Shown here: one piece after another, positions 1 to 64,000 of the stretch
Numbering within the stretch: position 1 is the first letter of the stretch
Layout of the letters: every line of letters starts with the position of its first letter
Source of the DNA: an uncultured bacterium
GTDB taxonomy: Bacteria; Patescibacteriota; Minisyncoccia; Phycocordibacterales; Phycocordibacteraceae
DNA length: 64,000 bases
Direction: 5' to 3'
NCBI GenBank assembly: GCA_903825105.1
Contig: CAIJZI010000006.1
Span: forward strand, 87,368-151,367
Position numbers and translations under genes: made by a program
Notes under the pieces: generated by a model
Seen by the model: the letters and a program-made list of their open reading frames with translations, nothing else
Databases searched by the model: none
Told to the model about the DNA's origin: nothing

Positions 1-2
1 TC

Positions 3-803
3 TTGATGGCATCTGGCTTCGAGCGCTACTTCCAGATCGCGCGCTGTATCCGCGATGAAGATCTCCGCGCCGATCGCGGTTTTGAGCACACACAAATCGA
101 TATGGAGATGTCATTCGTTAAAATGGAAGAGGTGATGGATATGGTCGAAGGGATGATTACCTCGACCGTCGAAGCGATGGGCTATACGATTAAAGAGAAA
201 CCCTTCCCGCGCATTTCATATAAAGATGCGATGGCGAAGTACGGCGCTGATAAGTTCGACCTGCGCACGCCTGAAGAAAAAGAGAAGGGAATTCTCGCCT
301 ACGCTTGGGTCGTCAACTTCCCATTCTTCGAAAAGACGGATGAAGGTGGGTGGACATTCACACACAATCCATTCTCGATGCCGATCCCTGAACACATCGA
401 TTGGCTTATGAAGGGCGAGAATATTGGAGATATTTTGACCACACAGTATGACCTCGTTTGTAACGGTTATGAATCGGGCGGCGGGTCAATCAGAGCGCAC
501 AAGCCAGAAATTCTCGAAGCGACTTATAAAGTAATGGGCTTCTCAAAAGAAGATCTCGAGGAGCGCATTGGGCATATGCTGAAAGCATTTCGCTTTGGTA
601 CGCCACCACACGGAGGCATCGGGCTCGGCGTCGAGCGTAATATTATGAACTTAACTGGCGAATCAATGTTGCGCGAGGTTCAGGCATTCCCGATGACGCG
701 CGGCGGGCAGACCTCAGTGATGAAAGCGCCAAAGCCGCTCTCTGAAAAACAGCTCCGCGAACTCCATCTCTCTATTAAAAATGCTGACAACGCCAAAAAA
801 TAA
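3..803 (+). CDS. aspS: aspartyl-tRNA synthetase, C-terminal class II catalytic part (5' partial)
   Basis: Class II aaRS motifs (FQIARCIRDED..RADR, GTPPHGGIGLGVERN); ORF runs off window start. Confidence 0.85.
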   Translation: MMASGFERYFQIARCIRDEDLRADRGFEHTQIDMEMSFVKMEEVMDMVEGMITSTVEAMGYTIKEKPFPRISYKDAMAKYGADKFDLRTPEEKEKGILAYAWVVNFPFFEKTDEGGWTFTHNPFSMPIPEHIDWLMKGENIGDILTTQYDLVCNGYESGGGSIRAHKPEILEATYKVMGFSKEDLEERIGHMLKAFRFGTPPHGGIGLGVERNIMNLTGESMLREVQAFPMTRGGQTSVMKAPKPLSEKQLRELHLSIKNADNAKK

Positions 804-1518
804 TTTCAGTATTCAAACGGAGGCCTATCAAGGGCCGTTTGATCTTCTGCTCGATCTTATCGAAGCGAGAAAATTACTCGTCAACGATCTCGCCCTTTCT
901 TCTATTACAGAGGATTTTATTCAGCATGTGAAGAATCAGACGGAATTCCCGGTCGAAGAAACAGCGAATTTTATCCAGATTGCTGCGACTTTAATTCTTA
1001 TAAAATCGAAGTCGCTTATACCAGATCTCACGCTCACCGAAGACGAGAACGCTGATGTTGAAGACTTGAAAAAACGACTCGCAGCGTATGAAAAGATTCG
1101 CGAAGCCTCGCGAGAATTGGCACGGATATTTGGGAAGACCGTGATGCTGCCAGTAGGCGAGAGAGAGGTAGAACCCATCTTCGCGCCTTCGCGCGATCTG
1201 TCGAAAGAAGCTCTGGCTGCTGCGCTCGAGCGCGTTCTCCTGGCGAGAAAAGAAGTCGAGGCTCTGCCCGAAGCGCGCGTGAAGCCGCTCGTGACGATTG
1301 AAGAAATGATGGACCGCCTCGCGAAGCGGGTACAAAGCGCGATGACTTTGTCGTTTAAAGAATTTTCAAAAGGGACGAAAGAGCATGTCGAAGTCATTGT
1401 CTCATTCCTCGCTCTTCTCGAACTCGTTAAACAAGGGGCTGTTTCTGCTGAACAGTACGCCCCCCACGGCGATATCCGCATCAGCCACCAGGCTTCTGCC
1501 GAAGTCCCGAGGTATTAA
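781..1518 (+). CDS. scpA: segregation and condensation protein A
   Basis: ScpA-like N-terminus (GPFDLLLDLIEARKL), followed by scpB. Confidence 0.8.
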   Translation: MLTTPKNNFSIQTEAYQGPFDLLLDLIEARKLLVNDLALSSITEDFIQHVKNQTEFPVEETANFIQIAATLILIKSKSLIPDLTLTEDENADVEDLKKRLAAYEKIREASRELARIFGKTVMLPVGEREVEPIFAPSRDLSKEALAAALERVLLARKEVEALPEARVKPLVTIEEMMDRLAKRVQSAMTLSFKEFSKGTKEHVEVIVSFLALLELVKQGAVSAEQYAPHGDIRISHQASAEVPRY

Positions 1519-1628
1519 GCAAATTCTGACTTTTCCTTTTATATATTTATATCTAGACATATTTAAATTCACAAAGCGTCATTGCCGAGGAGGGGGACAA
1601 CACTCGACAGTGTGATGATGCATCAGTT

Positions 1629-2174
1629 ATGATAGAAGCAATGCTTACGCCTCCTGCAGCCCTTCACGCACTCCTCTTCGCCTCCGGCGAACCGATGGGA
1701 AAGAAGCATCTCGCCGAGCTTCTTGAGATGAAAGAAGAGGAGTTAAAAGGCGTGATAGAGACACTTACAAAATTATTAAAAGGAAGTGGCGTGACGATTA
1801 TTGAAACAGAAAGTGAAGTCGAGCTGCGTACCGCCCCAGAGGCTGCAGCGTTTGTTAAAAAATTGCACGAAGATGAATTAAGTCGCGATTTAGGGAAAGC
1901 GAGCTTGGAGACACTCGCGGTTATTTCATATAAAAACGGAAGTACGCGTGGCGAGATCGATTGGGTGCGCGGCGTGAATTCTTCAGCCTCGCTTCACACC
2001 CTTCTCTTGCGCGGGCTCATAGAAGGGAAGGAAGATGAAAAAGATAAAAGACGCATTCGCTATTCACTCACGACTGAAGCGCTCGCGCATCTCGGACTCT
2101 CTCGCGCCGAAGACTTGCCGCGATATACTGAATTTTCTGCTGCCACACTCGCAGCCGAGGAGATAATGGAATAA
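1629..2174 (+). CDS. scpB: segregation and condensation protein B
   Basis: ScpB winged-helix signature (GSTRGEIDWVRGVNSSASLHTLLLRGLIE). Confidence 0.8.
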   Translation: MIEAMLTPPAALHALLFASGEPMGKKHLAELLEMKEEELKGVIETLTKLLKGSGVTIIETESEVELRTAPEAAAFVKKLHEDELSRDLGKASLETLAVISYKNGSTRGEIDWVRGVNSSASLHTLLLRGLIEGKEDEKDKRRIRYSLTTEALAHLGLSRAEDLPRYTEFSAATLAAEEIME

Positions 2175-2183
2175 ATTAATTAT

Positions 2184-3140
2184 ATGGATATTGCTGATTT
2201 AAAAAAGATTGCAGAGCGTTCGAGAAGCGGCCGAGAGCTGGGTATCGCCCTCCTTTTTTCCTCGTGTCTTCTCGGGCTTCTTGTTTTTGTCACACCATTT
2301 TTTATTAAACAAGCTCCCGATACAAAAGATGTCGCTGCCGAGCCAGTCGCTCCTTCGCCAGACGCCTATGCGAATGTTCCAATAACAGCCAAAGCCGCCA
2401 TTGTTTATGACATCGCGACAAAAGAAGTTTTATATGCGAAAAATGCCGACGCTCAGCTCCCGCTCGCTTCGCTCACGAAGCTTTTAACCGTATATTCAGC
2501 GCTTAGCGAACTTTCTCCAAACACGCCGATCACCATTCCTGCGAATGTGACGAACATCGACGCTCCGCGCGCCCTTTCTGCTGGGCAAACATTCTCTCTT
2601 GCTGATCTCGCTCGCTTAACCTTAACTGCCTCGCTTAACGACGGCGCTTCGGCTATTGCGATGGCGACAGCCGCGCAGGAGAATCGTTCACAGACAGATA
2701 TGCTCGCCGCCGCAGCAGAATCGCTTAATCTCTCACAGACCTACGCGGTAAATGGAAGTGGTCTGGATATCAATTCTGTCGTTTCTGGGGGGTATGGTTC
2801 GGCGCGTGATATGTCAGTATTGGCCGGCGCTCTTGTCGATAAGGCAGCGGGGATTGCTTATGCGACAACACAGAGTTCTGTTCAAGCCACGGCGACAAAC
2901 GGCACGGTCATTAGTGTTAAAAATACTGACCCGATGATCTCGTCGATCCCGCGCCTCCTTCTTTCTAAAACTGGCTTCACCGATCTCGCCGGCGGGAATC
3001 TCGCTCTCGTCTTTGATAGCGGAATGGGGCATCCGATCGCCGTCATTATTCTTGGTTCGTCTAGCAAAGAGCGGTTTACCGATGGAATGGCACTCGTCGA
3101 CGCCACTCTCGCGCACTTCGCGGGCGTTGCTTCACTATGA
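2184..3140 (+). CDS. D-alanyl-D-alanine carboxypeptidase (serine-type, S11/PBP5-like) with N-terminal membrane anchor
   Basis: SxxK motif LASLTKLLT, further serine-peptidase blocks, N-terminal TM. Confidence 0.7.
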   Translation: MDIADLKKIAERSRSGRELGIALLFSSCLLGLLVFVTPFFIKQAPDTKDVAAEPVAPSPDAYANVPITAKAAIVYDIATKEVLYAKNADAQLPLASLTKLLTVYSALSELSPNTPITIPANVTNIDAPRALSAGQTFSLADLARLTLTASLNDGASAIAMATAAQENRSQTDMLAAAAESLNLSQTYAVNGSGLDINSVVSGGYGSARDMSVLAGALVDKAAGIAYATTQSSVQATATNGTVISVKNTDPMISSIPRLLLSKTGFTDLAGGNLALVFDSGMGHPIAVIILGSSSKERFTDGMALVDATLAHFAGVASL

Positions 3141-4204
3141 TTAGCACTGCCGTTAGAGTATTTATACCAGCCGCTGTCTCATTCTCGATGGGGATCGTTA
3201 TCGCCCCATTTCTCGCTGGAGCGCTCTATCGTGCAAAAGCGTGGAAGAAAAAAGCGGGAAAAGGGAATGCGATCGGCGGCGGAGGGACGCCACTCTTCGA
3301 TGCACTTCATAAAGAGCGCGAGGTCTCGACGCCTCGGATGGGCGGCATTCTTATTTGGAGTTCGACGCTCGTCACCGCATTTCTTTTTTGGATTTTTGCG
3401 CAGTCATTTCATTCATTTTGGCAGTGGTTAGACTTCGTCAATCGCCGAGAGACGTGGTTGCCGATTTTTGCACTCGCCGCAGGCGCCTCCGCAGGACTCG
3501 TTGATGATTTTCTAGAAATAAAAGAGGGCAGAGGCGGCCTTTCTCTCGCTCGCCGACTCACTATTGTTGGAACAATTGGTTTAATAGCGGGATGGTGGTT
3601 TTATGCGAAGCTTGGCGTGGTATCAATCGGTATTCCTTTTTCTACGCCACTCTTTCTTGGTTGGTTTATTATTCCATTTTTTGCCGCAGTCACACTTTTG
3701 GTATATGCGGGAGGAACGATCGACGGGCTCGACGGGCTCGCAGGTGGCGTCTTCGCAATCATTTTTATGACCTATTCGGGTATTGCCTTTGGCGAGGGAC
3801 AAGTATCGCTCGCGGCATTTCCTGCCGTTGTCGCGAGCGCGACTCTCGCATTTCTTTGGTTTAACATTCCTCCCGCACGATTTTATATGTCCGAAACAGG
3901 GAGTATGGCGCTTACCTTATCTCTCACGATGATTGCCTTCGCTTCAGACACGCTATCAAAAGGTGTTGGGGTGTTCGTTCTCCCGCTTATTGCGCTTCCA
4001 CTTACCGCGACAGTACTAACAACTCTTCTTCAGGTCTTTTGGAAAAAAGTTTTTCATAAAAAATTATTCCTTATTGCACCCATTCATCATCACTTCGAAG
4101 CCCTTGGCTGGTCTGCGGCAAAAGTAACGATGCGGTACTGGGTTATCACTATTATGTCTGGAGTCGTCGGACTCACGATCGCGCTCCTCTCGCGCCTTCC
4201 ATGA
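3137..4204 (+). CDS. mraY: phospho-N-acetylmuramoyl-pentapeptide transferase
   Basis: GTIDGLDGLAGG signature, polytopic membrane protein, followed by ftsW and murG. Confidence 0.9.
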   Translation: MISTAVRVFIPAAVSFSMGIVIAPFLAGALYRAKAWKKKAGKGNAIGGGGTPLFDALHKEREVSTPRMGGILIWSSTLVTAFLFWIFAQSFHSFWQWLDFVNRRETWLPIFALAAGASAGLVDDFLEIKEGRGGLSLARRLTIVGTIGLIAGWWFYAKLGVVSIGIPFSTPLFLGWFIIPFFAAVTLLVYAGGTIDGLDGLAGGVFAIIFMTYSGIAFGEGQVSLAAFPAVVASATLAFLWFNIPPARFYMSETGSMALTLSLTMIAFASDTLSKGVGVFVLPLIALPLTATVLTTLLQVFWKKVFHKKLFLIAPIHHHFEALGWSAAKVTMRYWVITIMSGVVGLTIALLSRLP

Positions 4205-5301
4205 AATTATTTTCTGGCGACCGCATATTCTTCGTGCTCGTGCTCGGGATGGTGTTCGCCGGGCTCGCCATATTTTCTTCTGCGGCGCTTGGGCTCCTCG
4301 CGCGACAAGGTGGTTCTGTATCACAAAACATTTTACTTCAAGCAGGTCTTGGACTGGGCCTTGGTTTTATATCGCTTTTTATAGCACGCGCGATACCACT
4401 TTCTTGGTTAAAAAAATACGCGCCGCATTTATTTATCGCAGCACTTATTTTTACTGCACTCGTTTTCGTCCCTGGAATTGGCTTCCACTCTGGAGGCGCG
4501 ACACGATGGATTAATCTTCATTTCACCACCGTTCAGCCATCAGAATTTCTGAAAATAGCTTTTGTGATTGTTCTCGCTTGGTGGATCGCGCCGCGTGCGC
4601 GCCAACTCGATAGCCCGAAAAAAGGATTATTACCTTTCGTCGCATTTCTTATCGCTCCAAGCGCGCTTCTCCTCGCACAGCCGAATACCTCAACAGCTTT
4701 CCTTATTATTGTCACTGGCGTGATGATGTACTTCGTCGCTGGCGCTCCGTGGCGCGACTTCGGGATTTTGATTCTCGTCGCTGCGCTTGCACTCTTTGTT
4801 ATTGTTTGGGCGCGGCCGTATGCCTTAGAGCGCGTAAAGACATTTTTTGATCCCTCTGCCAATGCTCTTAGCAGTGGCTATCAGATTCAACAGTCGCTCA
4901 TCGCTGTCGGCAGTGGAGGATTCCTTGGTAAAGGGCTCGGACAAAGCGTCGAGAAATTTAATTACCTTCCTGAACCCGACGGAGACTCGGTCTTCGCCGT
5001 ATTCGCTGAAGAGGCAGGATTTGTTGGCGCGCTCTTATTACTCGCGCTCTTTGTCGCGCTCTCGGCGCGCGGCATCGTTATCGCCGGCAACTCGCGCGAT
5101 CTCTTCGGCGGACTTATCGCATTTGGCTTTTCATTCATTATTATCCTTCAGGCATTTAGTAACATCGGCGCGATGCTCGGCATCATCCCGCTTACCGGTC
5201 TCCCACTCCCGTTTATCTCGCACGGTGGCACGGCGCTAATGGCGATGCTGATTATGTGCGGCTTTATCCTCAATGTCGCGGCGTATCGCAAAAGCGTTTA
5301 A
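4201..5301 (+). CDS. ftsW: SEDS-family peptidoglycan glycosyltransferase FtsW/RodA
   Basis: NYLPEPDGDSVFAVFAEEAGFVG block typical of FtsW/RodA; sits between mraY and murG. Confidence 0.85.
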   Translation: MKLFSGDRIFFVLVLGMVFAGLAIFSSAALGLLARQGGSVSQNILLQAGLGLGLGFISLFIARAIPLSWLKKYAPHLFIAALIFTALVFVPGIGFHSGGATRWINLHFTTVQPSEFLKIAFVIVLAWWIAPRARQLDSPKKGLLPFVAFLIAPSALLLAQPNTSTAFLIIVTGVMMYFVAGAPWRDFGILILVAALALFVIVWARPYALERVKTFFDPSANALSSGYQIQQSLIAVGSGGFLGKGLGQSVEKFNYLPEPDGDSVFAVFAEEAGFVGALLLLALFVALSARGIVIAGNSRDLFGGLIAFGFSFIIILQAFSNIGAMLGIIPLTGLPLPFISHGGTALMAMLIMCGFILNVAAYRKSV

Positions 5302-5343
5302 CAGGCGCTTTATATTTGCATCGTTAAATGTTTAAATATACCT

Positions 5344-6483
5344 ATGACCATCGCATTTACGGGGGGCGGGACGGGCGGGCACTTTTACCCAATTATCGCT
5401 ATGGCAGAAGCGCTTCGCGACCTGGTGCGCGAAGATCAGCTCATCGCGCCAAAATTGTATTATCTCGCGCCACAGCCCTTTGACGAAAAAGCGCTTTTTG
5501 AAAACGGCATTTCTTATATTCGTGTGCCAGCAGGGAAGATGCGTCGCTATGTCTCAATACAAAATATTACCGATTCATTCGTAACCCTTTTTGGGACGCT
5601 CTACGCAGTTGTTGTACTTTTTAAATTGTATCCCGATGTGGTCGTTTCAAAAGGCGGCTACGGGAGTGTCCCGACGATTCTCGCTGCGCGCCTCCTTCGC
5701 ATCCCGATTATTATTCACGAATCAGATGCGAAGCCCGGGCGTGCGAATCTCCTCGCGGCAAAGTTCGCAGATAAGATCGCCATTTCTTTTGCTGGTTCTG
5801 AAGAATTTTTCCCAAAAAAGACGCGTAAGAAAATAGCCCGTACTGGCATCCCAACAAGGAAAGCACTGATGCGCATTGAGCATGAAGGCGCAGAACAATA
5901 TCTGCATCTTGAAAAAAACATCCCGACCGTTTTTATTATCGGGGGTTCACAAGGCTCGGTCAGAATAAATGAAGCGGTTCTCTCGGCACTTCCTGATCTT
6001 GTTTCCTTTGCAAACATCATTCATCAAACGGGTCAGGCGAATTTCAAAGCTGTTGAAGCTGTCGCGAATGTCGAGCTCACGAAGAACTCTTACGCCTCTC
6101 GCTATCATCCGATAGATTATTTGTCTGAAGTCGCGATGCAAAGAGCTGCTGGTGTCGCGAGTGTCGTGGTCTCGCGCGGAGGTTCGACCGGCATAACAGA
6201 AATTTCTTTTTGGAAGAAGCCGGCGATTCTTATCCCTATTCCAGAATCAATCAGTCATGATCAGCGGAGCAACGCCTACGCCTACGCGCGCACCGGCGCC
6301 GCGATGGTAATCGAAGAAGAAAATCTTTCGCCACATCTGCTCGTTTCAGAAATAAAAAGAATCATTGATAACCCGAGTATAGCGAACAAGATGAGCGAGG
6401 CAGCGGGCGAATTTGCTGATCCAGACGCAGCAAACATTTTGGCGAAACAAATTTTATCAATCGCTCTCCGACACGAAGTATGA
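5344..6483 (+). CDS. murG: undecaprenyldiphospho-muramoylpentapeptide beta-N-acetylglucosaminyltransferase
   Basis: N-terminal GGGTGGHFYP glycine loop; GT28 family context. Confidence 0.9.
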   Translation: MTIAFTGGGTGGHFYPIIAMAEALRDLVREDQLIAPKLYYLAPQPFDEKALFENGISYIRVPAGKMRRYVSIQNITDSFVTLFGTLYAVVVLFKLYPDVVVSKGGYGSVPTILAARLLRIPIIIHESDAKPGRANLLAAKFADKIAISFAGSEEFFPKKTRKKIARTGIPTRKALMRIEHEGAEQYLHLEKNIPTVFIIGGSQGSVRINEAVLSALPDLVSFANIIHQTGQANFKAVEAVANVELTKNSYASRYHPIDYLSEVAMQRAAGVASVVVSRGGSTGITEISFWKKPAILIPIPESISHDQRSNAYAYARTGAAMVIEEENLSPHLLVSEIKRIIDNPSIANKMSEAAGEFADPDAANILAKQILSIALRHEV

Positions 6484-7823
6484 ATAAAGTTGTCACGCGC
6501 TTCGCCCCCTCACCAACCGGATTTCTCCATGCCGGTAATTATCGCACCGCCGTCTTTTCATATCTTTTTGCAAAGCACACGGGAGGTTCATTTATTCTTC
6601 GCATCGAAGATACGGACACTGCGCGATCAAAAAAAGAATATGAGGATAATATTTATGAGGCACTTGCATGGCTCGATCTTAGATCAGAAAAGACCTACCG
6701 CCAGAGCGAGCACAAGGCGCGTCATCGTGAACTCTTAGAAAAATTGGTGGCAGAAAATCTCGCCTATGTTTCAAAAGAAGAAGTAAAAAATGAAGGCGAT
6801 AGGGAAGAGGTAATTCGATTTAGGAATCCTGGTGGGCTCGTTTCTTTTACCGATTTAATCCGCGGAGAAATAACAACCGACGTTACTGACCTCGGCGATT
6901 TTGTTATCGCAAAATCTTTTGACGAACCAGTATTTCACTTCGCTGTCGTGGTCGATGATTCAGACGAGGGCGTGACGCATGTTGTTCGTGGCGAGGATCA
7001 TATCTCGAATACTCCGCGACAAATTATAATTCAACGGGCACTCCATTTAGAAACGCCGCAATACGCGCACCTCCCACTTATATTAAGTCCTGATAGAACG
7101 AAACTTTCTAAAAGAAATGGTGCGCGAGCCATCACTGACTACCGCGATTTAGGATTTTTGCCCGATGCACTCTTTAATTATCTCTCATTCCTCGGATGGA
7201 ATCCTGGTGACGACAGAGAATATTTAACGAGAGATGAATTAATCGAAGCGTTCGACATTTCTCGCGTACAAAAGGGAAGTGCCATTTTTGACGAAACAAA
7301 ATTGCTCTCGGTTAACCAGCACTGGATGCGCCAGCTTTCTGACGAAGACTTCCTCGCTAAAATGATGGATTTCGTAAACCCATCATTGTCCATAGATTCA
7401 GAAATGCTGGGGAAAGCCGTGTCACTTCTGAAAGAGCGCTCAAAAACATTTGGAGAAGCGCGAGAAATGCTCTCCGGCGAGCTCTCTTGCCTTTTTGAAC
7501 AGCCGTGTCTTGATAAGGAAAGGCTGACCGCGAAGGAGCTCCCAAGCCATCCCAGAATGACCGTTTTAGCCCTAGAAGGCCTCCTGGAGCCCCTAAAATC
7601 CCTTCCAGAAGGAGCTAGCCCCGAGGCAGTTAAGTTGACCATTATGCCCGTAGCCAATGCTGAAGAAGCAAAAGAAAAGGGAGGTAGGGGAGCCGTTCTT
7701 TGGCCACTTCGCTATGCCCTCTCGGGGCAAGAACATTCGCCTGACCCCTTCACCCTTATCTCTATCCTCGGAAAAGAAGAATCGGCTTCGCGTATACGAA
7801 AAGCAATTGCTATACTTGTCTGA
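6480..7823 (+). CDS. gltX: glutamyl-tRNA synthetase
   Basis: SPTGFLHAGN (HIGH-type) and KLSKRNG (KMSKS) class I motifs. Confidence 0.9.
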   Translation: MNKVVTRFAPSPTGFLHAGNYRTAVFSYLFAKHTGGSFILRIEDTDTARSKKEYEDNIYEALAWLDLRSEKTYRQSEHKARHRELLEKLVAENLAYVSKEEVKNEGDREEVIRFRNPGGLVSFTDLIRGEITTDVTDLGDFVIAKSFDEPVFHFAVVVDDSDEGVTHVVRGEDHISNTPRQIIIQRALHLETPQYAHLPLILSPDRTKLSKRNGARAITDYRDLGFLPDALFNYLSFLGWNPGDDREYLTRDELIEAFDISRVQKGSAIFDETKLLSVNQHWMRQLSDEDFLAKMMDFVNPSLSIDSEMLGKAVSLLKERSKTFGEAREMLSGELSCLFEQPCLDKERLTAKELPSHPRMTVLALEGLLEPLKSLPEGASPEAVKLTIMPVANAEEAKEKGGRGAVLWPLRYALSGQEHSPDPFTLISILGKEESASRIRKAIAILV

Positions 7824-9040
7824 TGAAGCGTGCACTCATTGGTGCAATTATTTTTATATGCCTTTCGACTGGCGCACCGTTATTGGTACACGCCGACTCT
7901 TTTCAATCTCAAATAGATGCGAACAATCAGAAGATCACTTCGCTCGAATCACAGATCGCTGAATATCAAAAACAACTTGGCGTTTTAAGTACTGAAAAGA
8001 GCACGCTCCAATCAACAATAAATGCACTCACTCTTTCACAAAAACAACTGGCGACGCAGATTCAAGTAACGAAAAATAAAATCGCTTCGGCAAATTTACA
8101 AATACAACAATTGACCCTTTCTATCGGCGACAAAGAAGCGGGGATTACTGCCGACCAAGACGCCATTTCTTCAGCGCTGAAAAGTATCGACCAGGGCGAA
8201 CAGGTATCACTTATTACTCGACTCCTTTCTTCACATTCGCTCGATGACGCCTGGCAGGCGACTGACGAAGCCGTACAGTTTAATCGCTCGCTAATACATA
8301 ATGTGAACGATCTTCAGAACGCGCGTAAGACGCTCGTGACAAACCGCGACGCGGTAAAAAAAGCAAAAGCAGATCTCGTAACACTCCAAACACAATTAAC
8401 CGATCAAAATAAATCGCTCGCACAAAGCAAGTCTCAAGAACAACAATTGCTCGCAGAAACGAAAAATAGCGAAGCAACCTATCAAAAACTTCTCGCGACG
8501 GCACAAGCCGAGCTGGCAAGCTTTTCAGCATTTACCAATGCAGCCGGAGGATCAAAACTTCTGGCGAATCAAACCGTCTGCGATTCGTGGGGCTGTTATT
8601 ACAATCAGCGCGATGTGCTCTGGGGAAATCTCGCTTTAAACGGAACGAGATATTCGCTCGCGAGCGATGGCTGTCTCGTGACCGCAATGGCGATGGTTTT
8701 GACTCATTATGGCTACCGGAATGTCACTCCGGTCACGATAAATTCTAATCCGAACAACTTCGCGTCATATTATCCGGCATATCTGATGTATACGATTTAT
8801 GTTGATGGGATCTCGGCTACGCGTGTTACCACAGCGATAGATTCGACTATAGCGAGCGGCAATCCGGTCATTGTGGGAGTTCATGCGTATGGTGGGACGC
8901 ACTTTGTTGTACTTGTGAGTGGCAGCGGGGGAATTTATGCGATGCGCGATCCGTATATCGCTGGAGGAAAAGATGTGAGTTTTTCTGCACATTATTCAGT
9001 CAGAAATATTTATGCAGTTAGTAGGGTAGTTATTAAATAG
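7823..9040 (+). CDS. secreted coiled-coil protein with C-terminal papain-like (peptidase C39-like/CHAP-like) domain; PcsB-like cell-wall hydrolase
   Basis: Signal peptide, about 200 aa of Q/L-rich coiled coil, C-terminal Cys (SDGCLVTAMAMVL) and His (GGTHFVVLVSG) blocks. Confidence 0.55.
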   Translation: MKRALIGAIIFICLSTGAPLLVHADSFQSQIDANNQKITSLESQIAEYQKQLGVLSTEKSTLQSTINALTLSQKQLATQIQVTKNKIASANLQIQQLTLSIGDKEAGITADQDAISSALKSIDQGEQVSLITRLLSSHSLDDAWQATDEAVQFNRSLIHNVNDLQNARKTLVTNRDAVKKAKADLVTLQTQLTDQNKSLAQSKSQEQQLLAETKNSEATYQKLLATAQAELASFSAFTNAAGGSKLLANQTVCDSWGCYYNQRDVLWGNLALNGTRYSLASDGCLVTAMAMVLTHYGYRNVTPVTINSNPNNFASYYPAYLMYTIYVDGISATRVTTAIDSTIASGNPVIVGVHAYGGTHFVVLVSGSGGIYAMRDPYIAGGKDVSFSAHYSVRNIYAVSRVVIK

Positions 9041-9135
9041 CCTGGGCGCCTGTCGTAAAAGATATATTGTGCGACATACTTCTTCCTCCTGATCTCGGTC
9101 ACCCGAGCGCATCCCTTTTTATAGAACGATTAAAA

Positions 9136-9858
9136 TTATGCGCAATTTGTATTCGCGATTATGTAGTTGTATGCATCATCAACAGAATCAACGAGCGTGT
9201 AAAGCGAAATGTCAGATTCTGAAATCGTAGAATATTTTTCGCACAATGTTTTTTCTATAAAAGAGAGAAGAGGCCTCCAATACCCTTCCCCGAAAAGGAT
9301 AATCGGCATTTTACGAATCTTTTTTGTTTGAACGAGTGTGATGATTTCAAAAAATTCATCGAGCGTTCCGAAGCCGCCGGGAAAATAAACATATGCCTCA
9401 GAGGCATAGGTGAGCATCACCTTTCGCACAAAGAAGTGGTCGAAGGTTAACTTGTCGGTCAGGTAGGGATTGTACGACTGCTCGTTTGGCAAATTAATAT
9501 TCAGCCCGATCGAAACACCTCCGGCGTCATACGCACCTTTATTCGCCGCTTGCATAATACCTGAGCTACCTCCGGTAATAATCGCGAAACCATTTTTAGC
9601 CAATTTACCCGCAAGCTCTTCTGCGGCTTTACACATTTCATTATCACTATCAGCGCGAGAGCTACCGAAGAATGACGCGGCGAGACTCTGGCGACCAATA
9701 AGGTCAAAGCCGTCGACAAATTCAGACATAATTTTAAAGATGCGCCACGGCTCCATCTTCTTTGGTTTGCAGACCATAAGCGGTCGCTCGCTCGGCATAC
9801 TTCTCTGCCCTTCGTGGACAGCTTTCGCCAATTCTTCATTTCTCAAATTCTCATCCAT
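9136..9858 (-). CDS. LOG-family (TIGR00730) nucleotide 5'-monophosphate nucleosidase-like protein
   Basis: ITGGSSGIMQAANKGA and PGGFGTLDEFFE motifs of the LOG / lysine-decarboxylase-like family. Confidence 0.8.
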   Translation of the reverse strand: MDENLRNEELAKAVHEGQRSMPSERPLMVCKPKKMEPWRIFKIMSEFVDGFDLIGRQSLAASFFGSSRADSDNEMCKAAEELAGKLAKNGFAIITGGSSGIMQAANKGAYDAGGVSIGLNINLPNEQSYNPYLTDKLTFDHFFVRKVMLTYASEAYVYFPGGFGTLDEFFEIITLVQTKKIRKMPIILFGEGYWRPLLSFIEKTLCEKYSTISESDISLYTLVDSVDDAYNYIIANTNCA

Positions 9859-9877
9859 TATTTTTTATAATAGCATC

Positions 9878-10276
9878 TCAAAGTCCCTTGCATGTAGATG
9901 CTTTAGAATAACCGGCTGCTTCTGCGGCTGATGCAGAAACGAAATAGACTTTATTCGCGTCTGAAATTTGATTCGCTCCAGTACACGAAGTGAGATAATA
10001 TTTCGTGCCGTTTTTCGAGGCAACATAATTTCCACTTCCCTCGCCCGTTTTACCCGCCGAAGCCTCCGGCGAAGTCGGGCCGAGCCCTTGCAATGAGCTA
10101 CCATGCCCCGCATCAACCCCCGCCTGCGGTGAGCTTGAACCCGCCAAAAAGCCAAATCCGAAGCTCGCAGAAGAAGCGAGAATAAGAACCGCTACAATAA
10201 GCACATCTCTCGGTATAGAAGCGATACGCGCTTTGCATTTTTCTCGTACTTCTGCTATAGTAAGCGAGCTATTCAT
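9878..10276 (-). CDS. membrane-anchored small protein with C-terminal Ada-like zinc-binding motif
   Basis: N-terminal TM; C-terminal KYYLTSC...VYFVSASAAEAAGYSKASTC resembles the Ada metal-binding domain pattern. Confidence 0.45.
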   Translation of the reverse strand: MNSSLTIAEVREKCKARIASIPRDVLIVAVLILASSASFGFGFLAGSSSPQAGVDAGHGSSLQGLGPTSPEASAGKTGEGSGNYVASKNGTKYYLTSCTGANQISDANKVYFVSASAAEAAGYSKASTCKGL

Positions 10277-10295
10277 TGCATAATATTATAACAGT

Positions 10296-10568
10296 ATGGC
10301 ACATACAAAAGCCGGTGGTTCCGCAAAAAACCTCAACGATTCAAACCCGAAGTATCTCGGGGTTAAGCTCGCGGACGGCGCTTCTGCCCGCCCGGGGATG
10401 ATTATCGTTCGCCAGCGCGGTACGAAGATCGAAGCGGGTAAGAATGTCCGCGTTGGACACGACCACACGCTCTTCTCGATGGTTACCGGCACAGTCGCCT
10501 TCCGCACTCGCCGCAAGACCAACTTCGCCGGCCGCATTATGGCGAAAAAAGTCGTAGATGTTGTTTAA
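10296..10568 (+). CDS. rpmA: 50S ribosomal protein L27
   Basis: [12 protein letters not shown]...[15 protein letters not shown] conserved L27 sequence. Confidence 0.95.
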
Positions 10569-10574
10569 GTAAAT

Positions 10575-10612
10575 AAAAAAACCGCGCCCACTAGGGGCGC
10601 GGTTTTTTTATT
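10575..10612. terminator. bidirectional rho-independent terminator between rpmA and rplI
   Basis: ccgcgccc-acta-gggcgcgg stem flanked by A-run and T-run. Confidence 0.8.
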
Positions 10613-10614
10613 TC

Positions 10615-11058
10615 TTATTCCGCTTCGATGGTGATAGAGAACTTACCAAATGCGCCGGTGGCAGCGACCGGGATGTCAAAAGTCCCGAGCTCTTTAATAT
10701 GCTTCTCGAGCTTAATCGCGTCTTCAGTGATATCAATGTGCGCTTGCTCCTTCGCCGCTTTTATAATCTCCCTCTCCCCTACCGCGTCATAGAGATGACC
10801 TTTTTCATTTGCCTTCGCGCGGATCACGATGCGCGCTTCAGCCAAGGCGGCGATATTTTGTTCAAGCAGTTTAGCGTCAAGGTGCGTTCGATCGACACGC
10901 TGTTTAACGCGCAGTTCAGCATCCTTCATCGCTGTTGGTGTCGCCGGAATGGCGAGCTTTTTAGGAATTAAGAAGTTAAATGCGTAGCCGTCTGCTGACT
11001 CAATCGTGTCGTGCGCGCGCCCTATCCCCTTCACATCTTTCAATAAAATTACTTTCAT
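10615..11058 (-). CDS. rplI: 50S ribosomal protein L9
   Basis: MKVILLKDVKGIGRAHD...FLIPKKLA conserved L9 N-domain. Confidence 0.9.
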   Translation of the reverse strand: MKVILLKDVKGIGRAHDTIESADGYAFNFLIPKKLAIPATPTAMKDAELRVKQRVDRTHLDAKLLEQNIAALAEARIVIRAKANEKGHLYDAVGEREIIKAAKEQAHIDITEDAIKLEKHIKELGTFDIPVAATGAFGKFSITIEAE

Positions 11059-11169
11059 ATGCTCGTAGCATATCTTATTGCCTACTTATAGTCAAAATTC
11101 CAAGGTTGAACCTTGGGAAAAAAGCCCAGCATCGCTCTGAAGCAATGCTTTATTTATAAAATACAAGTC

Positions 11170-12465
11170 CTACTTCCCCGTTGTTAAGAATTGCACTGCG
11201 CGGGAATATTGAGGGTCGCCAGAAGTGTCGGGAACAAATTTAGGCGTCGAAGTCGCGATGGTTGAAGTAATGTCGGGCGTAACGCCATTGCCCATAATCC
11301 AATGCCCTGCTGGAGTTATCCAACGCGCGACGGTCACCTTAAGCGATCCGCCATCGAGATCCATAAGTGTTTGAACCGAGCCCTTACCAAATGATTTAGT
11401 GCCGACAAGCGTCGCGACTTTATTATCTTGAAGTGCTCCAGCGAGAATCTCTGATGCTGAAGCAGAGCCAGCATCAACAAGCACAACGACTTTTGCCCCA
11501 GATGGAACATCGTTATAGCCCGCGCTGATGTGCGTATTATTTGTATCCTTACCGCCAAAGTCTTCGGTGACTACCGTTGTCCCCTCCCTTAAGAAGTGGC
11601 TCGCGATGTCGACCGCTGATTCAAGATAGCCACCCGGGTTACCGCGTAGGTCGATCACCAATTTTTTAGAACCCGACGCTTTGAATCGATCAAATGCTTT
11701 ATCAAAAAGGCCAGCCGAGTTTGAAGTGAATTCGTAGAGGGCGATGTGATATACACCACTTTTCGCATCGAGACCATCTTCAGTTTCTGGGACTTGAATC
11801 GTTTGACGCACGATCTTTATATCAAGCGATTTTCCTCCGCGGATAATCGTTAAATCGACGGTCGTACCAACTGGCCCGCGTATTTTACTCACTGCTTCAT
11901 CAACCGCGAGGCCTTCAGTCATCTTCCCGTCTATAGCGACAACTTGGTCACCCGCTTTTATTCCCGCCTTTTCTGCTGGCGTTCCCTTCAGTGGGGCTAC
12001 AACAGTGAGCACATTATTTTTTATATCAATTTCCATCCCAACACCGGCGAAGCTACCTGAAATAGTGTCAGAAAATTGTTTTGCCTCTTTTGGAGGGAAG
12101 AATACGGTATACGGGTCGCCATACGAATTCGCGAGACCAGAAATCGCTCCATAAATGCGCTCTTTGATCGAGGGCATTGTTGATGATGCGTGGGTGATCA
12201 CATAATTCGCCTCGAGCGCATTCCACGCTTTCCAAAAATCAGCGAGATCAACGCTCTGGTCTGGCGTTGAATCAAGCCCGTCGCCAATAAGGGGGATGTG
12301 CGAGATAACAGACGATGAACCGTTATGCCCAAAAGAAAATCCGATGCCGAAGGCGATCGCCGCGACGAGAGCGAACTCAACACCGCGCATTACCACGCTG
12401 TTTGGATTTATTTTTATTGTTGGCAACTTCCACGGCAATTTCATTTCAAAAAGTATACCACGCAC
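11170..12465 (-). CDS. carboxy-terminal processing protease (S41) with PDZ domain
   Basis: GSASASEILAGALQDNKVATLVGTKSFGKGSVQ S41 catalytic block; PDZ region; N-terminal TM. Confidence 0.85.
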   Translation of the reverse strand: MRGILFEMKLPWKLPTIKINPNSVVMRGVEFALVAAIAFGIGFSFGHNGSSSVISHIPLIGDGLDSTPDQSVDLADFWKAWNALEANYVITHASSTMPSIKERIYGAISGLANSYGDPYTVFFPPKEAKQFSDTISGSFAGVGMEIDIKNNVLTVVAPLKGTPAEKAGIKAGDQVVAIDGKMTEGLAVDEAVSKIRGPVGTTVDLTIIRGGKSLDIKIVRQTIQVPETEDGLDAKSGVYHIALYEFTSNSAGLFDKAFDRFKASGSKKLVIDLRGNPGGYLESAVDIASHFLREGTTVVTEDFGGKDTNNTHISAGYNDVPSGAKVVVLVDAGSASASEILAGALQDNKVATLVGTKSFGKGSVQTLMDLDGGSLKVTVARWITPAGHWIMGNGVTPDITSTIATSTPKFVPDTSGDPQYSRAVQFLTTGK

Positions 12466-12502
12466 ATTTATTTACACCCTGTGTATATGATATTCTATAC
12501 AT

Positions 12503-13309
12503 ATGTTATTCCGCTACGAGTATCAAAACGGCGTGTGGATTGATCTCGAGAATCCAACAGAAGACGAGCTCCGCGAAGTTGCCAGTGAATTCCCCGTCAG
12601 CAAAAGGATTGAGAATGAACTCCTCTCCCCTACTCAAACACCGCTTGTTATCGCCGACACCGATGCAGCCCTTCTCGTCCTTCATACACCGACACAAGGG
12701 ATAAAAGATGGCGAAACAAAAAGTCAGGAACTCGATTTCGTGGTGAACAATCGCTATATAATTACGACGCATTATGAAGTAGTAGAACCGCTCCACCGGT
12801 TAAAGAAGCTCCTCGAGACGCGCGGGGCTGTCGTCACGGAAGAATTCATCACGACGGATATTTTGCTCGAGATTATTTTTATGCATCTATACGCGTCAGT
12901 ACGCGATCATGTGAACCACATAGTGAGTCGCTTAACGATTGTTGAACAAGAAATGTTTGATGGGAATGGGAAGAAAACCATTCGATCAATCTCAAATATT
13001 AATCGCGAATTTCTCCATTTGAAGTCTGCGCTCGCGAACCAAGAAGACCCGCTTCGCCATTTCTCTGAAATGCTTATGCGACCCGCTGTACTCGGAACAG
13101 AATTTAATGAGCGTTCTGAACATTTGTTTACCGAAAGAAGGCAGTTGATGCGCTTTATCGAGACGCACCACGCGATCGCGCTCGAGCTCCGCGAAGCGAA
13201 TGTTGCGCTCCTCGAGTCACGCCAAAATCAGATTATGACGCTTCTGACAATTGTCACCTTCGGTGTAGAACTTATCGCGCTGGCGCTCGGTATATCTCGA
13301 TTCTTTTAA
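12503..13309 (+). CDS. CorA-like divalent cation transporter family protein, C-terminally short (single TM, no GMN motif)
   Basis: CorA-like cytoplasmic domain architecture; ends after one TM helix (ISRFF*). Confidence 0.45.
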   Translation: MLFRYEYQNGVWIDLENPTEDELREVASEFPVSKRIENELLSPTQTPLVIADTDAALLVLHTPTQGIKDGETKSQELDFVVNNRYIITTHYEVVEPLHRLKKLLETRGAVVTEEFITTDILLEIIFMHLYASVRDHVNHIVSRLTIVEQEMFDGNGKKTIRSISNINREFLHLKSALANQEDPLRHFSEMLMRPAVLGTEFNERSEHLFTERRQLMRFIETHHAIALELREANVALLESRQNQIMTLLTIVTFGVELIALALGISRFF

Positions 13310-13312
13310 TAT

Positions 13313-14773
13313 ATGTCCTGGATCACGCATTTATTTTCTAAACGGGGAAAGGCGGGGCAACCGTCTATTCCTCAATTATTTTTCACCAATACTCTCTCTG
13401 GAGAAAGAGAGCTTTTTATATCTCAAAAGCCGCGTGAGGTGCTGATGTATACCTGCGGGCCAACGATGTACGGAACAGCGCACATCGGCAATCTGCGTGC
13501 TTATATAGTATCGAATACCGTCGCGCGCGCACTTATTTCAGCTGGGTACAGAGTGCGCCAAGTTGTTAATATTACCGATTTCGGACATTTACTATCTGAA
13601 GGTGACACAGGCGAAGATAAGATGACCAAAGGACTCAAGCGAGAAGGACTCGCGCTCTCCCTCGAGAATATGCGCGCACTCGCAGAAAAATATACCGCTA
13701 TCTTTTTACAAGATTTAGAAGAAGTGGGTATCGACATCGATAAAATCACTTTTCCGCGCGCGAGTGACTATGTGCCAGAACAGATTGCCTTTATTAAAAC
13801 ACTTGAACAAAAAGGCTATGCTTATAGAACTAAAAGTGGGGTCTACTTCGACACCTCACGCCCGATACATTATGGCAAGCTCGGAGGAATAAACAAAAAC
13901 GATCAACAAGAGAGTCCTCGCTTAAAATCGCGTGAAGAAAAAAGAAATCCCTCTGATTTCGTATTGTGGAAGCCCGACAACCATCTCGGTTGGCAAAGCC
14001 CTTGGGGGCTCGGCTTCCCCGGCTGGCATATAGAGTGTTCAGCGATGTCGCGCGCACTTCTCGGGCAAGAAATCGATATTCATATGGGCGGACAGGACTT
14101 GATACCAATACACCACAACAATGAAATCGCGCAGTCCGAAGCCGCGAGCGGCAGAACCTTTGTACATTATTGGATGCACAATGCTTTCCTTACGATGGGC
14201 GGGGAGAAAGCGTCTAAGTCGCTCGGTAATGTCGTCTATATGTCAGATGTTATAGAAAAAGGTTTTCATCCACTCGCGCTCCGCTACTTCTTTCTGCAAG
14301 CGCATTATCGCACTCCCCTTTCCTTCTCTTTTGATGCACTCGCGAGCGCAGCGAGCGCACTCGACCGCCTCTGGAAAACTTCTAAAGAGATAAAAGAAGA
14401 ATCAGGCGGTAAAGGTGAGATGTCAGAAGCGACGACGCGATTTCTCGCGACGATCCGCGACGATCTCGCGACGCCACAAGCGATCGGCATTCTTTGGGAT
14501 TCTTTAAAGAGCGAAGAATACACACCGGAACAGAAATGGCGCCTTATCGAAGAAGCAGATGCCCACCTCGGGCTCTCCCTTATTTCTCCTCCTACAAATG
14601 AACTTACCGAGACTGACATACCTGAAGAAGTCAAAAAGATGCTCGACGCGCGTGAAATAGCCCGCAAATCAAAGGATTTTAAGGAGGCAGACCGTATTCG
14701 AGATGAAATCGCGAGCTGTGGATATCGTGTGGAAGACGGCCTCGACGGGCCTATGTTGACCAGACGCTTATAG
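13313..14773 (+). CDS. cysS: cysteinyl-tRNA synthetase
   Basis: [13 protein letters not shown] (HIGH) and KASKSLGN (KMSKS) motifs; Zn-binding Cys. Confidence 0.9.
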
Positions 14774-16146
14774 TGGTAAAATTGCCAGCAATGGCTACCG
14801 ATCGCGTTCCTCCACAATCACTCGAATCAGAACGCGCCCTGCTCGGTGCACTTCTCTTAAAGCCTGATTCAATTCACGATGTGCTCGATGTGATTCGTCC
14901 GAATTCTTTTTATGCAGAGAAGCATCGCCTCATCTTCGGCGAGATGAGCGAGCTCGCGAGTCGGGGAGAACCAATCGACCTCCTTTCTCTTTCAGAACGA
15001 ATGCAGGATCAAGGGCTTATCGAGAGAAGTGGCGGGAGGAGTTATCTCGCTGAACTGATCAACTCGGCGCCTGCACCAGGAAACTTCTCTCACTATGCCG
15101 ATCTCGTCGCACGAAAGTTTATTATGCGATCGCTTATCGACACCGCATATGAAATCAGCGAATCAGCCTACGACGAATCACGCGACCCGATGGAGGTGCT
15201 CGATCAAGCAGAAAAGAATATTTATTCTATCGGCGACTCTTCGGTCTCACATAAGTTTATCGACATCGCCGACAAGGTGCACGAAGCGTGGGATCGTATC
15301 GAAGCATTGTCAAAAAAAGAAGGTGGGATCCGAGGCGTTCCTTCGGGCTTCCCTTCTCTCGACAACCTGCTCTCCGGCTTTCATCCTTCAGATTTAATTA
15401 TTCTCGCGGCGCGCCCTTCGATGGGTAAAACATCGCTCGCGCTCGATATCGCGCGCAATGCCGCAATAAGACACAACACGCCAGTCGGTATCTTCTCTCT
15501 CGAAATGAGCTCTGAACAACTTATTGATCGTATGCTCGCAGCTGAATCATTCGTCAATTCTTGGAAACTGCGCACGGGTCAGGTAAAAGAAAAAGAAGAT
15601 TTCGAACGCATCCGCGATGCGCTCGAGACGCTCTCGAAAGCGCCGATTTATATTGACGACAAGCCGGGCAACAACATCCTCGCGATGCGCGCCGTCGCGC
15701 GCCGTCTCAAACGAGAAAAGAATATCGGCCTTATCGTCGTCGACTACCTCCAGCTTATGTCACCGACAGCGACAAAGGCATCCGACTCGATGGTTCAACA
15801 AGTGACAGAGTTGTCTCGTTCACTCAAAGGACTCGCTCGAGAACTTAAGGTACCGGTCATCGCACTCTCGCAGCTCAATCGTTCAGTTGAACAGCGTGGC
15901 GGCAAACCGCGACTCTCCGACCTGCGCGACTCGGGCTCGATCGAACAGGACGCTGACGTCGTGATGTTTATTCACCGCGAAGATAAACAAAACAAAGAAA
16001 GCGATCGTCCGAATATCGCTGAAATTTTGATTGAAAAACACCGCAATGGTCCGGTTGGTATGGCAGAATTGTACTTCGACGAGAAGCGCACCACCTTCCG
16101 CCCCGTTGATAATGCCGGCTACGGCGAATTAGCCGAAGAATTTTAA
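14773..16146 (+). CDS. dnaB: replicative DNA helicase
   Basis: DnaB N-domain (ERALLGALLLKPD), Walker A ARPSMGKTSLAL, RecA-like C-domain. Confidence 0.9.
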   Translation: MVKLPAMATDRVPPQSLESERALLGALLLKPDSIHDVLDVIRPNSFYAEKHRLIFGEMSELASRGEPIDLLSLSERMQDQGLIERSGGRSYLAELINSAPAPGNFSHYADLVARKFIMRSLIDTAYEISESAYDESRDPMEVLDQAEKNIYSIGDSSVSHKFIDIADKVHEAWDRIEALSKKEGGIRGVPSGFPSLDNLLSGFHPSDLIILAARPSMGKTSLALDIARNAAIRHNTPVGIFSLEMSSEQLIDRMLAAESFVNSWKLRTGQVKEKEDFERIRDALETLSKAPIYIDDKPGNNILAMRAVARRLKREKNIGLIVVDYLQLMSPTATKASDSMVQQVTELSRSLKGLARELKVPVIALSQLNRSVEQRGGKPRLSDLRDSGSIEQDADVVMFIHREDKQNKESDRPNIAEILIEKHRNGPVGMAELYFDEKRTTFRPVDNAGYGELAEEF

Positions 16147-16147
16147 T

Positions 16148-16771
16148 ATGGATCACATCGACGAGCTCGCAAGCGCCTTTTCACGCTTCCCCGGCATAGG
16201 GCCGCGACAAGGGAAACGATTTGTTTATTATCTTCTTTCTGTGTTGCCTTCTGAGAGAACAAAACTTTCTGAACTTATCCTCTCGCTCGGGAAAAATGTG
16301 AAGCAGTGTCCAGAATGTATGCGCTTCCATAATGGCAATTCGCACGCGATTTGTAATTATTGTTCAGACACAAAGATGCGCGATGATTCGCAACTTTTGA
16401 TTGTTGAAAAAGATCAGGACTTGGCGGCGATCGAACGCGCCGGCTCTTATAAAGGTCGCTACTTCGTTCTTGGTGGAGTGCTCACCCTTTCGGGTAAAGG
16501 CGTGATTCGAGAAAAAGAATTGTTACGCACTATCGAAAAACGCCTTTCTGATCAACACGAAGTGTCGATCAAATTACAGGAAGTTGTCCTCGCCCTTTCG
16601 GCGACGAGCGAGGGCGAACACACCGTCGATCACATCCGCGGACTACTCGCTCCGTGGCGCGATAAAATAAAAATTTCTGAGCTCGGTCGCGGCCTCGCCA
16701 CCGGTAGCGAGCTCGAATACTCTGATGCTGAAACCCTCCGCGCAGCGTTAAGCAATCGTAAGGAAATGTAA
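16148..16771 (+). CDS. recR: recombination protein RecR
   Basis: FSRFPGIGPRQGKR HhH, C4 zinc finger (CPECMRF...CNYC), Toprim. Confidence 0.9.
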   Translation: MDHIDELASAFSRFPGIGPRQGKRFVYYLLSVLPSERTKLSELILSLGKNVKQCPECMRFHNGNSHAICNYCSDTKMRDDSQLLIVEKDQDLAAIERAGSYKGRYFVLGGVLTLSGKGVIREKELLRTIEKRLSDQHEVSIKLQEVVLALSATSEGEHTVDHIRGLLAPWRDKIKISELGRGLATGSELEYSDAETLRAALSNRKEM

Positions 16772-16773
16772 TA

Positions 16774-16794
16774 TTAGGACATCCGATGTCCTAA
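16774..16794. repeat. palindrome TTAGGACATC-C-GATGTCCTAA between convergent recR and sigma-factor stops (copy 1 of 2)
   Basis: Perfect 10-bp inverted arms; identical core recurs at 18828..18846. Confidence 0.8.
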
Positions 16795-16797
16795 CTT

Positions 16798-17310
16798 TTA
16801 CGGATGCTGGTACAAGATGCGGAGTTTTTCGAGACCACGATAGGCTTGAACGGCGATTGCATTTTTTGACTGCCCCGTGACCATCGACATTTCTCGAAGC
16901 GATAACCCTTCGACATATTTCATTCGCATCACATTTCGATATTTTTCTGGCAGGCGATGAATAAGTATCAACGATCTCTTCCCATCCAAAAGGTTCACAA
17001 AATTTTTCGCAGAACTGTCGCTCGGCTCGTACCCTTTTTCTAAAAGAATATCGAGCGATGATGTCTTGCGTTTTCGATATTGATCAACGATAAGATTATT
17101 CAAAATTCTATATAAAAAAGCTCTCATCAATTCTATCTTCCCTTTTTTTACTAAATACACCCAGGTCTTCATAAAGGTGTCCTGCACCATATCTTCGCCG
17201 ATTTCATGATCGTTCAATTTGAAGAATGCGTAGGAATTAAGCCCTTTGTTGTAGTCTCGGTAGGCGTCGGTCAAGACTGTTTCTTTGTTTGGAGTTTTTA
17301 GAGGCATCAT
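16798..17310 (-). CDS. ECF-type RNA polymerase sigma factor (sigma-70 region 2 and region 4)
   Basis: Region 2 (DMVQDTFMKTW) and region 4 HTH (LSLREMSMVTGQSKNAIAVQAYRGLEKLR). Confidence 0.8.
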   Translation of the reverse strand: MMPLKTPNKETVLTDAYRDYNKGLNSYAFFKLNDHEIGEDMVQDTFMKTWVYLVKKGKIELMRAFLYRILNNLIVDQYRKRKTSSLDILLEKGYEPSDSSAKNFVNLLDGKRSLILIHRLPEKYRNVMRMKYVEGLSLREMSMVTGQSKNAIAVQAYRGLEKLRILYQHP

Positions 17311-17441
17311 ACATTAAGACGCGCCAGATCGAACATTATTACAAGCCAATTACAGAGCCGCAGGCCAAGAGAAATGAAACGGTTTACTCATTATACCTTG
17401 TATTGCCGTAATAATACAGTCGCAGAGCCGTCTCAAGAGGT

Positions 17442-17978
17442 ATGAAAACAACACTTACAGGCGACGCGCTTTTAGAACATGTGTGGGAAGAAAGTTGGAC
17501 CTATATCAAGACGGTGGTCGATATCGTGCGTGAACCAATCCTCATCCTCGATAAAAATCTGTGTGTGATGGCGGCGAACGATTCTTTTTATCGTACCTTC
17601 CAAGTTGAGAAGAAAGATACGGAGAAAAAAATTATTTATGAGCTCGGGAATGGCCAGTGGAATATCCCTGCATTAAGAAAACTGCTCGAAGATATCTTGC
17701 CAAAAAACACTTTCTTTAAGGGCTTCGAGGTGTCGCACGAATTCCCTTCGGTCGGACACAAAGTGATGATCTTGAATGCGAGACAAATTCATTTTAAAGA
17801 AGATATTTTCCCGCAGACCATATTTCTCGCAATGGAGGATGTGACCGATATGATGGCAGTCGCTGAAACGCTCGCGAGCCACGCTAAACAATTTGAAGCT
17901 CGACTCACGGATCAGACACAAAGACTCGAAACGCAGATTCTCGCCTTACAAAAAGAAATGTCTGTCCTAAAAAAGTAA
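17442..17978 (+). CDS. PAS-domain protein with C-terminal coiled coil (no output domain)
   Basis: PAS-like fold signature in residues about 20-130, heptad C-terminus; divergent from the sigma factor gene. Confidence 0.5.
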   Translation: MKTTLTGDALLEHVWEESWTYIKTVVDIVREPILILDKNLCVMAANDSFYRTFQVEKKDTEKKIIYELGNGQWNIPALRKLLEDILPKNTFFKGFEVSHEFPSVGHKVMILNARQIHFKEDIFPQTIFLAMEDVTDMMAVAETLASHAKQFEARLTDQTQRLETQILALQKEMSVLKK

Positions 17979-18076
17979 TTTTGTAATGCCTGTAATATCT
18001 TCTCCGTCACTACGGCATCAGCTATAGAGGTCGAATATCCTACAAAGAAATCACATTACAAACAAATTTATAAACT

Positions 18077-18772
18077 ATGACTACAAAAACAATTCTCAGT
18101 AAGAATCTCGCCCTTCTTGGCGTCGGATTCGCCGTTATTATCTTCGTATCTTTTGGCTTTGGATCGCTCTCGGCACACGCCGCGACGATAAGCCAGCAGC
18201 TCGAATTGGGTTCTCAAGGACAAGATGTCTCAACGCTCCAGGGTTATCTCTCAACAAATAGCGAATGGTATCCATCCGCTCTTGTTACAGGATACTTCGG
18301 TAGCTTAACGCAGGGCGGTGTGCAGAAATTCCAAACCGCACAAGGTATCGTCTCGAGTGGCTCTCCAGCGACAACAGGCTACGGCCGCGTTGGCCCCTCA
18401 ACACTCGCAAAATTGAATTCGCTCATGAATTATGGTGGCCAGTCTAATCTCTACACCGCTCCCATATTGAGCCCGCTTGTGATCCAAACAACACAGACAA
18501 CAGTGACACTCTCATGGTCAACCAATGAACCAACCACTGGTCAAGTATATTGGAGCACGAACCCTATCCAGTCAGACGAGGCGACAGGGCCAAACCAGAT
18601 GCCGTATGTGAGCGGAACGCTCGCGCTCGACGCTGGCGGTCTCCAGACAAATCATATGATCACTGTCTCAAATCTACAGTCAGGTACCGTCTATCATGTC
18701 TTCACCCGTAGCACCGATGCTTCAGGTGATATGACACTCACTCTCGACGACACATTCCGAACCAACTACTAA
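18077..18772 (+). CDS. secreted protein with peptidoglycan-binding domain and fibronectin type III-like domain
   Basis: Signal/TM; PG_binding_1-like block (LGSQGQDVSTLQGYL...GYFGSLTQGGVQKFQ); FN3-like (TVTLSWSTNEPTTGQVYW). Confidence 0.6.
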   Translation: MTTKTILSKNLALLGVGFAVIIFVSFGFGSLSAHAATISQQLELGSQGQDVSTLQGYLSTNSEWYPSALVTGYFGSLTQGGVQKFQTAQGIVSSGSPATTGYGRVGPSTLAKLNSLMNYGGQSNLYTAPILSPLVIQTTQTTVTLSWSTNEPTTGQVYWSTNPIQSDEATGPNQMPYVSGTLALDAGGLQTNHMITVSNLQSGTVYHVFTRSTDASGDMTLTLDDTFRTNY

Positions 18773-18794
18773 AGTAGTATTCCCGCAAAAAGAA

Positions 18795-18825
18795 AAGCCC
18801 TCACTAGGAGGGCTTTTCTTTTTAT
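18795..18825 (+). terminator. rho-independent terminator
   Basis: gccctc-actag-gagggc followed by a T-run. Confidence 0.8.
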
Positions 18826-18848
18826 ATTAGGACATCCGATGTCCTAGT
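18826..18848. repeat. palindrome TATTAGGACATCCGATGTCCTAG (copy 2 of 2)
   Basis: Same core as 16774..16794, again at a convergent gene junction. Confidence 0.8.
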
Positions 18849-18854
18849 TTATTT

Positions 18855-20231
18855 TTAACGGTCTTGGATGAAGGTGAGTGCGATACCCTTCTGCGAAGCA
18901 CGGCCAGTACGACCAACGCGATGGATGTAATCCTCGTAGGTTGACGGAAGGTCGTAGTTAATTACATGCGACACAGCGGGGATATCGAGGCCACGCGCCG
19001 CGACATCGGTCGCGACGAGCGCGACTACCTGTCCTGTTTTAAACGCCTCGAGCGCTCGAATACGGGCATTGTAGGTCTTGTTACCGTGGATAGACTCGGC
19101 GTGGATGTGCCTGCGCGAGAGATCTTTGGCGAGTCGCTCGACACCGTGCTTCGTGCGGCCGAAGACGAGCACTTTATTGAATTCGCGATTCTGCATCAAT
19201 TCAACAAGCACCTCGAATTTCTCTTTGCCGCGCGGAATGCGCACGATATCTTGTTCAATATTTTTTGAAGTATCGCGCGTTCGTACCGAGATGACCATCG
19301 GATTATGAAGGAAGTCGCCGATGAGTTTCTCTACACCTTTTTCCATCGTTGCACAGAAGAAAAGGGTTTGACGATTTTCTTTACGCATCTTGCCGAGGAT
19401 AAATCGCATATCGTCGATGAAGCCCATGTCCATCATTCGATCGGCTTCGTCGAGAACGACATTGCTAAAGGTCGAGAGATCGAGAGCCTTGCGCTCCATC
19501 AAGTCCTTCATTCGCCCTGGTGTACCGATAACGAATGCTGGGTTGTGCTTAAGTGCTGATATTTGTGGCCCGATATTGGTACCACCAACAGCGACCATAC
19601 CGCGGAAGCCGAGACCCTTCGCGAATCCGGCGAGCTCCTTTTCGATCTGCACCGCGAGCTCACGCGTTGGTGCCATAATCAAGACTTTTTCATCCTTCTG
19701 CTTCACGACTTTGTCGATAAGCGGAATAAGAAATGCTGCCGTCTTCCCTGTCCCTGTCTCTGCGAGACCGACGATGTCGTGCCCCAAAAGAGCGTGCGGG
19801 ATCGTTTTATCCTGAATCGGAGTCGGCGTTGTGTAGCCGTGCGCGAGGATATTCTTTTTCAAATGTTCATTGATGTTGAAATCTGAAAAAGCGTTTTCTG
19901 GAACGAAGACTTCTTCCTTCGTTGTGACGACCGCATTGTTTTTAAACTTCGCGATCTCCGATTCTATCGTACCGAATGAGCCGAAGCCCTTGCCGCGCGG
20001 CGGGTATTTGCTTCGCATTGGTGCGCGGCCATACGGACCACTGCTTCTCCCGAAGCGCGAAGGCTGTGGTCCTTGTGAAGAATAGCGTCTTCCTGCAGGA
20101 CCAGCTGCTGCTGGACGAGCCGAATAAGAAGACCCTGAATTTCTCGAGGTACCAGAAGATCTCGACGCTCTCGTCGAAGTTCCTGAATTTGAATTATTTG
20201 ATGTTTGATGATTCCAACGCCCTACTTGCAT
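18855..20231 (-). CDS. DEAD-box ATP-dependent RNA helicase with N-terminal Ser/Arg/Gly-rich low-complexity tail
   Basis: Q motif, Walker A (AETGTGKT), DEAD, HRVGRTGR; start taken at ATG 20231 (the longer ORF begins with TTG). Confidence 0.85.
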   Translation of the reverse strand: MQVGRWNHQTSNNSNSGTSTRASRSSGTSRNSGSSYSARPAAAGPAGRRYSSQGPQPSRFGRSSGPYGRAPMRSKYPPRGKGFGSFGTIESEIAKFKNNAVVTTKEEVFVPENAFSDFNINEHLKKNILAHGYTTPTPIQDKTIPHALLGHDIVGLAETGTGKTAAFLIPLIDKVVKQKDEKVLIMAPTRELAVQIEKELAGFAKGLGFRGMVAVGGTNIGPQISALKHNPAFVIGTPGRMKDLMERKALDLSTFSNVVLDEADRMMDMGFIDDMRFILGKMRKENRQTLFFCATMEKGVEKLIGDFLHNPMVISVRTRDTSKNIEQDIVRIPRGKEKFEVLVELMQNREFNKVLVFGRTKHGVERLAKDLSRRHIHAESIHGNKTYNARIRALEAFKTGQVVALVATDVAARGLDIPAVSHVINYDLPSTYEDYIHRVGRTGRASQKGIALTFIQDR

Positions 20232-20307
20232 AATGTGTGTAGCTAAATAAATAAAAGAAAACAAAGCGCGATTACGCGTTGTTTATGGTCCTGTTCACTT
20301 TCCGAAA

Positions 20308-20625
20308 TTAAGAAATGGAGTCGATTTGAACCTTGAGAACTGGTTGACGATGGCCATTGCGCTTAAAGTAGCGGCTTTTTGGCTTATACTTCACCACTTC
20401 AATTTTCTTTGCTTTTCCGGCGAGAACAACGGTGCCCTTGACCTCCGCGCCCTTAATAGTTGGCGCGCCGATGGTCGTGTCCGAGCCGTTGTCGACGAGG
20501 AGCACCTCGTTAAAGACAACTGTGTCACCCTTCTTCAAATCCCCGGGCAATTTCTCAATCGCAATGGTGTCGCCCTTAGAGACGACATACTGCTTCCCGC
20601 CGGTTTTGATTACAGCCACTTCCAT
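20308..20625 (-). CDS. rplU: 50S ribosomal protein L21
   Basis: MEVAVIKTGGKQYVVSKGD conserved L21 N-terminus. Confidence 0.9.
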   Translation of the reverse strand: MEVAVIKTGGKQYVVSKGDTIAIEKLPGDLKKGDTVVFNEVLLVDNGSDTTIGAPTIKGAEVKGTVVLAGKAKKIEVVKYKPKSRYFKRNGHRQPVLKVQIDSIS

Positions 20626-20712
20626 GTGGCTTTAATCTAGCACGGTTGATTATAAAGCGCAAGGGTGGTAGATTTACCGCGGATTTGTTACTTCAACCAA
20701 GGAGGTTGAGTC

Positions 20713-21282
20713 ATGGGTTTTGTAATTAACGAGCTTAACAAAATGGATAAGCGCGAACTTCTGCATTCGCTGCCAGGATTATTCCTTGCATATTTTGCCG
20801 AATTCGCAATAGCGGTTCACCAAGGAACCGGCCTGCCAATGATCGGGATCTTCAAAGATGGTGTGCTACAGCATGTGGCAATCGAGTGCCCAGACGGAAG
20901 AATGTTTGACGCTCGCGGATTTGTAGAGACATCATCGAAAAGATTCTTGGAAAAATGGCTAACCGACGGTGTCGAGCTGACTCTTACGCCGGTAACTGAA
21001 GCCAAACTCCGCGCCATTCGAGTCGTTGACAAAGACGGTTACAGAGTCGAGCAAGCAAGAGTCAGCGCTGAGATTCTGTTTCCAGAATTACCATGGAAAA
21101 ATGGCGGCGACCTCAAGCGAGTACACGGCTTCCTGGGCAATCTGCAGCATCTCTTCCTTAAATACGGTGTGAAAGTTGAAGTCCCTTTCGAGATCTCAAT
21201 TCAAACAGATGAGGAGATGGGGCGACCGAACATGTACGCAATTCATCCCTCGGTTACGCGCTACAAAATTCTGAGCGAGTAA
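20713..21282 (+). CDS. hypothetical protein
   Basis: 189-aa ORF with upstream AAGGAGG RBS; no recognisable motif. Confidence 0.5.
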   Translation: MGFVINELNKMDKRELLHSLPGLFLAYFAEFAIAVHQGTGLPMIGIFKDGVLQHVAIECPDGRMFDARGFVETSSKRFLEKWLTDGVELTLTPVTEAKLRAIRVVDKDGYRVEQARVSAEILFPELPWKNGGDLKRVHGFLGNLQHLFLKYGVKVEVPFEISIQTDEEMGRPNMYAIHPSVTRYKILSE

Positions 21283-21293
21283 CCCAAATTCGA

Positions 21294-21323
21294 AGGCCGG
21301 CGCTTACGCGTCGGCCTTTTTGT
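21294..21323 (+). terminator. rho-independent terminator (copy A of a duplicated terminator sequence)
   Basis: aggccggcg-ctta-cgcgtcggcct then TTTTTGT; close copy at 22406..22437. Confidence 0.75.
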
Positions 21324-21343
21324 ATAAATTACCTTCTTCTCGT

Positions 21344-21372
21344 GCCGGGACGAATCCTGATGTTCGTCCGGC
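21344..21372. repeat. 11-bp-stem hairpin gccgggacgaa-tcctgatg-ttcgtccggc
   Basis: Perfect inverted repeat in a 450-bp non-coding stretch. Confidence 0.6.
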
Positions 21373-21651
21373 GGCGAAGGAATGATCTTCGTAGGATGTA
21401 GTAATTAGTCGGCAGCCAGCGAATGGCCGCCGATAGGAGCTTCTTTTTGTTGTCGCAGCCCGCGACTTCAAGAACCGGCGAGATCTTCGCCAAATCGAAG
21501 CCTATGTCGGCTTTTGGTTCAGTCACATCGATGCTTTTACCTAACGGTAAAGCGCCCAACACTGCTGCCAACCGAACGATTACTCGCATCTCCCCTTCCT
21601 TTCTATTCCGCTATTACTTTACCAAAAATCAGCATCCTGTCCATAACATTT

Positions 21652-21672
21652 TGCCGACACTAGGTGTCGGCA
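21652..21672. repeat. palindrome TGCCGACAC-TAG-GTGTCGGCA
   Basis: Perfect 9-bp arms. Confidence 0.6.
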
Positions 21673-21708
21673 TCGACAACTTAGGTGTCTCGCCGCTAAA
21701 TAAATTCT

Positions 21709-21731
21709 AGTGAGAGCCTAAAGCTCTCACT
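21709..21731. repeat. hairpin AGTGAGAGC-CTAAA-GCTCTCACT (copy 1), abutting the relE stop
   Basis: 9-bp stem; second copy at 22362..22392. Confidence 0.8.
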
Positions 21732-21740
21732 ACCCGCGTT

Positions 21741-21998
21741 TCATTTATAAGCATCTTTACGATGTCTGATTCTATAAACGATAATCATCTCCCCTTCAAA
21801 TTCAAAAAGCACACGATAGCTACCTAACCGCAGTCGGTATCCAGTAAATGGTGTTTGGACTTTTCTGACATGAAACTTGGGATCAAACGGATCGATGCAG
21901 AAATTCCCATTAAGTAATCCTCGAACTTTTTGTTGCACATCTCTCGGCAGATGTTTGTACTCTCGTTCAGCAGCAGAAGTGAGAGTTACGCGAGCCAT
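21741..21998 (-). CDS. type II toxin, RelE/ParE family
   Basis: 85 aa; YRLRLGSYRVLFEFEGEMIIVYRIRHRKDAY is a canonical RelE/ParE C-terminus; directly downstream of the antitoxin. Confidence 0.85.
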   Translation of the reverse strand: MARVTLTSAAEREYKHLPRDVQQKVRGLLNGNFCIDPFDPKFHVRKVQTPFTGYRLRLGSYRVLFEFEGEMIIVYRIRHRKDAYK

Positions 21999-22000
21999 TT

Positions 22001-22276
22001 TTAATGAACGCTATCTCGTACTTTTTCCCAAGGGATAAACTTCTTGCCTTTATTTTCTTTAATGAGCCGAGCGAGCGTACGCCCAGCTTGTTCGTCTTCC
22101 CAAAGTTCCATAAGCTCGTTATACGCATCGGCGCCAAGCACCACATAGCTCTCGCCGCCCTTTCGGTCAGAGATAATGAGCGGATGCTTCTTGGCTTTCG
22201 CGAGATTGCTCGCGAGCTCGGCTCTAAAACCGCTTATGCCGATTGTTTTAGGCACTTTTGTGAATATTGTATTCAT
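22001..22276 (-). CDS. type II antitoxin, Phd/YefM family
   Basis: 91 aa; Phd/YefM-like N-terminus; 2-nt gap to the toxin. Confidence 0.8.
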   Translation of the reverse strand: MNTIFTKVPKTIGISGFRAELASNLAKAKKHPLIISDRKGGESYVVLGADAYNELMELWEDEQAGRTLARLIKENKGKKFIPWEKVRDSVH

Positions 22277-22282
22277 ATTTCT

Positions 22283-22311
22283 ATTGTACGCGTATGTGTA
22301 CAGATATGCAA
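22283..22311 (-). promoter_or_regulatory. sigma-70-like promoter of the phd-relE operon (TTGCAT-17-TACAAT), leaderless
   Basis: On the minus strand: TTGCAT, 17-nt spacer, TACAAT, then 6 nt to the ATG. Confidence 0.6.
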
Positions 22312-22337
22312 CTACCCTTGTGGATAATTTTACATTT

Positions 22338-22358
22338 TACCGAAGTCAGACTTCGGTA
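22338..22358. repeat. palindrome TACCGAAGTC-T-GACTTCGGTA upstream of the TA promoter (member of the TACCGAA..TTCGGTA family)
   Basis: 10-bp perfect arms; related copies at 40868..40883 and 41126..41141. Confidence 0.8.
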
Positions 22359-22361
22359 TTT

Positions 22362-22392
22362 AGTGAGAGCTTGAGAGCCTAAAGCTCTCACT
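22362..22392. repeat. hairpin AGTGAGAGC(TTGAGAGC)CTAAAGCTCTCACT (copy 2, with internal 8-nt duplication)
   Basis: Copy of 21709..21731. Confidence 0.8.
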
Positions 22393-22405
22393 ACCAAAAA
22401 GTAAA

Positions 22406-22437
22406 AAGCCGACGCTCGCGCGTCGGCCTTTTTGTTT
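22406..22437. terminator. rho-independent terminator (copy B of the duplicated terminator), bidirectional
   Basis: aagccgacgc-tcgc-gcgtcggcc then TTTTTGTTTT; A-run on the other side. Confidence 0.75.
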
Positions 22438-22445
22438 TGGGAAGG

Positions 22446-22688
22446 TCAGACCTTCCCATTTCCCGGCTTCTCTTCGGTGTTGACTACATATCGTGAAGGC
22501 TCCGGGAAACCCCCTCTAAATTCAACCGACAAAATGGCCATTCCCGTTACACTAAGATTGCCGTTGGTTGCTTTGAAGGCGGCCAATGCTTCAGGAAACA
22601 ACTGCGACACAAACTGTCCTTCGAATTGTTTCCGAAAAACAAAAACGCCGTGCCCCAAACCTTCAACTACAAGATGGCCATACTCCAT
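22446..22688 (-). CDS. hypothetical small protein
   Basis: 80-aa ORF; no motif recognised; weak. Confidence 0.3.
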   Translation of the reverse strand: MEYGHLVVEGLGHGVFVFRKQFEGQFVSQLFPEALAAFKATNGNLSVTGMAILSVEFRGGFPEPSRYVVNTEEKPGNGKV

Positions 22689-22696
22689 AAGATACC

Positions 22697-22802
22697 TCCT
22701 GTACCTCTGGCAATACTATATACTATCCTGCGACGGTTTGTCAAGCAGTTCCGGCTCGATGCCGATTTTAGAGTCGGCGATGCGGTACACATCTTTATCT
22801 AT
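22697..22802 (-). pseudogene. displaced, diverged duplicate of the rmuC 3' terminus (about 32 codons)
   Basis: Minus-strand translation QKELGKIDKDVYRIADSKIGIEPELLDKPSQDSI*, against the rmuC C-terminus HKELAKIDKDVYRITEEKVGVEPLLLEKPIIHEE*. Confidence 0.7.
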
Positions 22803-23158
22803 TTTCCCGAGTTCTTTTTGAGATATTCCTTAACTGGATCTGCAACAGTATTTTCGTTTATACCATTCTCTTTACAATATGATGATTTTTGAAGCCAATC
22901 CCACAATTTCTTTTTTCCTCTACTCGAGTTACAACTCCCGCAACATATTGCCAAATCTTCTTTTTCTAAACCAGTTCTTAAACCTTTTTCTGTCCAATAA
23001 AATGGCTTAACTTCCCTCAAGTGTTCAATTGTAGCTGAATGTTTTCTATTACTACTTTGCCAAGGATAAATCATTGGGTTGTTGCAATACACGCACTTCG
23101 TATCCCTATTTCTGATTTCTGCTTCAACATCTTCAGGAATACGAAATTTATTGGACAT
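22799..23158 (-). CDS. HNH endonuclease
   Basis: CVYCNNPM ... HSATIEHL ... CCGSCNSSRG (C-x2-C / H / C-x2-C-N HNH core); start taken at the internal ATG 23158 to avoid overlap. Confidence 0.7.
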   Translation of the reverse strand: MSNKFRIPEDVEAEIRNRDTKCVYCNNPMIYPWQSSNRKHSATIEHLREVKPFYWTEKGLRTGLEKEDLAICCGSCNSSRGKKKLWDWLQKSSYCKENGINENTVADPVKEYLKKNSGK

Positions 23159-23162
23159 AAAA

Positions 23163-23474
23163 TTATTTTTTATCTTCTGGTAATCTGCCTTCCTTCTCCA
23201 TTCGCTCATAAGTGTCTGCCTCGAGACAGCGATTTATTATATTGCTTATATGCCAGTATGAGTGTCCTTCGTAGTCATAATACATCTGCTTAGTTGTATA
23301 GAAATATGATTCGTAACCAAAAGTATCGATGTGATGCGCTAAAGCCAAAAATAATTCATTATCTACATTTTCCTGCACGATATATTCGTGTGGCCATGTC
23401 GTCTCATATGTTTTTGCAAAAATCCAGTTGCAATCTTTTATGAATTTCTTTAATTGTTCAGAGAGTTCGTTCAT
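23163..23474 (-). CDS. hypothetical protein in the HNH cassette, translationally coupled to rmuC
   Basis: 103 aa; the ATG lies 4 nt after the rmuC stop; family not recognised. Confidence 0.5.
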   Translation of the reverse strand: MNELSEQLKKFIKDCNWIFAKTYETTWPHEYIVQENVDNELFLALAHHIDTFGYESYFYTTKQMYYDYEGHSYWHISNIINRCLEADTYERMEKEGRLPEDKK

Positions 23475-23477
23475 TTA

Positions 23478-24521
23478 CTATTCTTCGTGAATAATCGGCT
23501 TTTCAAGCAAGAGAGGCTCAACCCCCACTTTTTCTTCTGTTATTCGATATACATCCTTATCTATTTTGGCGAGTTCTTTATGCCCGGCGTTAAAATGAGA
23601 CACAACCGTTCCAAGTGCGTTCCCTAATTTCAGATAAAAAGTATTGGTTGTTTCAATATGTTTAACAAGCTCTCCCACGCGCTTCTGAATTTCTTCGGCA
23701 CGCTCTTCGATCTTCATTGCGTTCAACCCAAGCAGAACGGTCTGAAGGTAGGCGAGGAATGAAGTTGGCGAAACGATGATCACTTTATATTTAGACGCAG
23801 CGCGTTGGAGCAGATTATCTTCTTCGGACGCGCCAACCTGATTCGTCAGCAGATCATAATAAATCCCTTCAGACGGGATAAACATAAAAGCGAAGTCCAT
23901 CGTCCCCTCTTCAGGGCGAATGTATTTCGCCGTTTCGGTGATGCGCATCTTAAGGTCATTCACAAAGGCTTTTTCAAATGCGGGCTTCTCGCTCTCGTCG
24001 GCGTGCACTAAGCGATTATAATTTTCAAGCGAAAACTTAGAATCAATCGGTACTATCTTATTATTTACAAAAACGACCGCGTCTACTATCTCGCCGTTCT
24101 TGAATGGGTATTGGATCTGATAACCGTCTGGAGGCAGAACATTCTTGAGTGTTGTTTCCAAATAATATTCACCGAGAATACCTCGTTGTTTTGGATTCTT
24201 CAGAATGTCTTGTAGACCCTTCAGTTGTTCAGCGAAGCCTTGTGTCTGCCGACCAATCTCTTTGACCGAAGTGACCTCTTGAGTAATCTCTTTAATCAGG
24301 CGATTCGATTCTGAAAATTGGCGATGCGTTGTCTCTTGCATCGTTCGCGACGACTCGGCGACGCGTGCGTCGAGCGTCCGAGTGAGCTCCTGCATCTGCT
24401 GTTGAAGCAAAAGAATTCCAGCATTATCTTCTTTTCCCTCTTTCGACAAATCGCGTTTTTGTAACAAAAAATACATAAGAACGACAACGGCGATAGCGAG
24501 AAGTATGACGGCAATATTCAT
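23478..24521 (-). CDS. rmuC: DNA recombination protein RmuC
   Basis: N-terminal TM, long coiled coil, C-terminal RmuC block (FAFMFIPSEGIYYDLL). Confidence 0.8.
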   Translation of the reverse strand: MNIAVILLAIAVVVLMYFLLQKRDLSKEGKEDNAGILLLQQQMQELTRTLDARVAESSRTMQETTHRQFSESNRLIKEITQEVTSVKEIGRQTQGFAEQLKGLQDILKNPKQRGILGEYYLETTLKNVLPPDGYQIQYPFKNGEIVDAVVFVNNKIVPIDSKFSLENYNRLVHADESEKPAFEKAFVNDLKMRITETAKYIRPEEGTMDFAFMFIPSEGIYYDLLTNQVGASEEDNLLQRAASKYKVIIVSPTSFLAYLQTVLLGLNAMKIEERAEEIQKRVGELVKHIETTNTFYLKLGNALGTVVSHFNAGHKELAKIDKDVYRITEEKVGVEPLLLEKPIIHEE

Positions 24522-24559
24522 ATATTCATTAGTATAGCGCGTTTATTTATTGTGATAAA

Positions 24560-25024
24560 ATGACAAGCATGACTATCCACGAAACATTAAAACAATCAAT
24601 CCCTGAGGCGCTTCGCGCACACGACGAGGTGAAGCTCCGCACGCTTCGCTCGCTCGTAACGATGATGGTGAACGAGGTCGTCGCCAAGAAGCGTAAGCCA
24701 GACGAATTCCTCACCGACGAAGAAGCCTTGGCAGTGATTAAACGAGCGGCAAGCCAAAGAAAGGATTCTATCGAACAATTCGAGAAGGCCTCGCGCTCTG
24801 ACCTCGCCGCGCCCGAGAAGGCAGAGCTCGCGATTATTGAAGCGTATCTCCCGACAATGATGGCTCGCGAAGAGATCGAGAAGATAGCAAAGGCTAAAAT
24901 GGCAGAACTCGGCGTCTCTTCAAAAGCCGAAGCGGGTAAATTTACCGGTATGTTGATGAAAGAGCTGAAAGGTCAAGCCGACGGGGCTGATGTAAAGGCG
25001 GTTGTGGATAACTTGCTTTTTTAA
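24560..25024 (+). CDS. GatB/YqeY domain protein
   Basis: YLPTMMAREEIEKI...GKFTGMLMKELKGQADG typical YqeY sequence. Confidence 0.8.
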   Translation: MTSMTIHETLKQSIPEALRAHDEVKLRTLRSLVTMMVNEVVAKKRKPDEFLTDEEALAVIKRAASQRKDSIEQFEKASRSDLAAPEKAELAIIEAYLPTMMAREEIEKIAKAKMAELGVSSKAEAGKFTGMLMKELKGQADGADVKAVVDNLLF

Positions 25025-25075
25025 ACAGACTATGGTATAGTCCTAGATAGGACATTTGGTCCTTCGAGGTGAAGT

Positions 25076-25309
25076 GTGCGGGAATTTGCTCAAATTCAAG
25101 AAGCCATTTTCGGTCACGATACTGCCACTCTAATAGCAGCAGGTCGTAAGAGCGCTCAAATACGGCGCGAGAAAAAGGCGCGAGAACTGCGCATAAAAAA
25201 TGCGCAGATCGCCAGAGAAATGCTCGAAAGAGCAATTGAGTGTAACGAGCACATTCTCACCCCCGACGGCGAAGACGGTGTCTTCCCAGACGGAGTGATT
25301 CGGTATTAA
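25076..25309 (+). CDS. hypothetical small protein
   Basis: 77-aa ORF followed by a strong terminator. Confidence 0.35.
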   Translation: MREFAQIQEAIFGHDTATLIAAGRKSAQIRREKKARELRIKNAQIAREMLERAIECNEHILTPDGEDGVFPDGVIRY

Positions 25310-25319
25310 CGCGGGTAGC

Positions 25320-25360
25320 TACGACTGTTGTAGCTCCCGCGTTTTTGTTTCCCCGCTTCC
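25320..25360 (+). terminator. rho-independent terminator
   Basis: gcgggtagctac...gtagctcccgc then TTTTTGTTT. Confidence 0.75.
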
Positions 25361-25395
25361 CTCCTCTCTCTTTTTTTGTTATAAAACATATACAC

Positions 25396-25470
25396 GGCCT
25401 CATCGTCTAGCGGCTAGGACACATCCTTCTCAAGGATGGAACCGGGGTCCGATTCCCCGTGAGGTCACCA
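25396..25470 (+). tRNA. tRNA-Glu (anticodon CTC), CCA encoded
   Basis: Manual cloverleaf: acceptor ggcctca/tgaggtc, anticodon stem catcc/ggatg, loop ttCTCaa, T-arm cgggg-tccgatt-ccccg, 3' acca. Confidence 0.85.
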
Positions 25471-25496
25471 GATTTGTTCTATGTTAGGATTTAATT

Positions 25497-26066
25497 ATGA
25501 TGGATAAAGTCGATTGGTCTGAATGGTATGACCTGACACGAGCGAAGTCTCCAAGCAGGTTGCTCGTAGAAGCTCTCTCATATGTTAAAGATACGGGAAA
25601 AGTAATCGATATTGGTGGCGGTGCATTAAAAGATACTAGGTATCTTTTGCAAAAAGGATTTGATGTAACTGTCATTGATAACAGTCCTCTTTTGGAGAAA
25701 GAGGCTAGCGCAATTAATAATGAACGATTACATCCATTCGTTATTTCATTTGAGGATTTTCACTTCCCCATCAATGACTATGTTTTAGCATCGGCAATGC
25801 AGTGTTTATCTTATTGTGAGCCCGCACATTTTAGTCGCGTGATTATTGATATTAAATCCTCACTAAAAGAAGGCGGAATATTCTGTGGGCAGATATATGA
25901 TGAATATGACCAAAATTCAAAAAGTCTCCACAAAACATACAAAACTGCTGACGAGATAAGAGAATATTTAAAGGATATGGAGCTGATTTTGTTTAAAGAA
26001 GAAGAAACGGAGGAGGGCCGAACAAAACACTGGCGTATTTATAACTTTATCGCTCGAAAAAAATAG
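25497..26066 (+). CDS. class I SAM-dependent methyltransferase
   Basis: Motif I VIDIGGGALKDTRYLLQKGFDVTVIDNS. Confidence 0.65.
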   Translation: MMDKVDWSEWYDLTRAKSPSRLLVEALSYVKDTGKVIDIGGGALKDTRYLLQKGFDVTVIDNSPLLEKEASAINNERLHPFVISFEDFHFPINDYVLASAMQCLSYCEPAHFSRVIIDIKSSLKEGGIFCGQIYDEYDQNSKSLHKTYKTADEIREYLKDMELILFKEEETEEGRTKHWRIYNFIARKK

Positions 26067-26087
26067 TCCCGCTTGGATCATAAAATC

Positions 26088-26132
26088 GTTTGCATTTCTA
26101 TACAAAAGTTATATTCTTCAAGCGGAAGTTCT
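26088..26132 (+). promoter_or_regulatory. conserved upstream element (copy 1): GTTTGCATTTCTATACAAAAGTTATAT...CGGAAG
   Basis: 27-nt identical block shared with 26519..26562; includes a TTGCAT -35-like hexamer. Confidence 0.55.
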
Positions 26133-26153
26133 ATTTAATTTTTTGGAGGGACT

Positions 26154-26447
26154 ATGCCTGGACAAAGTGAGTTTACGATCGAGGAAGCTGCAGAACAACT
26201 TGGAATTAGTGCATCTGAGTTGAAGAAGCTGCAGGCCCTGGAAAAGGCTGGGAAACTGCCCAAGGAATATGCCGCCGTACATCAGACGGACTTGTATAAC
26301 GCTCTCCTGCGCAAAGTGCGAGTAAAACAGGACTTGAGTTTCAGAATCTGTGTACAAGCTCTCGAGAGGAAGCGGGGAGAGAAAGAAACGGCGAGAGATA
26401 TGGCCGTGTTTCTCTTAAGACTCCAGGAGGTTGTGCGCAATGTGTGA
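26154..26447 (+). CDS. hypothetical small protein (possible HTH)
   Basis: 97-aa ORF, GGAGGG RBS, own terminator. Confidence 0.5.
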   Translation: MPGQSEFTIEEAAEQLGISASELKKLQALEKAGKLPKEYAAVHQTDLYNALLRKVRVKQDLSFRICVQALERKRGEKETARDMAVFLLRLQEVVRNV

Positions 26448-26451
26448 TGCG

Positions 26452-26488
26452 CTGAAGAGGCGGCCTAACGGTCGCCTCTTTTATTTTA
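26452..26488 (+). terminator. rho-independent terminator
   Basis: gaagaggcggcc-taac-ggtcgcctctt then TTTATTTT. Confidence 0.75.
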
Positions 26489-26518
26489 TGTAGGGTTTCA
26501 GAAACCCCACATGAGAAT

Positions 26519-26562
26519 GTTTGCATTTCTATACAAAAGTTATATATTTCTCTCGGAAGCTC
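26519..26562 (+). promoter_or_regulatory. conserved upstream element (copy 2)
   Basis: Same 27-mer as 26088..26114. Confidence 0.55.
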
Positions 26563-26576
26563 TTAAGGAGAATGTG

Positions 26577-27146
26577 ATGAAAAAGAAGATTTTGATTCTC
26601 GTTTTTCTGCTGATAGCCTTCGTAGCCGTCTGCGTATACTTCATGCCGCCAGCGGCTGGGCAAATGGGTAACGAGAGGCGCATCATCGATCTCGGCGCGA
26701 AGCCCTCGATCCCGAATGGCTGGACGATTGCGAAGCACCAGAAGAGCGAACTGCTTTGGTGGGACGCTTCTCTGGTCAATCTATATCTTTCCGGTTCACA
26801 ACAAATGACCGGGGATGTTGATGCCCAAAAGCTTCGCAAGGAGCTTAAGAAGCAGAAGGTCCTGAACGCAACAATCCTGGATTTTTTGCTTCAGAATAAA
26901 AAGCTCATCCCAAAATCATGGGAGAAAATTACCAGCAAAGGACGGTCTCCCGAGGAACAGATAAAACGAATCTGCTTTTGGGGAACACTGTATTGGGACG
27001 GCACTGGGAACCTGTCTGTGCGCTGTATGTATTTTGACACCCGTGTTGAGCCTAGCGTAGCTGAATGGCGTTCGGAGGCTGTGCAGATCTCTCGTGCAAG
27101 ATTCGGAGTGAACGATCTCGTAGCAGTTATGCGAGTCGAAAAATGA
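26577..27146 (+). CDS. secreted/membrane-anchored hypothetical protein
   Basis: AAGGAG RBS 7 nt upstream of ATG 26577; N-terminal signal/TM (KKKILILVFLLIAFVAVCVYF). Confidence 0.55.
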   Translation: MKKKILILVFLLIAFVAVCVYFMPPAAGQMGNERRIIDLGAKPSIPNGWTIAKHQKSELLWWDASLVNLYLSGSQQMTGDVDAQKLRKELKKQKVLNATILDFLLQNKKLIPKSWEKITSKGRSPEEQIKRICFWGTLYWDGTGNLSVRCMYFDTRVEPSVAEWRSEAVQISRARFGVNDLVAVMRVEK

Positions 27147-27156
27147 TTCGCCCTTT

Positions 27157-27190
27157 AAGGCTCCGCCACGCGCGGAGCCTTTTTATTTCT
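27157..27190. terminator. bidirectional rho-independent terminator
   Basis: ggctccgc-cacg-cgcggagcc then T-run; A-run on the other side; overlaps the murF stop. Confidence 0.75.
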
Positions 27191-28454
27191 GCTTCCACTT
27201 CTTTTCTTGGCGAACGAGTCTTGATGCATCATTGTGATTTGCGAGCAGCTTTTCTACAATCCTTTCTGTACGAATTGACTGCGAACCTTTTACAAGAATA
27301 ATATCACCATCAGAAATAAGAGAGGGTAATGCTTCTGCAGCAGATCGCGAATTATCATACATCAAAACATTCACATTTTTTGGCGCGGTCGCGAAGACGC
27401 GTGCGCGAATCCCCACCGTGACGATTACCTCTACCGCGTCGCCGATTATTTTAGCGATGCGCTCGTGTTCGATAATTGAATAACGCCCCAGCTCGAGCAT
27501 ATCGCCCAAAACAGCGATCCTGCGGCCAGTACAGGGCAGAGATTTCAGTGTGGCGAGCGCTTTTTCTACCGCTACCGGCGAAGCATTATATGAGTCGTCG
27601 ATAATGACAGAATTATTTTTACCCGCTAGAATACGCCCGCGCCCTGCGGGTGGCTCGTATTCCTTAAGCGCCTCAACCGCTTCGGCAAAAGAAATGCCAA
27701 ATGAAGTGGCTGCCGCTACTGCAGCCGAGACAGGCAGGAGCTGCACAGAACCGACCGATCCATTTACATAAACTCTAGAATGTTCACCGTTCACATTTAT
27801 CTCGCCGCTCATCCCCGCGATTTTTTCTTCTCGCGAATAAAAACTCACCTCATCGAGACGCGCATTAGCGTTAGGCGTCATGCCATACGAGATGATGCGT
27901 GCGGGCGTGCGCAGAGCATTTTCTTGTGCATACTCATCGTCACTCGGGATAATAAGCGGGGCGTCAGCGGGAAGCGCAAATGCGGGAGAAAACTCTTCTT
28001 CTCGTACTGCTTCTGGTGAGGCATACGCTTCGACATGAACCGATATTTCGGGGAGTCGCGTGACGATGACCATATCTGGCGTCGCGATTTTAAGAATTCT
28101 CGCGAGATCGCCCGGCTTGTCAGCGCCCACTTCGAGTACGATTAAATTGGGATAATGATTTGGCAGGACGAGAAGTGCGAAAGCACTTTTCATTAAAGAT
28201 AACCATGCGAGTGGATTACGCCACGGGCTCCCCACACCGAGAATGGTAAAAGGGACACCGAATTCACTATTAAAACTTTTTTCACTTTTCCTGACCAAGA
28301 AGCGCGCCGAGAGCGCTGCTGCGACCGCGTCCTTCGTCGAAGTCTTCCCTACCGAGCCCGTCACCATCACGATGCGCGGGTGATAGCGCTTAACAACAGC
28401 GCGCGCGATAAGACCGAGATTGAAGGCGACTATTGTTTTAAAAAAGTTTTTCAT
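27183..28454 (-). CDS. murF: UDP-N-acetylmuramoyl-tripeptide--D-alanyl-D-alanine ligase
   Basis: Mur ligase P-loop (VTGSVGKTSTKD); DDSYNASP MurF motif; start taken at MKNFFK (28454) to remove overlap with ftsI. Confidence 0.75.
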   Translation of the reverse strand: MKNFFKTIVAFNLGLIARAVVKRYHPRIVMVTGSVGKTSTKDAVAAALSARFLVRKSEKSFNSEFGVPFTILGVGSPWRNPLAWLSLMKSAFALLVLPNHYPNLIVLEVGADKPGDLARILKIATPDMVIVTRLPEISVHVEAYASPEAVREEEFSPAFALPADAPLIIPSDDEYAQENALRTPARIISYGMTPNANARLDEVSFYSREEKIAGMSGEINVNGEHSRVYVNGSVGSVQLLPVSAAVAAATSFGISFAEAVEALKEYEPPAGRGRILAGKNNSVIIDDSYNASPVAVEKALATLKSLPCTGRRIAVLGDMLELGRYSIIEHERIAKIIGDAVEVIVTVGIRARVFATAPKNVNVLMYDNSRSAAEALPSLISDGDIILVKGSQSIRTERIVEKLLANHNDASRLVRQEKKWKQK

Positions 28455-28464
28455 AATGATTTTG

Positions 28465-30234
28465 TTATCTCGAATTTGTCGAGGTAGCTTGTGGTGAAGG
28501 ATCCAAGCGCGCGACGCCTCTGTCTGGCGGTACTGCATAATAATTGATTAAAAAGTGCACAAGGTCAAGAAATGTCGCGTCGAGCGTTTCTGAAGCGTAC
28601 TTCACCCCTTTTGGATCCTGGGTGTAGAGAAGAATGATGAAGCGCGGATTATATGATGGGAAAAATCCTATAAATGAATGGAAAAATTTATCATCATAGT
28701 ATCCACCTTGCCCATTGGTGAGCTGTGCCGTTCCGGTCTTCGCGGCTACCGACATCGTCTCGATCTTCGCCTTTCCGTCATAGAGCGGTCCGTCATCGAG
28801 CGCGTCCATCATCGTTATCGTTTCGCGTGTCGATGTCGCAGAAAAAACCTGCACTTTCTGACTCCACTCTAATTGCTTCGTAATGCCAGAATCGAGTCGT
28901 ATCGCACTCACCAAATGGGGCTGTACCATAAATCCACCATTCGCTATAGCCCCGAGTGCACGGATCATCTGCATCGGCGTTACCGCGATACCCTGCCCGA
29001 AAGACATATTGTCATAATAAACTTGCTCTGACTTCGAAAGGTTCCCGGTCATTCCACCACTCTCGCTCGGCAGATCAACGCCAGTCTTTTGGCCAAATAA
29101 TTTTGTAAAATAATCGTGGAATTTTTCTTGTCCCAACTGTGTGGCGACATAAGAAGCGCCAACATTGAGCGACTGCACAATGATCTGCTGCATGGGAATA
29201 ACACCACGAGCTTTATGATCCCAGTTACAGATTTTTGCCTTATTTACCACGAAACAGCCCGTGTCATTATAGGTCGTCTCTGGAGTAATCACGCCAGAAT
29301 CAAGCCCGGAGGTCATCGTGAGCGGCTTCATAATCGAACCGAATTCGTGAATCTGTTCTACCAGCGGGTTGCCAAGGAGCGACGGATCGGCATTCTTTAA
29401 ATCATTACCGTCATATGCCGGGTAGTTCGTGAGAGCGATAATCTCTCCAGTGTAGGGGTCCATTATGATACCGCCGGATTCTCTACTCGAATATTTTTGA
29501 TTTACCTTTGCGATATCATTTTCGAGTCTCGTCTGTACTTCAGGCTCAATAGTCGTCACAACATCGCCTTCTCGCGCATCACGCGCAGAGACGAGAAGAT
29601 TGCCTACATTAGAAAATAATTCTGCGAAGAAATTTTTATATAGAGAATCGCCCGAGCGCGAGAGCGCTTCATTATAGACATCTTCAATACCCGTTTGGCC
29701 GGTAAGGGTGTCGCCTGATCCGTACGAGACTATCCCTATCGATTGAGACGCGAGTGTCCCCCCAGGGTAATAGCGCCACCTTTCTTTCAATACTTGAATC
29801 CCTTTGATTTGTAACGCCGACAGAGATTTGCCTTCATCACTTGTTAAGTGGTGCGCGACTTCGATATATACCTGACTCTTTTTCCCTGCCGCTGTAATAA
29901 AAGCATCGTGACTAAGCGAGAGCGAAGATGACGCAATAGAATTTATCACCGAGAAAGCATCTTCTGGATTACCAAGTGTTTGTGGATTTATTGCGACAAG
30001 GAATCCGTCGGCGAGCGCTGCGGCTGAAATAAGCGTTCCGTCTTTTCGCGTAAAATAAATTGACCCTCGATCAAAAAGTCCGCTACTGCCCGAGGCAAAT
30101 TGTTGATCCGCTTTTTGTGAGTAGTCATCTCCATGCACAATCTGCACAAAATAAAGTCGCGCGACAATAAGTAACGACGCGAGAACGATACCAGCGAGAA
30201 TAATACGAATACGAATACGAAATTGTGCACGCAT
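28465..30234 (-). CDS. ftsI: penicillin-binding protein (transpeptidase), FtsI-like
   Basis: N-terminal TM, SxxK (GSIMKP), SxN, KTGTAQ; located downstream of ftsL. Confidence 0.85.
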   Translation of the reverse strand: MRAQFRIRIRIILAGIVLASLLIVARLYFVQIVHGDDYSQKADQQFASGSSGLFDRGSIYFTRKDGTLISAAALADGFLVAINPQTLGNPEDAFSVINSIASSSLSLSHDAFITAAGKKSQVYIEVAHHLTSDEGKSLSALQIKGIQVLKERWRYYPGGTLASQSIGIVSYGSGDTLTGQTGIEDVYNEALSRSGDSLYKNFFAELFSNVGNLLVSARDAREGDVVTTIEPEVQTRLENDIAKVNQKYSSRESGGIIMDPYTGEIIALTNYPAYDGNDLKNADPSLLGNPLVEQIHEFGSIMKPLTMTSGLDSGVITPETTYNDTGCFVVNKAKICNWDHKARGVIPMQQIIVQSLNVGASYVATQLGQEKFHDYFTKLFGQKTGVDLPSESGGMTGNLSKSEQVYYDNMSFGQGIAVTPMQMIRALGAIANGGFMVQPHLVSAIRLDSGITKQLEWSQKVQVFSATSTRETITMMDALDDGPLYDGKAKIETMSVAAKTGTAQLTNGQGGYYDDKFFHSFIGFFPSYNPRFIILLYTQDPKGVKYASETLDATFLDLVHFLINYYAVPPDRGVARLDPSPQATSTNSR

Positions 30235-30238
30235 TGGA

Positions 30239-30532
30239 TTAGCGAAGTGCTGTCACACTCTTGGCGGGGACAAATACCTGCGCGACGGGTTGCTCATACC
30301 CTGCTAAAGCAGGGTTGGTGTTGGTGATTTGATTTACTGATGCGAGATACTGTGATTCAAGCTTCGCGACAACTGCCTCATCATTTTTTACCGATTGTGA
30401 AAAGGAAACGGTGAGCGCCGCATAATTCATCACCACAGCGATGAGGCAGATATACGAGAGACCGAGAACGGCGACGAGTCCAAAACAAATGGTTGGCAAT
30501 GAAGACCATGTGCGAGAAATAAAATTATGCAT
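30239..30532 (-). CDS. ftsL: cell division protein FtsL-like (single-pass membrane protein)
   Basis: 97 aa, one TM, position between rsmH and ftsI. Confidence 0.55.
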   Translation of the reverse strand: MHNFISRTWSSLPTICFGLVAVLGLSYICLIAVVMNYAALTVSFSQSVKNDEAVVAKLESQYLASVNQITNTNPALAGYEQPVAQVFVPAKSVTALR

Positions 30533-31451
30533 AAAATATTCTTAATTTAGCGCTTCGCGCGCGGCGGTTTCTAATAATCTCACTTCGAGTCGGCACGACT
30601 ATTTTCTTTACTTCTGCCGTCTCTGACTCACGCGCGGCATCGCGTAACATATTTTTAACGATTCTGTCTTCGATGCTGTGGAATGAAATGACTGCGAGAC
30701 GCCCGTTTGGAGACAACGCACCGATCGCTGAAGTTAATCCTTCGCGGAGAGCGCCAATCTCATCGTTTACCGCGATGCGCAGAGCCTGAAAGGTCTTCGT
30801 CGCGGGGTTAATCTTTCTATTGTGATACCAGCTTGGTGTACCCGCGAGAATCGCGGCAACAAGCGCGCTTGTGGTGAGAATACGCTCCTTCCCGCGCGCT
30901 TCTACAATCGCGCGCGCGATACCACGCGAAAATCGCTCTTCGCCGTAGGTAAAAATCACATCGGCGAGCTCTTCTTCTGAATATGAATTCACGATATCTG
31001 CAGCTGTCTCTCCTTCTCCACTCCCCGCTTCTGAATAATTCATCAGGAGCGGCTCGTCATTCTGGAAAGAAAAGCCTCGAGGACTCGCTATTTGATAACC
31101 ACTCCAGCCGAGATCAAAAAGAATTTTGTCCACACGACCGATGTCGAGCCGTTCGAGAATACGCGACAAGTTTCTGAAATTGTCGTTTACCAAGTGCGCG
31201 ACTGGTCGGTCAGACCTGCGATCGCTCGCATACACTTCGCGCCCGCGCTCGACAGCCGCCGGATCAGCATCGATTCCGATCAACACCCCTCCACCGCCAA
31301 GTTTCTCGAGCATCGTTTTGAAATGTCCGGCGCCACCGAGGGTAGCATCAACAACCGTGTCGCTCGGTTGTATATCAAGTGCCTCGAGCACTTCATTCAC
31401 CAAGACACTCTCGTGTAGCGATTTTTCTTCGATGATTTTTTCGTCAGACAT
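30525..31451 (-). CDS. rsmH: 16S rRNA (cytosine1402-N4)-methyltransferase RsmH/MraW
   Basis: VDATLGGAGH SAM-binding motif; start taken at MSDEK (31451), 1 nt after the mraZ stop. Confidence 0.85.
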   Translation of the reverse strand: MSDEKIIEEKSLHESVLVNEVLEALDIQPSDTVVDATLGGAGHFKTMLEKLGGGGVLIGIDADPAAVERGREVYASDRRSDRPVAHLVNDNFRNLSRILERLDIGRVDKILFDLGWSGYQIASPRGFSFQNDEPLLMNYSEAGSGEGETAADIVNSYSEEELADVIFTYGEERFSRGIARAIVEARGKERILTTSALVAAILAGTPSWYHNRKINPATKTFQALRIAVNDEIGALREGLTSAIGALSPNGRLAVISFHSIEDRIVKNMLRDAARESETAEVKKIVVPTRSEIIRNRRARSAKLRIFYA

Positions 31452-31452
31452 A

Positions 31453-31875
31453 TTATTCGCCAATCTTTTCTGCGAACGCTTCAGCGTCGCGCTCAATTGC
31501 TTCGGTATATTTCTTCCACGCAGCCTCTTCCCAGACTTCAACACGATCAGCAACACCAGCAATCACCGCTTTTTCTCCAATTGAAGCAAAGGATTTTAGA
31601 TTTTCTGGAATCAGCACGCGACCAGACTGATCCACCTCTGCTTCAAATGAGCCAGCAAGAAAAAGGCGCGCCAACCCGCGGCGCGCAGCACTCCCATTTA
31701 CTTCTGTTGCATAAACCTTTGCCTGTTTCTCCCACTCCTTTCGCGAATAGATGTACAAACAGTGATCGAGCCCGCGCGTCACCACGACGACACGACCGAG
31801 TTCCTTTCGAAATTTCGATGGAATCGAGACTCTGTTTTTTGGATCAAATGTGTGTAGGTATTCGCCGAGGAACAT
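31453..31875 (-). CDS. mraZ: transcriptional regulator MraZ
   Basis: MFLGEYLHTFDPKNRVSIPSKFR conserved MraZ N-terminus, duplicated SpoVT/AbrB-like halves. Confidence 0.9.
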   Translation of the reverse strand: MFLGEYLHTFDPKNRVSIPSKFRKELGRVVVVTRGLDHCLYIYSRKEWEKQAKVYATEVNGSAARRGLARLFLAGSFEAEVDQSGRVLIPENLKSFASIGEKAVIAGVADRVEVWEEAAWKKYTEAIERDAEAFAEKIGE

Positions 31876-32100
31876 GAGTGTTTGGTGAGAAAAATGAGGA
31901 AATAGGCCACCATTCCGACTTCCTGCTTTATCCCACCTGAATTGAATTATATGCCACTCTGCCCCACTTCCCTAGTTTAGTTATCCACACCACTTCGCGT
32001 TGTCGAGTACGCCAACGCTTCGCGGTGCACGCACAACGATTTGATTTTTATATAGATAAGTACTATTGTTCCTCTCGGAAGTGTTACGGAAGGAGCTTCT

Positions 32101-32325
32101 ATGTCATTCGCAAGAAAAATTAACGCTCTTAACGCAAGGCGCAAACGTCGTGCCGCCAACAAAACAAAGACGCACATCGACAATTCTTCCCTCCCGGCAG
32201 GTTCACCAATGTACTTTTATTGCACTGATTGCGATGGGCAGATCGTAGTCCCCGAAGATTACGCCACTCGCCCGAAGCTCTGTAGAGAGTGCCAGGAAAT
32301 GAAAGATCTTGGGTGGATAAAATGA
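32101..32325 (+). CDS. small zinc-ribbon protein
   Basis: 74 aa; CTDCDG...CREC; GGAAGGAG RBS. Confidence 0.5.
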   Translation: MSFARKINALNARRKRRAANKTKTHIDNSSLPAGSPMYFYCTDCDGQIVVPEDYATRPKLCRECQEMKDLGWIK

Positions 32326-32433
32326 CAAGTGCCCGTCTGAACAAAAAACAGGCGGGCATTTCCTTATCTTGATAAATACTCAATAACTTGGAAGTCCAAT
32401 TTTTAAATTGGTTTACAAGCTATCCACACCTCA

Positions 32434-32461
32434 TTGCAAATTCATTTGACGCGGGTATAAT
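32434..32461 (+). promoter_or_regulatory. sigma-70-like promoter TTGCAA-16-TATAAT
   Basis: Near-consensus hexamers with a 16-nt spacer. Confidence 0.55.
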
Positions 32462-32467
32462 AGTGGT

Positions 32468-32560
32468 GTGTCCGTGGGCGCAAGCCTATTTCGGATAAGG
32501 AATTCCAAAGCCGAGACGGGCACATCAAAACACCTCACTCTTCTAGGAGTGGGGTTTTTT
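32468..32560 (+). ncRNA. candidate small RNA (about 93 nt), class unknown
   Basis: Promoter just upstream; terminator cctcactc-ttctag-gagtgggg then TTTTTT; internal GCAA tetraloop hairpin; 5'/3' helix gtgtccgt/acgggcac. Confidence 0.4.
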
Positions 32561-32981
32561 GATTTTCGCCCAATTTCATAACGCTCCAAAAATGAATGTG
32601 TTCTCCGCCAACAACTCTTCTTAAAACAACACGAACTCTGGTATTCTTTTTACCAACAATAGATTCTACTGTCCAATATTCCATTTCTTTTAAAACTATC
32701 TTTCTGGAGCCGCCGAGTGGCGCAATTCTCCGTTCATATTTTTTAACAACAGTCGCTTCGTGTATAGCTGGGCGCACGAGCGGGAGGAGCCCGAGTTTGT
32801 ACATTGCTTCTTTTGGATTCCTCGGCGTGTTGTCTATCTTAAAACGCAAATGGTTGAATCCTTGCATATTGAAATAAATGTATTCACGCACCGCAATACA
32901 ATAGATTGGGAGCCATTTTTTATAATCATCGCGGCGTTCGTTTAACAAACTGAGAAATCTTTTCGCCATAGCGATAATCAC
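32535..32981 (-). CDS. hypothetical protein (weak KEAxxK similarity to AcpS-type phosphopantetheinyl transferases)
   Basis: 148-aa ORF whose start overlaps the lysS stop; RNPKEAMYKLG motif only. Confidence 0.35.
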   Translation of the reverse strand: MIIAMAKRFLSLLNERRDDYKKWLPIYCIAVREYIYFNMQGFNHLRFKIDNTPRNPKEAMYKLGLLPLVRPAIHEATVVKKYERRIAPLGGSRKIVLKEMEYWTVESIVGKKNTRVRVVLRRVVGGEHIHFWSVMKLGENQKTPLLEE

Positions 32982-34453
32982 TATCTCGGACGCATCAGCG
33001 GAAAGATTTGTGCTTCGCGCACGGAGACACCTTCGAGGAAGCTAAAGAGTCGTTCGGAGACGCCAAAGCCGAACGCTGGCGGCATGCCGTATTCAAGCGC
33101 TTCGACGAATTCGCCGTCTGCCATCTGCGCCTCGTCGTCACCCGCCTCGCGAAGCTCCTGTTGATGCATAAAGCGCTCTTGTTGATCGACAGGATCATTT
33201 AATTCACTAAAGCCTTTACCCACTTCAGAACCAGCGATCATCACCTGGAATCGCTCGACGACACGAGGGTCTTTTATACTCTTCTTCGCGAGTGGCTCCA
33301 TATAGACCGGCACATTGATCAAGAATCCTGGGCCTTGAAGCGTCTTTCTGATCTGCTTCCATGCGGTATCAACCAAGCGTTCTTTATTGCTGTCTTTTTC
33401 GAATGGAATTTCTTTTTCAGCAAGCACTTTTGACCAATCGGCATTTTCATCAAGCGGATCACTCCCATATTCTTTTTGCATCAATTCGCAGAAGTCATAG
33501 CGTTCCCATTCTTTATCAAAATCAATTTCAAAATCTTTAATTTTAAATACGCGCGTGCCGTACACCTTATCAGCGATGGTGCGATAGAGATCTCTAATCA
33601 TCTCCATTCCCGCTTCATAATCTTTAAAAGATTCATAGAACTCAACCTGCGTGTAGTCCTGGAGATGTTCTGCCGACATTCCTTCATTTCTAAATATTCT
33701 GCCAATTTCAAAAACCTTCGGGAGGCCCGCGACCATTAAGCGCTTCTGCCAGAGCTCTCCCGCCGAGATGCGCAGGTAGACATCGATATCGAGTGCGTTG
33801 TGATGCGTCTCAAATGGACGCGCGTCGGCGCCACCGGTCGTCGTCTCGAGAACCGGCGTTTCTACTTCAATAAAATCTCGTTCGAGAAGATAGGAGCGAA
33901 TCGCATTCCAAAACGCTGATCGACGGCGAATGCGATCAGGAAAATCTTTTGAAAGCAGGATGTCGAGATAGCGCTTTCTAAATCTCTCGTCTTCATCTTT
34001 AATCCCGTACCACTCGTCGGGTAGCGGGCGAAGCGACTTGGCGAGCATCCGCCAACTACTCACGCTTAAAGAAGGCATCCCGCGCTGCGTTTTAAAAGCG
34101 AGTCCAGACAATTCGATAATATCGCCGATATCAACCGTCGCGACAAAAAGATCGTAGACAGAATCTCCAAGCTTGTCGCGTTGTAGGAAGCACTGGCCCT
34201 TGGTCCCGTCAAAAAGATCAAGAAAGAGTGACCCGCCGTGTTCGCGTATCGACATCACACGCCCTGCGAGCGCGACTTCTTCGCTATTCTTCTCAAGCGT
34301 TTCGTGATTTTCTAAAAATTCTTTTACTGAATGCGTCCGCCCTGTTCGTGCAGGATACGCTTCCATTCCCTCCTCTTTCATGCGAGCTATCTTCGCGAGT
34401 CGCTCCGCGCGCACGGTATCAAGTAAAGCCATATGCTCACTAGTATACAACAA
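32981..34453 (-). CDS. lysS: lysyl-tRNA synthetase, class II
   Basis: OB-fold N-domain; class II motifs (FRNEGMSAEHLQDYTQVEFY; GGADARPF). Confidence 0.9.
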   Translation of the reverse strand: MLYTSEHMALLDTVRAERLAKIARMKEEGMEAYPARTGRTHSVKEFLENHETLEKNSEEVALAGRVMSIREHGGSLFLDLFDGTKGQCFLQRDKLGDSVYDLFVATVDIGDIIELSGLAFKTQRGMPSLSVSSWRMLAKSLRPLPDEWYGIKDEDERFRKRYLDILLSKDFPDRIRRRSAFWNAIRSYLLERDFIEVETPVLETTTGGADARPFETHHNALDIDVYLRISAGELWQKRLMVAGLPKVFEIGRIFRNEGMSAEHLQDYTQVEFYESFKDYEAGMEMIRDLYRTIADKVYGTRVFKIKDFEIDFDKEWERYDFCELMQKEYGSDPLDENADWSKVLAEKEIPFEKDSNKERLVDTAWKQIRKTLQGPGFLINVPVYMEPLAKKSIKDPRVVERFQVMIAGSEVGKGFSELNDPVDQQERFMHQQELREAGDDEAQMADGEFVEALEYGMPPAFGFGVSERLFSFLEGVSVREAQIFPLMRPR

Positions 34454-34455
34454 TT

Positions 34456-34932
34456 TTAATCCACCTTTTCTATTGAATAGGTCTGCTTCCCTGCTGGAGT
34501 TTCGAAGGAGAAGACATCACCCTTTTTCTTCCCCATAAGAGCGGCGCCGAGGGGCGACATATGTGACAATTTCTTTATACGCATATCAGCTTCTTCGCTC
34601 CCAACAATCGTGTATTCGTGCACCTCTGCCCCGCCATCTTTTTTAATAGAAACTTTCGAACCGAAGCCGACTTCATCCTTCTTCTTGCCGTCCGTGAGGA
34701 TCTTCGTATTTTTTATTAAATCTTCGAGCTTCTTGACGCGCTCTTCGGTCGCTGCTTGTAGATCGCGCGCTTCTTGATATTCTGCATTTTCAGAAAGGTC
34801 GCCGAGCGAGCGAGCGTATTCGAGATTCTTCGCGATTTCTGTGCGTCGCACGGTTTTTAAATGTTCCAACTCTTTTACCATATCATCGAACTTTTCTTGT
34901 GATACGAAAATATCTTGTGCATCAGTCATAGT
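34456..34932 (-). CDS. greA: transcription elongation factor GreA
   Basis: N-terminal coiled coil with DLSENAEY and a C-terminal FKBP-like domain; start taken at MTDAQD. Confidence 0.85.
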   Translation of the reverse strand, partial: TMTDAQDIFVSQEKFDDMVKELEHLKTVRRTEIAKNLEYARSLGDLSENAEYQEARDLQAATEERVKKLEDLIKNTKILTDGKKKDEVGFGSKVSIKKDGGAEVHEYTIVGSEEADMRIKKLSHMSPLGAALMGKKKGDVFSFETPAGKQTYSIEKVD

Positions 34933-35057
34933 GATTGCATTGTACGCGAGCACAAGTATTGCGCAAGCATAAAATTGAGAAATTGCCTTTTTTATAAAAA
35001 AGAGTAGAATAAATTTCGGAAAAATGCTCTGGAATAACAACAGAAAGGAAGGTCAAA

Positions 35058-35990
35058 ATGTCAGAAGAAAACGGGGTGTTGGTTCCAATCAAAATTGAGG
35101 AGACTTCAGAGGCACAAAAATATTTGATGCTCCTGCTGAACGAGCAAGTGTTTGAGCTTTTTCGGCAAGATGATGTCTTACTACGTCCATCAGCGGAGAT
35201 GAACCGGCATGATCTCTGGGAAAACCTGAAAATCGTTCGAACAAACCCAACAGCTCATGTCGGATATTGGCTTGGAGCCTCAGTTAAAGCTCAGGCATCA
35301 AATACTGGCCACTTTTGGCTCAACGTCCATATGACGGTCTGGCCCTCTGATGGCAACAAGATGGTCTTTCTCACGCCAAACCAAACACACTGGATTTGCG
35401 ATCGTTTGAAGACGAATCCTCTATTGAAGGAAATTCTCACCACTTACGTCTCCAGTGTTGTCGTCAGTCTCCGAAATGGGCTTGACCGTCTTCAAAAGGA
35501 TATCGATGACGGCAATTTCTGGGAGGACAGGAGCAAGCACAACGGAGTCTTCGATGTGGCGTCACGCGAGAATCCCTATCGGGGTTGGTATACCAGCTGG
35601 GACGCTTTCCTTGAAAATGTCTGCCCTCCGCCGCCGTGGCTAACACCAGGTCCTAATCTGCAGTATCAGTGGGATCGGATTAAGATGATCGGCGGAAAAA
35701 GGTTAGATGAAAAATTTCGCAAACAGTGGGTCTGGCGTAAGCTGAGGCCCACTTTCATTACTGTCCAACATACGACGAACTTTCTGCATGGAGAGAATCA
35801 AAAAGTTGTTGCATCACGTTCACTGATTGTTCGCCAGCACCTTGCGGCCCACGCTCGAGCACCACAGCGAAGGCGTATTGAGGCTTGTCATATGGGAAAA
35901 ATCCTTCAACCCACGAGTTGTCATACTGATTATGCGTGCCGGTCTGCGCGGTGCCCGTTTTCGCCGCGACAGAAACATATGGCAAATTAA
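35058..35990 (+). CDS. hypothetical Trp-rich protein, atypical codon usage; 3' end uncertain
   Basis: Long ORF with lower GC and different codon preference; the last about 230 nt are antisense to mrdA. Confidence 0.4.
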   Translation: MSEENGVLVPIKIEETSEAQKYLMLLLNEQVFELFRQDDVLLRPSAEMNRHDLWENLKIVRTNPTAHVGYWLGASVKAQASNTGHFWLNVHMTVWPSDGNKMVFLTPNQTHWICDRLKTNPLLKEILTTYVSSVVVSLRNGLDRLQKDIDDGNFWEDRSKHNGVFDVASRENPYRGWYTSWDAFLENVCPPPPWLTPGPNLQYQWDRIKMIGGKRLDEKFRKQWVWRKLRPTFITVQHTTNFLHGENQKVVASRSLIVRQHLAAHARAPQRRRIEACHMGKILQPTSCHTDYACRSARCPFSPRQKHMAN

Positions 35991-37428
35991 TCGCGCTCGC
36001 GAGCGCTTCAGTCACGCCTCTTCGCATACCTTCGCGCACCACTTGAAGCATTGTGGGATTCACCGGCACAGTAGTATAAGAAGGCACTTGATCAGCGAGC
36101 ATTGTTGGCGTAAACAATTTTCCACCATTCGCGATTGCTGCTGTCGCGCGCGCCATCTGCACAGGTGTCACCTGCATCGAATATTGCCCGATAGCAGTAA
36201 AATAGGTATCGCCGAGATACCACTGTTCATTAAATGTTTTTCCTTTCCAATCGGGCGACGGCACGAGCCCTTTCATCTCTCCGGGTAAATCAATGCCAGT
36301 CGTGCTCCCCATCCCAAATTGTTGATACCAATAATCGAGCCGATCGATGCCGAGCCCTTTCTGATTTCCAAATCCGCCACCAACGGTATAAAAGAAAACA
36401 TCCGAGGACCAGGCTATAGCCCTTCGCACATCAACCGGCCCGAGCGCTCTCCATCCGTTATAAATAAATTTTTTCCCTGTGTGATACGGGTCTGGTATAG
36501 CGATCGATCCTGTATCGTTAATAACGGTATTTGGCGTGATAACACCGTCAGTGAGCGCTCCGGCTGAAACAAAGGGCTTCACGATTGATCCAGGAGTATA
36601 GATACCTTGAACCGCATGATCGAGAAAGGCGTTCCCCGGATTTTTATTATACGAAGCGATAACACTCGAGGGCGTACCATTACTCATCACATTTGGATCA
36701 AAAGAAGGATACGAGACAATCGCGCGCACTGCGCCGGTATTCACATCGATAATAACTCCAGCGCCAGCGATAAAATGTTTATTATTTACCGTACTCGAAA
36801 TCGCATCGGCAAATAATTCTTCTAGGCGCGAATCGATTGAGAGACGCACTGTCTTTCCGCTCTCTGCGGGGATAATCGTACCTTCTGAACGAACATTCCC
36901 GACCGCGTCAGTCTCCGTCAATAACTGTCCATTTTTACCCGACAGGAGCGCATCGTACTTCGCTTCGATACCGGCGACCCCTTTTTCTTCAGTTTCATAA
37001 TAAATTCCTTTTGAATCTTTTTTTGGATACGAGACATAGCCGATAATCTGCCCGAACGAAGGAATTGGATATTCGCGGCGCATCACGCCATCTTTATCCT
37101 CAACATTTTGTGCGAGAACTACACCGTTTATGTCAGTAATCACGCTCCGTGGTGCAAAAAGTGTCGCAACATCGAGACTATTGTGTGTGCTCTCTTCTGC
37201 AAAATAGTCACCATTTATAACCTGCAGATTCCACGAACGAACTATCAGAACGATAAAAAGCAGAGATAAAATGATGCTGATAGAAATAAATATGCTGCGC
37301 GGAAGGGGCTTCTCGATTCTTCCTTCAAACATCGCTCGATCGAAGTCTGGTGCGTTTGATGAGTCGAGAAATATCTCATCAGGAGCTATTTCAAAATCCT
37401 GCCGTGCCTTTCGCCTCTTCATCATCAA
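35758..37428 (-). CDS. mrdA: penicillin-binding protein 2 (elongasome transpeptidase)
   Basis: N-terminal TM, SxxK (GSIVKPF), KTGTAQ; immediately downstream of mreBCD. Confidence 0.85.
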   Translation of the reverse strand: MMMKRRKARQDFEIAPDEIFLDSSNAPDFDRAMFEGRIEKPLPRSIFISISIILSLLFIVLIVRSWNLQVINGDYFAEESTHNSLDVATLFAPRSVITDINGVVLAQNVEDKDGVMRREYPIPSFGQIIGYVSYPKKDSKGIYYETEEKGVAGIEAKYDALLSGKNGQLLTETDAVGNVRSEGTIIPAESGKTVRLSIDSRLEELFADAISSTVNNKHFIAGAGVIIDVNTGAVRAIVSYPSFDPNVMSNGTPSSVIASYNKNPGNAFLDHAVQGIYTPGSIVKPFVSAGALTDGVITPNTVINDTGSIAIPDPYHTGKKFIYNGWRALGPVDVRRAIAWSSDVFFYTVGGGFGNQKGLGIDRLDYWYQQFGMGSTTGIDLPGEMKGLVPSPDWKGKTFNEQWYLGDTYFTAIGQYSMQVTPVQMARATAAIANGGKLFTPTMLADQVPSYTTVPVNPTMLQVVREGMRRGVTEALASAINLPYVSVAAKTGTAQTGTHNQYDNSWVEGFFPYDKPQYAFAVVLERGPQGAGEQSVNVMQQLFDSLHAESSSYVGQ

Positions 37429-37676
37429 TGTATAGTACTCGTTTGAAGTCGAGTCCGCACGAATATCGCTATGCCAGTTACGAGCAAGCCTAAAATCGTA
37501 TAAAGTGGCACGAGAGTTATTTTCATTGAGTAATAAAGGGTGTCAGCAAATATCCCTATAGCGAGTGGGAGAAGTGGAACAAAAAACGAAGAAACGAGAA
37601 CGAGAAACGCTGTAAACTGCCACGGGAAAAGAATAACTGAAACAAATGCGATGAGTGTGATAAGTATGCGCATCAT
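37425..37676 (-). CDS. mreD: rod shape-determining protein MreD-like
   Basis: Small polytopic membrane protein after mreC; ATGA start/stop overlap with mreC. Confidence 0.55.
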   Translation of the reverse strand: MMRILITLIAFVSVILFPWQFTAFLVLVSSFFVPLLPLAIGIFADTLYYSMKITLVPLYTILGLLVTGIAIFVRTRLQTSTIH

Positions 37677-38500
37677 AAAGGAGTTGTTGTAGCGGAGATA
37701 GAGACTGGCACTCCAGCATCTCTTAAAAGTACCCATGTCGTAGAAAAAAGATTTACTGCGGGCACGATGTGTAGTTCTACAGCTGGCGATGAAGGATCAC
37801 TGTCGACACTACCGATGACGCCTATTGGCAAAGCCCCAGGACCTGAAACAAAAACAATGTCACCCACCGCGCTATTCGCAGAACGCGGCATTGTTGCTTT
37901 TATCGCACCAGCGCCAGCGCCGTATAAAGTGATGGGCAATTTTTTATTGCCAAACCACCCATTGGTAGCTGTCCGTGGCGAAGAAAAGAGCACCACACGC
38001 GAGAAGTTTTCTAAGACAGCAGAAACGACTCCGATAGGAGTGCCTTCTCCTCCAAAAGCTTCCATACCAACCTTCACCCCATCGTTACTACCGGCGGCGA
38101 GTACGAGAATATCGTACGGACTCTCTGGAGGACGCGCGACGACGCCAGCATATATCGCCGATGAACAAAAATCAGACTTGCAAGAAAGTCCAGAAATGTC
38201 AGCGACTTTCTGTATGAGTATCTGATTTTCATTCGCGAGTTCAGTGTTCTTTTGTATCAGAACTTCATTTTTTATCGTGAGCCGTTGTGCATTCCCAAAT
38301 CCTGATATAACAGAATGATATTCTTGTGCAATTGCATCGGAGGTATAAAAGACGGGAGAAAAAATATGCCAGAAAAAATTCGGGAAGAGTATGCGAATGA
38401 GACACAAAAAAATTGCCGCTATAAGCGCATACGCTCCGCACGAAAAGTGCTCTGCGGAAAAAAATATTTTATGCTTCGGTAAGTATGTCTTCTTCATCAA
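37673..38500 (-). CDS. mreC: rod shape-determining protein MreC
   Basis: N-terminal TM, coiled coil, beta-rich C-domain; sits between mreB and mreD. Confidence 0.75.
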   Translation of the reverse strand: MMKKTYLPKHKIFFSAEHFSCGAYALIAAIFLCLIRILFPNFFWHIFSPVFYTSDAIAQEYHSVISGFGNAQRLTIKNEVLIQKNTELANENQILIQKVADISGLSCKSDFCSSAIYAGVVARPPESPYDILVLAAGSNDGVKVGMEAFGGEGTPIGVVSAVLENFSRVVLFSSPRTATNGWFGNKKLPITLYGAGAGAIKATMPRSANSAVGDIVFVSGPGALPIGVIGSVDSDPSSPAVELHIVPAVNLFSTTWVLLRDAGVPVSISATTTPL

Positions 38501-39521
38501 TAAAGAAATCTTCGTACGGCGCCGGATCTTCGGTCACAATACCGGCTCCGCGTACAACAGCCGTGAGAGGGTCTGGCGTCACCTTCACCGGCACGCCGAG
38601 CATCTTCGCGAGCACTTGAGGAAGCCCGCGTAGAAGCGCCCCACCACCGAAAACGGTGACGCCGCGTTCGAGCACATCTGAAAGAAGTTCCGGCGGAGTC
38701 GCTTCAATCACCTCTTTCATCGCATCCATAAGCGTGTCGAGAGAGGGCGATATCGCTTCGCGTATATGTGCATCAGTGAGAAGCACTTCTCGCGGGAGTC
38801 CGGTCGCGAAGTCGCGCCCGCGCACCGTTCGAGAAAGTGTTTCTGAAAGTGGCGTCACCGCACCAATAGAAATTTTCACCTCTTCTGCCGTTCTCTCGCC
38901 TATCCCCAGTTTAAATTCGCTCCGAACAAAATCGATAATGTTTTCATTAAATCTGTCGCCCGCGACGGGCGAACTCTTTGAAGAAACGACTCCTTTAAGA
39001 GCGATAACGGCTATGTCAGTCGTGCCGCCACCAATGTCGAGCACCATTGTCCCCACGGCTTCTGACACCGGGAGCTTCGCACCGATCGCCCCAGCCACTG
39101 CCTCTTCGAGGATAATCGCTTCGCGCGCGCCCGCATTCCGCGCGGCGTCGCGCACTGCGCGGCTCTGTACATTCGTCACACCCGTCGGCACACCGATCAC
39201 CACACGCGAACCAAAGAATCGCATTCTCCCACTCTGTGCTTTATTTATAAAATAGGCGAGCAATTCTTCAGTCACTTCGAAGTCCGAGATAACACCGTGG
39301 GAGAGTGGGCGCACCACGCGAATGTGCGCTGGCGTTTTCCCCAACATCGCCTTAGCTTCTTTCCCGATCGCGACAATCTGATTGGTCTTGTCGTTTACTG
39401 CAACAACGGATGGCTCGGTGAGTACGACGCCGCGACCTTTTACATACACAAGCGTGTTCGTTGTCCCGAGGTCAATCGCGATGTCATTCCCGAAAAATAA
39501 ACTTTTTGAAAACTTCGCCAT
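38469..39521 (-). CDS. mreB: rod shape-determining protein MreB
   Basis: Actin-fold motifs (IDLGTTNTLVYV, DIGGGTTD). Confidence 0.95.
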   Translation of the reverse strand: MAKFSKSLFFGNDIAIDLGTTNTLVYVKGRGVVLTEPSVVAVNDKTNQIVAIGKEAKAMLGKTPAHIRVVRPLSHGVISDFEVTEELLAYFINKAQSGRMRFFGSRVVIGVPTGVTNVQSRAVRDAARNAGAREAIILEEAVAGAIGAKLPVSEAVGTMVLDIGGGTTDIAVIALKGVVSSKSSPVAGDRFNENIIDFVRSEFKLGIGERTAEEVKISIGAVTPLSETLSRTVRGRDFATGLPREVLLTDAHIREAISPSLDTLMDAMKEVIEATPPELLSDVLERGVTVFGGGALLRGLPQVLAKMLGVPVKVTPDPLTAVVRGAGIVTEDPAPYEDFFIDEEDILTEA

Positions 39522-39522
39522 A

Positions 39523-40767
39523 TTATGAAATGAGTTCTGCGCGTTCGGCTTTATTTACTTCTCCACTTGCGCGATCCACAATTTCAAATTTCCCCGTATT
39601 CACCGCATCTTTCCCAACCACAATTCTTTTTGGAATACCAAGCAAATCAGAATCAGCGAATTTTTGTCCCGCGCTCATATCGCGATCGTCGTAGAGAACT
39701 TCAACGCCAGCATTTTTTAAATCATTGTAGAGCGCATCGGCGAGTTGCGAAATTTCATCGCCTTCTTTCCCGAGAGAAACAATATGATACTTAAGCGGCG
39801 CGACTGATTCTGGCCAGACGAGCCCTTTATCGTCAGCAAATACCTCAACAATCGTGCCCATCAAGCGCCCGAGGCCGATACCATAACTGCCCATAAAAAC
39901 AGGCGTTGTCTTCCCTTCTGCATCCTTATAAGACAGTCCGAGTGCTTCAGAAAACTTCGTCCCGAGCGTGAAGATGTTGCCTACTTCAATCGCTTTTTCT
40001 TCTTTTAAGTTTTCTTTTTTAATGCCCATTTCTTCATACACTTTTTCATCACCATAGACTTCTTTATTCACTGCTAGTTTTTTTGCATCATCGACATAAA
40101 TAGCGTCTTCTCCCGTGCTACAGACGGTCTGGAATTCGTGTGAATACGGGCTAAATGATCCGCCAGAAGCGTAAGTAAGATAAGTTTTATCGCCGATGCC
40201 AACGCGCGCAAAAATATTTTCATATGCCCGCTTCGCTTTTTCATAAAATGCATCGTGCTCGGCCTTATCTTTTGAAAATGAATACAGATCTTTCATCGTG
40301 AACTCGCGGGTGCGCATAATGCCCGACTTCGCGCGCGTCTCATTTCTAAACTTGTCTTGGAATTGGTAGACATAGCGCGGCAGGTCGCGATACGAAGAGA
40401 TGTGATCGGTCATCAGTCGCGTGAGCGGCTCTTCGTGAGTGAGGCCGAGGCCAACTTCCCCGCCATTTTTAAACGCCGTTTTAAACCACACATCAACCTT
40501 TTCATCACTCCAACGATCAGTCGCCTTCCAGATCTCCGGATCCTGCAGCGCCGAGAGCGACACTTCTTCTCCACCAATCGCGTTCATCTCTTCACGGATA
40601 ATCGCGCGGATCTTCTCAATCACACGCAGACCCAAAGGCAGATAATCATACACACCCGCCATCTCTTTATGAATGTAGCCCGCGCGCACGAGGAGCTGTG
40701 CGTTCTTCGCGACTTCGTCAGCCGGTGCTTCGCGGCGCGTTTTGGTAAAAAGTTCGGATTGCTTCAT
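39523..40767 (-). CDS. proS: prolyl-tRNA synthetase, bacterial-type N-terminus but no INS editing domain
   Basis: FTKTRREAPADEV..AGYI N-terminus; class II motifs; the anticodon-binding domain follows the catalytic core directly. Confidence 0.85.
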   Translation of the reverse strand: MKQSELFTKTRREAPADEVAKNAQLLVRAGYIHKEMAGVYDYLPLGLRVIEKIRAIIREEMNAIGGEEVSLSALQDPEIWKATDRWSDEKVDVWFKTAFKNGGEVGLGLTHEEPLTRLMTDHISSYRDLPRYVYQFQDKFRNETRAKSGIMRTREFTMKDLYSFSKDKAEHDAFYEKAKRAYENIFARVGIGDKTYLTYASGGSFSPYSHEFQTVCSTGEDAIYVDDAKKLAVNKEVYGDEKVYEEMGIKKENLKEEKAIEVGNIFTLGTKFSEALGLSYKDAEGKTTPVFMGSYGIGLGRLMGTIVEVFADDKGLVWPESVAPLKYHIVSLGKEGDEISQLADALYNDLKNAGVEVLYDDRDMSAGQKFADSDLLGIPKRIVVGKDAVNTGKFEIVDRASGEVNKAERAELIS

Positions 40768-40867
40768 ATCGATATAGTATATGCCCCGTAGGCACTCTGC
40801 GCAAAAGGAAAAGCCCCGCAATGAAGCGGGGCGAAATGTGGGACATCGGAAGTCCCACATTTTGTTC

Positions 40868-40883
40868 TACCGAAGTTTCGGTA
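40868..40883. repeat. palindrome TACCGAA-GT-TTCGGTA
   Basis: 7-bp arms; sits immediately upstream of the -35 of the ncRNA promoter. Confidence 0.8.
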
Positions 40884-40887
40884 AATG

Positions 40888-40916
40888 TTGACTTATTTTT
40901 AACAATGGACTATTTT
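40888..40916 (+). promoter_or_regulatory. sigma-70-like promoter TTGACT-17-TATTTT
   Basis: Hexamers with a 17-nt spacer, 6-8 nt before the predicted 5' end. Confidence 0.55.
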
Positions 40917-40922
40917 GTCAGC

Positions 40923-41117
40923 GGAGGTTCAGGCAACGCGAAGGTTCAAATCCACGCGAACCAATGACTCACTTGGCACTCGGCCGCAAATAGGCCTTTA
41001 AGATCCGGCAAGCTGCCGCTACTGGATTGGCCCAGCCCAGTTGCCAAGAAGAGACTTTTCAAAGGTCGCCTGAACTTCCCCAAATCATAGCCGCACTTCG
41101 GTGCGGCTTTTGTTTTT
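40923..41117 (+). ncRNA. candidate structured ncRNA (about 195 nt), class unknown (6S-like length)
   Basis: Promoter upstream; terminator agccgcac-UUCG-gtgcggct then T-run; a 15-bp closing helix pairs the 5' end (gaggttcaggcaac) with the 3' end (gtcgcctgaacttc); internal hairpins. Confidence 0.45.
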
Positions 41118-41125
41118 CATAATTC

Positions 41126-41141
41126 TACCGAAACTTCGGTA
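41126..41141. repeat. palindrome TACCGAA-AC-TTCGGTA
   Basis: Reverse complement of the copy at 40868. Confidence 0.8.
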
Positions 41142-41145
41142 AGTT

Positions 41146-42264
41146 TTACCCAACGATTTTGAAAATATCGTGCGCGGTGACGACGAGCATGAGGATAATA
41201 AGAAAGGCGAAGCCGAGAGCGTTTACCACTTTAAAAACTTTTTGATTTATCGGTCGGCGAATAATGCTTTCAATAATGACGAACAGAAGCCGCCCGCCGT
41301 CGAGCGCGGGGATTGGAATGAGATTTATTAAAGCGAGATTAATAGAAATGACGGCAAAAAAAGAGAGGATGTTCCCGAAACCTTGTGAAGAGTATTCGCC
41401 AACGGCATTCACTATCCCTACCGGCCCCGCGACCTGTGACAAGTCAGCACGAAGCATAAAAGCACTCGCGAAAAAATGTACAAGCCCTTCTGTGGTTAAA
41501 ACGATCGTGCCCCAGGTGAGCGATGCTCCCTCATTTATCGCTTTTAGAAATGATACGGGGACAACGCCGACAGTCGCGACTTCGACGCCGAGCGTGTAGG
41601 TGTTTAATTTTGTCGGAACAACGCCGAGCGCGGGCGTCGCGGTAATTATTTTTTCAATTCCATTGTGTTTAATGGTGAGAGCAATAACTTCGCCATTACT
41701 CGCCGCGACGAATGATGAGAAGCTTGTTGTATCAATAAAATGCCCCTCGACTCCGCTCTGGGCAAACCATTCACCATTCGAATATTTCGCGCTTAAAATA
41801 GAATCACCCGCAGTGAGCCCGGCGCGCGCAGCAGGAGTGTTTGGCAAGACATTTGCGATAGCGAGCTCAACATTTTTAGCACCAGCGATTTCATTTTGAG
41901 AAAGTGCTCGCGGCGTCCCAGCGACAAGCGCACTCGTGATAAGAATGTAGGCGAAGACGAGATTCATCGTGATGCCGGCTATGAGAACTACGGCCTGCGC
42001 GAAACGGTTTTTTGAAGTGAATGCTCGCGGATCCTTTTTCTCCGGTTCAGAGTCTTCACCAAATATTTTCACGAATCCACCAAAAGGCAGCCAGTTAAGC
42101 GAAATAATTGTCTCGCCGATCTTCCCTATCTTCGCGATGCGCGGCGGATAGCCGAGACCAAATTCATCGACACGCATCTTCGCTACCTTCGCCGCAACAA
42201 AATGCCCCACCTCGTGCACAAGGATAAGCACGACGATGCCAACAATAAAAATTAAAATATTCAT
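41146..42264 (-). CDS. rseP: site-2 protease RseP-like zinc metalloprotease (M50) with PDZ domain
   Basis: HEVGHFVAAK (HExxH), PDZ region, multiple TMs, LDGG motif. Confidence 0.85.
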   Translation of the reverse strand: MNILIFIVGIVVLILVHEVGHFVAAKVAKMRVDEFGLGYPPRIAKIGKIGETIISLNWLPFGGFVKIFGEDSEPEKKDPRAFTSKNRFAQAVVLIAGITMNLVFAYILITSALVAGTPRALSQNEIAGAKNVELAIANVLPNTPAARAGLTAGDSILSAKYSNGEWFAQSGVEGHFIDTTSFSSFVAASNGEVIALTIKHNGIEKIITATPALGVVPTKLNTYTLGVEVATVGVVPVSFLKAINEGASLTWGTIVLTTEGLVHFFASAFMLRADLSQVAGPVGIVNAVGEYSSQGFGNILSFFAVISINLALINLIPIPALDGGRLLFVIIESIIRRPINQKVFKVVNALGFAFLIILMLVVTAHDIFKIVG

Positions 42265-42812
42265 TCAGCGATTTCTGTATGTTTGCGTTCAAGAATCTTC
42301 AAGAGAGACTCATTACCCGCATCGATTAATTTCTGCACCTCTGTTTTAAGTCGAGAAATTTCATCCTTCCCTACGCCACCTTCTTTTTCTGATGCGTCGA
42401 GCGCCTTGAGTGCGTCGGTTCGATATGAGCGCAGTGTCACCTTCGCTTGCTCCGTTTTATCGCCTGCGATTTTTGAAAGTTGTGTACGGCGTTCGCTTGT
42501 GAGCTCGGGGAATGAAACGCGTAAGCCCTGATCGTCGGTGGCGATGCCGACACCGAGATTCGCATCGGTAATGCCCTTTTCTATTTTCTTCACGAGCGAC
42601 ATATCCCAAGGGATGATGCGAAGCGTTCGAGCGTCTTCAACAGAAATCGAGGCGAGCTCGCGCAGCGGCGTGTGCGTATCATAGGCTTCAGCCTTCACTC
42701 CGTCGAGTAGTGTTGGCGCGGCGCGGCCAGTGCGGATACCAGAAAGCTCTTTTTTAAGCCATTCTTCTGTTTCGGTAATATTTGTTTTTAATTTTGAAAA
42801 GTCGTAGGTCAT
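42261..42812 (-). CDS. frr: ribosome recycling factor
   Basis: Conserved RRF sequence throughout. Confidence 0.95.
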   Translation of the reverse strand: MTYDFSKLKTNITETEEWLKKELSGIRTGRAAPTLLDGVKAEAYDTHTPLRELASISVEDARTLRIIPWDMSLVKKIEKGITDANLGVGIATDDQGLRVSFPELTSERRTQLSKIAGDKTEQAKVTLRSYRTDALKALDASEKEGGVGKDEISRLKTEVQKLIDAGNESLLKILERKHTEIAE

Positions 42813-42853
42813 AAAATAGTTTGTAGGTTATAGGGAGTAGGTCGTAGTTAATT

Positions 42854-43552
42854 CTATAGCAAATGCGACGGAATGACGAGTGAGAGATGTTCGAGAATCA
42901 TCTTTACCGGCGCGCTACGGTCGTAGAGATATGTGCGTAAAACAGCAATGTCAGAAAGAAGCGCTGCGGCTTCGCCGCCGCGCTTCTTGAATTTTTCATA
43001 CGCTACCATCTCAACACCATTTAAAATCGCGATCGCGTCATCGCGATGCTCGCGCCGTTCTTCTTCGTCATCACCACTCGCGAGCTTTTTAATCAGTGCA
43101 CTTCTTTTTTCTTTATTGGCTTTCAAAAATTCTTTGGAGCTTTCTGAAATGATGGATTTCGTAAACCCATCATTTGACTCTTTTACATTATTCAACACTT
43201 GCACGCGCGAACGCAAAGTTGGGAGAAGGCTACCAAGCGACGGCAATACCAGAAAAATATAAGTGTTTGGAGGTGGCTCTTCAAAAAGTTTTAAAAGCGC
43301 GTTTTGTGCTTCGTGATAAGCGCGACTCGCCGTGATGATGAGAGCTTTAGACTCTCCACTGAAGGGCGCGCTCGCCGCGATCTCGCAGACCTTCCGCGCA
43401 TCATCAACAGAAAAGAGTCCGTAGCGTAAAACAACAAGATCAGGATTGCTCATTTCTGCTTTCATCTTCAATTCCTTCTCCACCCACGCTCCCGCCACCT
43501 TAATTCCCTCCTCTGCCTCTGCTTCAATAACAAATGCGTGATGTAGTGTCAT
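42854..43552 (-). CDS. holB: DNA polymerase III delta' (clamp-loader) subunit-like
   Basis: KLFEEPP and LPTLRSR motifs of clamp-loader AAA+ subunits; no intact Walker A. Confidence 0.6.
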   Translation of the reverse strand: MTLHHAFVIEAEAEEGIKVAGAWVEKELKMKAEMSNPDLVVLRYGLFSVDDARKVCEIAASAPFSGESKALIITASRAYHEAQNALLKLFEEPPPNTYIFLVLPSLGSLLPTLRSRVQVLNNVKESNDGFTKSIISESSKEFLKANKEKRSALIKKLASGDDEEERREHRDDAIAILNGVEMVAYEKFKKRGGEAAALLSDIAVLRTYLYDRSAPVKMILEHLSLVIPSHLL

Positions 43553-44574
43553 TGCTTCGTTAAAATGCTTTTTTTGTAAGTATCCAAATGTTTGAGCGCG
43601 ATGCCGGTGCCGCGCGCGACACAGAAGTAGGGGTCGGTCGCTAGCTTCGCGATAACGCCTGTTCGGCGATAGACGAGCTCCGGCATTTGACGGAGCTGTG
43701 ACGAGCCGCCGGTTAGAATAATGCCATTGTCGATAATGTCGGCGGCGAGCTCGGGCGGGGTGTCCTGTAGCACCTTTCGTATCGCCTGCGTCATCTCGCG
43801 CAGTTCGCGGCTCATCGCCTGCACGATGTCGTTGGTCGAGAGGTCAACCGTGCGCGGCAGCCCGCTCATTAAGTCACGACCTTTTATCGGATACGAGATT
43901 TCTTCATTGAGCGGAACCGCGGCACCGATTTTTATTTTTATTTCTTCAGCTGTCTTGTCGCCGATCGCGAGATTGTGCTGCTTCTTCAAATGATCAACAA
44001 TCGCGTGGTCGAGCCTATCGCCCGCACACTTCACCGAGGTCGAGGCGACGATGCCGCCAAGAGAAATCACCGCGACATCGATCGTGCCGCCGCCGATGTC
44101 GACGACCATTCGCCCCATCGGTTCGTGAATCGGGATGCCCGCGCCAATCGCAGCGAGAATTGGCTCTTTAACCACATAGGCATTCTTCGCGCCGGCTTTG
44201 AGCGCCGCTTCGATCACTGCTCTCTTTTCTGTCGAAGTGACGCCAGCGGGTACAGAAATAAGAACGGTCGGCTTAAAAGGATTTCTGCCGAGCGCCTTAC
44301 GCATAAAATATTTCAACATCGCTTCAGTCACGCGATAATCAGCGATGACGCCGTCCTTCATTGGGCGATACGCGGCGATGTCATCGGGCGTTCTACCGAC
44401 CATCTGCTTCGCTTCAGCACCAATAGCGAGAATCTTATTACTCACACGCGAGTTCGCGGCTCGATTCACTGCGACAACTGACGGCTCATTTATCACCACA
44501 CCCTTCCCGGGCAAGAAAACAAGAATATTCGTCGTCCCTAAGTCAATCCCGAGTTTTGGAGAAAAGAAAGACAT
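43549..44574 (-). CDS. MreB/Mbl-family actin-like protein (second paralog)
   Basis: KLGIDLGTTNILVF, DIGGGTIDVAV; start taken at MSFFSPK. Confidence 0.85.
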   Translation of the reverse strand: MSFFSPKLGIDLGTTNILVFLPGKGVVINEPSVVAVNRAANSRVSNKILAIGAEAKQMVGRTPDDIAAYRPMKDGVIADYRVTEAMLKYFMRKALGRNPFKPTVLISVPAGVTSTEKRAVIEAALKAGAKNAYVVKEPILAAIGAGIPIHEPMGRMVVDIGGGTIDVAVISLGGIVASTSVKCAGDRLDHAIVDHLKKQHNLAIGDKTAEEIKIKIGAAVPLNEEISYPIKGRDLMSGLPRTVDLSTNDIVQAMSRELREMTQAIRKVLQDTPPELAADIIDNGIILTGGSSQLRQMPELVYRRTGVIAKLATDPYFCVARGTGIALKHLDTYKKSILTKQ

Positions 44575-44616
44575 CGTTCCTATAGTAATGGTACGATACC
44601 TCCTATGCAAGGAGGA

Positions 44617-44901
44617 ATGAAATCAATCGGAGAAATTCTTCCAGAATTTGAGAAAAAAATGGCGGACGCGCCAAAAGGAAGAAAAAGGAAAACGGAGCGC
44701 GGCGAGATGATGCGCTTCTTCCTGCGCCACTTGAATTATTCGCGAAAGAACGACGGGCTCGCGCCGATCACGATGGCACACCTCGGCACGATTCTTGAAA
44801 AAATCCCGACGGGCGATCTTTATTATTTAAAAAGTGTGTGCAGCCAGGCGAAAAATTTTAGTAAAAAGTTTTGGTGGGAACTCGACCCGACGAAGCATTA
44901 A
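44617..44901 (+). CDS. hypothetical small basic protein
   Basis: AAGGAGG RBS 6 nt upstream of ATG 44617. Confidence 0.45.
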   Translation: MKSIGEILPEFEKKMADAPKGRKRKTERGEMMRFFLRHLNYSRKNDGLAPITMAHLGTILEKIPTGDLYYLKSVCSQAKNFSKKFWWELDPTKH

Positions 44902-44960
44902 AAAGGAATTGGGAAAGGAAAAACCGCCGCGCTTCGGAAAGCGCGGCGGCTGATTTGGAA

Positions 44961-45329
44961 CTAGAGCTCGTTGAAGCTAAGCCCACGAGCCTCCGAAATG
45001 AAATCTCGCTGGCTCTGGCCGCTGACCTCCTGCTTCGCCTTCTCCGCGGCCTTTGCTGCCGCTGTCTCCAACTGCAGAGCGAGGCTGTCAGCGACTTCGA
45101 AGTCATCGTCTTTAATAACCCATCCTCCGCCTTTTGCTTTGAGCTCACTCAAGCGAGTCTGCCAGGCGACCATGATGTCAGAGATCGTCGCCGGCGGATA
45201 CTTCGTGTTCCTGATGTTGAAAGCAACGATTCTGAGATCGCTGCCCGTTGCCTCACGGATCGTCTTGATGATTGACTCGTGTGCCGGCAGAAAGACATTA
45301 CCAACCATCGACACTGAATTTTTCTCCAT
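44961..45329 (-). CDS. hypothetical protein
   Basis: GGGGAG RBS; start at MEKNSV; acidic C-terminus. Confidence 0.45.
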   Translation of the reverse strand: MEKNSVSMVGNVFLPAHESIIKTIREATGSDLRIVAFNIRNTKYPPATISDIMVAWQTRLSELKAKGGGWVIKDDDFEVADSLALQLETAAAKAAEKAKQEVSGQSQRDFISEARGLSFNEL

Positions 45330-45434
45330 ATTTTCTCCCCATTTTAGAATGTACAACCGCAGTCAAAATAACACCACTACGCGAATGCGTCAACACTTCT
45401 TTGACAGAAAGAGTAATGCTATGCTGTATTTATT

Positions 45435-45959
45435 ATGAAAGAAATCGTTCAAGACGGCGCGATCGTTCTGCGCAACAAGGCAAAGGATCTACCGAGTGAG
45501 CTCTTCGGCTCTCCCGAGCTCGCGCAGATTATCGCCGATATGACCCGAGCGCTCGGCAAAGAGCCAGACGGAGTCGCGCTCGCCGCGCCTCAAATCGCTG
45601 TCCCCTATCGAATATTTATTGTGCGGAAGGATCGAACCCTACAGCCACCCGTTTCAGAAGATACTGAAGTGCCGAAACCGAAACCCGAGATCGTCGTCTA
45701 CATAAATCCTGAAATTATAAAAACATCGCACAAAAAAATAGAAGCCGACGAGGGCTGTCTCTCTGTCCGCGGCGTCTACGGGACGACCATGCGCCACGAG
45801 CGCGTGACGGTCGCCGCGCGCGACATGAACGGGAAGAAGTTTACCCGTGGCGCGGGCGGCCTGATGGCACAAATCTTTGAACACGAAATCGATCACTTAA
45901 ACGGTATTTTATTTATCGATCACGCGATTCATCTCTATCACCCCGACAAAAATGAATAA
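45435..45959 (+). CDS. def: peptide deformylase
   Basis: GCLSVRG and HEIDHLNG motifs. Confidence 0.95.
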   Translation: MKEIVQDGAIVLRNKAKDLPSELFGSPELAQIIADMTRALGKEPDGVALAAPQIAVPYRIFIVRKDRTLQPPVSEDTEVPKPKPEIVVYINPEIIKTSHKKIEADEGCLSVRGVYGTTMRHERVTVAARDMNGKKFTRGAGGLMAQIFEHEIDHLNGILFIDHAIHLYHPDKNE

Positions 45960-46776
45960 TCTCTCTTTCGCCTACTTTGGCACGCCACGAGTCTCGAGCG
46001 AGACCCTCGCCACTCTTCTCCAAAATAATTTCATTCCAAAAATCGTTATCTCTTCTCCTGACGCGCCGAGGGGTCGCGGGCTCGTGCTCGAATCATCAGA
46101 AGTAAAGAAGCTCGCGCTAGAAAAAAATCTCGAAGTAATCACACCAGAAAAGTTAGATCCAGAAACAATCGCCCTTATCCGCGAGAAGAACTGTGATTAT
46201 GCGATCGTTGTCGCATATGGGAAAATTTTTCCAAAAGAGCTTATCGAACTATTCCCGAAAGGCGTTTTGAATATTCACTATTCCCTTCTGCCGAAATATC
46301 GCGGCGCGACGCCGCTCGAATCAGCGCTCCTCGCAGGAGAAAAAGAAAGTGGCGTGACGCTCCAGAAGATGGCGGTATCAGTCGATGCTGGCGACATCAT
46401 CACGCAGAAGCCGACGCCCATAGCTGAGACAGAAACCGCGAAGGAACTACGCCCGCGCCTTATCGCTCTCGGCGCAGAACTGCTCGTCGAGACCCTCCCT
46501 GCTTATTTGAATGGAGAAATAAAGCCGATTATTCAAGACGCTTCGCTCGCCACACGCGCGTATAAAATAAAAAAGGAGGATGGGCTCCTCGACCTAAATG
46601 ATTCGGCGGAGAAAAATTGGTTGAAGTATCGCGCCTATGCTGACTCGATCGGCACCTACTTTTTTGAGAATAATAAGAGAATGAAGATTACCAGCGCGGA
46701 ATTCGCCAAGGGCGAATTCCGCGTCCTGCGCGTGATCCCTGAAGGAAAAAAGGAGGTGGATTATCGCAGTCGATAA
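45952..46776 (+). CDS. fmt: methionyl-tRNA formyltransferase
   Basis: Formyl-transferase N-domain (NIHYSLLPKYRGATP) and C-domain; classic def-fmt pairing. Confidence 0.9.
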   Translation: MNNLSFAYFGTPRVSSETLATLLQNNFIPKIVISSPDAPRGRGLVLESSEVKKLALEKNLEVITPEKLDPETIALIREKNCDYAIVVAYGKIFPKELIELFPKGVLNIHYSLLPKYRGATPLESALLAGEKESGVTLQKMAVSVDAGDIITQKPTPIAETETAKELRPRLIALGAELLVETLPAYLNGEIKPIIQDASLATRAYKIKKEDGLLDLNDSAEKNWLKYRAYADSIGTYFFENNKRMKITSAEFAKGEFRVLRVIPEGKKEVDYRSR

Positions 46777-46819
46777 CACATTGCAGTAAAACGCTTTTAA
46801 GATAGAATAGTAATTGTAT

Positions 46820-46891
46820 TCCGGGATAGCTCAATGGTAGAGCAGCGCCCTGTTAAGGCGTTGGTTGTAGGTTCGAGTCCTACTCCCGGAG
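46820..46891 (+). tRNA. tRNA-Asn (anticodon GTT), CCA not encoded
   Basis: Manual cloverleaf: acceptor tccggga/tcccgga, D stem gctc/gagc, anticodon loop ctGTTaa, T-arm gtagg-ttcgagt-cctac. Confidence 0.85.
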
Positions 46892-47034
46892 CCGAGGTAA
46901 AATGAAATGCGCCAGTAGTGGCGTATTTTCATTTTCACCGAGGCGAACGGGAGAAAGCTCTGCTTACTCCCGGAGCATCCGGATAAAAAGTAAGAGCCCC
47001 TATTAGGAGCTTTTTCTTTTGTTATAATTCTTAT

Positions 47035-47481
47035 ATGAAAGACATTGCCCTACGCGCGAAGTGGATTATCAAGGCTCCCCTACCAGAAGTTTTTAATATC
47101 ATGACTGACTTTGAAAGATTCCCTGAGAACTTCCCTAAAGTCGCGGAGTCGATACAAATCGTGAAGCGAGAAGGAAATCATTTAGAAATAAAAGCGATAG
47201 TAAAATCTTTTGGTGAGAACTTCCCTGTAAAGATGAGGACAGAGATCCTACCGATGAAGGGATACATTTCAGATAATGAGAGCCCGAAGTTTGGAACTTC
47301 TGGCCACGAAGAATTCTTACTCTCCGAGAGCCCTGAAGGTACAGTGATCGACTACACCTACCAAGTCGCGATTCATAACCGCTGGCTCCGCGTCGTCGCC
47401 AAACCGCTCATCGGCTGGTTCTCTATGAAGTATTGGGAGAAGGCCGTCATCAACGAACTCCGAAAAAAGCTTGAGGGATAA
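47035..47481 (+). CDS. SRPBCC (Bet v1/polyketide cyclase-like) domain protein
   Basis: Size and hydrophobic pattern typical of Polyketide_cyc2-like proteins. Confidence 0.5.
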   Translation: MKDIALRAKWIIKAPLPEVFNIMTDFERFPENFPKVAESIQIVKREGNHLEIKAIVKSFGENFPVKMRTEILPMKGYISDNESPKFGTSGHEEFLLSESPEGTVIDYTYQVAIHNRWLRVVAKPLIGWFSMKYWEKAVINELRKKLEG

Positions 47482-47709
47482 TTGTTATATACTACATCTA
47501 TGCAAAAAATAGCAACACGCGTTTTTATTTATTCATCAATCGCTTTTGGTATTATCGGCATTCTCCTCATCTTGGTCGGCGGCCCAGATGGAAATAATCA
47601 TACGGTGTTGAATCAGACACTACACCAGCTACTTATGATAACCGTCTGCATCATCTTACCCTCATTCGCGCTTAGCATCGCAGGGAAATATTTGAATGGT
47701 GGTTTCTAA
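47482..47709 (+). CDS. small membrane protein (2 TM)
   Basis: 75 aa with two hydrophobic helices. Confidence 0.4.
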   Translation: MLYTTSMQKIATRVFIYSSIAFGIIGILLILVGGPDGNNHTVLNQTLHQLLMITVCIILPSFALSIAGKYLNGGF

Positions 47710-47714
47710 ATCGG

Positions 47715-48179
47715 TCAATATTCGTTACCTAACGAATGGAAATATGCCGTTCCTGACATATTATTTCGTTTGTGCGCCTCGACGTCCTCATCTTCTTCAT
47801 TTTCGTGTGCAAGCACCCATTCTTTGATAATGTCTCCCGCGACTTCGCGATCTGCCATTTCGTACAAAACTTTTTCAGAGAGTGGACTCAATTTTTGAAG
47901 TGACAGGCGTTTTAAAGTGTCCATAATCTGATTGTGCAAGATTGCTCTCTGCGGGGGCGAATAGGTACGCCTACTTCCCGCATGATAATGTTCTGCATCC
48001 GCAGGAAGAGCCACTCGTAGCGCAACATATTTTCTACACACTTCCAGAAAAGAATCTTGTGCATTCCCCGTCCCAAAAAGTTTTAACACTATTTCAAATT
48101 TTTCCTTTCCTGAAAGAGTTTCTTGTGCTTGTTCTGTTTCTGTATTTCTTCCAAGTCCCCCTGTTTCGTGTGTTTTCAT
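47715..48179 (-). CDS. hypothetical protein
   Basis: Start taken at MKTHETGG, downstream of the terminator at 48222..48256; TACAAT lies 7 nt before the ATG. Confidence 0.4.
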   Translation of the reverse strand: MKTHETGGLGRNTETEQAQETLSGKEKFEIVLKLFGTGNAQDSFLEVCRKYVALRVALPADAEHYHAGSRRTYSPPQRAILHNQIMDTLKRLSLQKLSPLSEKVLYEMADREVAGDIIKEWVLAHENEEDEDVEAHKRNNMSGTAYFHSLGNEY

Positions 48180-48221
48180 TATGTGAATTGTATCACTATT
48201 TAAATTCAAACATATCCAATT

Positions 48222-48256
48222 AGAAAAGCGCCCGACAGGTCGGGCGCTTTTGGTTT
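48222..48256. terminator. bidirectional rho-independent terminator
   Basis: gcgcccgac-ag-gtcgggcgc with T-runs on both sides. Confidence 0.75.
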
Positions 48257-48265
48257 TGAGCTTTT

Positions 48266-48523
48266 TCAAAAATGGGAATAACCGGATTGGTGAAGCCGAA
48301 ACTGCTGATCGGGTATCATCTTTCTGATCGCTTCTTTTCTCCGCTCAGCGAGAATGATATCGAGGTCTGGTTGTGGATTTAACGGTTCGCCGCAAACGAC
48401 ACAAGAACAGCCTGCGTTCATATACTGTGCGCGATGCGGGAGGCAAAACTGGCAGCAAACGACCGTTCTTCCGTTTGCGATTCTTTCCCACTTCTCTATC
48501 AAATCTTTTTCAGACTGATACAT
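48266..48523 (-). CDS. Cys-rich zinc-ribbon protein
   Basis: CCQFC...CSCVVC. Confidence 0.5.
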   Translation of the reverse strand: MYQSEKDLIEKWERIANGRTVVCCQFCLPHRAQYMNAGCSCVVCGEPLNPQPDLDIILAERRKEAIRKMIPDQQFRLHQSGYSHF

Positions 48524-48636
48524 TGTTTCTCCCCTTTTCTACATCCAACAAAATAATAAACCAAAACAACATTTAAATCAAATTAAACAAGAGTTCAACT
48601 CTCTGGCGCTATGTAGCAGCGCCTTGTTTTTATATT

Positions 48637-49050
48637 TCAAATCATCAGCACAGCGCCGAGTACGATAAAGACAGCGCCTAGGAGCGCCTTCCAAGAAAAT
48701 TCCATACTTAAGAACAGGAGAGAAAAGATGAGCACGAAGACAACACTCGTTCGGTCGATCGCCGAGACACCCGTCGCGGGCCCAAGCTTCAGCGCCCAAA
48801 ACATCGCGAGCCAAGAGAGCGCTCCGGCGATACCCGAGAGCGCGATGAAGAGAAGCGGCTTCCCTTGTGGGAGCGAAGCGAAGCTCAACTTCCCCAGCCC
48901 GAGCGATACTGCGACGAGGAATGTTGCCATAATAACTGCGCGCACAGTCGTCGCGACAGTAGTGTCGACACCTTGAAGACCGATCTTACCAAAAATGGCG
49001 ACGAGAGCTGCGAAGACCGCGCCAATGAGTGCGAGAAAAATCCAAGACAT
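48637..49050 (-). CDS. EamA-like (DMT superfamily) small membrane transporter
   Basis: 137 aa, four TM helices, EamA-like pattern. Confidence 0.55.
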   Translation of the reverse strand: MSWIFLALIGAVFAALVAIFGKIGLQGVDTTVATTVRAVIMATFLVAVSLGLGKLSFASLPQGKPLLFIALSGIAGALSWLAMFWALKLGPATGVSAIDRTSVVFVLIFSLLFLSMEFSWKALLGAVFIVLGAVLMI

Positions 49051-49107
49051 GAGTAAAGTATACCACCAGAGATTGTCTTATAATTTATTTACTGGTATAG
49101 ATAGTGG

Positions 49108-49521
49108 ATGAAAAAAGTCAGAAGAATTTTTAAACCATTACCTTTTAAGCTTCGCGTCGGGAAGGCGCGCACCGGTCGTGGCCTCTTTACTGAAGAAAAT
49201 ATCCCGCGCGGCGCCTGCATTATTGAATACATCGGTCGCCCGGTTTCAAAAGAGGAACAAGAAAAGAATGGTGGAAAATATTTTTTCTGGACAGGTAAGT
49301 ACACGATGATTGACGGTAATATTAAAGAGAACACCGCGCGCTATATTAATCATTCCTGCGCGCCGAACTGCGAGGCAGATTTGTACAAAAAGAGAATTTA
49401 TATATTCGCGAAGAAAAATATAAAAGCCGGCGAAGAATTACACTACGACTACGATACCGAATATTTCGATATGCACATTAAGCCCAAAGGCTGCCTCTGC
49501 CACAAATGCTCTCCGGCGTAG
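49108..49521 (+). CDS. SET-domain protein (putative protein-lysine methyltransferase)
   Basis: RYINHSCAPNC and ELHYDYD SET motifs; C-terminal Cys cluster (post-SET-like). Confidence 0.85.
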   Translation: MKKVRRIFKPLPFKLRVGKARTGRGLFTEENIPRGACIIEYIGRPVSKEEQEKNGGKYFFWTGKYTMIDGNIKENTARYINHSCAPNCEADLYKKRIYIFAKKNIKAGEELHYDYDTEYFDMHIKPKGCLCHKCSPA

Positions 49522-49553
49522 ATAAGAAATCTGGACAAGTTTGTCCAAAATGC

Positions 49554-50294
49554 TTATTTTAAATACAGAGAGAACCCACTCGTCATGGTGGCGATACCAT
49601 TTTTATCTATCGAGTAGCCTTCGAAGCCGGCGAGCTGTTCGAGAAAAATAATGCCTTCCTTCCCCATCGCGAAGACGGCGGTCGCGAAGCGGTCTGCCTC
49701 GAGCACATCGGGGCCAATGACCGTGACGCTCACGATTTCGCGGAGTTCGTCACTCGACTGGAGTGGATTATAAATATGACTACCGCGCAGGTATGAGCCC
49801 GAGGTCGCGACCCCTTTTCCGCGCGGGTACACCACTTTTATAATTTCATCTGTCTGAAATGGATTTTTAATACCGAAGCTCCATTCTTCTCCCTTCTCAT
49901 TTTTCCCACTTGAGGCGATATCGCCGCCAGCATTAACAAAAAAGTTTTTGTATCCTGCTTTTTTTATCAGCTCTGCCGTATTTTTTATAGCCCAGCCTTT
50001 TACCACGCCTGATGGATCAACCGTCCCATCAGAGCAGCGCATATTAAAATAACCATTTGTTTCTTCTCTTGTTTTTTCAGCCAAAACGAAAACTCTGCGC
50101 ATCGCGCTACTTATATCCTCATCTTTTATTTCTCCGCGATTGATACGCGAGATCTCGCTGTCTTCTTTATAAACGCTAAACTGTTTATCAACTTCTGTGA
50201 GATACTTAAACGCCATCTCGCTAGTACGCGCAGGGTCATTGCCTAGGATTTCAATTTCGATAGTCATTCCCATTATGCTTCGTGCGTCGCGCAT
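49554..50294 (-). CDS. apbE: FAD:protein FMN transferase (ApbE family)
   Basis: ApbE family blocks (GGDIASSG, GVVKGWAI). Confidence 0.75.
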   Translation of the reverse strand: MRDARSIMGMTIEIEILGNDPARTSEMAFKYLTEVDKQFSVYKEDSEISRINRGEIKDEDISSAMRRVFVLAEKTREETNGYFNMRCSDGTVDPSGVVKGWAIKNTAELIKKAGYKNFFVNAGGDIASSGKNEKGEEWSFGIKNPFQTDEIIKVVYPRGKGVATSGSYLRGSHIYNPLQSSDELREIVSVTVIGPDVLEADRFATAVFAMGKEGIIFLEQLAGFEGYSIDKNGIATMTSGFSLYLK

Positions 50295-50327
50295 ATATAC
50301 TTATACGCTTAAAAACGAGAAATATTA

Positions 50328-50816
50328 TTGCCCCTCTTTCGTATTACAAATATGCCGAGTCAATCGCCCAAATTAAAAAGTAGAAAGTTGCCCGTCGCGA
50401 TAACGCTCGTTATCGTCTCGATGATTTATGTCCTGTGGCAGTATGCCGGCGCGCAGCAGCCGGTAGAAGTCAGTGGTTCCCTTGCGCCAGTATCGACCAC
50501 CACAGTTATAACTCCTGTGAAAAAATCTGGCATCTACACCGACGGCACCTACACCGGCACCTCCGTAAATGCGTATTATGGCAATGTCCAAGTGGAGGCG
50601 ATAATCCAGAACAGTGCTTTAACTGATGTGAAATTTTTACAATCACCGAGCGACAGAAGCACTTCGATAAGAATCAGCGGTGGCGCGATGCCGATTCTCG
50701 TTCAAGAAGCGATACAGAAGCAGAGCGCGCCAGTTGACAGTGTCTCTGGCGCGACGGATATCAGCAACGCTTTTAATCAATCACTCGCGAATGCTCTGAC
50801 CCAAGCGAGAAATTAA
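50328..50816 (+). CDS. FMN-binding domain protein (membrane-anchored, extracytoplasmic)
   Basis: N-terminal TM; C-terminal FMN_bind signature VDSVSGATDISNAF (SGAT flavinylation motif). Confidence 0.75.
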   Translation: MPLFRITNMPSQSPKLKSRKLPVAITLVIVSMIYVLWQYAGAQQPVEVSGSLAPVSTTTVITPVKKSGIYTDGTYTGTSVNAYYGNVQVEAIIQNSALTDVKFLQSPSDRSTSIRISGGAMPILVQEAIQKQSAPVDSVSGATDISNAFNQSLANALTQARN

Positions 50817-50817
50817 T

Positions 50818-52293
50818 ATGCCTTTTGTTGATAATTTCTTAAATAAGATAACGATGTACCGCCTCGTGCTGTACTATCTTCTCGGGCTTTTTATTATCGC
50901 GCTCCTCTTCGGATCTTTTGGTTTTATCTCTATAAACCCGATTCATCTCATCTTCTCGACGATTATTATTCTCGCCGCCTGCGCGATAAGTAATCTGATA
51001 TTCGCGAAGAGTTTTAATGCACAGACCAATGTCGAGTCGGTCTATATCACCGCATTTATTCTCGCTCTGCTTATTTCGCCCGTCGCATACACAAACTTTG
51101 CAGGCATCGGCTTTCTCATCTTCGCCTCTGCGTGGGCGATGGCGTCAAAATTTATTTTCGCCATCAATCAAAAACATATTTTTAATCCCGCGGCTTTCGG
51201 CATCGCGCTCTCGGCGCTCGTTTTGAATCAGAGTGCGACCTGGTGGGCGGGCGGCAGCGTCGCCCTCTTACCTTTCGTCTTTTTTGGCGGGCTTCTTATT
51301 GTGCGAAAGATTCATCGATTCGACCTGGTTATTTCTTTTTCTGTTGTCGCCCTTCTCACCATCCTCGCGACGAGTGGCGGCGATTATGTGACCGTACTTT
51401 CACAAGTGCTTCTGTATTCCCCATTTTTCTTCCTCGCTTTCGTAATGCTCACCGAACCACTCACGATGCCGCCAACGCGCCTTGGAAGAATCTTTTATGG
51501 CGCGCTCGTCGGCCTTCTCTTCGCTCCCGCCATTCACTTAGGCTCGCTCTACTTCACGCCAGAGCTCGCTCTTCTCGCAGGCAATCTGCTTGCCTACTTC
51601 ATCAGCCCCGAAGGGCGCTTCACGCTCACGCTTATTGGAATAAAAGAATTAGCGACTGGCACCTACGAATTTATCTTTAAACCCGATTTTTCATTCGACT
51701 TTAAACCTGGCCAGTATCTCGAATGGACGCTCTCGCACGCTTCTCCCGACAGTCGCGGTAATCGCCGCTACTTCACGATCGCTTCATCGCCAACAGAAAA
51801 TGAGCTGCGCCTTGGGGTGAAGTTTTATGAACCAAAAAGCAGTTTCAAAAATGCTCTTGCAAAATTAAAAATCGGCGACACGATCTCTGTCTCGCATCTC
51901 GCAGGCGACTTCACCCTACCAAAAAATAATAAAAAGAAGCTAGCCTTTATCGCAGGTGGGATCGGCGTCACGCCCTTTCGCAGCCAGGTGAAATATTTAA
52001 TCGATACGGGAGACATACGCTCGGTAACACTGCTTTATGCAAATAAGTCCGCCTCCGATGTTGCTTATAAAGAATTATTTGATGGGGCAGAAGAAAAAAT
52101 CGGTATGAAATCGTTTTATCATTCGGGAAAAGTGGAGGCACACACCATTGTCGAAGAAATACCTGATTATAAAGAGCGCACTTTTTATATTTCTGGCCCG
52201 CGCGGAATGGTCGAGTCGTATAAAAAAACCCTCCTCGACCTCGGCGTCTCACGATTCAATATTAAAACGGACTACTTCCCCGGATTTGTATAA
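50818..52293 (+). CDS. fusion of a polytopic membrane domain (RnfD/NqrB-like) with an FNR-like FAD/NAD(P)-binding oxidoreductase domain
   Basis: About 250 aa of TM helices; then RYFTIAS (RxYS FAD motif) and AFIAGGIGVTPF (NAD(P)-binding glycine loop). Confidence 0.65.
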   Translation: MPFVDNFLNKITMYRLVLYYLLGLFIIALLFGSFGFISINPIHLIFSTIIILAACAISNLIFAKSFNAQTNVESVYITAFILALLISPVAYTNFAGIGFLIFASAWAMASKFIFAINQKHIFNPAAFGIALSALVLNQSATWWAGGSVALLPFVFFGGLLIVRKIHRFDLVISFSVVALLTILATSGGDYVTVLSQVLLYSPFFFLAFVMLTEPLTMPPTRLGRIFYGALVGLLFAPAIHLGSLYFTPELALLAGNLLAYFISPEGRFTLTLIGIKELATGTYEFIFKPDFSFDFKPGQYLEWTLSHASPDSRGNRRYFTIASSPTENELRLGVKFYEPKSSFKNALAKLKIGDTISVSHLAGDFTLPKNNKKKLAFIAGGIGVTPFRSQVKYLIDTGDIRSVTLLYANKSASDVAYKELFDGAEEKIGMKSFYHSGKVEAHTIVEEIPDYKERTFYISGPRGMVESYKKTLLDLGVSRFNIKTDYFPGFV

Positions 52294-52361
52294 TAGGCTT
52301 AAAATAAATGGCTTATTTGCTGTGTTTTTAAACACTTTTGTATATTTTGTCTATAAAAAGC

Positions 52362-52390
52362 TTGACAAATACAGCCACTTGTGCTAGCAT
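52362..52390 (+). promoter_or_regulatory. consensus sigma-70 promoter TTGACA-17-TAGCAT
   Basis: Perfect -35, 17-nt spacer, good -10; 54 nt upstream of an AAGGAG RBS. Confidence 0.65.
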
Positions 52391-52444
52391 AGAAACAGGT
52401 CAGTAGCACGGCAGAAATGTCGATTTCGAATTAAGGAGCAGCTC

Positions 52445-53017
52445 ATGAAAAGGCATACGGCATGGAGTAATGGCACCGTCGCAGTGACAGTGCCGCAAAA
52501 TCTGGCCCCGGCGAAGTTCTTCCCGGAGCCGAGGATGGTGAACCAGGTGCTCGTGAGCGAGTACGCGAAGTTCCAGGCGACTGTCGCCAACGGCGGCACA
52601 GCAACCTTCCACATCTTCGGCGACAGCCTCGCCGAAATGCGCGGGAAGAACATCATCGCGGATCTCGTTCTCCTGAAGGAGAAGTGCGAAGACAGGTCCG
52701 AGCGCGTCCTCCTCAACCTCATGGAGCCGAAAGAAGCATTCCGCTTCCGCAAGGCCAGCCATCAGCTGAAGGTAATGCTGAAGAAAGACGCGAGCTTCTG
52801 CGGAGGATACCGCTACTTCGATTCCGGCAATGTGTGGGTCGCTGTCGGCCCAGCGCCGGCCTACAAAGCGCAGATCAACAAGCTGCTGACTGCGACAGAG
52901 AAACGCCATGCCGTCGCGGCTACAACTGCGGGTGACAGTCAGGTCTCGAGAGGAGACTGGCGCGTCATCGATGCTCGCGGACGAGTGATTATGTCCGCGG
53001 AGTTGGCTCACGCGTAA
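52445..53017 (+). CDS. hypothetical protein encoded by a compositionally foreign (about 60% GC) gene
   Basis: RBS, promoter, terminator; strong GC3 bias unlike the neighbours; long antisense ORFs are GC artefacts. Confidence 0.6.
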   Translation: MKRHTAWSNGTVAVTVPQNLAPAKFFPEPRMVNQVLVSEYAKFQATVANGGTATFHIFGDSLAEMRGKNIIADLVLLKEKCEDRSERVLLNLMEPKEAFRFRKASHQLKVMLKKDASFCGGYRYFDSGNVWVAVGPAPAYKAQINKLLTATEKRHAVAATTAGDSQVSRGDWRVIDARGRVIMSAELAHA

Positions 53018-53030
53018 CCGCAGCACAAAC

Positions 53031-53072
53031 AAAGCCCGCAAGTTCAGGAGGAACTTGCGGGCTTTTCATTTT
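53031..53072. terminator. bidirectional rho-independent terminator
   Basis: aagcccgcaagtt-caggagg-aacttgcgggc then T-run. Confidence 0.8.
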
Positions 53073-53078
53073 ATAAAA

Positions 53079-53300
53079 TCAGATATCAACCGAGAGGAGC
53101 TTCGACGGCGAGTGGTGACCGTTTATTATACGCACCTTCCCTATCGCTACGGTAAAGTGTTTGGCGATTATCGCGATGACACGGCGATTCGCCAAGTTTT
53201 GTAGTGGCTTTTCTTTTACTACGATTTCAAAATGATCTTTTGAGATTTCTTTAAACGATTCCTTTTTTGCTCCTGCCTGCACAGCGACTTTTATATACAT
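53079..53300 (-). CDS. DUF167 (YggU) family protein
   Basis: KVAVQAGAKKESF...KPLQNLANRRVIAIIAKHF...VRIINGHHSPSK matches the YggU/UPF0235 pattern. Confidence 0.7.
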   Translation of the reverse strand: MYIKVAVQAGAKKESFKEISKDHFEIVVKEKPLQNLANRRVIAIIAKHFTVAIGKVRIINGHHSPSKLLSVDI

Positions 53301-53362
53301 ATTTATTACGGTAGCATTTAAAAATGAAAACGGGAGCGGCTTTCTGCCACTCCCGCTTGATC

Positions 53363-53629
53363 TTAATCAGTTTTCCTGAATTCCCCGAGTGAAAAGCTGA
53401 TCGTTCTTCCAGGGTCTTCTTCATCGGCTTTGTCCCAATCGGGGTCAATCTTAGGCTCGCCGATAATGTTTACGACCTCTGCGTGACCGTGCTTATTGCT
53501 GCCAAGATCATCGTAGTCAACGACATCACCGGGAACTAGTTTCCATTCGGTAACAAATGGTATCAAGATCGCCCGCCCCCACATAAAAGATCTTGACTCA
53601 TCTTTTGGGATCAAGACTGTGCAAGCCAT
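53363..53629 (-). CDS. hypothetical protein
   Basis: 88-aa ORF with a terminator downstream (53325..53362). Confidence 0.4.
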   Translation of the reverse strand: MACTVLIPKDESRSFMWGRAILIPFVTEWKLVPGDVVDYDDLGSNKHGHAEVVNIIGEPKIDPDWDKADEEDPGRTISFSLGEFRKTD

Positions 53630-53709
53630 AAATCCTCCTCAGACGTCAATCTACCCGCCACAGACTATACCAACACATATTTATATTGTCAAAAGGCAAT
53701 TGGGGAGAA

Positions 53710-54072
53710 CTAAAAGGCACTCATATCAGCATTAATACCGTTTACCGTTTCTTGAATATAATTCGTTGTCCAGATATAGGCATACCAGCACATACCAATC
53801 GTCGAAAGAAGCATCAGAATGCAGGCGAAGACGCCGATTTTTTTAACTTCGGGATCTTTTGACTTCGCGTACTTCACTGCCGGCCATTTCGATATCGCTA
53901 AAAAGCCGATAAAAGGCAGAATGATGCTTAACAAATAAATCCAGAGTTGTGTGAGTGCGGTCGTCGAGAGGGGCGCCGAATTTAATTTATTTCCACAATT
54001 CGGGCAATAATAAAACTGCGGGGAGATGGGCTGGTGACAATATGAACAAACGAGCTGATCTGCTATTTCCAT
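53710..54072 (-). CDS. zinc-ribbon membrane protein
   Basis: CSYC...CPNC N-terminal ribbon, then two TM helices. Confidence 0.5.
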   Translation of the reverse strand: MEIADQLVCSYCHQPISPQFYYCPNCGNKLNSAPLSTTALTQLWIYLLSIILPFIGFLAISKWPAVKYAKSKDPEVKKIGVFACILMLLSTIGMCWYAYIWTTNYIQETVNGINADMSAF

Positions 54073-54112
54073 TATTTTATTTTACCATCAATCATGATGC
54101 TATACTGCGAAT

Positions 54113-55147
54113 ATGCATCGAGTTATAACAATACTCGCTATCACCGTTCTTGTTTTCGGCGCTTTTTTTTCATTCCCATCGCTCTTCGCTTTTACTCTTC
54201 ATAAAAATGTTACGACAATTTCTATAACTCCCGACCAGTTCCCTGTTACAGTGGATCCGAAGAATAAAGTTATTGTCGAGACCACACAGGTGAATGACTT
54301 TTTTAATAAAGATAATAAATCACTTTTCCAAGCGGCGGCAAATAATACCAGCAATGCCCTTTGGAGCGTCTTCGCGTGGGTCGCGGAGTCAATCGACGCC
54401 AGCGACTTCTACCAGTCGCTCGCGGGCGTCGCGGGCATTAACACCCACATCGTGACGATTACTCCGGGGATGCGTAAGGAGCAAGTCGCGGGCGCTTTTG
54501 GAGATGCATTGAAATGGACAAAGGCACAGAAAAAAGAATTTCTTACCGCGCCAACTTCTTCTACTATTTCTTCGCCAACAAACACAACACTTCCCCTCCC
54601 CGAAGGCTCTTTCGAGCCAGGAGTGTATTCAGTCGACAAAAGTATGTCACCACTCGCTGTTCAAGATATGGTAAACAAGCATTTTGTTGAAGATATCCTC
54701 TCCCACTACGGCACGACCACAGCCGAGCTTGTGCCTCTGAACGACGCTCTCACCGTCGCGTCACTCATCCAGCGCGAAGCAGCCGGCTCAGACGATATGC
54801 GCATTATCTCTGGCATTATCTGGAATCGCCTTTTCTTGAATATGAATCTGCAGATAGACGCGACGGTTCAATACGCAGAGGCGAATGCGCGCTCCGCCGG
54901 TAGCTGGTGGCCGCCAGTCGCGACGAGAAATCTATTCTTAAAATCGCCGTACAATACTTATGTGAATAAGGGCCTGCCGCCGACACCAATCGCGAACCCG
55001 TCAGTCGCAGCGGTACTCGCGGCGCTTAACCCAGTCAATACTGACTGTATGTTCTACTTCCACGATCGAATGGGACAATTCCATTGCTCCGCCACCTATG
55101 CCGAGCATGTCGCGCTTTTGAAAAAGTATTACGGACGAGGGAAATAA
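54113..55147 (+). CDS. mltG: endolytic murein transglycosylase MltG/YceG-like
   Basis: N-terminal TM; YceG blocks (LIQREAAGSDDMRIISGIIWNRL; YFHDRMGQFHCSATYAEH). Confidence 0.75.
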   Translation: MHRVITILAITVLVFGAFFSFPSLFAFTLHKNVTTISITPDQFPVTVDPKNKVIVETTQVNDFFNKDNKSLFQAAANNTSNALWSVFAWVAESIDASDFYQSLAGVAGINTHIVTITPGMRKEQVAGAFGDALKWTKAQKKEFLTAPTSSTISSPTNTTLPLPEGSFEPGVYSVDKSMSPLAVQDMVNKHFVEDILSHYGTTTAELVPLNDALTVASLIQREAAGSDDMRIISGIIWNRLFLNMNLQIDATVQYAEANARSAGSWWPPVATRNLFLKSPYNTYVNKGLPPTPIANPSVAAVLAALNPVNTDCMFYFHDRMGQFHCSATYAEHVALLKKYYGRGK

Positions 55148-55170
55148 ATGTGATGGATTTCGTAAACCCA

Positions 55171-55875
55171 TCATCGGGCTAAGAAAATTCTGCGATCTTC
55201 GGGAGAGAAATGTTCAATCGCGTAGCGAAGCGTCGTGCGCGGCATTTGTGCTTTATGTTTGTTTATAAAATTTGAGAGCTTACTTATCGAGCAACGCTTT
55301 CCCACCTCGCGCAGCATCCAGCCAACGGCTTTATGGATTAAGTCGTGATCGTCGGCGAGGAGTATCTCAGCGAGAGCGAGCGTGTCCTCGGCTTCGCCAT
55401 TTTTAATAAAAGCAAAGGTCGCGACGATAGCGATACGCCGTTCCCAAAGATTTTTTGACTTCGCGAGTTTGTATAAAATCTTTCTATCTCTCTTCAATAA
55501 ATAATCGCCGAGAATATACGGTGCGGATTGATCTACCAAATCCCAGTTGTTGATATATTTCGTATGCGCGAGATAAAACTTAGTTAGTCTCTCTTTTGTT
55601 TTTTCGTCCGCGTTTTTATACTGCTCAACAAGAATCAGAAGCGCCGTAAAACGACACTCGTGAATCTTGTTTTTGAGTAGTTTTTCGATTTCTTTAAGCT
55701 GTAAAACTTTGTACTCCTTCGCGACTTTTCTCTGTTCAGGCACCGTCACACCAACAAAGACATCGCCATAGCCATACTGCCCTTTACCGGTTTTAAAGTA
55801 CCAAGCACAGGCCTTCGCCTTCTTCGCGCTCCCTAATTTCTTCAATTTTTTCTCAATGTCTGTAGCCGTTTGCAT
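55171..55875 (-). CDS. DNA alkylation repair protein (AlkD/AlkC HEAT-like repeat family)
   Basis: HEAT-like repeats; C-terminal block ALAEILLADDHDLIHKAVGWMLREVGKR; start taken at MQTATD. Confidence 0.7.
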   Translation of the reverse strand: MQTATDIEKKLKKLGSAKKAKACAWYFKTGKGQYGYGDVFVGVTVPEQRKVAKEYKVLQLKEIEKLLKNKIHECRFTALLILVEQYKNADEKTKERLTKFYLAHTKYINNWDLVDQSAPYILGDYLLKRDRKILYKLAKSKNLWERRIAIVATFAFIKNGEAEDTLALAEILLADDHDLIHKAVGWMLREVGKRCSISKLSNFINKHKAQMPRTTLRYAIEHFSPEDRRIFLAR

Positions 55876-56251
55876 ATCAAATAAAATACCACGTATAAAA
55901 TAATAAACCGCCTTGTGGGCGGTCTTGGGGGTCATAGGGGCCGGACGACAGGAACTCCACACGGGACGTTCTTGTCAGTTGTCCGACCCCTACCTATAGG
56001 AAATTTTCTTTTCATGAGGGCGACCTCGGAATGGCTGTTTGGACGAGTGTCTTACGACGGTTATATATCTTCCACTATATAAAACCGACGAACAGAGAGT
56101 GCGGTACATCCTCGAATTGTTCCCCTTTCCCCTCTTTGCTTTTGTGCTGTAGCGTTTTAGGCGCCGGAGCCGGTCAAACAACCGGCCAAGTTGCTATCCT
56201 ACTCTTCATCGAAATTTAATGCAAGTGGGGTTATCCACAGCCTGTAACGGG

Positions 56252-56767
56252 CTACAACTTCCTGCTATCGTACGCCCAGTGCAGGACTGCCTGTCTTTGT
56301 TTAGTGTGACAAGCGAAGTCGCCGATACGGCAATGCTTTTTTATTTGCGCTATATGCCGGCGAATAGCTACCCAGCGTTTAATCTGTCGGTCGTCGTCTG
56401 GCCCGCGTCGGCCCATATAATATCGGCAATACCATTGAAACCATCCTCGTGGATCATCTTTATAAATCCACCCCTTCTCGCGCCAGACCGAGAGTGGCTG
56501 ACTGGCATTCACTCCAAAGAAGTTGAACTCCGAATCATGCTTGTATGAACCTTTCTTTTGAAATCTTGCTTTGGCGAACCAGTCTCGAGAGAACTCTTTT
56601 GTACAATCGCGCATATATACCCCACCGAAGACCCCGAGCGCGAGCATCTTCTTCGGACTAAGCTCGGGCTTAAAACGCGGGTCAAAATGCTCGCCCACAG
56701 GCTCGGTCAATTCGTAGCGATAGCCCTTCTGCATCTTGTCAGACACTCGAATCGTTTTGGTTCTCAT
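56252..56767 (-). CDS. hypothetical protein (conserved-looking, family not recognised)
   Basis: 171 aa; Trp/Tyr/Arg-rich block GWFQWYCRYYMGRRGPDDDRQIKRW. Confidence 0.45.
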   Translation of the reverse strand: MRTKTIRVSDKMQKGYRYELTEPVGEHFDPRFKPELSPKKMLALGVFGGVYMRDCTKEFSRDWFAKARFQKKGSYKHDSEFNFFGVNASQPLSVWREKGWIYKDDPRGWFQWYCRYYMGRRGPDDDRQIKRWVAIRRHIAQIKKHCRIGDFACHTKQRQAVLHWAYDSRKL

Positions 56768-57042
56768 ACTAGAAGTGTACAGGATAAATGATGCGTCTTG
56801 TAGAAACCTTGGAAATCTTCGTCGAAATTTTCTGGATTTGTCGGAAATTTTTGGATAAAAAATTTCCGCCCGAATTCAATTCCATCGGAATCGTCCGGAT
56901 GAGACGATTCCGATGCGAATTCAAAAACAATAAAAGCTGTCCGTGCGGACAGCTTTTATCGTTTTTGAATTCGGCTGGCCTCCTCGGTCTCGTACTTTCT
57001 ACCGTCAAGCCCCCGTTGGGTTTCCTGGCGGCATCTCCAAGT

Positions 57043-57747
57043 TCACTTCGACGCTCTTCGGAATGACATCATCTTATCGATAAATTCTTGTTTGAACGTG
57101 ACATATCTTGAACCGTTTTCCTCCCTTTCCTCGATATAGCTCGGGTATGGTTGCCTCTGATGTATGTTCGGATCGTCCATATTCGCGTCTATCCGCAATC
57201 CGGGTAATGGCATTATTCTCTGTGCAACCGCAGATCCTACTTCTTTGCCACCCTTCTTGAATCTAAGATGAATGGTCCAAATGCTTATAAACGGACGCTC
57301 GGTCGTCAGCCGCTGTCGGAGAATATTTATCCACTCTTCGCTCTTTTCATGATTAACAAAGACAAGGAGACTAAATTTCACTGGCTCCGTGCCATATTGC
57401 TTTTGCTTCTTCTCAACAACTTTTAGGAATTCCTCGAATGATTTAAAGTGCGGATAGACACCGGTTAATTCTACAGGCTCAATCCTAAACTCCTCGGGCG
57501 TCTCGCCAAAAGAAATGAAGTCGAAATCTGGATACGACCTTTCTGCCTGATTGAACTGAGCAAGCCACCAGTCCTTACCTGTATATTTCTTCATTGCGAG
57601 CGTAAAGAAATACGCAGCGAAACCCTCGCGAGCTTTCTTAACTGCCTCCTCAGAACTACCAAAAAACTTCTCGGCATCAACCCTTTTTAAAACATCTTCC
57701 ACCTGCCGAAATAGGGTGTGCGGATGTGCGAAATGTATTCCGTTCAC
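57043..57747 (-). CDS. hypothetical protein
   Basis: 234-aa ORF, lower-GC region. Confidence 0.45.
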   Translation of the reverse strand: MNGIHFAHPHTLFRQVEDVLKRVDAEKFFGSSEEAVKKAREGFAAYFFTLAMKKYTGKDWWLAQFNQAERSYPDFDFISFGETPEEFRIEPVELTGVYPHFKSFEEFLKVVEKKQKQYGTEPVKFSLLVFVNHEKSEEWINILRQRLTTERPFISIWTIHLRFKKGGKEVGSAVAQRIMPLPGLRIDANMDDPNIHQRQPYPSYIEEREENGSRYVTFKQEFIDKMMSFRRASK

Positions 57748-57795
57748 AATGGATCAATTTTACCGTTCCTGACTCAATGCGACAAAGTGAAGATA

Positions 57796-58191
57796 TTATC
57801 TATGACGTATCCCAATTTGAGTCAATATTATCCCGATCCAAGCAAACGACACTGCGTATATAGCGAACAGCAGTAAATCAATCCAATAGTTTGCAAAGAC
57901 CTCCGGTCCAAAAATAAGACCAACTAGAAAAAGAAGTCCGTAGTAACAGTAGTTGTATAGAACGCTGCCGAGCATGGCCCATCGGCCAGTGAAGAGAAAC
58001 TCAGTAGTCGCTATAACGAGAAAGAATGTCAGGAGGCCAAGCACCAAAAGCCAGTCATGGATGAGAAAGTATAGAAGCATGTCCCACATCATGTGATAGG
58101 CCGTTTTCGTACCGTCATCCATAGCCTTAAACATCATGCTGACCAGATCTTTGTAGAAGTCGGGCCCAAATGGCGAGCTTGTTGCGTTCAT
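57796..58191 (-). CDS. hypothetical membrane protein (3-4 TM)
   Basis: 131 aa, mostly hydrophobic helices. Confidence 0.45.
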   Translation of the reverse strand: MNATSSPFGPDFYKDLVSMMFKAMDDGTKTAYHMMWDMLLYFLIHDWLLVLGLLTFFLVIATTEFLFTGRWAMLGSVLYNYCYYGLLFLVGLIFGPEVFANYWIDLLLFAIYAVSFAWIGIILTQIGIRHR

Positions 58192-58564
58192 ACTTGTTGA
58201 ACCAGCTTAACTGAACCTCCTTCATTTTTACAGGCCCTGTATAGAAATGAGACAAATGAGACACAGAGACGGGTGTCTCAAAACCGTTGTAAACAGGCAG
58301 GGCAAGATGGCATTGCAGCGACGATTGGACGACCTATACTGATTAGGTCGCATGGCAGATCCCAGCCGCGTGAGTCCGCAGGGACAGGGATAATTGGTTA
58401 AAAAATTTGCGCATGATGTAGAGCCCATCGCGCGGGCTGGAGAAATCCAGAAGGCTCACCTTCGAAGATCGCGGAACCCCAACCGCGCGACAAATAGGGA
58501 CGAAGGAACACACCTTTAACGAGGCGTGTGTTTTGTGCGTTATACACACTAATTCTTCGACTAT

Positions 58565-59833
58565 ATGTCCAAGCTAAACATCACCTATGTGCCCGTCACT
58601 GCCCTAAAGGCAGCGGCCTATAACCCTCGTGCATGGAGCAAGGAAGCCATCGACCAGTTGACTGCAAGCATCAAGCAATACGGCTTTGTTGACCCACTGC
58701 TCGTTAACTCTGCACCGAAGCGTAAGGGGGTGGTTATCGGCGGGCACTTCCGCCTGTCGATCGCCAAGAGTCTTGGCATTAAGGAAGTGCCGGTCGTATA
58801 CCTCAATATCCCCGACCTTAGGCGCGAGAAGGAGTTGAACCTTCGTCTCAACAAGAACGTCGGCGATTGGGACTGGAAGAGGCTCGCGGAGGATTTTGAT
58901 GTCGGCGATCTGATGTCCGTCGGTTTCAGCAACGACGATCTTGGTCGCATCTTCGATGACAATGCCGATGTGAAAGACGACGGGTTCGACGAAGAACAAG
59001 AGATCGAACGTGCCAAGATCACGAAGATTAAGCCGGGCGATATGTTTGCCTTGGGTCGCCACCGTCTGCTCTGCGCAGACGCGACCGATCCTGAAAGTGC
59101 AAGAAAGCTGATGGCCGGAGTACGTGCTGACATGATCAACGACGACCCGCCATACAACATCGGTCTCTCATACGACAAGGGTGTAGGCGGCAAGGCGAAG
59201 TACGGGGGAAAGCACAACGATAGCCAATCCGAAGCAGAGTACCGCGCGTTCGTGAAGTCGGTGATGGAAAATGCGCTTGCGGTCTCAAAGCCCGATGCTC
59301 ATGTATTCTTCTGGTGCGATGAGCGTTGGGTATACCTTTTCCAGCAGTTGTACGCAGAACTCGGCATTCATTCCCTGCGCCTGTGCATCTGGATCAAGGA
59401 CAACCAGTCTCCGACACCAAATGCCGCCTTCAACAAGGTGACGGAATTTGTCGCATACGGAACCGTTGGTCGTCCGTACCTCAATGACAAGGTCGCCAAC
59501 CTCAACGAGATCATCAATAAGGAGACGACGACCGGCAACCAGCTTACTGAGGACATTCTCGATCTTCTCAATATCTGGCTGGTGAAGCGCATTGCTGGAA
59601 CCGACTATCAGCATCCCACCCAGAAGCCACCGACTCTCCACGAGAAGGCACTGCGCCGTTGTACTCGCCCAGGTGATGCGGTACTAGATCTCACCGCTGG
59701 ATCAGGGAGCATCCTCTCGGCGTGCGAGCAATTGGGTCGCACGGCGTACTGCTGCGAGATGGAGCCGATCTTCTGCCAGGTCATCATTAATCGGTACGAG
59801 AAGTTGACCGGCCTTAAGGCACGCAAGGTATGA
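58565..59833 (+). CDS. ParB-like nuclease domain fused to an N6-adenine/N4-cytosine DNA methyltransferase
   Basis: N-terminal ParB/Srx fold (KRKGVVIGGHFRLSIAKSLG); MTase motif IV DPPY and motif I (VLDLTAGSGS). Confidence 0.8.
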   Translation: MSKLNITYVPVTALKAAAYNPRAWSKEAIDQLTASIKQYGFVDPLLVNSAPKRKGVVIGGHFRLSIAKSLGIKEVPVVYLNIPDLRREKELNLRLNKNVGDWDWKRLAEDFDVGDLMSVGFSNDDLGRIFDDNADVKDDGFDEEQEIERAKITKIKPGDMFALGRHRLLCADATDPESARKLMAGVRADMINDDPPYNIGLSYDKGVGGKAKYGGKHNDSQSEAEYRAFVKSVMENALAVSKPDAHVFFWCDERWVYLFQQLYAELGIHSLRLCIWIKDNQSPTPNAAFNKVTEFVAYGTVGRPYLNDKVANLNEIINKETTTGNQLTEDILDLLNIWLVKRIAGTDYQHPTQKPPTLHEKALRRCTRPGDAVLDLTAGSGSILSACEQLGRTAYCCEMEPIFCQVIINRYEKLTGLKARKV

Positions 59834-60267
59834 GCAAGCCGCAAACCATCGAGGAGCGACAGTCGCGGGAGAAGGGGCTCTTGCTCGAACAGCTCAAGAA
59901 GGTGCCGATTGTGCACATCGCCTGCGAGAAGTCTGGGGTGGGTCGTGCCACCTATTACCGCTGGCGCGATGAAGATGAAGTATTCAAGAAGGCCGCCGAT
60001 GCGGCGCTCGTCGAGGGCGAGGCATTGATTACCGACATGTCGGAATCACAGCTGATCTCGCTCATCAAGGACCGCAAGTTCCCCGCCGTGCATCTGTGGC
60101 TGCGCCAGCACCACCCAAAGTACAAGGACAAGATCGAGGTTGTCACTCGCTCCGCAGAAGATGACACGCTCACGCCTGAACAGGAAGCAATTGTGAAAAA
60201 GGCGCTCAAACTGGGAGGGATTATTAATTCAAAGAAACACCATGGCAACTGCAAGAAAGGAGTATAA
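59830..60267 (+). CDS. putative phage terminase small subunit / HTH DNA-binding protein
   Basis: HTH KSGVGRATYYRWR; position immediately upstream of the terminase large subunit ATPase. Confidence 0.5.
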   Translation: MSKPQTIEERQSREKGLLLEQLKKVPIVHIACEKSGVGRATYYRWRDEDEVFKKAADAALVEGEALITDMSESQLISLIKDRKFPAVHLWLRQHHPKYKDKIEVVTRSAEDDTLTPEQEAIVKKALKLGGIINSKKHHGNCKKGV

Positions 60268-61243
60268 CGAGATCATCCATGCCATGCTTGCCGACAAGGC
60301 TGTTCGTCGGTCAATCGTACGCAAGAGTCATTACCTGTTCTTTTGCTTCTATCTCAGCCACTACATGGAGTACGAGATGGCCCCATTCCATAGGGAGATG
60401 TTCAACCTGTCGCAAAGCAAGCGCAACAAGTTCTTGGTCATCATGGCTGCTCGCGGGTTCGCCAAGTCTACGATCTTGAACCTGTCATACGCACTCTGGT
60501 CGATACTGGGAGAGCAAAAGAAGAAGTTTGTCCTCATCATCAGCGGTACGCATAGCCAAGCAAGATATCACTTCATGAATATTCGTGAGGAATTGAAGAA
60601 TAATCCTAGGTTAGCAGCAGATCTAGGGCCATTCGAGACAGACGACGCTGGCTGGGGAGTGAACTCCCTCTCGCTTCCGAAGATGGGAGCGCGCATCTCG
60701 CTCGCCTCGCGCGAGCAAGCCCTGCGCGGTATTCGCTCCGGCCAGTATCGCCCTGATCTCATTATCTGCGACGACCTTGAGGATTCGAGGGATGTAGAGT
60801 CTATTGCGGAGCGGACCGCCTCCTACCAATGGTTCGTTAATGAGGTCATGTCTGCGGGAAGCAAGAACACCAACGTGGTTGTCTTGGGGAATTTGCTGCA
60901 CGAAGACTCACTGCTCATGCGACTGAAGAAGGACATTGAGCAAAAGAAGATAGCCGGAGTCTTCCGCGCGTATCCTCTACTGGATGATGATGGTCGCATT
61001 ATGTGGCCGGGAAAGTATGGCTCGCAAAAGCAGATCGAGGCCTTACAAATGAGCGTACTGGATACGGAAACATGGGAGCGCGAATATCTGTTGAAGTATC
61101 GAGGACATTTCAGCCTTATACAGCTTGGGAAGGAGCGGGATGAGTTGACGCGGCTTGGAGCTGAAGAGTATCGGAGGATTCACCCAAAGCCAGAACCGTA
61201 TCGCCTAGGTGAGTATCGCATTAGCGCACCAACTAAGTTGTAG
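60242..61243 (+). CDS. phage terminase large subunit, ATPase domain only (apparently truncated)
   Basis: Walker A MAARGFAKST, Walker B LIICDDLED; 333 aa with no nuclease domain. Confidence 0.65.
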   Translation: MATARKEYNEIIHAMLADKAVRRSIVRKSHYLFFCFYLSHYMEYEMAPFHREMFNLSQSKRNKFLVIMAARGFAKSTILNLSYALWSILGEQKKKFVLIISGTHSQARYHFMNIREELKNNPRLAADLGPFETDDAGWGVNSLSLPKMGARISLASREQALRGIRSGQYRPDLIICDDLEDSRDVESIAERTASYQWFVNEVMSAGSKNTNVVVLGNLLHEDSLLMRLKKDIEQKKIAGVFRAYPLLDDDGRIMWPGKYGSQKQIEALQMSVLDTETWEREYLLKYRGHFSLIQLGKERDELTRLGAEEYRRIHPKPEPYRLGEYRISAPTKL

Positions 61244-61395
61244 ATCGCTTTTCCTTCTGTATTTTCTCCCAACACATTCTCAATTCATCCTCGGTCGCGT
61301 GACCGGGTATTTGACCTGTGCTCTCAAAATGCCGTATCAGGTCTACTGCAAATTCGTACCGAGTCTGATCGTTATCGTTTGAGAACTGCGACCTA

Positions 61396-61626
61396 CTAGA
61401 GTCCATACTTGTGTAAGCAGGTGCTGTACTGGAAATTATACTCAGTAGTCGTAGCGTCCGGATGAGCGACTCCAAAGTCGTGGATGTATGCTTCGCAATT
61501 CATCCTTATATTTGCAGGACGCACTTCGAACCAATAGAAGGCACCCACCAAGATCAGCAGTATAAGTATGACCTGATAATGAAGACGAGCGAAGTCGAAT
61601 ACGGCTTTTACGTATGGATTTTTCAT
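61396..61626 (-). CDS. small membrane protein (holin-like?)
   Basis: 76 aa, one TM. Confidence 0.35.
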   Translation of the reverse strand: MKNPYVKAVFDFARLHYQVILILLILVGAFYWFEVRPANIRMNCEAYIHDFGVAHPDATTTEYNFQYSTCLHKYGL

Positions 61627-61850
61627 ACGCCGCCGACTTTAGCTTTCTGGACTCTTGCGCTGATGGATTTATAGATCCACACCAGTCCGCAAACGAGTCC
61701 GAGTATAACGAGAAATCCGCCGACTACATGAGTAATGGCGGAGTTAACACTTGAGATTATTGCGCCTCCGAGAATACCAGTGATGGCGTTCCTGCCGTAG
61801 TCCTTTTGAGTCCAATCTCTGACGGAGAGATATCGATGTTTGCTTTCCAC
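61623..61850 (-). CDS. small membrane protein (holin-like?)
   Basis: 75 aa, two TM, Gly-rich. Confidence 0.35.
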   Translation of the reverse strand: MESKHRYLSVRDWTQKDYGRNAITGILGGAIISSVNSAITHVVGGFLVILGLVCGLVWIYKSISARVQKAKVGGV

Positions 61851-62099
61851 GTTGAATTATCGTTATGGATAAATCCGGGTCGGCGGGTAGCACAAAACCC
61901 GCCACCAGGAGCCCTTGCGGGCCTATAGGAGTTTCCCCCTATAACGCATCGAACGCCCTGATGACGGGTTTTCTAGGTTCGATGCGATTTGCGACCATGC
62001 CATTGACCGAAGTCACTGGTTTAGGTCGGTACTAGCCAAAGCTAGTACCTTAAAGATATCTCACTTTAGGGGTTCTGCGAAGACCTTGCTTGAAGACAA

Positions 62100-64000
62100 T
62101 TATTTAGGGGCGATATTTCCCTTTTCTACCTCCGCCCATTTCCAATATTCTTCGTTCTCCTTATTAGTCTTGAAGGGCATTAACCCCGCGATACCTTCTA
62201 CTAGCGCCTTTTTAAGGGCAACGTTCCCCTCGCTTTCTATTCTTAATTTAATATCGTCAAAATTGGACTTTCTATCCTCATATTTAGGCTTCAGAGCTTG
62301 TAGTACAAGCGATGTTTCAGCGATATGAGCAGCCTGATCCGACTTACGTAGGATTTCATCGAATAGAAAGTGTACGAATTCGTTCTTTTCCTCCTGATTT
62401 AGTTCCTCAAATCCGATTGCTACTGCATGAATTAACGAAGGTTGGCATTTGGGAGAAATTTCAGGTTTCTTAAGCCAATCAAAAGTCTCTTTCACTATCT
62501 TCCTCGTAAGTTCTTTGGAAAGAGTTGCCTCCTCGAAAGCCCCAAGTCCAACCTTTTGGAGGGCTTGATCCATCGTCATAAGACAGGCACCAATCTTTGT
62601 GGCTAAGGTTTCTCTAATCACCGCCTCACCATTGGCCTTATGTTTGTTGATGAATGAGAAAATTTTACGTTTCTGATCTGAATTCGCACCGTCATATTTA
62701 GACCAAATCTTTTCAGCGATAGCAAAGACGTGATTTACGTCTTTCGTGTTCAACGTATCAAAGAACGCAATTGCCTTGTCGAGATCGTAATTAAGAATTC
62801 GTTCGAGAAATTGTTGTTTTCTGGAGTTGTTGAGGAGACCAAAAAAATTATCTCTGAAAACCTGGTCTGCAAGTCCTCGGTTTGCCGCAGTGTCAAAAAT
62901 CGACTGGACATCGAAGAAGAGGGCTTGTGTATCGGGTGAAAGATCCCTGTAAGCTACCTCCAGTGCGTCGGAGGATACATTTCCTAACCAGCTACTCACA
63001 AAACGTTCAGTCTCATCTTTTTTGGGTGGGCTTAGTAAGTCCCGCATCTCAAAAAGAACTGGCACAAATACCGATCTAATTTGATGGTCTGCAGGTGCAT
63101 TGAACCCTGCGTTTAGGACATCCGCAAACGCATCTTTCGTGGCAGCAGAAACGGAAGAAAGTATCGGACCATGGGCCCTGAGGAATTCTCTATATTGATC
63201 TAGGAGTTTTTTCTTTTCCGGATATGTCTCTGGTTTAGAGTTTTGGTTCTCTCCAACCTGCAAATCAATAAACTTTCTTATTAGGACTTCTCCGTCTACT
63301 TGTGTTAGCAAAGCAGTAGTAAATTTATTGAGGACTTCCACTCTACTACTCACGTCATCAATAGCTCCCCCAGCAGGAATATTGCTTGCAAAGTTGCGGA
63401 GATATTCTGCTGTCACAAGGGCATCCTGGGCTTCGGGAGATTTAACGAGTATCTTCGCGGTCTCTATATCATTTGCCAGATGGTTAACCAGCAGATTTCT
63501 AACCTTTGTTTTTTGATCAGCTCCCAAGTAATCGGGTTGTGTAGCAAATATTGTAATGATCTTTCTTACATAATCTTTGTCAGACTTGTGTGTGTTCGGT
63601 CCAGATAGAACGTCGTCAATTACGGTAATCCATTGAGGGACGACAGTTTTACGATACTTTGTATTTCTAGTAAGAAAAGCATCATTCAGAATGTCGGGCG
63701 AGATTGTATGCAACTCCTCTTTACAACGCCCGGCAAGGATATTATTTATCTCTTCGTAAAGAGTGGATGCTAGTACTGTCTTCTTTTCCGAAAGGATCAC
63801 TAAAAGCGTATGGATGAGGTTTATCGAGGAGACCGGATTCGTCTTACTTTCCAACTCCTCCTTTATTGCCTGACTAAAGTCAGTCATTAAATCTACTTTT
63901 GCCAAATCCCCAATTTGATCAAAGTATTTAGCTGCATCTTCCGTATTCCTGTCCTCTAGGTGCGCAATGAGGGTTTCAAAGCCGGGGAACTTCTTTTCTT
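62100..64000 (-). CDS. large alpha-helical hypothetical protein, low GC; N-terminus probably beyond the window
   Basis: The reading frame stays open to the window edge; the listed ORF start is a TTG; codon usage unlike the core genes. Confidence 0.5.
   Translation of the reverse strand, partial: EKKFPGFETLIAHLEDRNTEDAAKYFDQIGDLAKVDLMTDFSQAIKEELESKTNPVSSINLIHTLLVILSEKKTVLASTLYEEINNILAGRCKEELHTISPDILNDAFLTRNTKYRKTVVPQWITVIDDVLSGPNTHKSDKDYVRKIITIFATQPDYLGADQKTKVRNLLVNHLANDIETAKILVKSPEAQDALVTAEYLRNFASNIPAGGAIDDVSSRVEVLNKFTTALLTQVDGEVLIRKFIDLQVGENQNSKPETYPEKKKLLDQYREFLRAHGPILSSVSAATKDAFADVLNAGFNAPADHQIRSVFVPVLFEMRDLLSPPKKDETERFVSSWLGNVSSDALEVAYRDLSPDTQALFFDVQSIFDTAANRGLADQVFRDNFFGLLNNSRKQQFLERILNYDLDKAIAFFDTLNTKDVNHVFAIAEKIWSKYDGANSDQKRKIFSFINKHKANGEAVIRETLATKIGACLMTMDQALQKVGLGAFEEATLSKELTRKIVKETFDWLKKPEISPKCQPSLIHAVAIGFEELNQEEKNEFVHFLFDEILRKSDQAAHIAETSLVLQALKPKYEDRKSNFDDIKLRIESEGNVALKKALVEGIAGLMPFKTNKENEEYWKWAEVEKGNIAPK

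Follow-up and report, generated by a model that had tools for sequence, protein, structure and literature searches.

A capsid-less integrative element with a phage-type terminase cassette in CPR bacteria and its possible satellite-like packaging

The right-hand end of the 64-kb window (the whole stretch of DNA analysed here) carries a set of genes of phage type together with small membrane protein genes and a large open reading frame. This raises the question as to whether the region is what remains of a prophage or a mobile element in its own right, and the first-pass annotation, which spoke of a "decayed prophage or integrative element", had left room for both. At a probability of roughly 0.55, our preferred reading is that the DNA from 57.8 to 64.0 kb, plus some beyond the window, makes up most of one capsid-less integrative element of ~6–15 kb of Patescibacteria (CPR), which would be packaged in a satellite-like, helper-dependent manner. 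The features on which this reading builds are listed in Table 1.

Table 1. Features of the element in the window, with the evidence for each.
Coordinates	Strand	Feature	Evidence
57796..58191	-	Multi-pass membrane protein, 131 aa	Homologs in two other elements
58192..58564	.	Non-coding region, 373 bp, upstream of the MTase-TerS-TerL operon	Inverted repeat, fold z = -2.2
58565..59833	+	ParB-like N-terminal domain fused to N6/N4 DNA methyltransferase (MTase), DPPY motif	Pfam, PHROG
59830..60267	+	HTH protein, 145 aa, in terminase-small-subunit position	phrog_4044
60242..61243	+	Terminase large subunit (TerL), 333 aa: ATPase domain plus 48-residue tail	phrog_38, AF2, nuclease HMM
61396..61626	-	N-terminal membrane-anchor protein, 76 aa, second gene after LOOT	Homologs in L001, L103
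61623..61850	-	Membrane protein, 75 aa, first gene after LOOT	Transmembrane segment predicted from residue 31
61875..61909	-	Conserved 3' extension of LOOT, hairpin CCUGGUGGCGGG-UUUUGUGCUA-CCCGCCGACCCGG, U-rich loop	In MFE fold
61910..62027	-	LOOT RNA (Rfam RF03000), full length	78.8 bits vs gathering score 46.4
62028..62049	-	Optional 5' hairpin GGUACUAGC-UUUG-GCUAGUACC, abutting LOOT	In MFE fold
62100..64000	-	KAP-family P-loop NTPase, C-terminal 632 aa of 1093	100% match to P0133

Base composition does not help in delimiting the element. The alternation between about 43% and 55% GC described in the first-pass annotation is present (0.40–0.58 in this region), but the remainder of the window swings likewise (mean 0.476, s.d. 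0.041, range 0.34–0.59), which makes the alternation uninformative as to foreign origin. Similarly, positions 55876–56251 are indeed non-coding, but the fold of what had been described as a hairpin-rich intergenic stretch (55880–56250) is only moderate (z = -3.3); the most striking hairpins, including a palindrome with 28-nt arms, lie at 56842–56973. Gene content is more informative. All three minus-strand genes proposed to the right of the intergenic stretch were recovered as ORFs (56252–56767, 57043–57747 and 57796–58191), and the W/Y/R-rich block noticed in the first of these is conserved across 57 diverse homologs, with W95, W100, G108-W109-F110, W112-Y113, R115 and G119-R120-R121 being near-invariant. 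This first gene is a conserved host gene and not element cargo, so that the mobile part begins to the right of 55876. The third gene is the leftmost that can be linked to the element family: its product has zero matches in Pfam and PHROG, and is 43% identical to a protein in the upstream cargo block of one other element (L032) and 36% identical to one that adjoins the recombinase in another (L094).

Next to this gene lies the expected non-coding region (373 bp, against the ~360 bp first estimated), with an 8-bp hairpin TGAGACAC/GTGTCTCA at 58257–58280. We presume that it is the control region of the operon that follows. It gave no tblastn matches to remnants of element-family genes, and in other elements the equivalent slot is occupied by a small plus-strand gene and a LexA-like repressor in divergent orientation. 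The operon opens with the ParB-methyltransferase fusion, for which the proposed phage affinity holds (PF02195, ParB_N, 1.2e-10; PF01555, N6_N4_Mtase, 3.3e-28; phrog_498, 3e-93). The HTH protein, as had been noted, overlaps TerL; its start also overlaps the MTase stop. It matches phrog_4044 (TerS) at 1.5e-8 through its N-terminal HTH only, and from this match and its gene position we call it TerS-like.

The first-pass annotation had described a terminase ATPase that stops at 333 aa with no nuclease domain. This is accurate: the protein aligns to phrog_38 only at positions 259–518 of 760 and scores zero with a nuclease-domain HMM, while its AF2 model (pLDDT 93.9) has as top PDB fold matches TerL ATPase domains exclusively. 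The accompanying idea of a recent truncation, on the other hand, does not survive the comparison with TerL homologs that had been named beforehand as the check capable of overturning it. The nuclease-less TerLs form a single conserved clade (42/43; the tree needs 2 changes by parsimony) of which the window TerL is a member. The latter retains an intact Walker A, Walker B, Arg finger and C-motif, the catalytic residues are invariant, and among columns that are at least 90% conserved it departs at 3 only. In addition, the tail of the window TerL is predicted to form two helices and a beta-hairpin bearing LGEYRISAP, and the corresponding C-terminal motif LGxYxISAP is found in 22 of 37 nuclease-less TerLs. 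As far as tree and sequence conservation tell, the sublineage to which the window TerL belongs appears to have lost its nuclease domain once, long ago, with the ATPase probably kept in working order.

The cassette extends far beyond this genome. Overlapping genes for ParB-MTase, TerS-like protein and TerL, seen in six independent contexts, make up a cassette at 115 non-redundant loci, 94% of which have the ParB-MTase as opening gene and 94% the TerS-like family; more than 544 GTDB species genomes, of which nearly all are Patescibacteria, contain relatives of TerL. Of the 115 loci, 73% have a large serine recombinase within 10 kb (27% directly after TerL) and 28% have a LexA-like S24 repressor. 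As the first-pass annotation had observed for an integrase, we found no homolog of the serine recombinase across the full 64-kb window, and none of the LexA-like protein; the copy studied here lacks the repressor, and neither the recombinase nor either end of this copy was seen. The ends are best defined by two copies in a single MAG (L054 and L055), which share 93–95% identical blocks with sharp boundaries and give an element of ~10 kb. Their left end motif TGCGGGGACACTCGTGTTAGGAC recurs in a third locus, L050, and on the right the element ends in the 3'-terminal part of the recombinase gene. None of the 165 head and tail module proteins of the nearest real phages has a homolog in 129 element loci (2.0 Mb), and no locus contains portal or capsid genes, an exclusion that reaches beyond 10 kb only where boundaries are defined (L050, L054, L055). 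No replication module was recognised in the elements, and neither a circular or particle-derived form nor terminal repeats on any whole contig were seen.

Could the same picture have arisen by decay of a full temperate phage at this site, after its genes for structure, lysis and replication had been lost and a recent mutation had cut TerL? The genes are of phage origin, structural genes are absent, the window copy has no repressor and no visible recombinase, and real phages with the order MTase-TerS-TerL-portal do exist. However, independent decay would not give one gene set with sharp shared ends at 115 loci in many CPR classes, the non-coding stretches hold no pseudogene remnants, and the short TerL is a conserved form with intact catalytic residues and, in many members, its own tail motif. 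We therefore regard a decayed prophage as very improbable. The phage-derived, mosaic and mobile character that had been proposed for the region is retained; the decay is not, given a recombinase-bounded cassette without structural genes.

An additional feature, at 61910–62027 on the minus strand, was missed in the first-pass annotation: a full-length LOOT RNA. It scores 113.8 bits with the model built in this analysis and has a fold z of -6.0; over 33 distinct copies, pairing is kept in 96% of cells, and compensatory changes are seen at 29 of the 33 pairs. The Rfam family, filed as an sRNA, has the same consensus structure and GNRA/UUCG loops, but the conserved RNA reaches past the Rfam model on both sides: a GGYGGGYUUUUGUG motif past the model end occurs in 68 of 94 copies, and the 5' hairpin is shared by the window and loci L009, L093, L004, L027, L023, L085, L032 and L125. 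LOOT is present in 44 of ~129 element loci, in every case just 5' of a variable gene, and in 0 of 46 related phage loci; most metagenome copies are without any TerL, and others lie beside full-length TerLs. The downstream gene is 15–150 nt away and encodes a membrane protein in 33/41 and 34/43 cases (two counts), and a divergent serine recombinase gene is often ~130–170 nt from LOOT. As far as could be checked, this context is new. Such a position would fit a 5' leader better than an independent sRNA. In the window the first downstream gene starts 59 nt past the RNA; the second has a 76-aa homolog at the same position in L001 and weakly resembles the gene that follows LOOT in L103. These are the two small membrane ORFs previously described as convergent. 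They are in tandem, and converge on TerL rather than on each other, and Pfam and PHROG searches lend no support to the label "holin-like".

Beyond LOOT, the large ORF running off the window is confirmed as a minus-strand frame that stays open from 62100 to base 64000. Its full-length match P0133 (1093 aa) has PF07693 on record, and the C-terminal ~630 aa within the window have no Pfam family match. The PF07693 domain and N-terminal P-loop are shared with the defence KAP NTPases QatA and PifA, to which the P-loop has weak matches, but the scores are far under family cut-offs (QatA 53.9 bits vs 600) and the partner genes of Qat systems are missing. We classify the protein as defence-type cargo. 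Locus L093, with the order MTase, TerS, short TerL, small gene, LOOT, KAP NTPase and serine recombinase, matches the window through the KAP NTPase (59% identity, same position), and from it the recombinase would be expected ~1.5 kb past the window end. Other element loci carry ThsB-TIR, SMODS/SAVED, a Sie-like OB-fold protein, type III R-M and AbiU2.

Such cargo invites the explanation that the cassette itself is an anti-phage or addiction module, in which the MTase would mark self, TerS-like protein and TerL, above all in its nuclease-less form, would attach to the DNA, TerS or portal of an invading phage and poison its packaging motor, and spread would be by recombinase excision and natural transformation or other routes. 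Satellite-encoded proteins that interfere with packaging are established in PICIs, and a conserved nuclease-less TerL suits a dominant-negative better than a packaging role. The window MTase is 90% identical to the gene of L006 and 87% to that of L009, vs only 54% for TerL and L006; MTase modules thus appear to be swapped independently of TerL, reminiscent of exchange in defence islands. Against this, a complete nuclease domain, catalytic motifs included, is retained by 198 of the 251 TerLs that were scored, a sign of genuine DNA cutting and packaging, PADLOC models match neither TerS nor TerL, and the tight operon with overlapping genes resembles phage packaging modules. We consider a defensive cassette unlikely, albeit worth keeping in mind.

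Packaging modules of this kind are found in temperate phages (phrog_498, phrog_4044, phrog_38), which have the same MTase, TerS, TerL order (MTase precedes TerS in L129 and L136) and overlapping frames. In the nearest of these, IMG/VR contigs L129 and L132–L139, the MTase is of the same type and TerL is 38–39% identical to that of the window. Next in these phages come portal (phrog_2662), protease and major capsid protein (phrog_10), whereas the element TerL leads to the recombinase, and the small-subunit families have no detectable relation (hhalign probability 5.7%). A ~330-aa packaging ATPase without working nuclease beside a ~120-nt structured RNA also recalls gp16 and pRNA of phi29-type phages, although the only link given by fold comparison is to phi28 gp11 and is weak (E = 8.5e-4, rank 36); LOOT, however, is missing from about 60% of elements and is oriented and placed as a gene leader would be, and the elements have no portal. 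The cargo side is reminiscent of an integron platform, in which a conserved element with variable genes after it lies divergent to the recombinase gene: a unit of promoter, LOOT and one gene, inserted cleanly beside the recombinase and 1.18 kb long, makes the difference between L050 and L054. The elements differ from integrons in having a serine and not a tyrosine recombinase, a promoter and 5' RNA for each cassette instead of a 3' attC, and usually one or two genes; a recombination site was not identified here.

A close parallel is with phage satellites (SaPI-type PICI, cfPICI, PICMI, P4-like), which are likewise ~10-kb integrative islands: an integrase lies at one end, a repressor is frequent, packaging specificity comes from a phage-derived gene (TerS), and there is cargo of accessory or defence type but not a complete virion module. 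The size ratio is similar too, the nearest real phage contigs being ~33–40 kb. Among satellites, cfPICIs are known to carry TerL, TerS, capsid, portal and HNH genes and SaPIs TerS only, whereas the CPR element has TerL and TerS without capsid, portal or HNH genes. It also uses a large serine recombinase instead of a tyrosine integrase, has a ParB-MTase opening the cassette and no recognisable primase or replicase module, and resides in CPR hosts, with helper and induction proposed only. An autonomous agent with its particle genes elsewhere in the genome (GTA-like), or a TerL that pumps DNA for transfer without capsids, would account for an always intact cassette that is very widespread in CPR, lineages with few known prophages. 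Several clear signs of mobility speak against it (insertion contexts that vary, two copies in one MAG, a terminal recombinase and shuffled modules), as do 2 Mb of flanks without structural homologs, and no function is known for a terminase without portal. We find this explanation improbable.

The operon forms the core of an element whose cargo slot lies 3' of it, with many cargo genes headed by their own promoter and LOOT RNA, the right end closed by the large serine recombinase and, in many relatives, a divergent LexA-like repressor upstream. Under the satellite reading, the recombinase would excise and integrate the element. Once repression is lifted, the cassette would methylate and recognise element DNA, which would be pumped into procapsids of a co-resident helper phage from the related CPR phage lineage. 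A TerL without nuclease cannot cut concatemers alone, so that the packaging model needs an extra assumption in the sublineage of the window: these elements would have to rely on another nuclease (the helper TerL or the ParB-like domain), or act on the motor of the helper. Between packaging events the integrated element would express LOOT-led membrane proteins and cargo, here the KAP NTPase, from which the host would probably gain superinfection exclusion or defence.

The gene content at the right-hand end of the window (see table) is best supported as a satellite-like integrative island, a capsid-less integrative element of CPR bacteria whose core cassette consists of a ParB-methyltransferase (ParB-MTase), a TerS-like HTH protein and TerL. 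We class it as a phage satellite or integrative island; two of its components are unusual, namely a nuclease-less TerL clade and a cargo slot led by the structured RNA LOOT. An ORF listing and family scans recovered the protein genes that the first-pass annotation had read from the sequence, namely the ParB-MTase, the HTH/TerS protein, an ATPase-only TerL, the small membrane ORFs and an ORF running off the window, but an Rfam scan added a full-length LOOT that had been overlooked. In the ParB-MTase both Pfam domains exceed their cut-offs and DPPY and GGHFR motifs are seen in the translation, consistent with a ParB/Srx N-terminal domain fused to a beta-class N6/N4 methyltransferase with DPPY. 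The two small ORFs had been called holin-like, but neither matches a holin family in Pfam and PHROG scans and there is no adjacent or nearby lysin; they fit the class of membrane proteins encoded downstream of LOOT. The reported alternation in GC content is present (0.40 to 0.58), but the remainder of the window swings likewise, so composition cannot be taken as a sign of foreign origin.

Features of the element and its left flank (window positions)
Feature	Position	Strand	Remarks
Host gene, 171 aa	56252-56767	-	>8000 homologs
Gene on left side	57043-57747		without homology to the f12 or f13 families
Membrane protein, 131 aa	57796-58191		left side of element; homologs in two other islands
ParB_N + N6_N4 methyltransferase fusion	58565-59833	+	phrog_498, 3e-93; Pfam PF02195 and PF01555
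TerS-like HTH protein, 145 aa	59830-60267	+	N-terminus matches terminase small subunits, phrog_4044, 1.5e-8
TerL-like protein, 333 aa	60242-61243	+	ATPase part only, phrog_38 positions 259-518 of 760
Small membrane ORFs, tandem	61396-61626 and 61623-61850	-	downstream of TerL
LOOT RNA, full length	61910-62027	-	RF03000, 78.8 bits vs gathering score 46.4; model positions 1-121 of 121
LOOT extensions	61875-61909 and 62028-62049	-	conserved sequence past the Rfam model on both sides
Long ORF	from 62100, frame open to base 64000	-	C-terminal 632 aa of a 1093-aa KAP-family NTPase

The cassette recurs widely among CPR bacteria. Six neighbourhoods of homologs all contain this trio of overlapping genes (ParB-MTase, a ~140-aa protein and TerL). 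Their chromosomal surroundings are unrelated, structural genes are missing, and a large serine recombinase repeatedly lies a few kb downstream. With one genome per GTDB species, relatives of TerL occur in >544 genomes, nearly all of them Patescibacteria (Saccharibacteria, Paceibacterota, Gracili-, Peregrini-, Dojka- and Berkelbacteria, and others). Clustering the ORFs of all collected loci yields a recurrent order of a minus-strand LexA-like S24 repressor, a small plus-strand gene, MTase, TerS, TerL, cargo and a serine recombinase (phrog_95 integrase). Over 115 non-redundant loci, MTase and TerS are each present in 94%, a serine recombinase within 10 kb in 73% (directly after TerL in 27%) and the LexA-like repressor in 28%. 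A second MTase often accompanies the first, and no replication protein was recognised among the conserved island families. The slot between TerL and the recombinase holds 0 to 6 genes, and the island cargo is of the kind usual in defence islands: ThsB-TIR, SMODS/SAVED, a Sie-like protein with an OB fold, type III R-M, AbiU2, KAP NTPase and parts of DGRs. The DGR parts, a reverse transcriptase and a bAvd accessory gene, recur beside or inside islands (L008, 17248-18694; L094, 19958-21332; L102; L109). The island, otherwise restricted to CPR bacteria, is also found in several MAGs titled 'uncultured Gammaproteobacteria' or 'Flavobacteriaceae' (L010, L013, L015, L020 and others), which may reflect wrong record titles or contaminated bins.

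The boundaries of the element are visible in L054 and L055, two copies within one MAG that have in common two sharply bounded blocks, 93-95% identical, span 9.3-10 kb and have differing repressor-side cargo between the blocks. Their left end starts with TGCGGGGACACTCGTGTTAGGAC, a motif that L050 from another MAG has as well, and their right end falls inside the 3' end of the recombinase gene. L050 and L054, whose TerLs are 97.5% identical, differ by a clean 1.18-kb insertion made up of a promoter, LOOT and a single gene; it sits precisely in the gap from the TerL stop to the recombinase. The earlier description of the region as mosaic holds in the sense of module shuffling: between the window and the related island L006, identity is 90% for the MTase, 78% for TerS and 54% for TerL, and elements with full-length TerL show this pattern too; modules are shuffled between lineages. 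A search for terminal repeats, as in circular element contigs, gave none on any whole contig.

For the window's own copy, the left end can be bracketed by its neighbours. The 171-aa protein is 75-87% identical across Paceibacterota, lies among ordinary chromosomal genes in another genome, and has homologs that fall into 2282 clusters at 50% identity, with a nearly invariant motif GWFQWYxRYYxGRRxxDDxRQIxRW. It has no Pfam, PHROG or NCBIfam model, and its AF2 model (pLDDT 95.6) has no PDB fold match and one unnamed viral match only. As this protein is encoded by a host gene and the 131-aa protein is shared with islands, the left end lies between 56768 and 57796; we conjecture that it falls at the hairpin-dense spacer 56768-57042. 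The perfect hairpins at 56842-56973, between the host gene and the next gene, comprise an 11-bp stem, a 13-bp stem and a palindrome with 28-nt arms (56916-56973), and could be a bidirectional terminator or a mark of the element's left junction. That next gene was considered as a member of the protein families f12 or f13, and rejected; it could be cargo or host. The left-end motif of L050, L054 and L055 is absent from the window, and the non-coding stretches of the window hold no remnants of the repressor, f12 or f13.

On the right, the large ORF was correctly noted as running off the window, since its frame has no stop up to base 64000 and the true gene encodes 1093 aa. The full-length protein P0133, which is 100% identical, and 18 homologs are recorded as carrying PF07693. 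This P-loop domain, which falls in the portion beyond the window, marks a KAP NTPase, and matches to QatA/PifA are weak. The ORF listing gives 62100..63905 with a TTG start for this ORF, though the frame stays open to the window end. The related locus L093 has the order of the window (MTase, TerS, a nuclease-less TerL of 392 aa, a small gene, LOOT and KAP NTPase), with a serine recombinase directly after the KAP NTPase. As the first-pass annotation had stated for an integrase, there is no recombinase anywhere in the 64 kb, nor a LexA-like gene. Given the order shared with L093, the recombinase of the window copy is predicted to start ~1.5 kb past base 64000.

TerL, whose gene start is overlapped by the TerS-like gene, had been read as truncated, but comparison with homologs shows no recent truncation and places it in a conserved nuclease-less clade with intact ATPase residues. 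It has 2617 homologs, of which the nearest, at 50-57% identity, are for the most part likewise 331-350 aa in length and stem from CPR metagenomes. When 224 ATPase domains are placed in a tree, a single clade takes in 42 of the 43 nuclease-less TerLs, with two parsimony changes, and within the clade measured pairwise identities drop to 41-45%. Residues R71, K75-S76-T77, R162-G163, D177-D178-x-E180 and G216-N217-L-L are present and invariant in 120 homologs, so that the Walker A and Walker B motifs, the catalytic Glu, the arginine finger and the C-motif of an N-terminal ASCE ATPase are all there. The three deviations of the window TerL among columns conserved at ≥90% are ordinary for the family. 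A Walker A defect (RGFAKST vs RGSGKST) was considered and rejected, as 39 of 119 homologs have Ala at the position of Ala74. The AF2 model (pLDDT 93.9) is confident, and this extends to the tail with its two helices and beta-hairpin. Every one of the top PDB matches of the model is the ATPase domain of a TerL, among them those of T4 gp17, P74-26, D6E, HK97 and PhiV-1. PDB sequence searches with TerL, TerS and the 171-aa protein returned nothing useful. An HMM of the RNase H-like nuclease domain built from full-length relatives gives a score of zero on the window TerL, in which a 48-residue tail aligns in place of the nuclease motifs IGVDLAIS, DKRSRL and HDDLADAF. Where full-length relatives have these motifs, the short forms have a variable linker and then LGxYxISAP, found in 22 of 37 nuclease-less proteins among the top hits. 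In six loci (L040, L057, L106, L110, L112 and L114), two different full-length TerL genes stand in tandem ahead of the recombinase.

True phages form the outgroup of the family. IMG/VR contigs with a TerL ≥40% identical to that of the window have the island architecture, whereas those at ≤39% belong to real phages, with portal (phrog_2662, 5.8e-123), prohead protease and major capsid protein (phrog_10, 1.5e-59) coming after TerL; the closest TerLs of cultured phages are ≤35% identical. Some of the nearest real phages also place an MTase ahead of TerS, and homology between the TerS family and the same-position protein of the nearest phages is undetectable. Family scans find no portal, capsid, tail or lysis genes in the window, and 129 related loci have none either; a portal homolog is absent from the window and from every element locus. 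A comparison of 165 phage structural-module proteins with the 129 island loci (2.0 Mb) gave no homolog except one marginal hit. The plain decayed prophage originally proposed is effectively excluded by the conserved cassette, the sharp ends and the lack of capsid genes in related loci. Pipelines keyed on TerL score these loci as viral or prophage, and many are in IMG/VR.

The LOOT RNA of the window scores above the gathering threshold over the whole model, and its structure is backed by covariation. A covariance model was built from the copies of the window and of the related island L004, between which all 33 pairs hold and 7 compensatory changes are seen, and it was refined once. Covariation is strong: across 33 distinct copies, pairing is kept in 96.2% of cells and both sides have changed in 29 of 33 pairs, which 0 of 500 shuffles reach. 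LOOT is present in 44 of about 129 island loci, and the covariance model finds none in 46 phage loci. In islands it always lies 15-150 nt upstream of a same-strand gene, which varies by locus and encodes predicted membrane segments in 33 of 41 cases; a divergent recombinase often starts ~130-170 nt away on the other side. Conservation extends past the Rfam model, with a -10-like box and ACAATTNAATA upstream and a GGYGGGYUUUUGUG hairpin downstream in 68 of 94 copies. A reverse test on metagenomes, fishing by DNA pattern, yielded 54 model-confirmed copies. As far as the flanks were available, only some 6 of them are accompanied by the TerL cassette and some 11 by a serine recombinase, and 34 of 43 downstream proteins have membrane segments. 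The notion that LOOT is exclusive to the island was thus rejected, and its occurrence is broader. What stays constant is the location of LOOT, as a 5' element close to the promoter and in front of variable genes for membrane proteins. Zinc-ribbon (CxxC...CxxC) proteins with one membrane segment recur after LOOT in the unrelated loci L077, L078, L007, L089, L123, L180 and L016. Two independent metagenome assemblies of identical sequence break at 61612-61657, inside the small membrane genes just before LOOT, which hints at strain-level variation in the cargo slot; searching with the exact TerS protein gave no contigs other than such identical ones, all ≤7 kb and ending at these positions.

Taken as a satellite-like island, the element would be moved by its recombinase, the cassette would methylate and recognise the DNA of the element and package it into capsids that a related CPR phage provides, and the cargo would repay the host for carriage. 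The analysis demonstrates the architecture, the boundaries and the lack of structural genes, and from these we infer packaging and helper dependence; the nuclease-less clade would have to borrow a nuclease or serve another purpose. The chief rival reading holds that the cassette, at least in the nuclease-less clade, acts as a packaging-interference or defence module. Like phage satellites and PICI-like islands, the element has no full virion module yet carries packaging-redirection gene(s). As to the integrase and att ends of such islands, the family shows a serine recombinase in 73% of loci and sharp ends in L050, L054 and L055, and the 64 kb of the window hold no recombinase. It differs from PICI-like islands in the master repressor and replication module, with a repressor in 28% of loci and none in the window. 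A further, improbable scenario combines three proposals: promoter-LOOT-gene units as mobile gene cassettes, the recombinase end as an integron-like capture platform for them, and the nuclease-less TerL as a decoy jamming the packaging motor of incoming CPR phages. LOOT would then be a conserved 5' element that is recognised by the system or licenses expression of the following membrane or defence gene, and the window element would be domesticated, part satellite and part defence island, and equipped with a hitherto undescribed kind of RNA-tagged cassette system.

In the literature, of which our coverage is incomplete so that a prior description is possible, we found no account of this island family and no link among LOOT, CPR, terminase and serine recombinase. 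The reproducible setting of LOOT, upstream of variable membrane-protein genes and often beside a serine recombinase, turns an orphan RNA into a testable regulatory element, and the conserved nuclease-less clade constitutes an evolutionary experiment in what a terminase motor does without its nuclease. CPR bacteria account for a large part of bacterial diversity, and their mobile elements are little known. Should the satellite reading hold, this island, which carries TerS and TerL without capsid genes and occurs across hundreds of CPR species, would represent a new family of satellites and probably a main route by which defence genes move among these bacteria.
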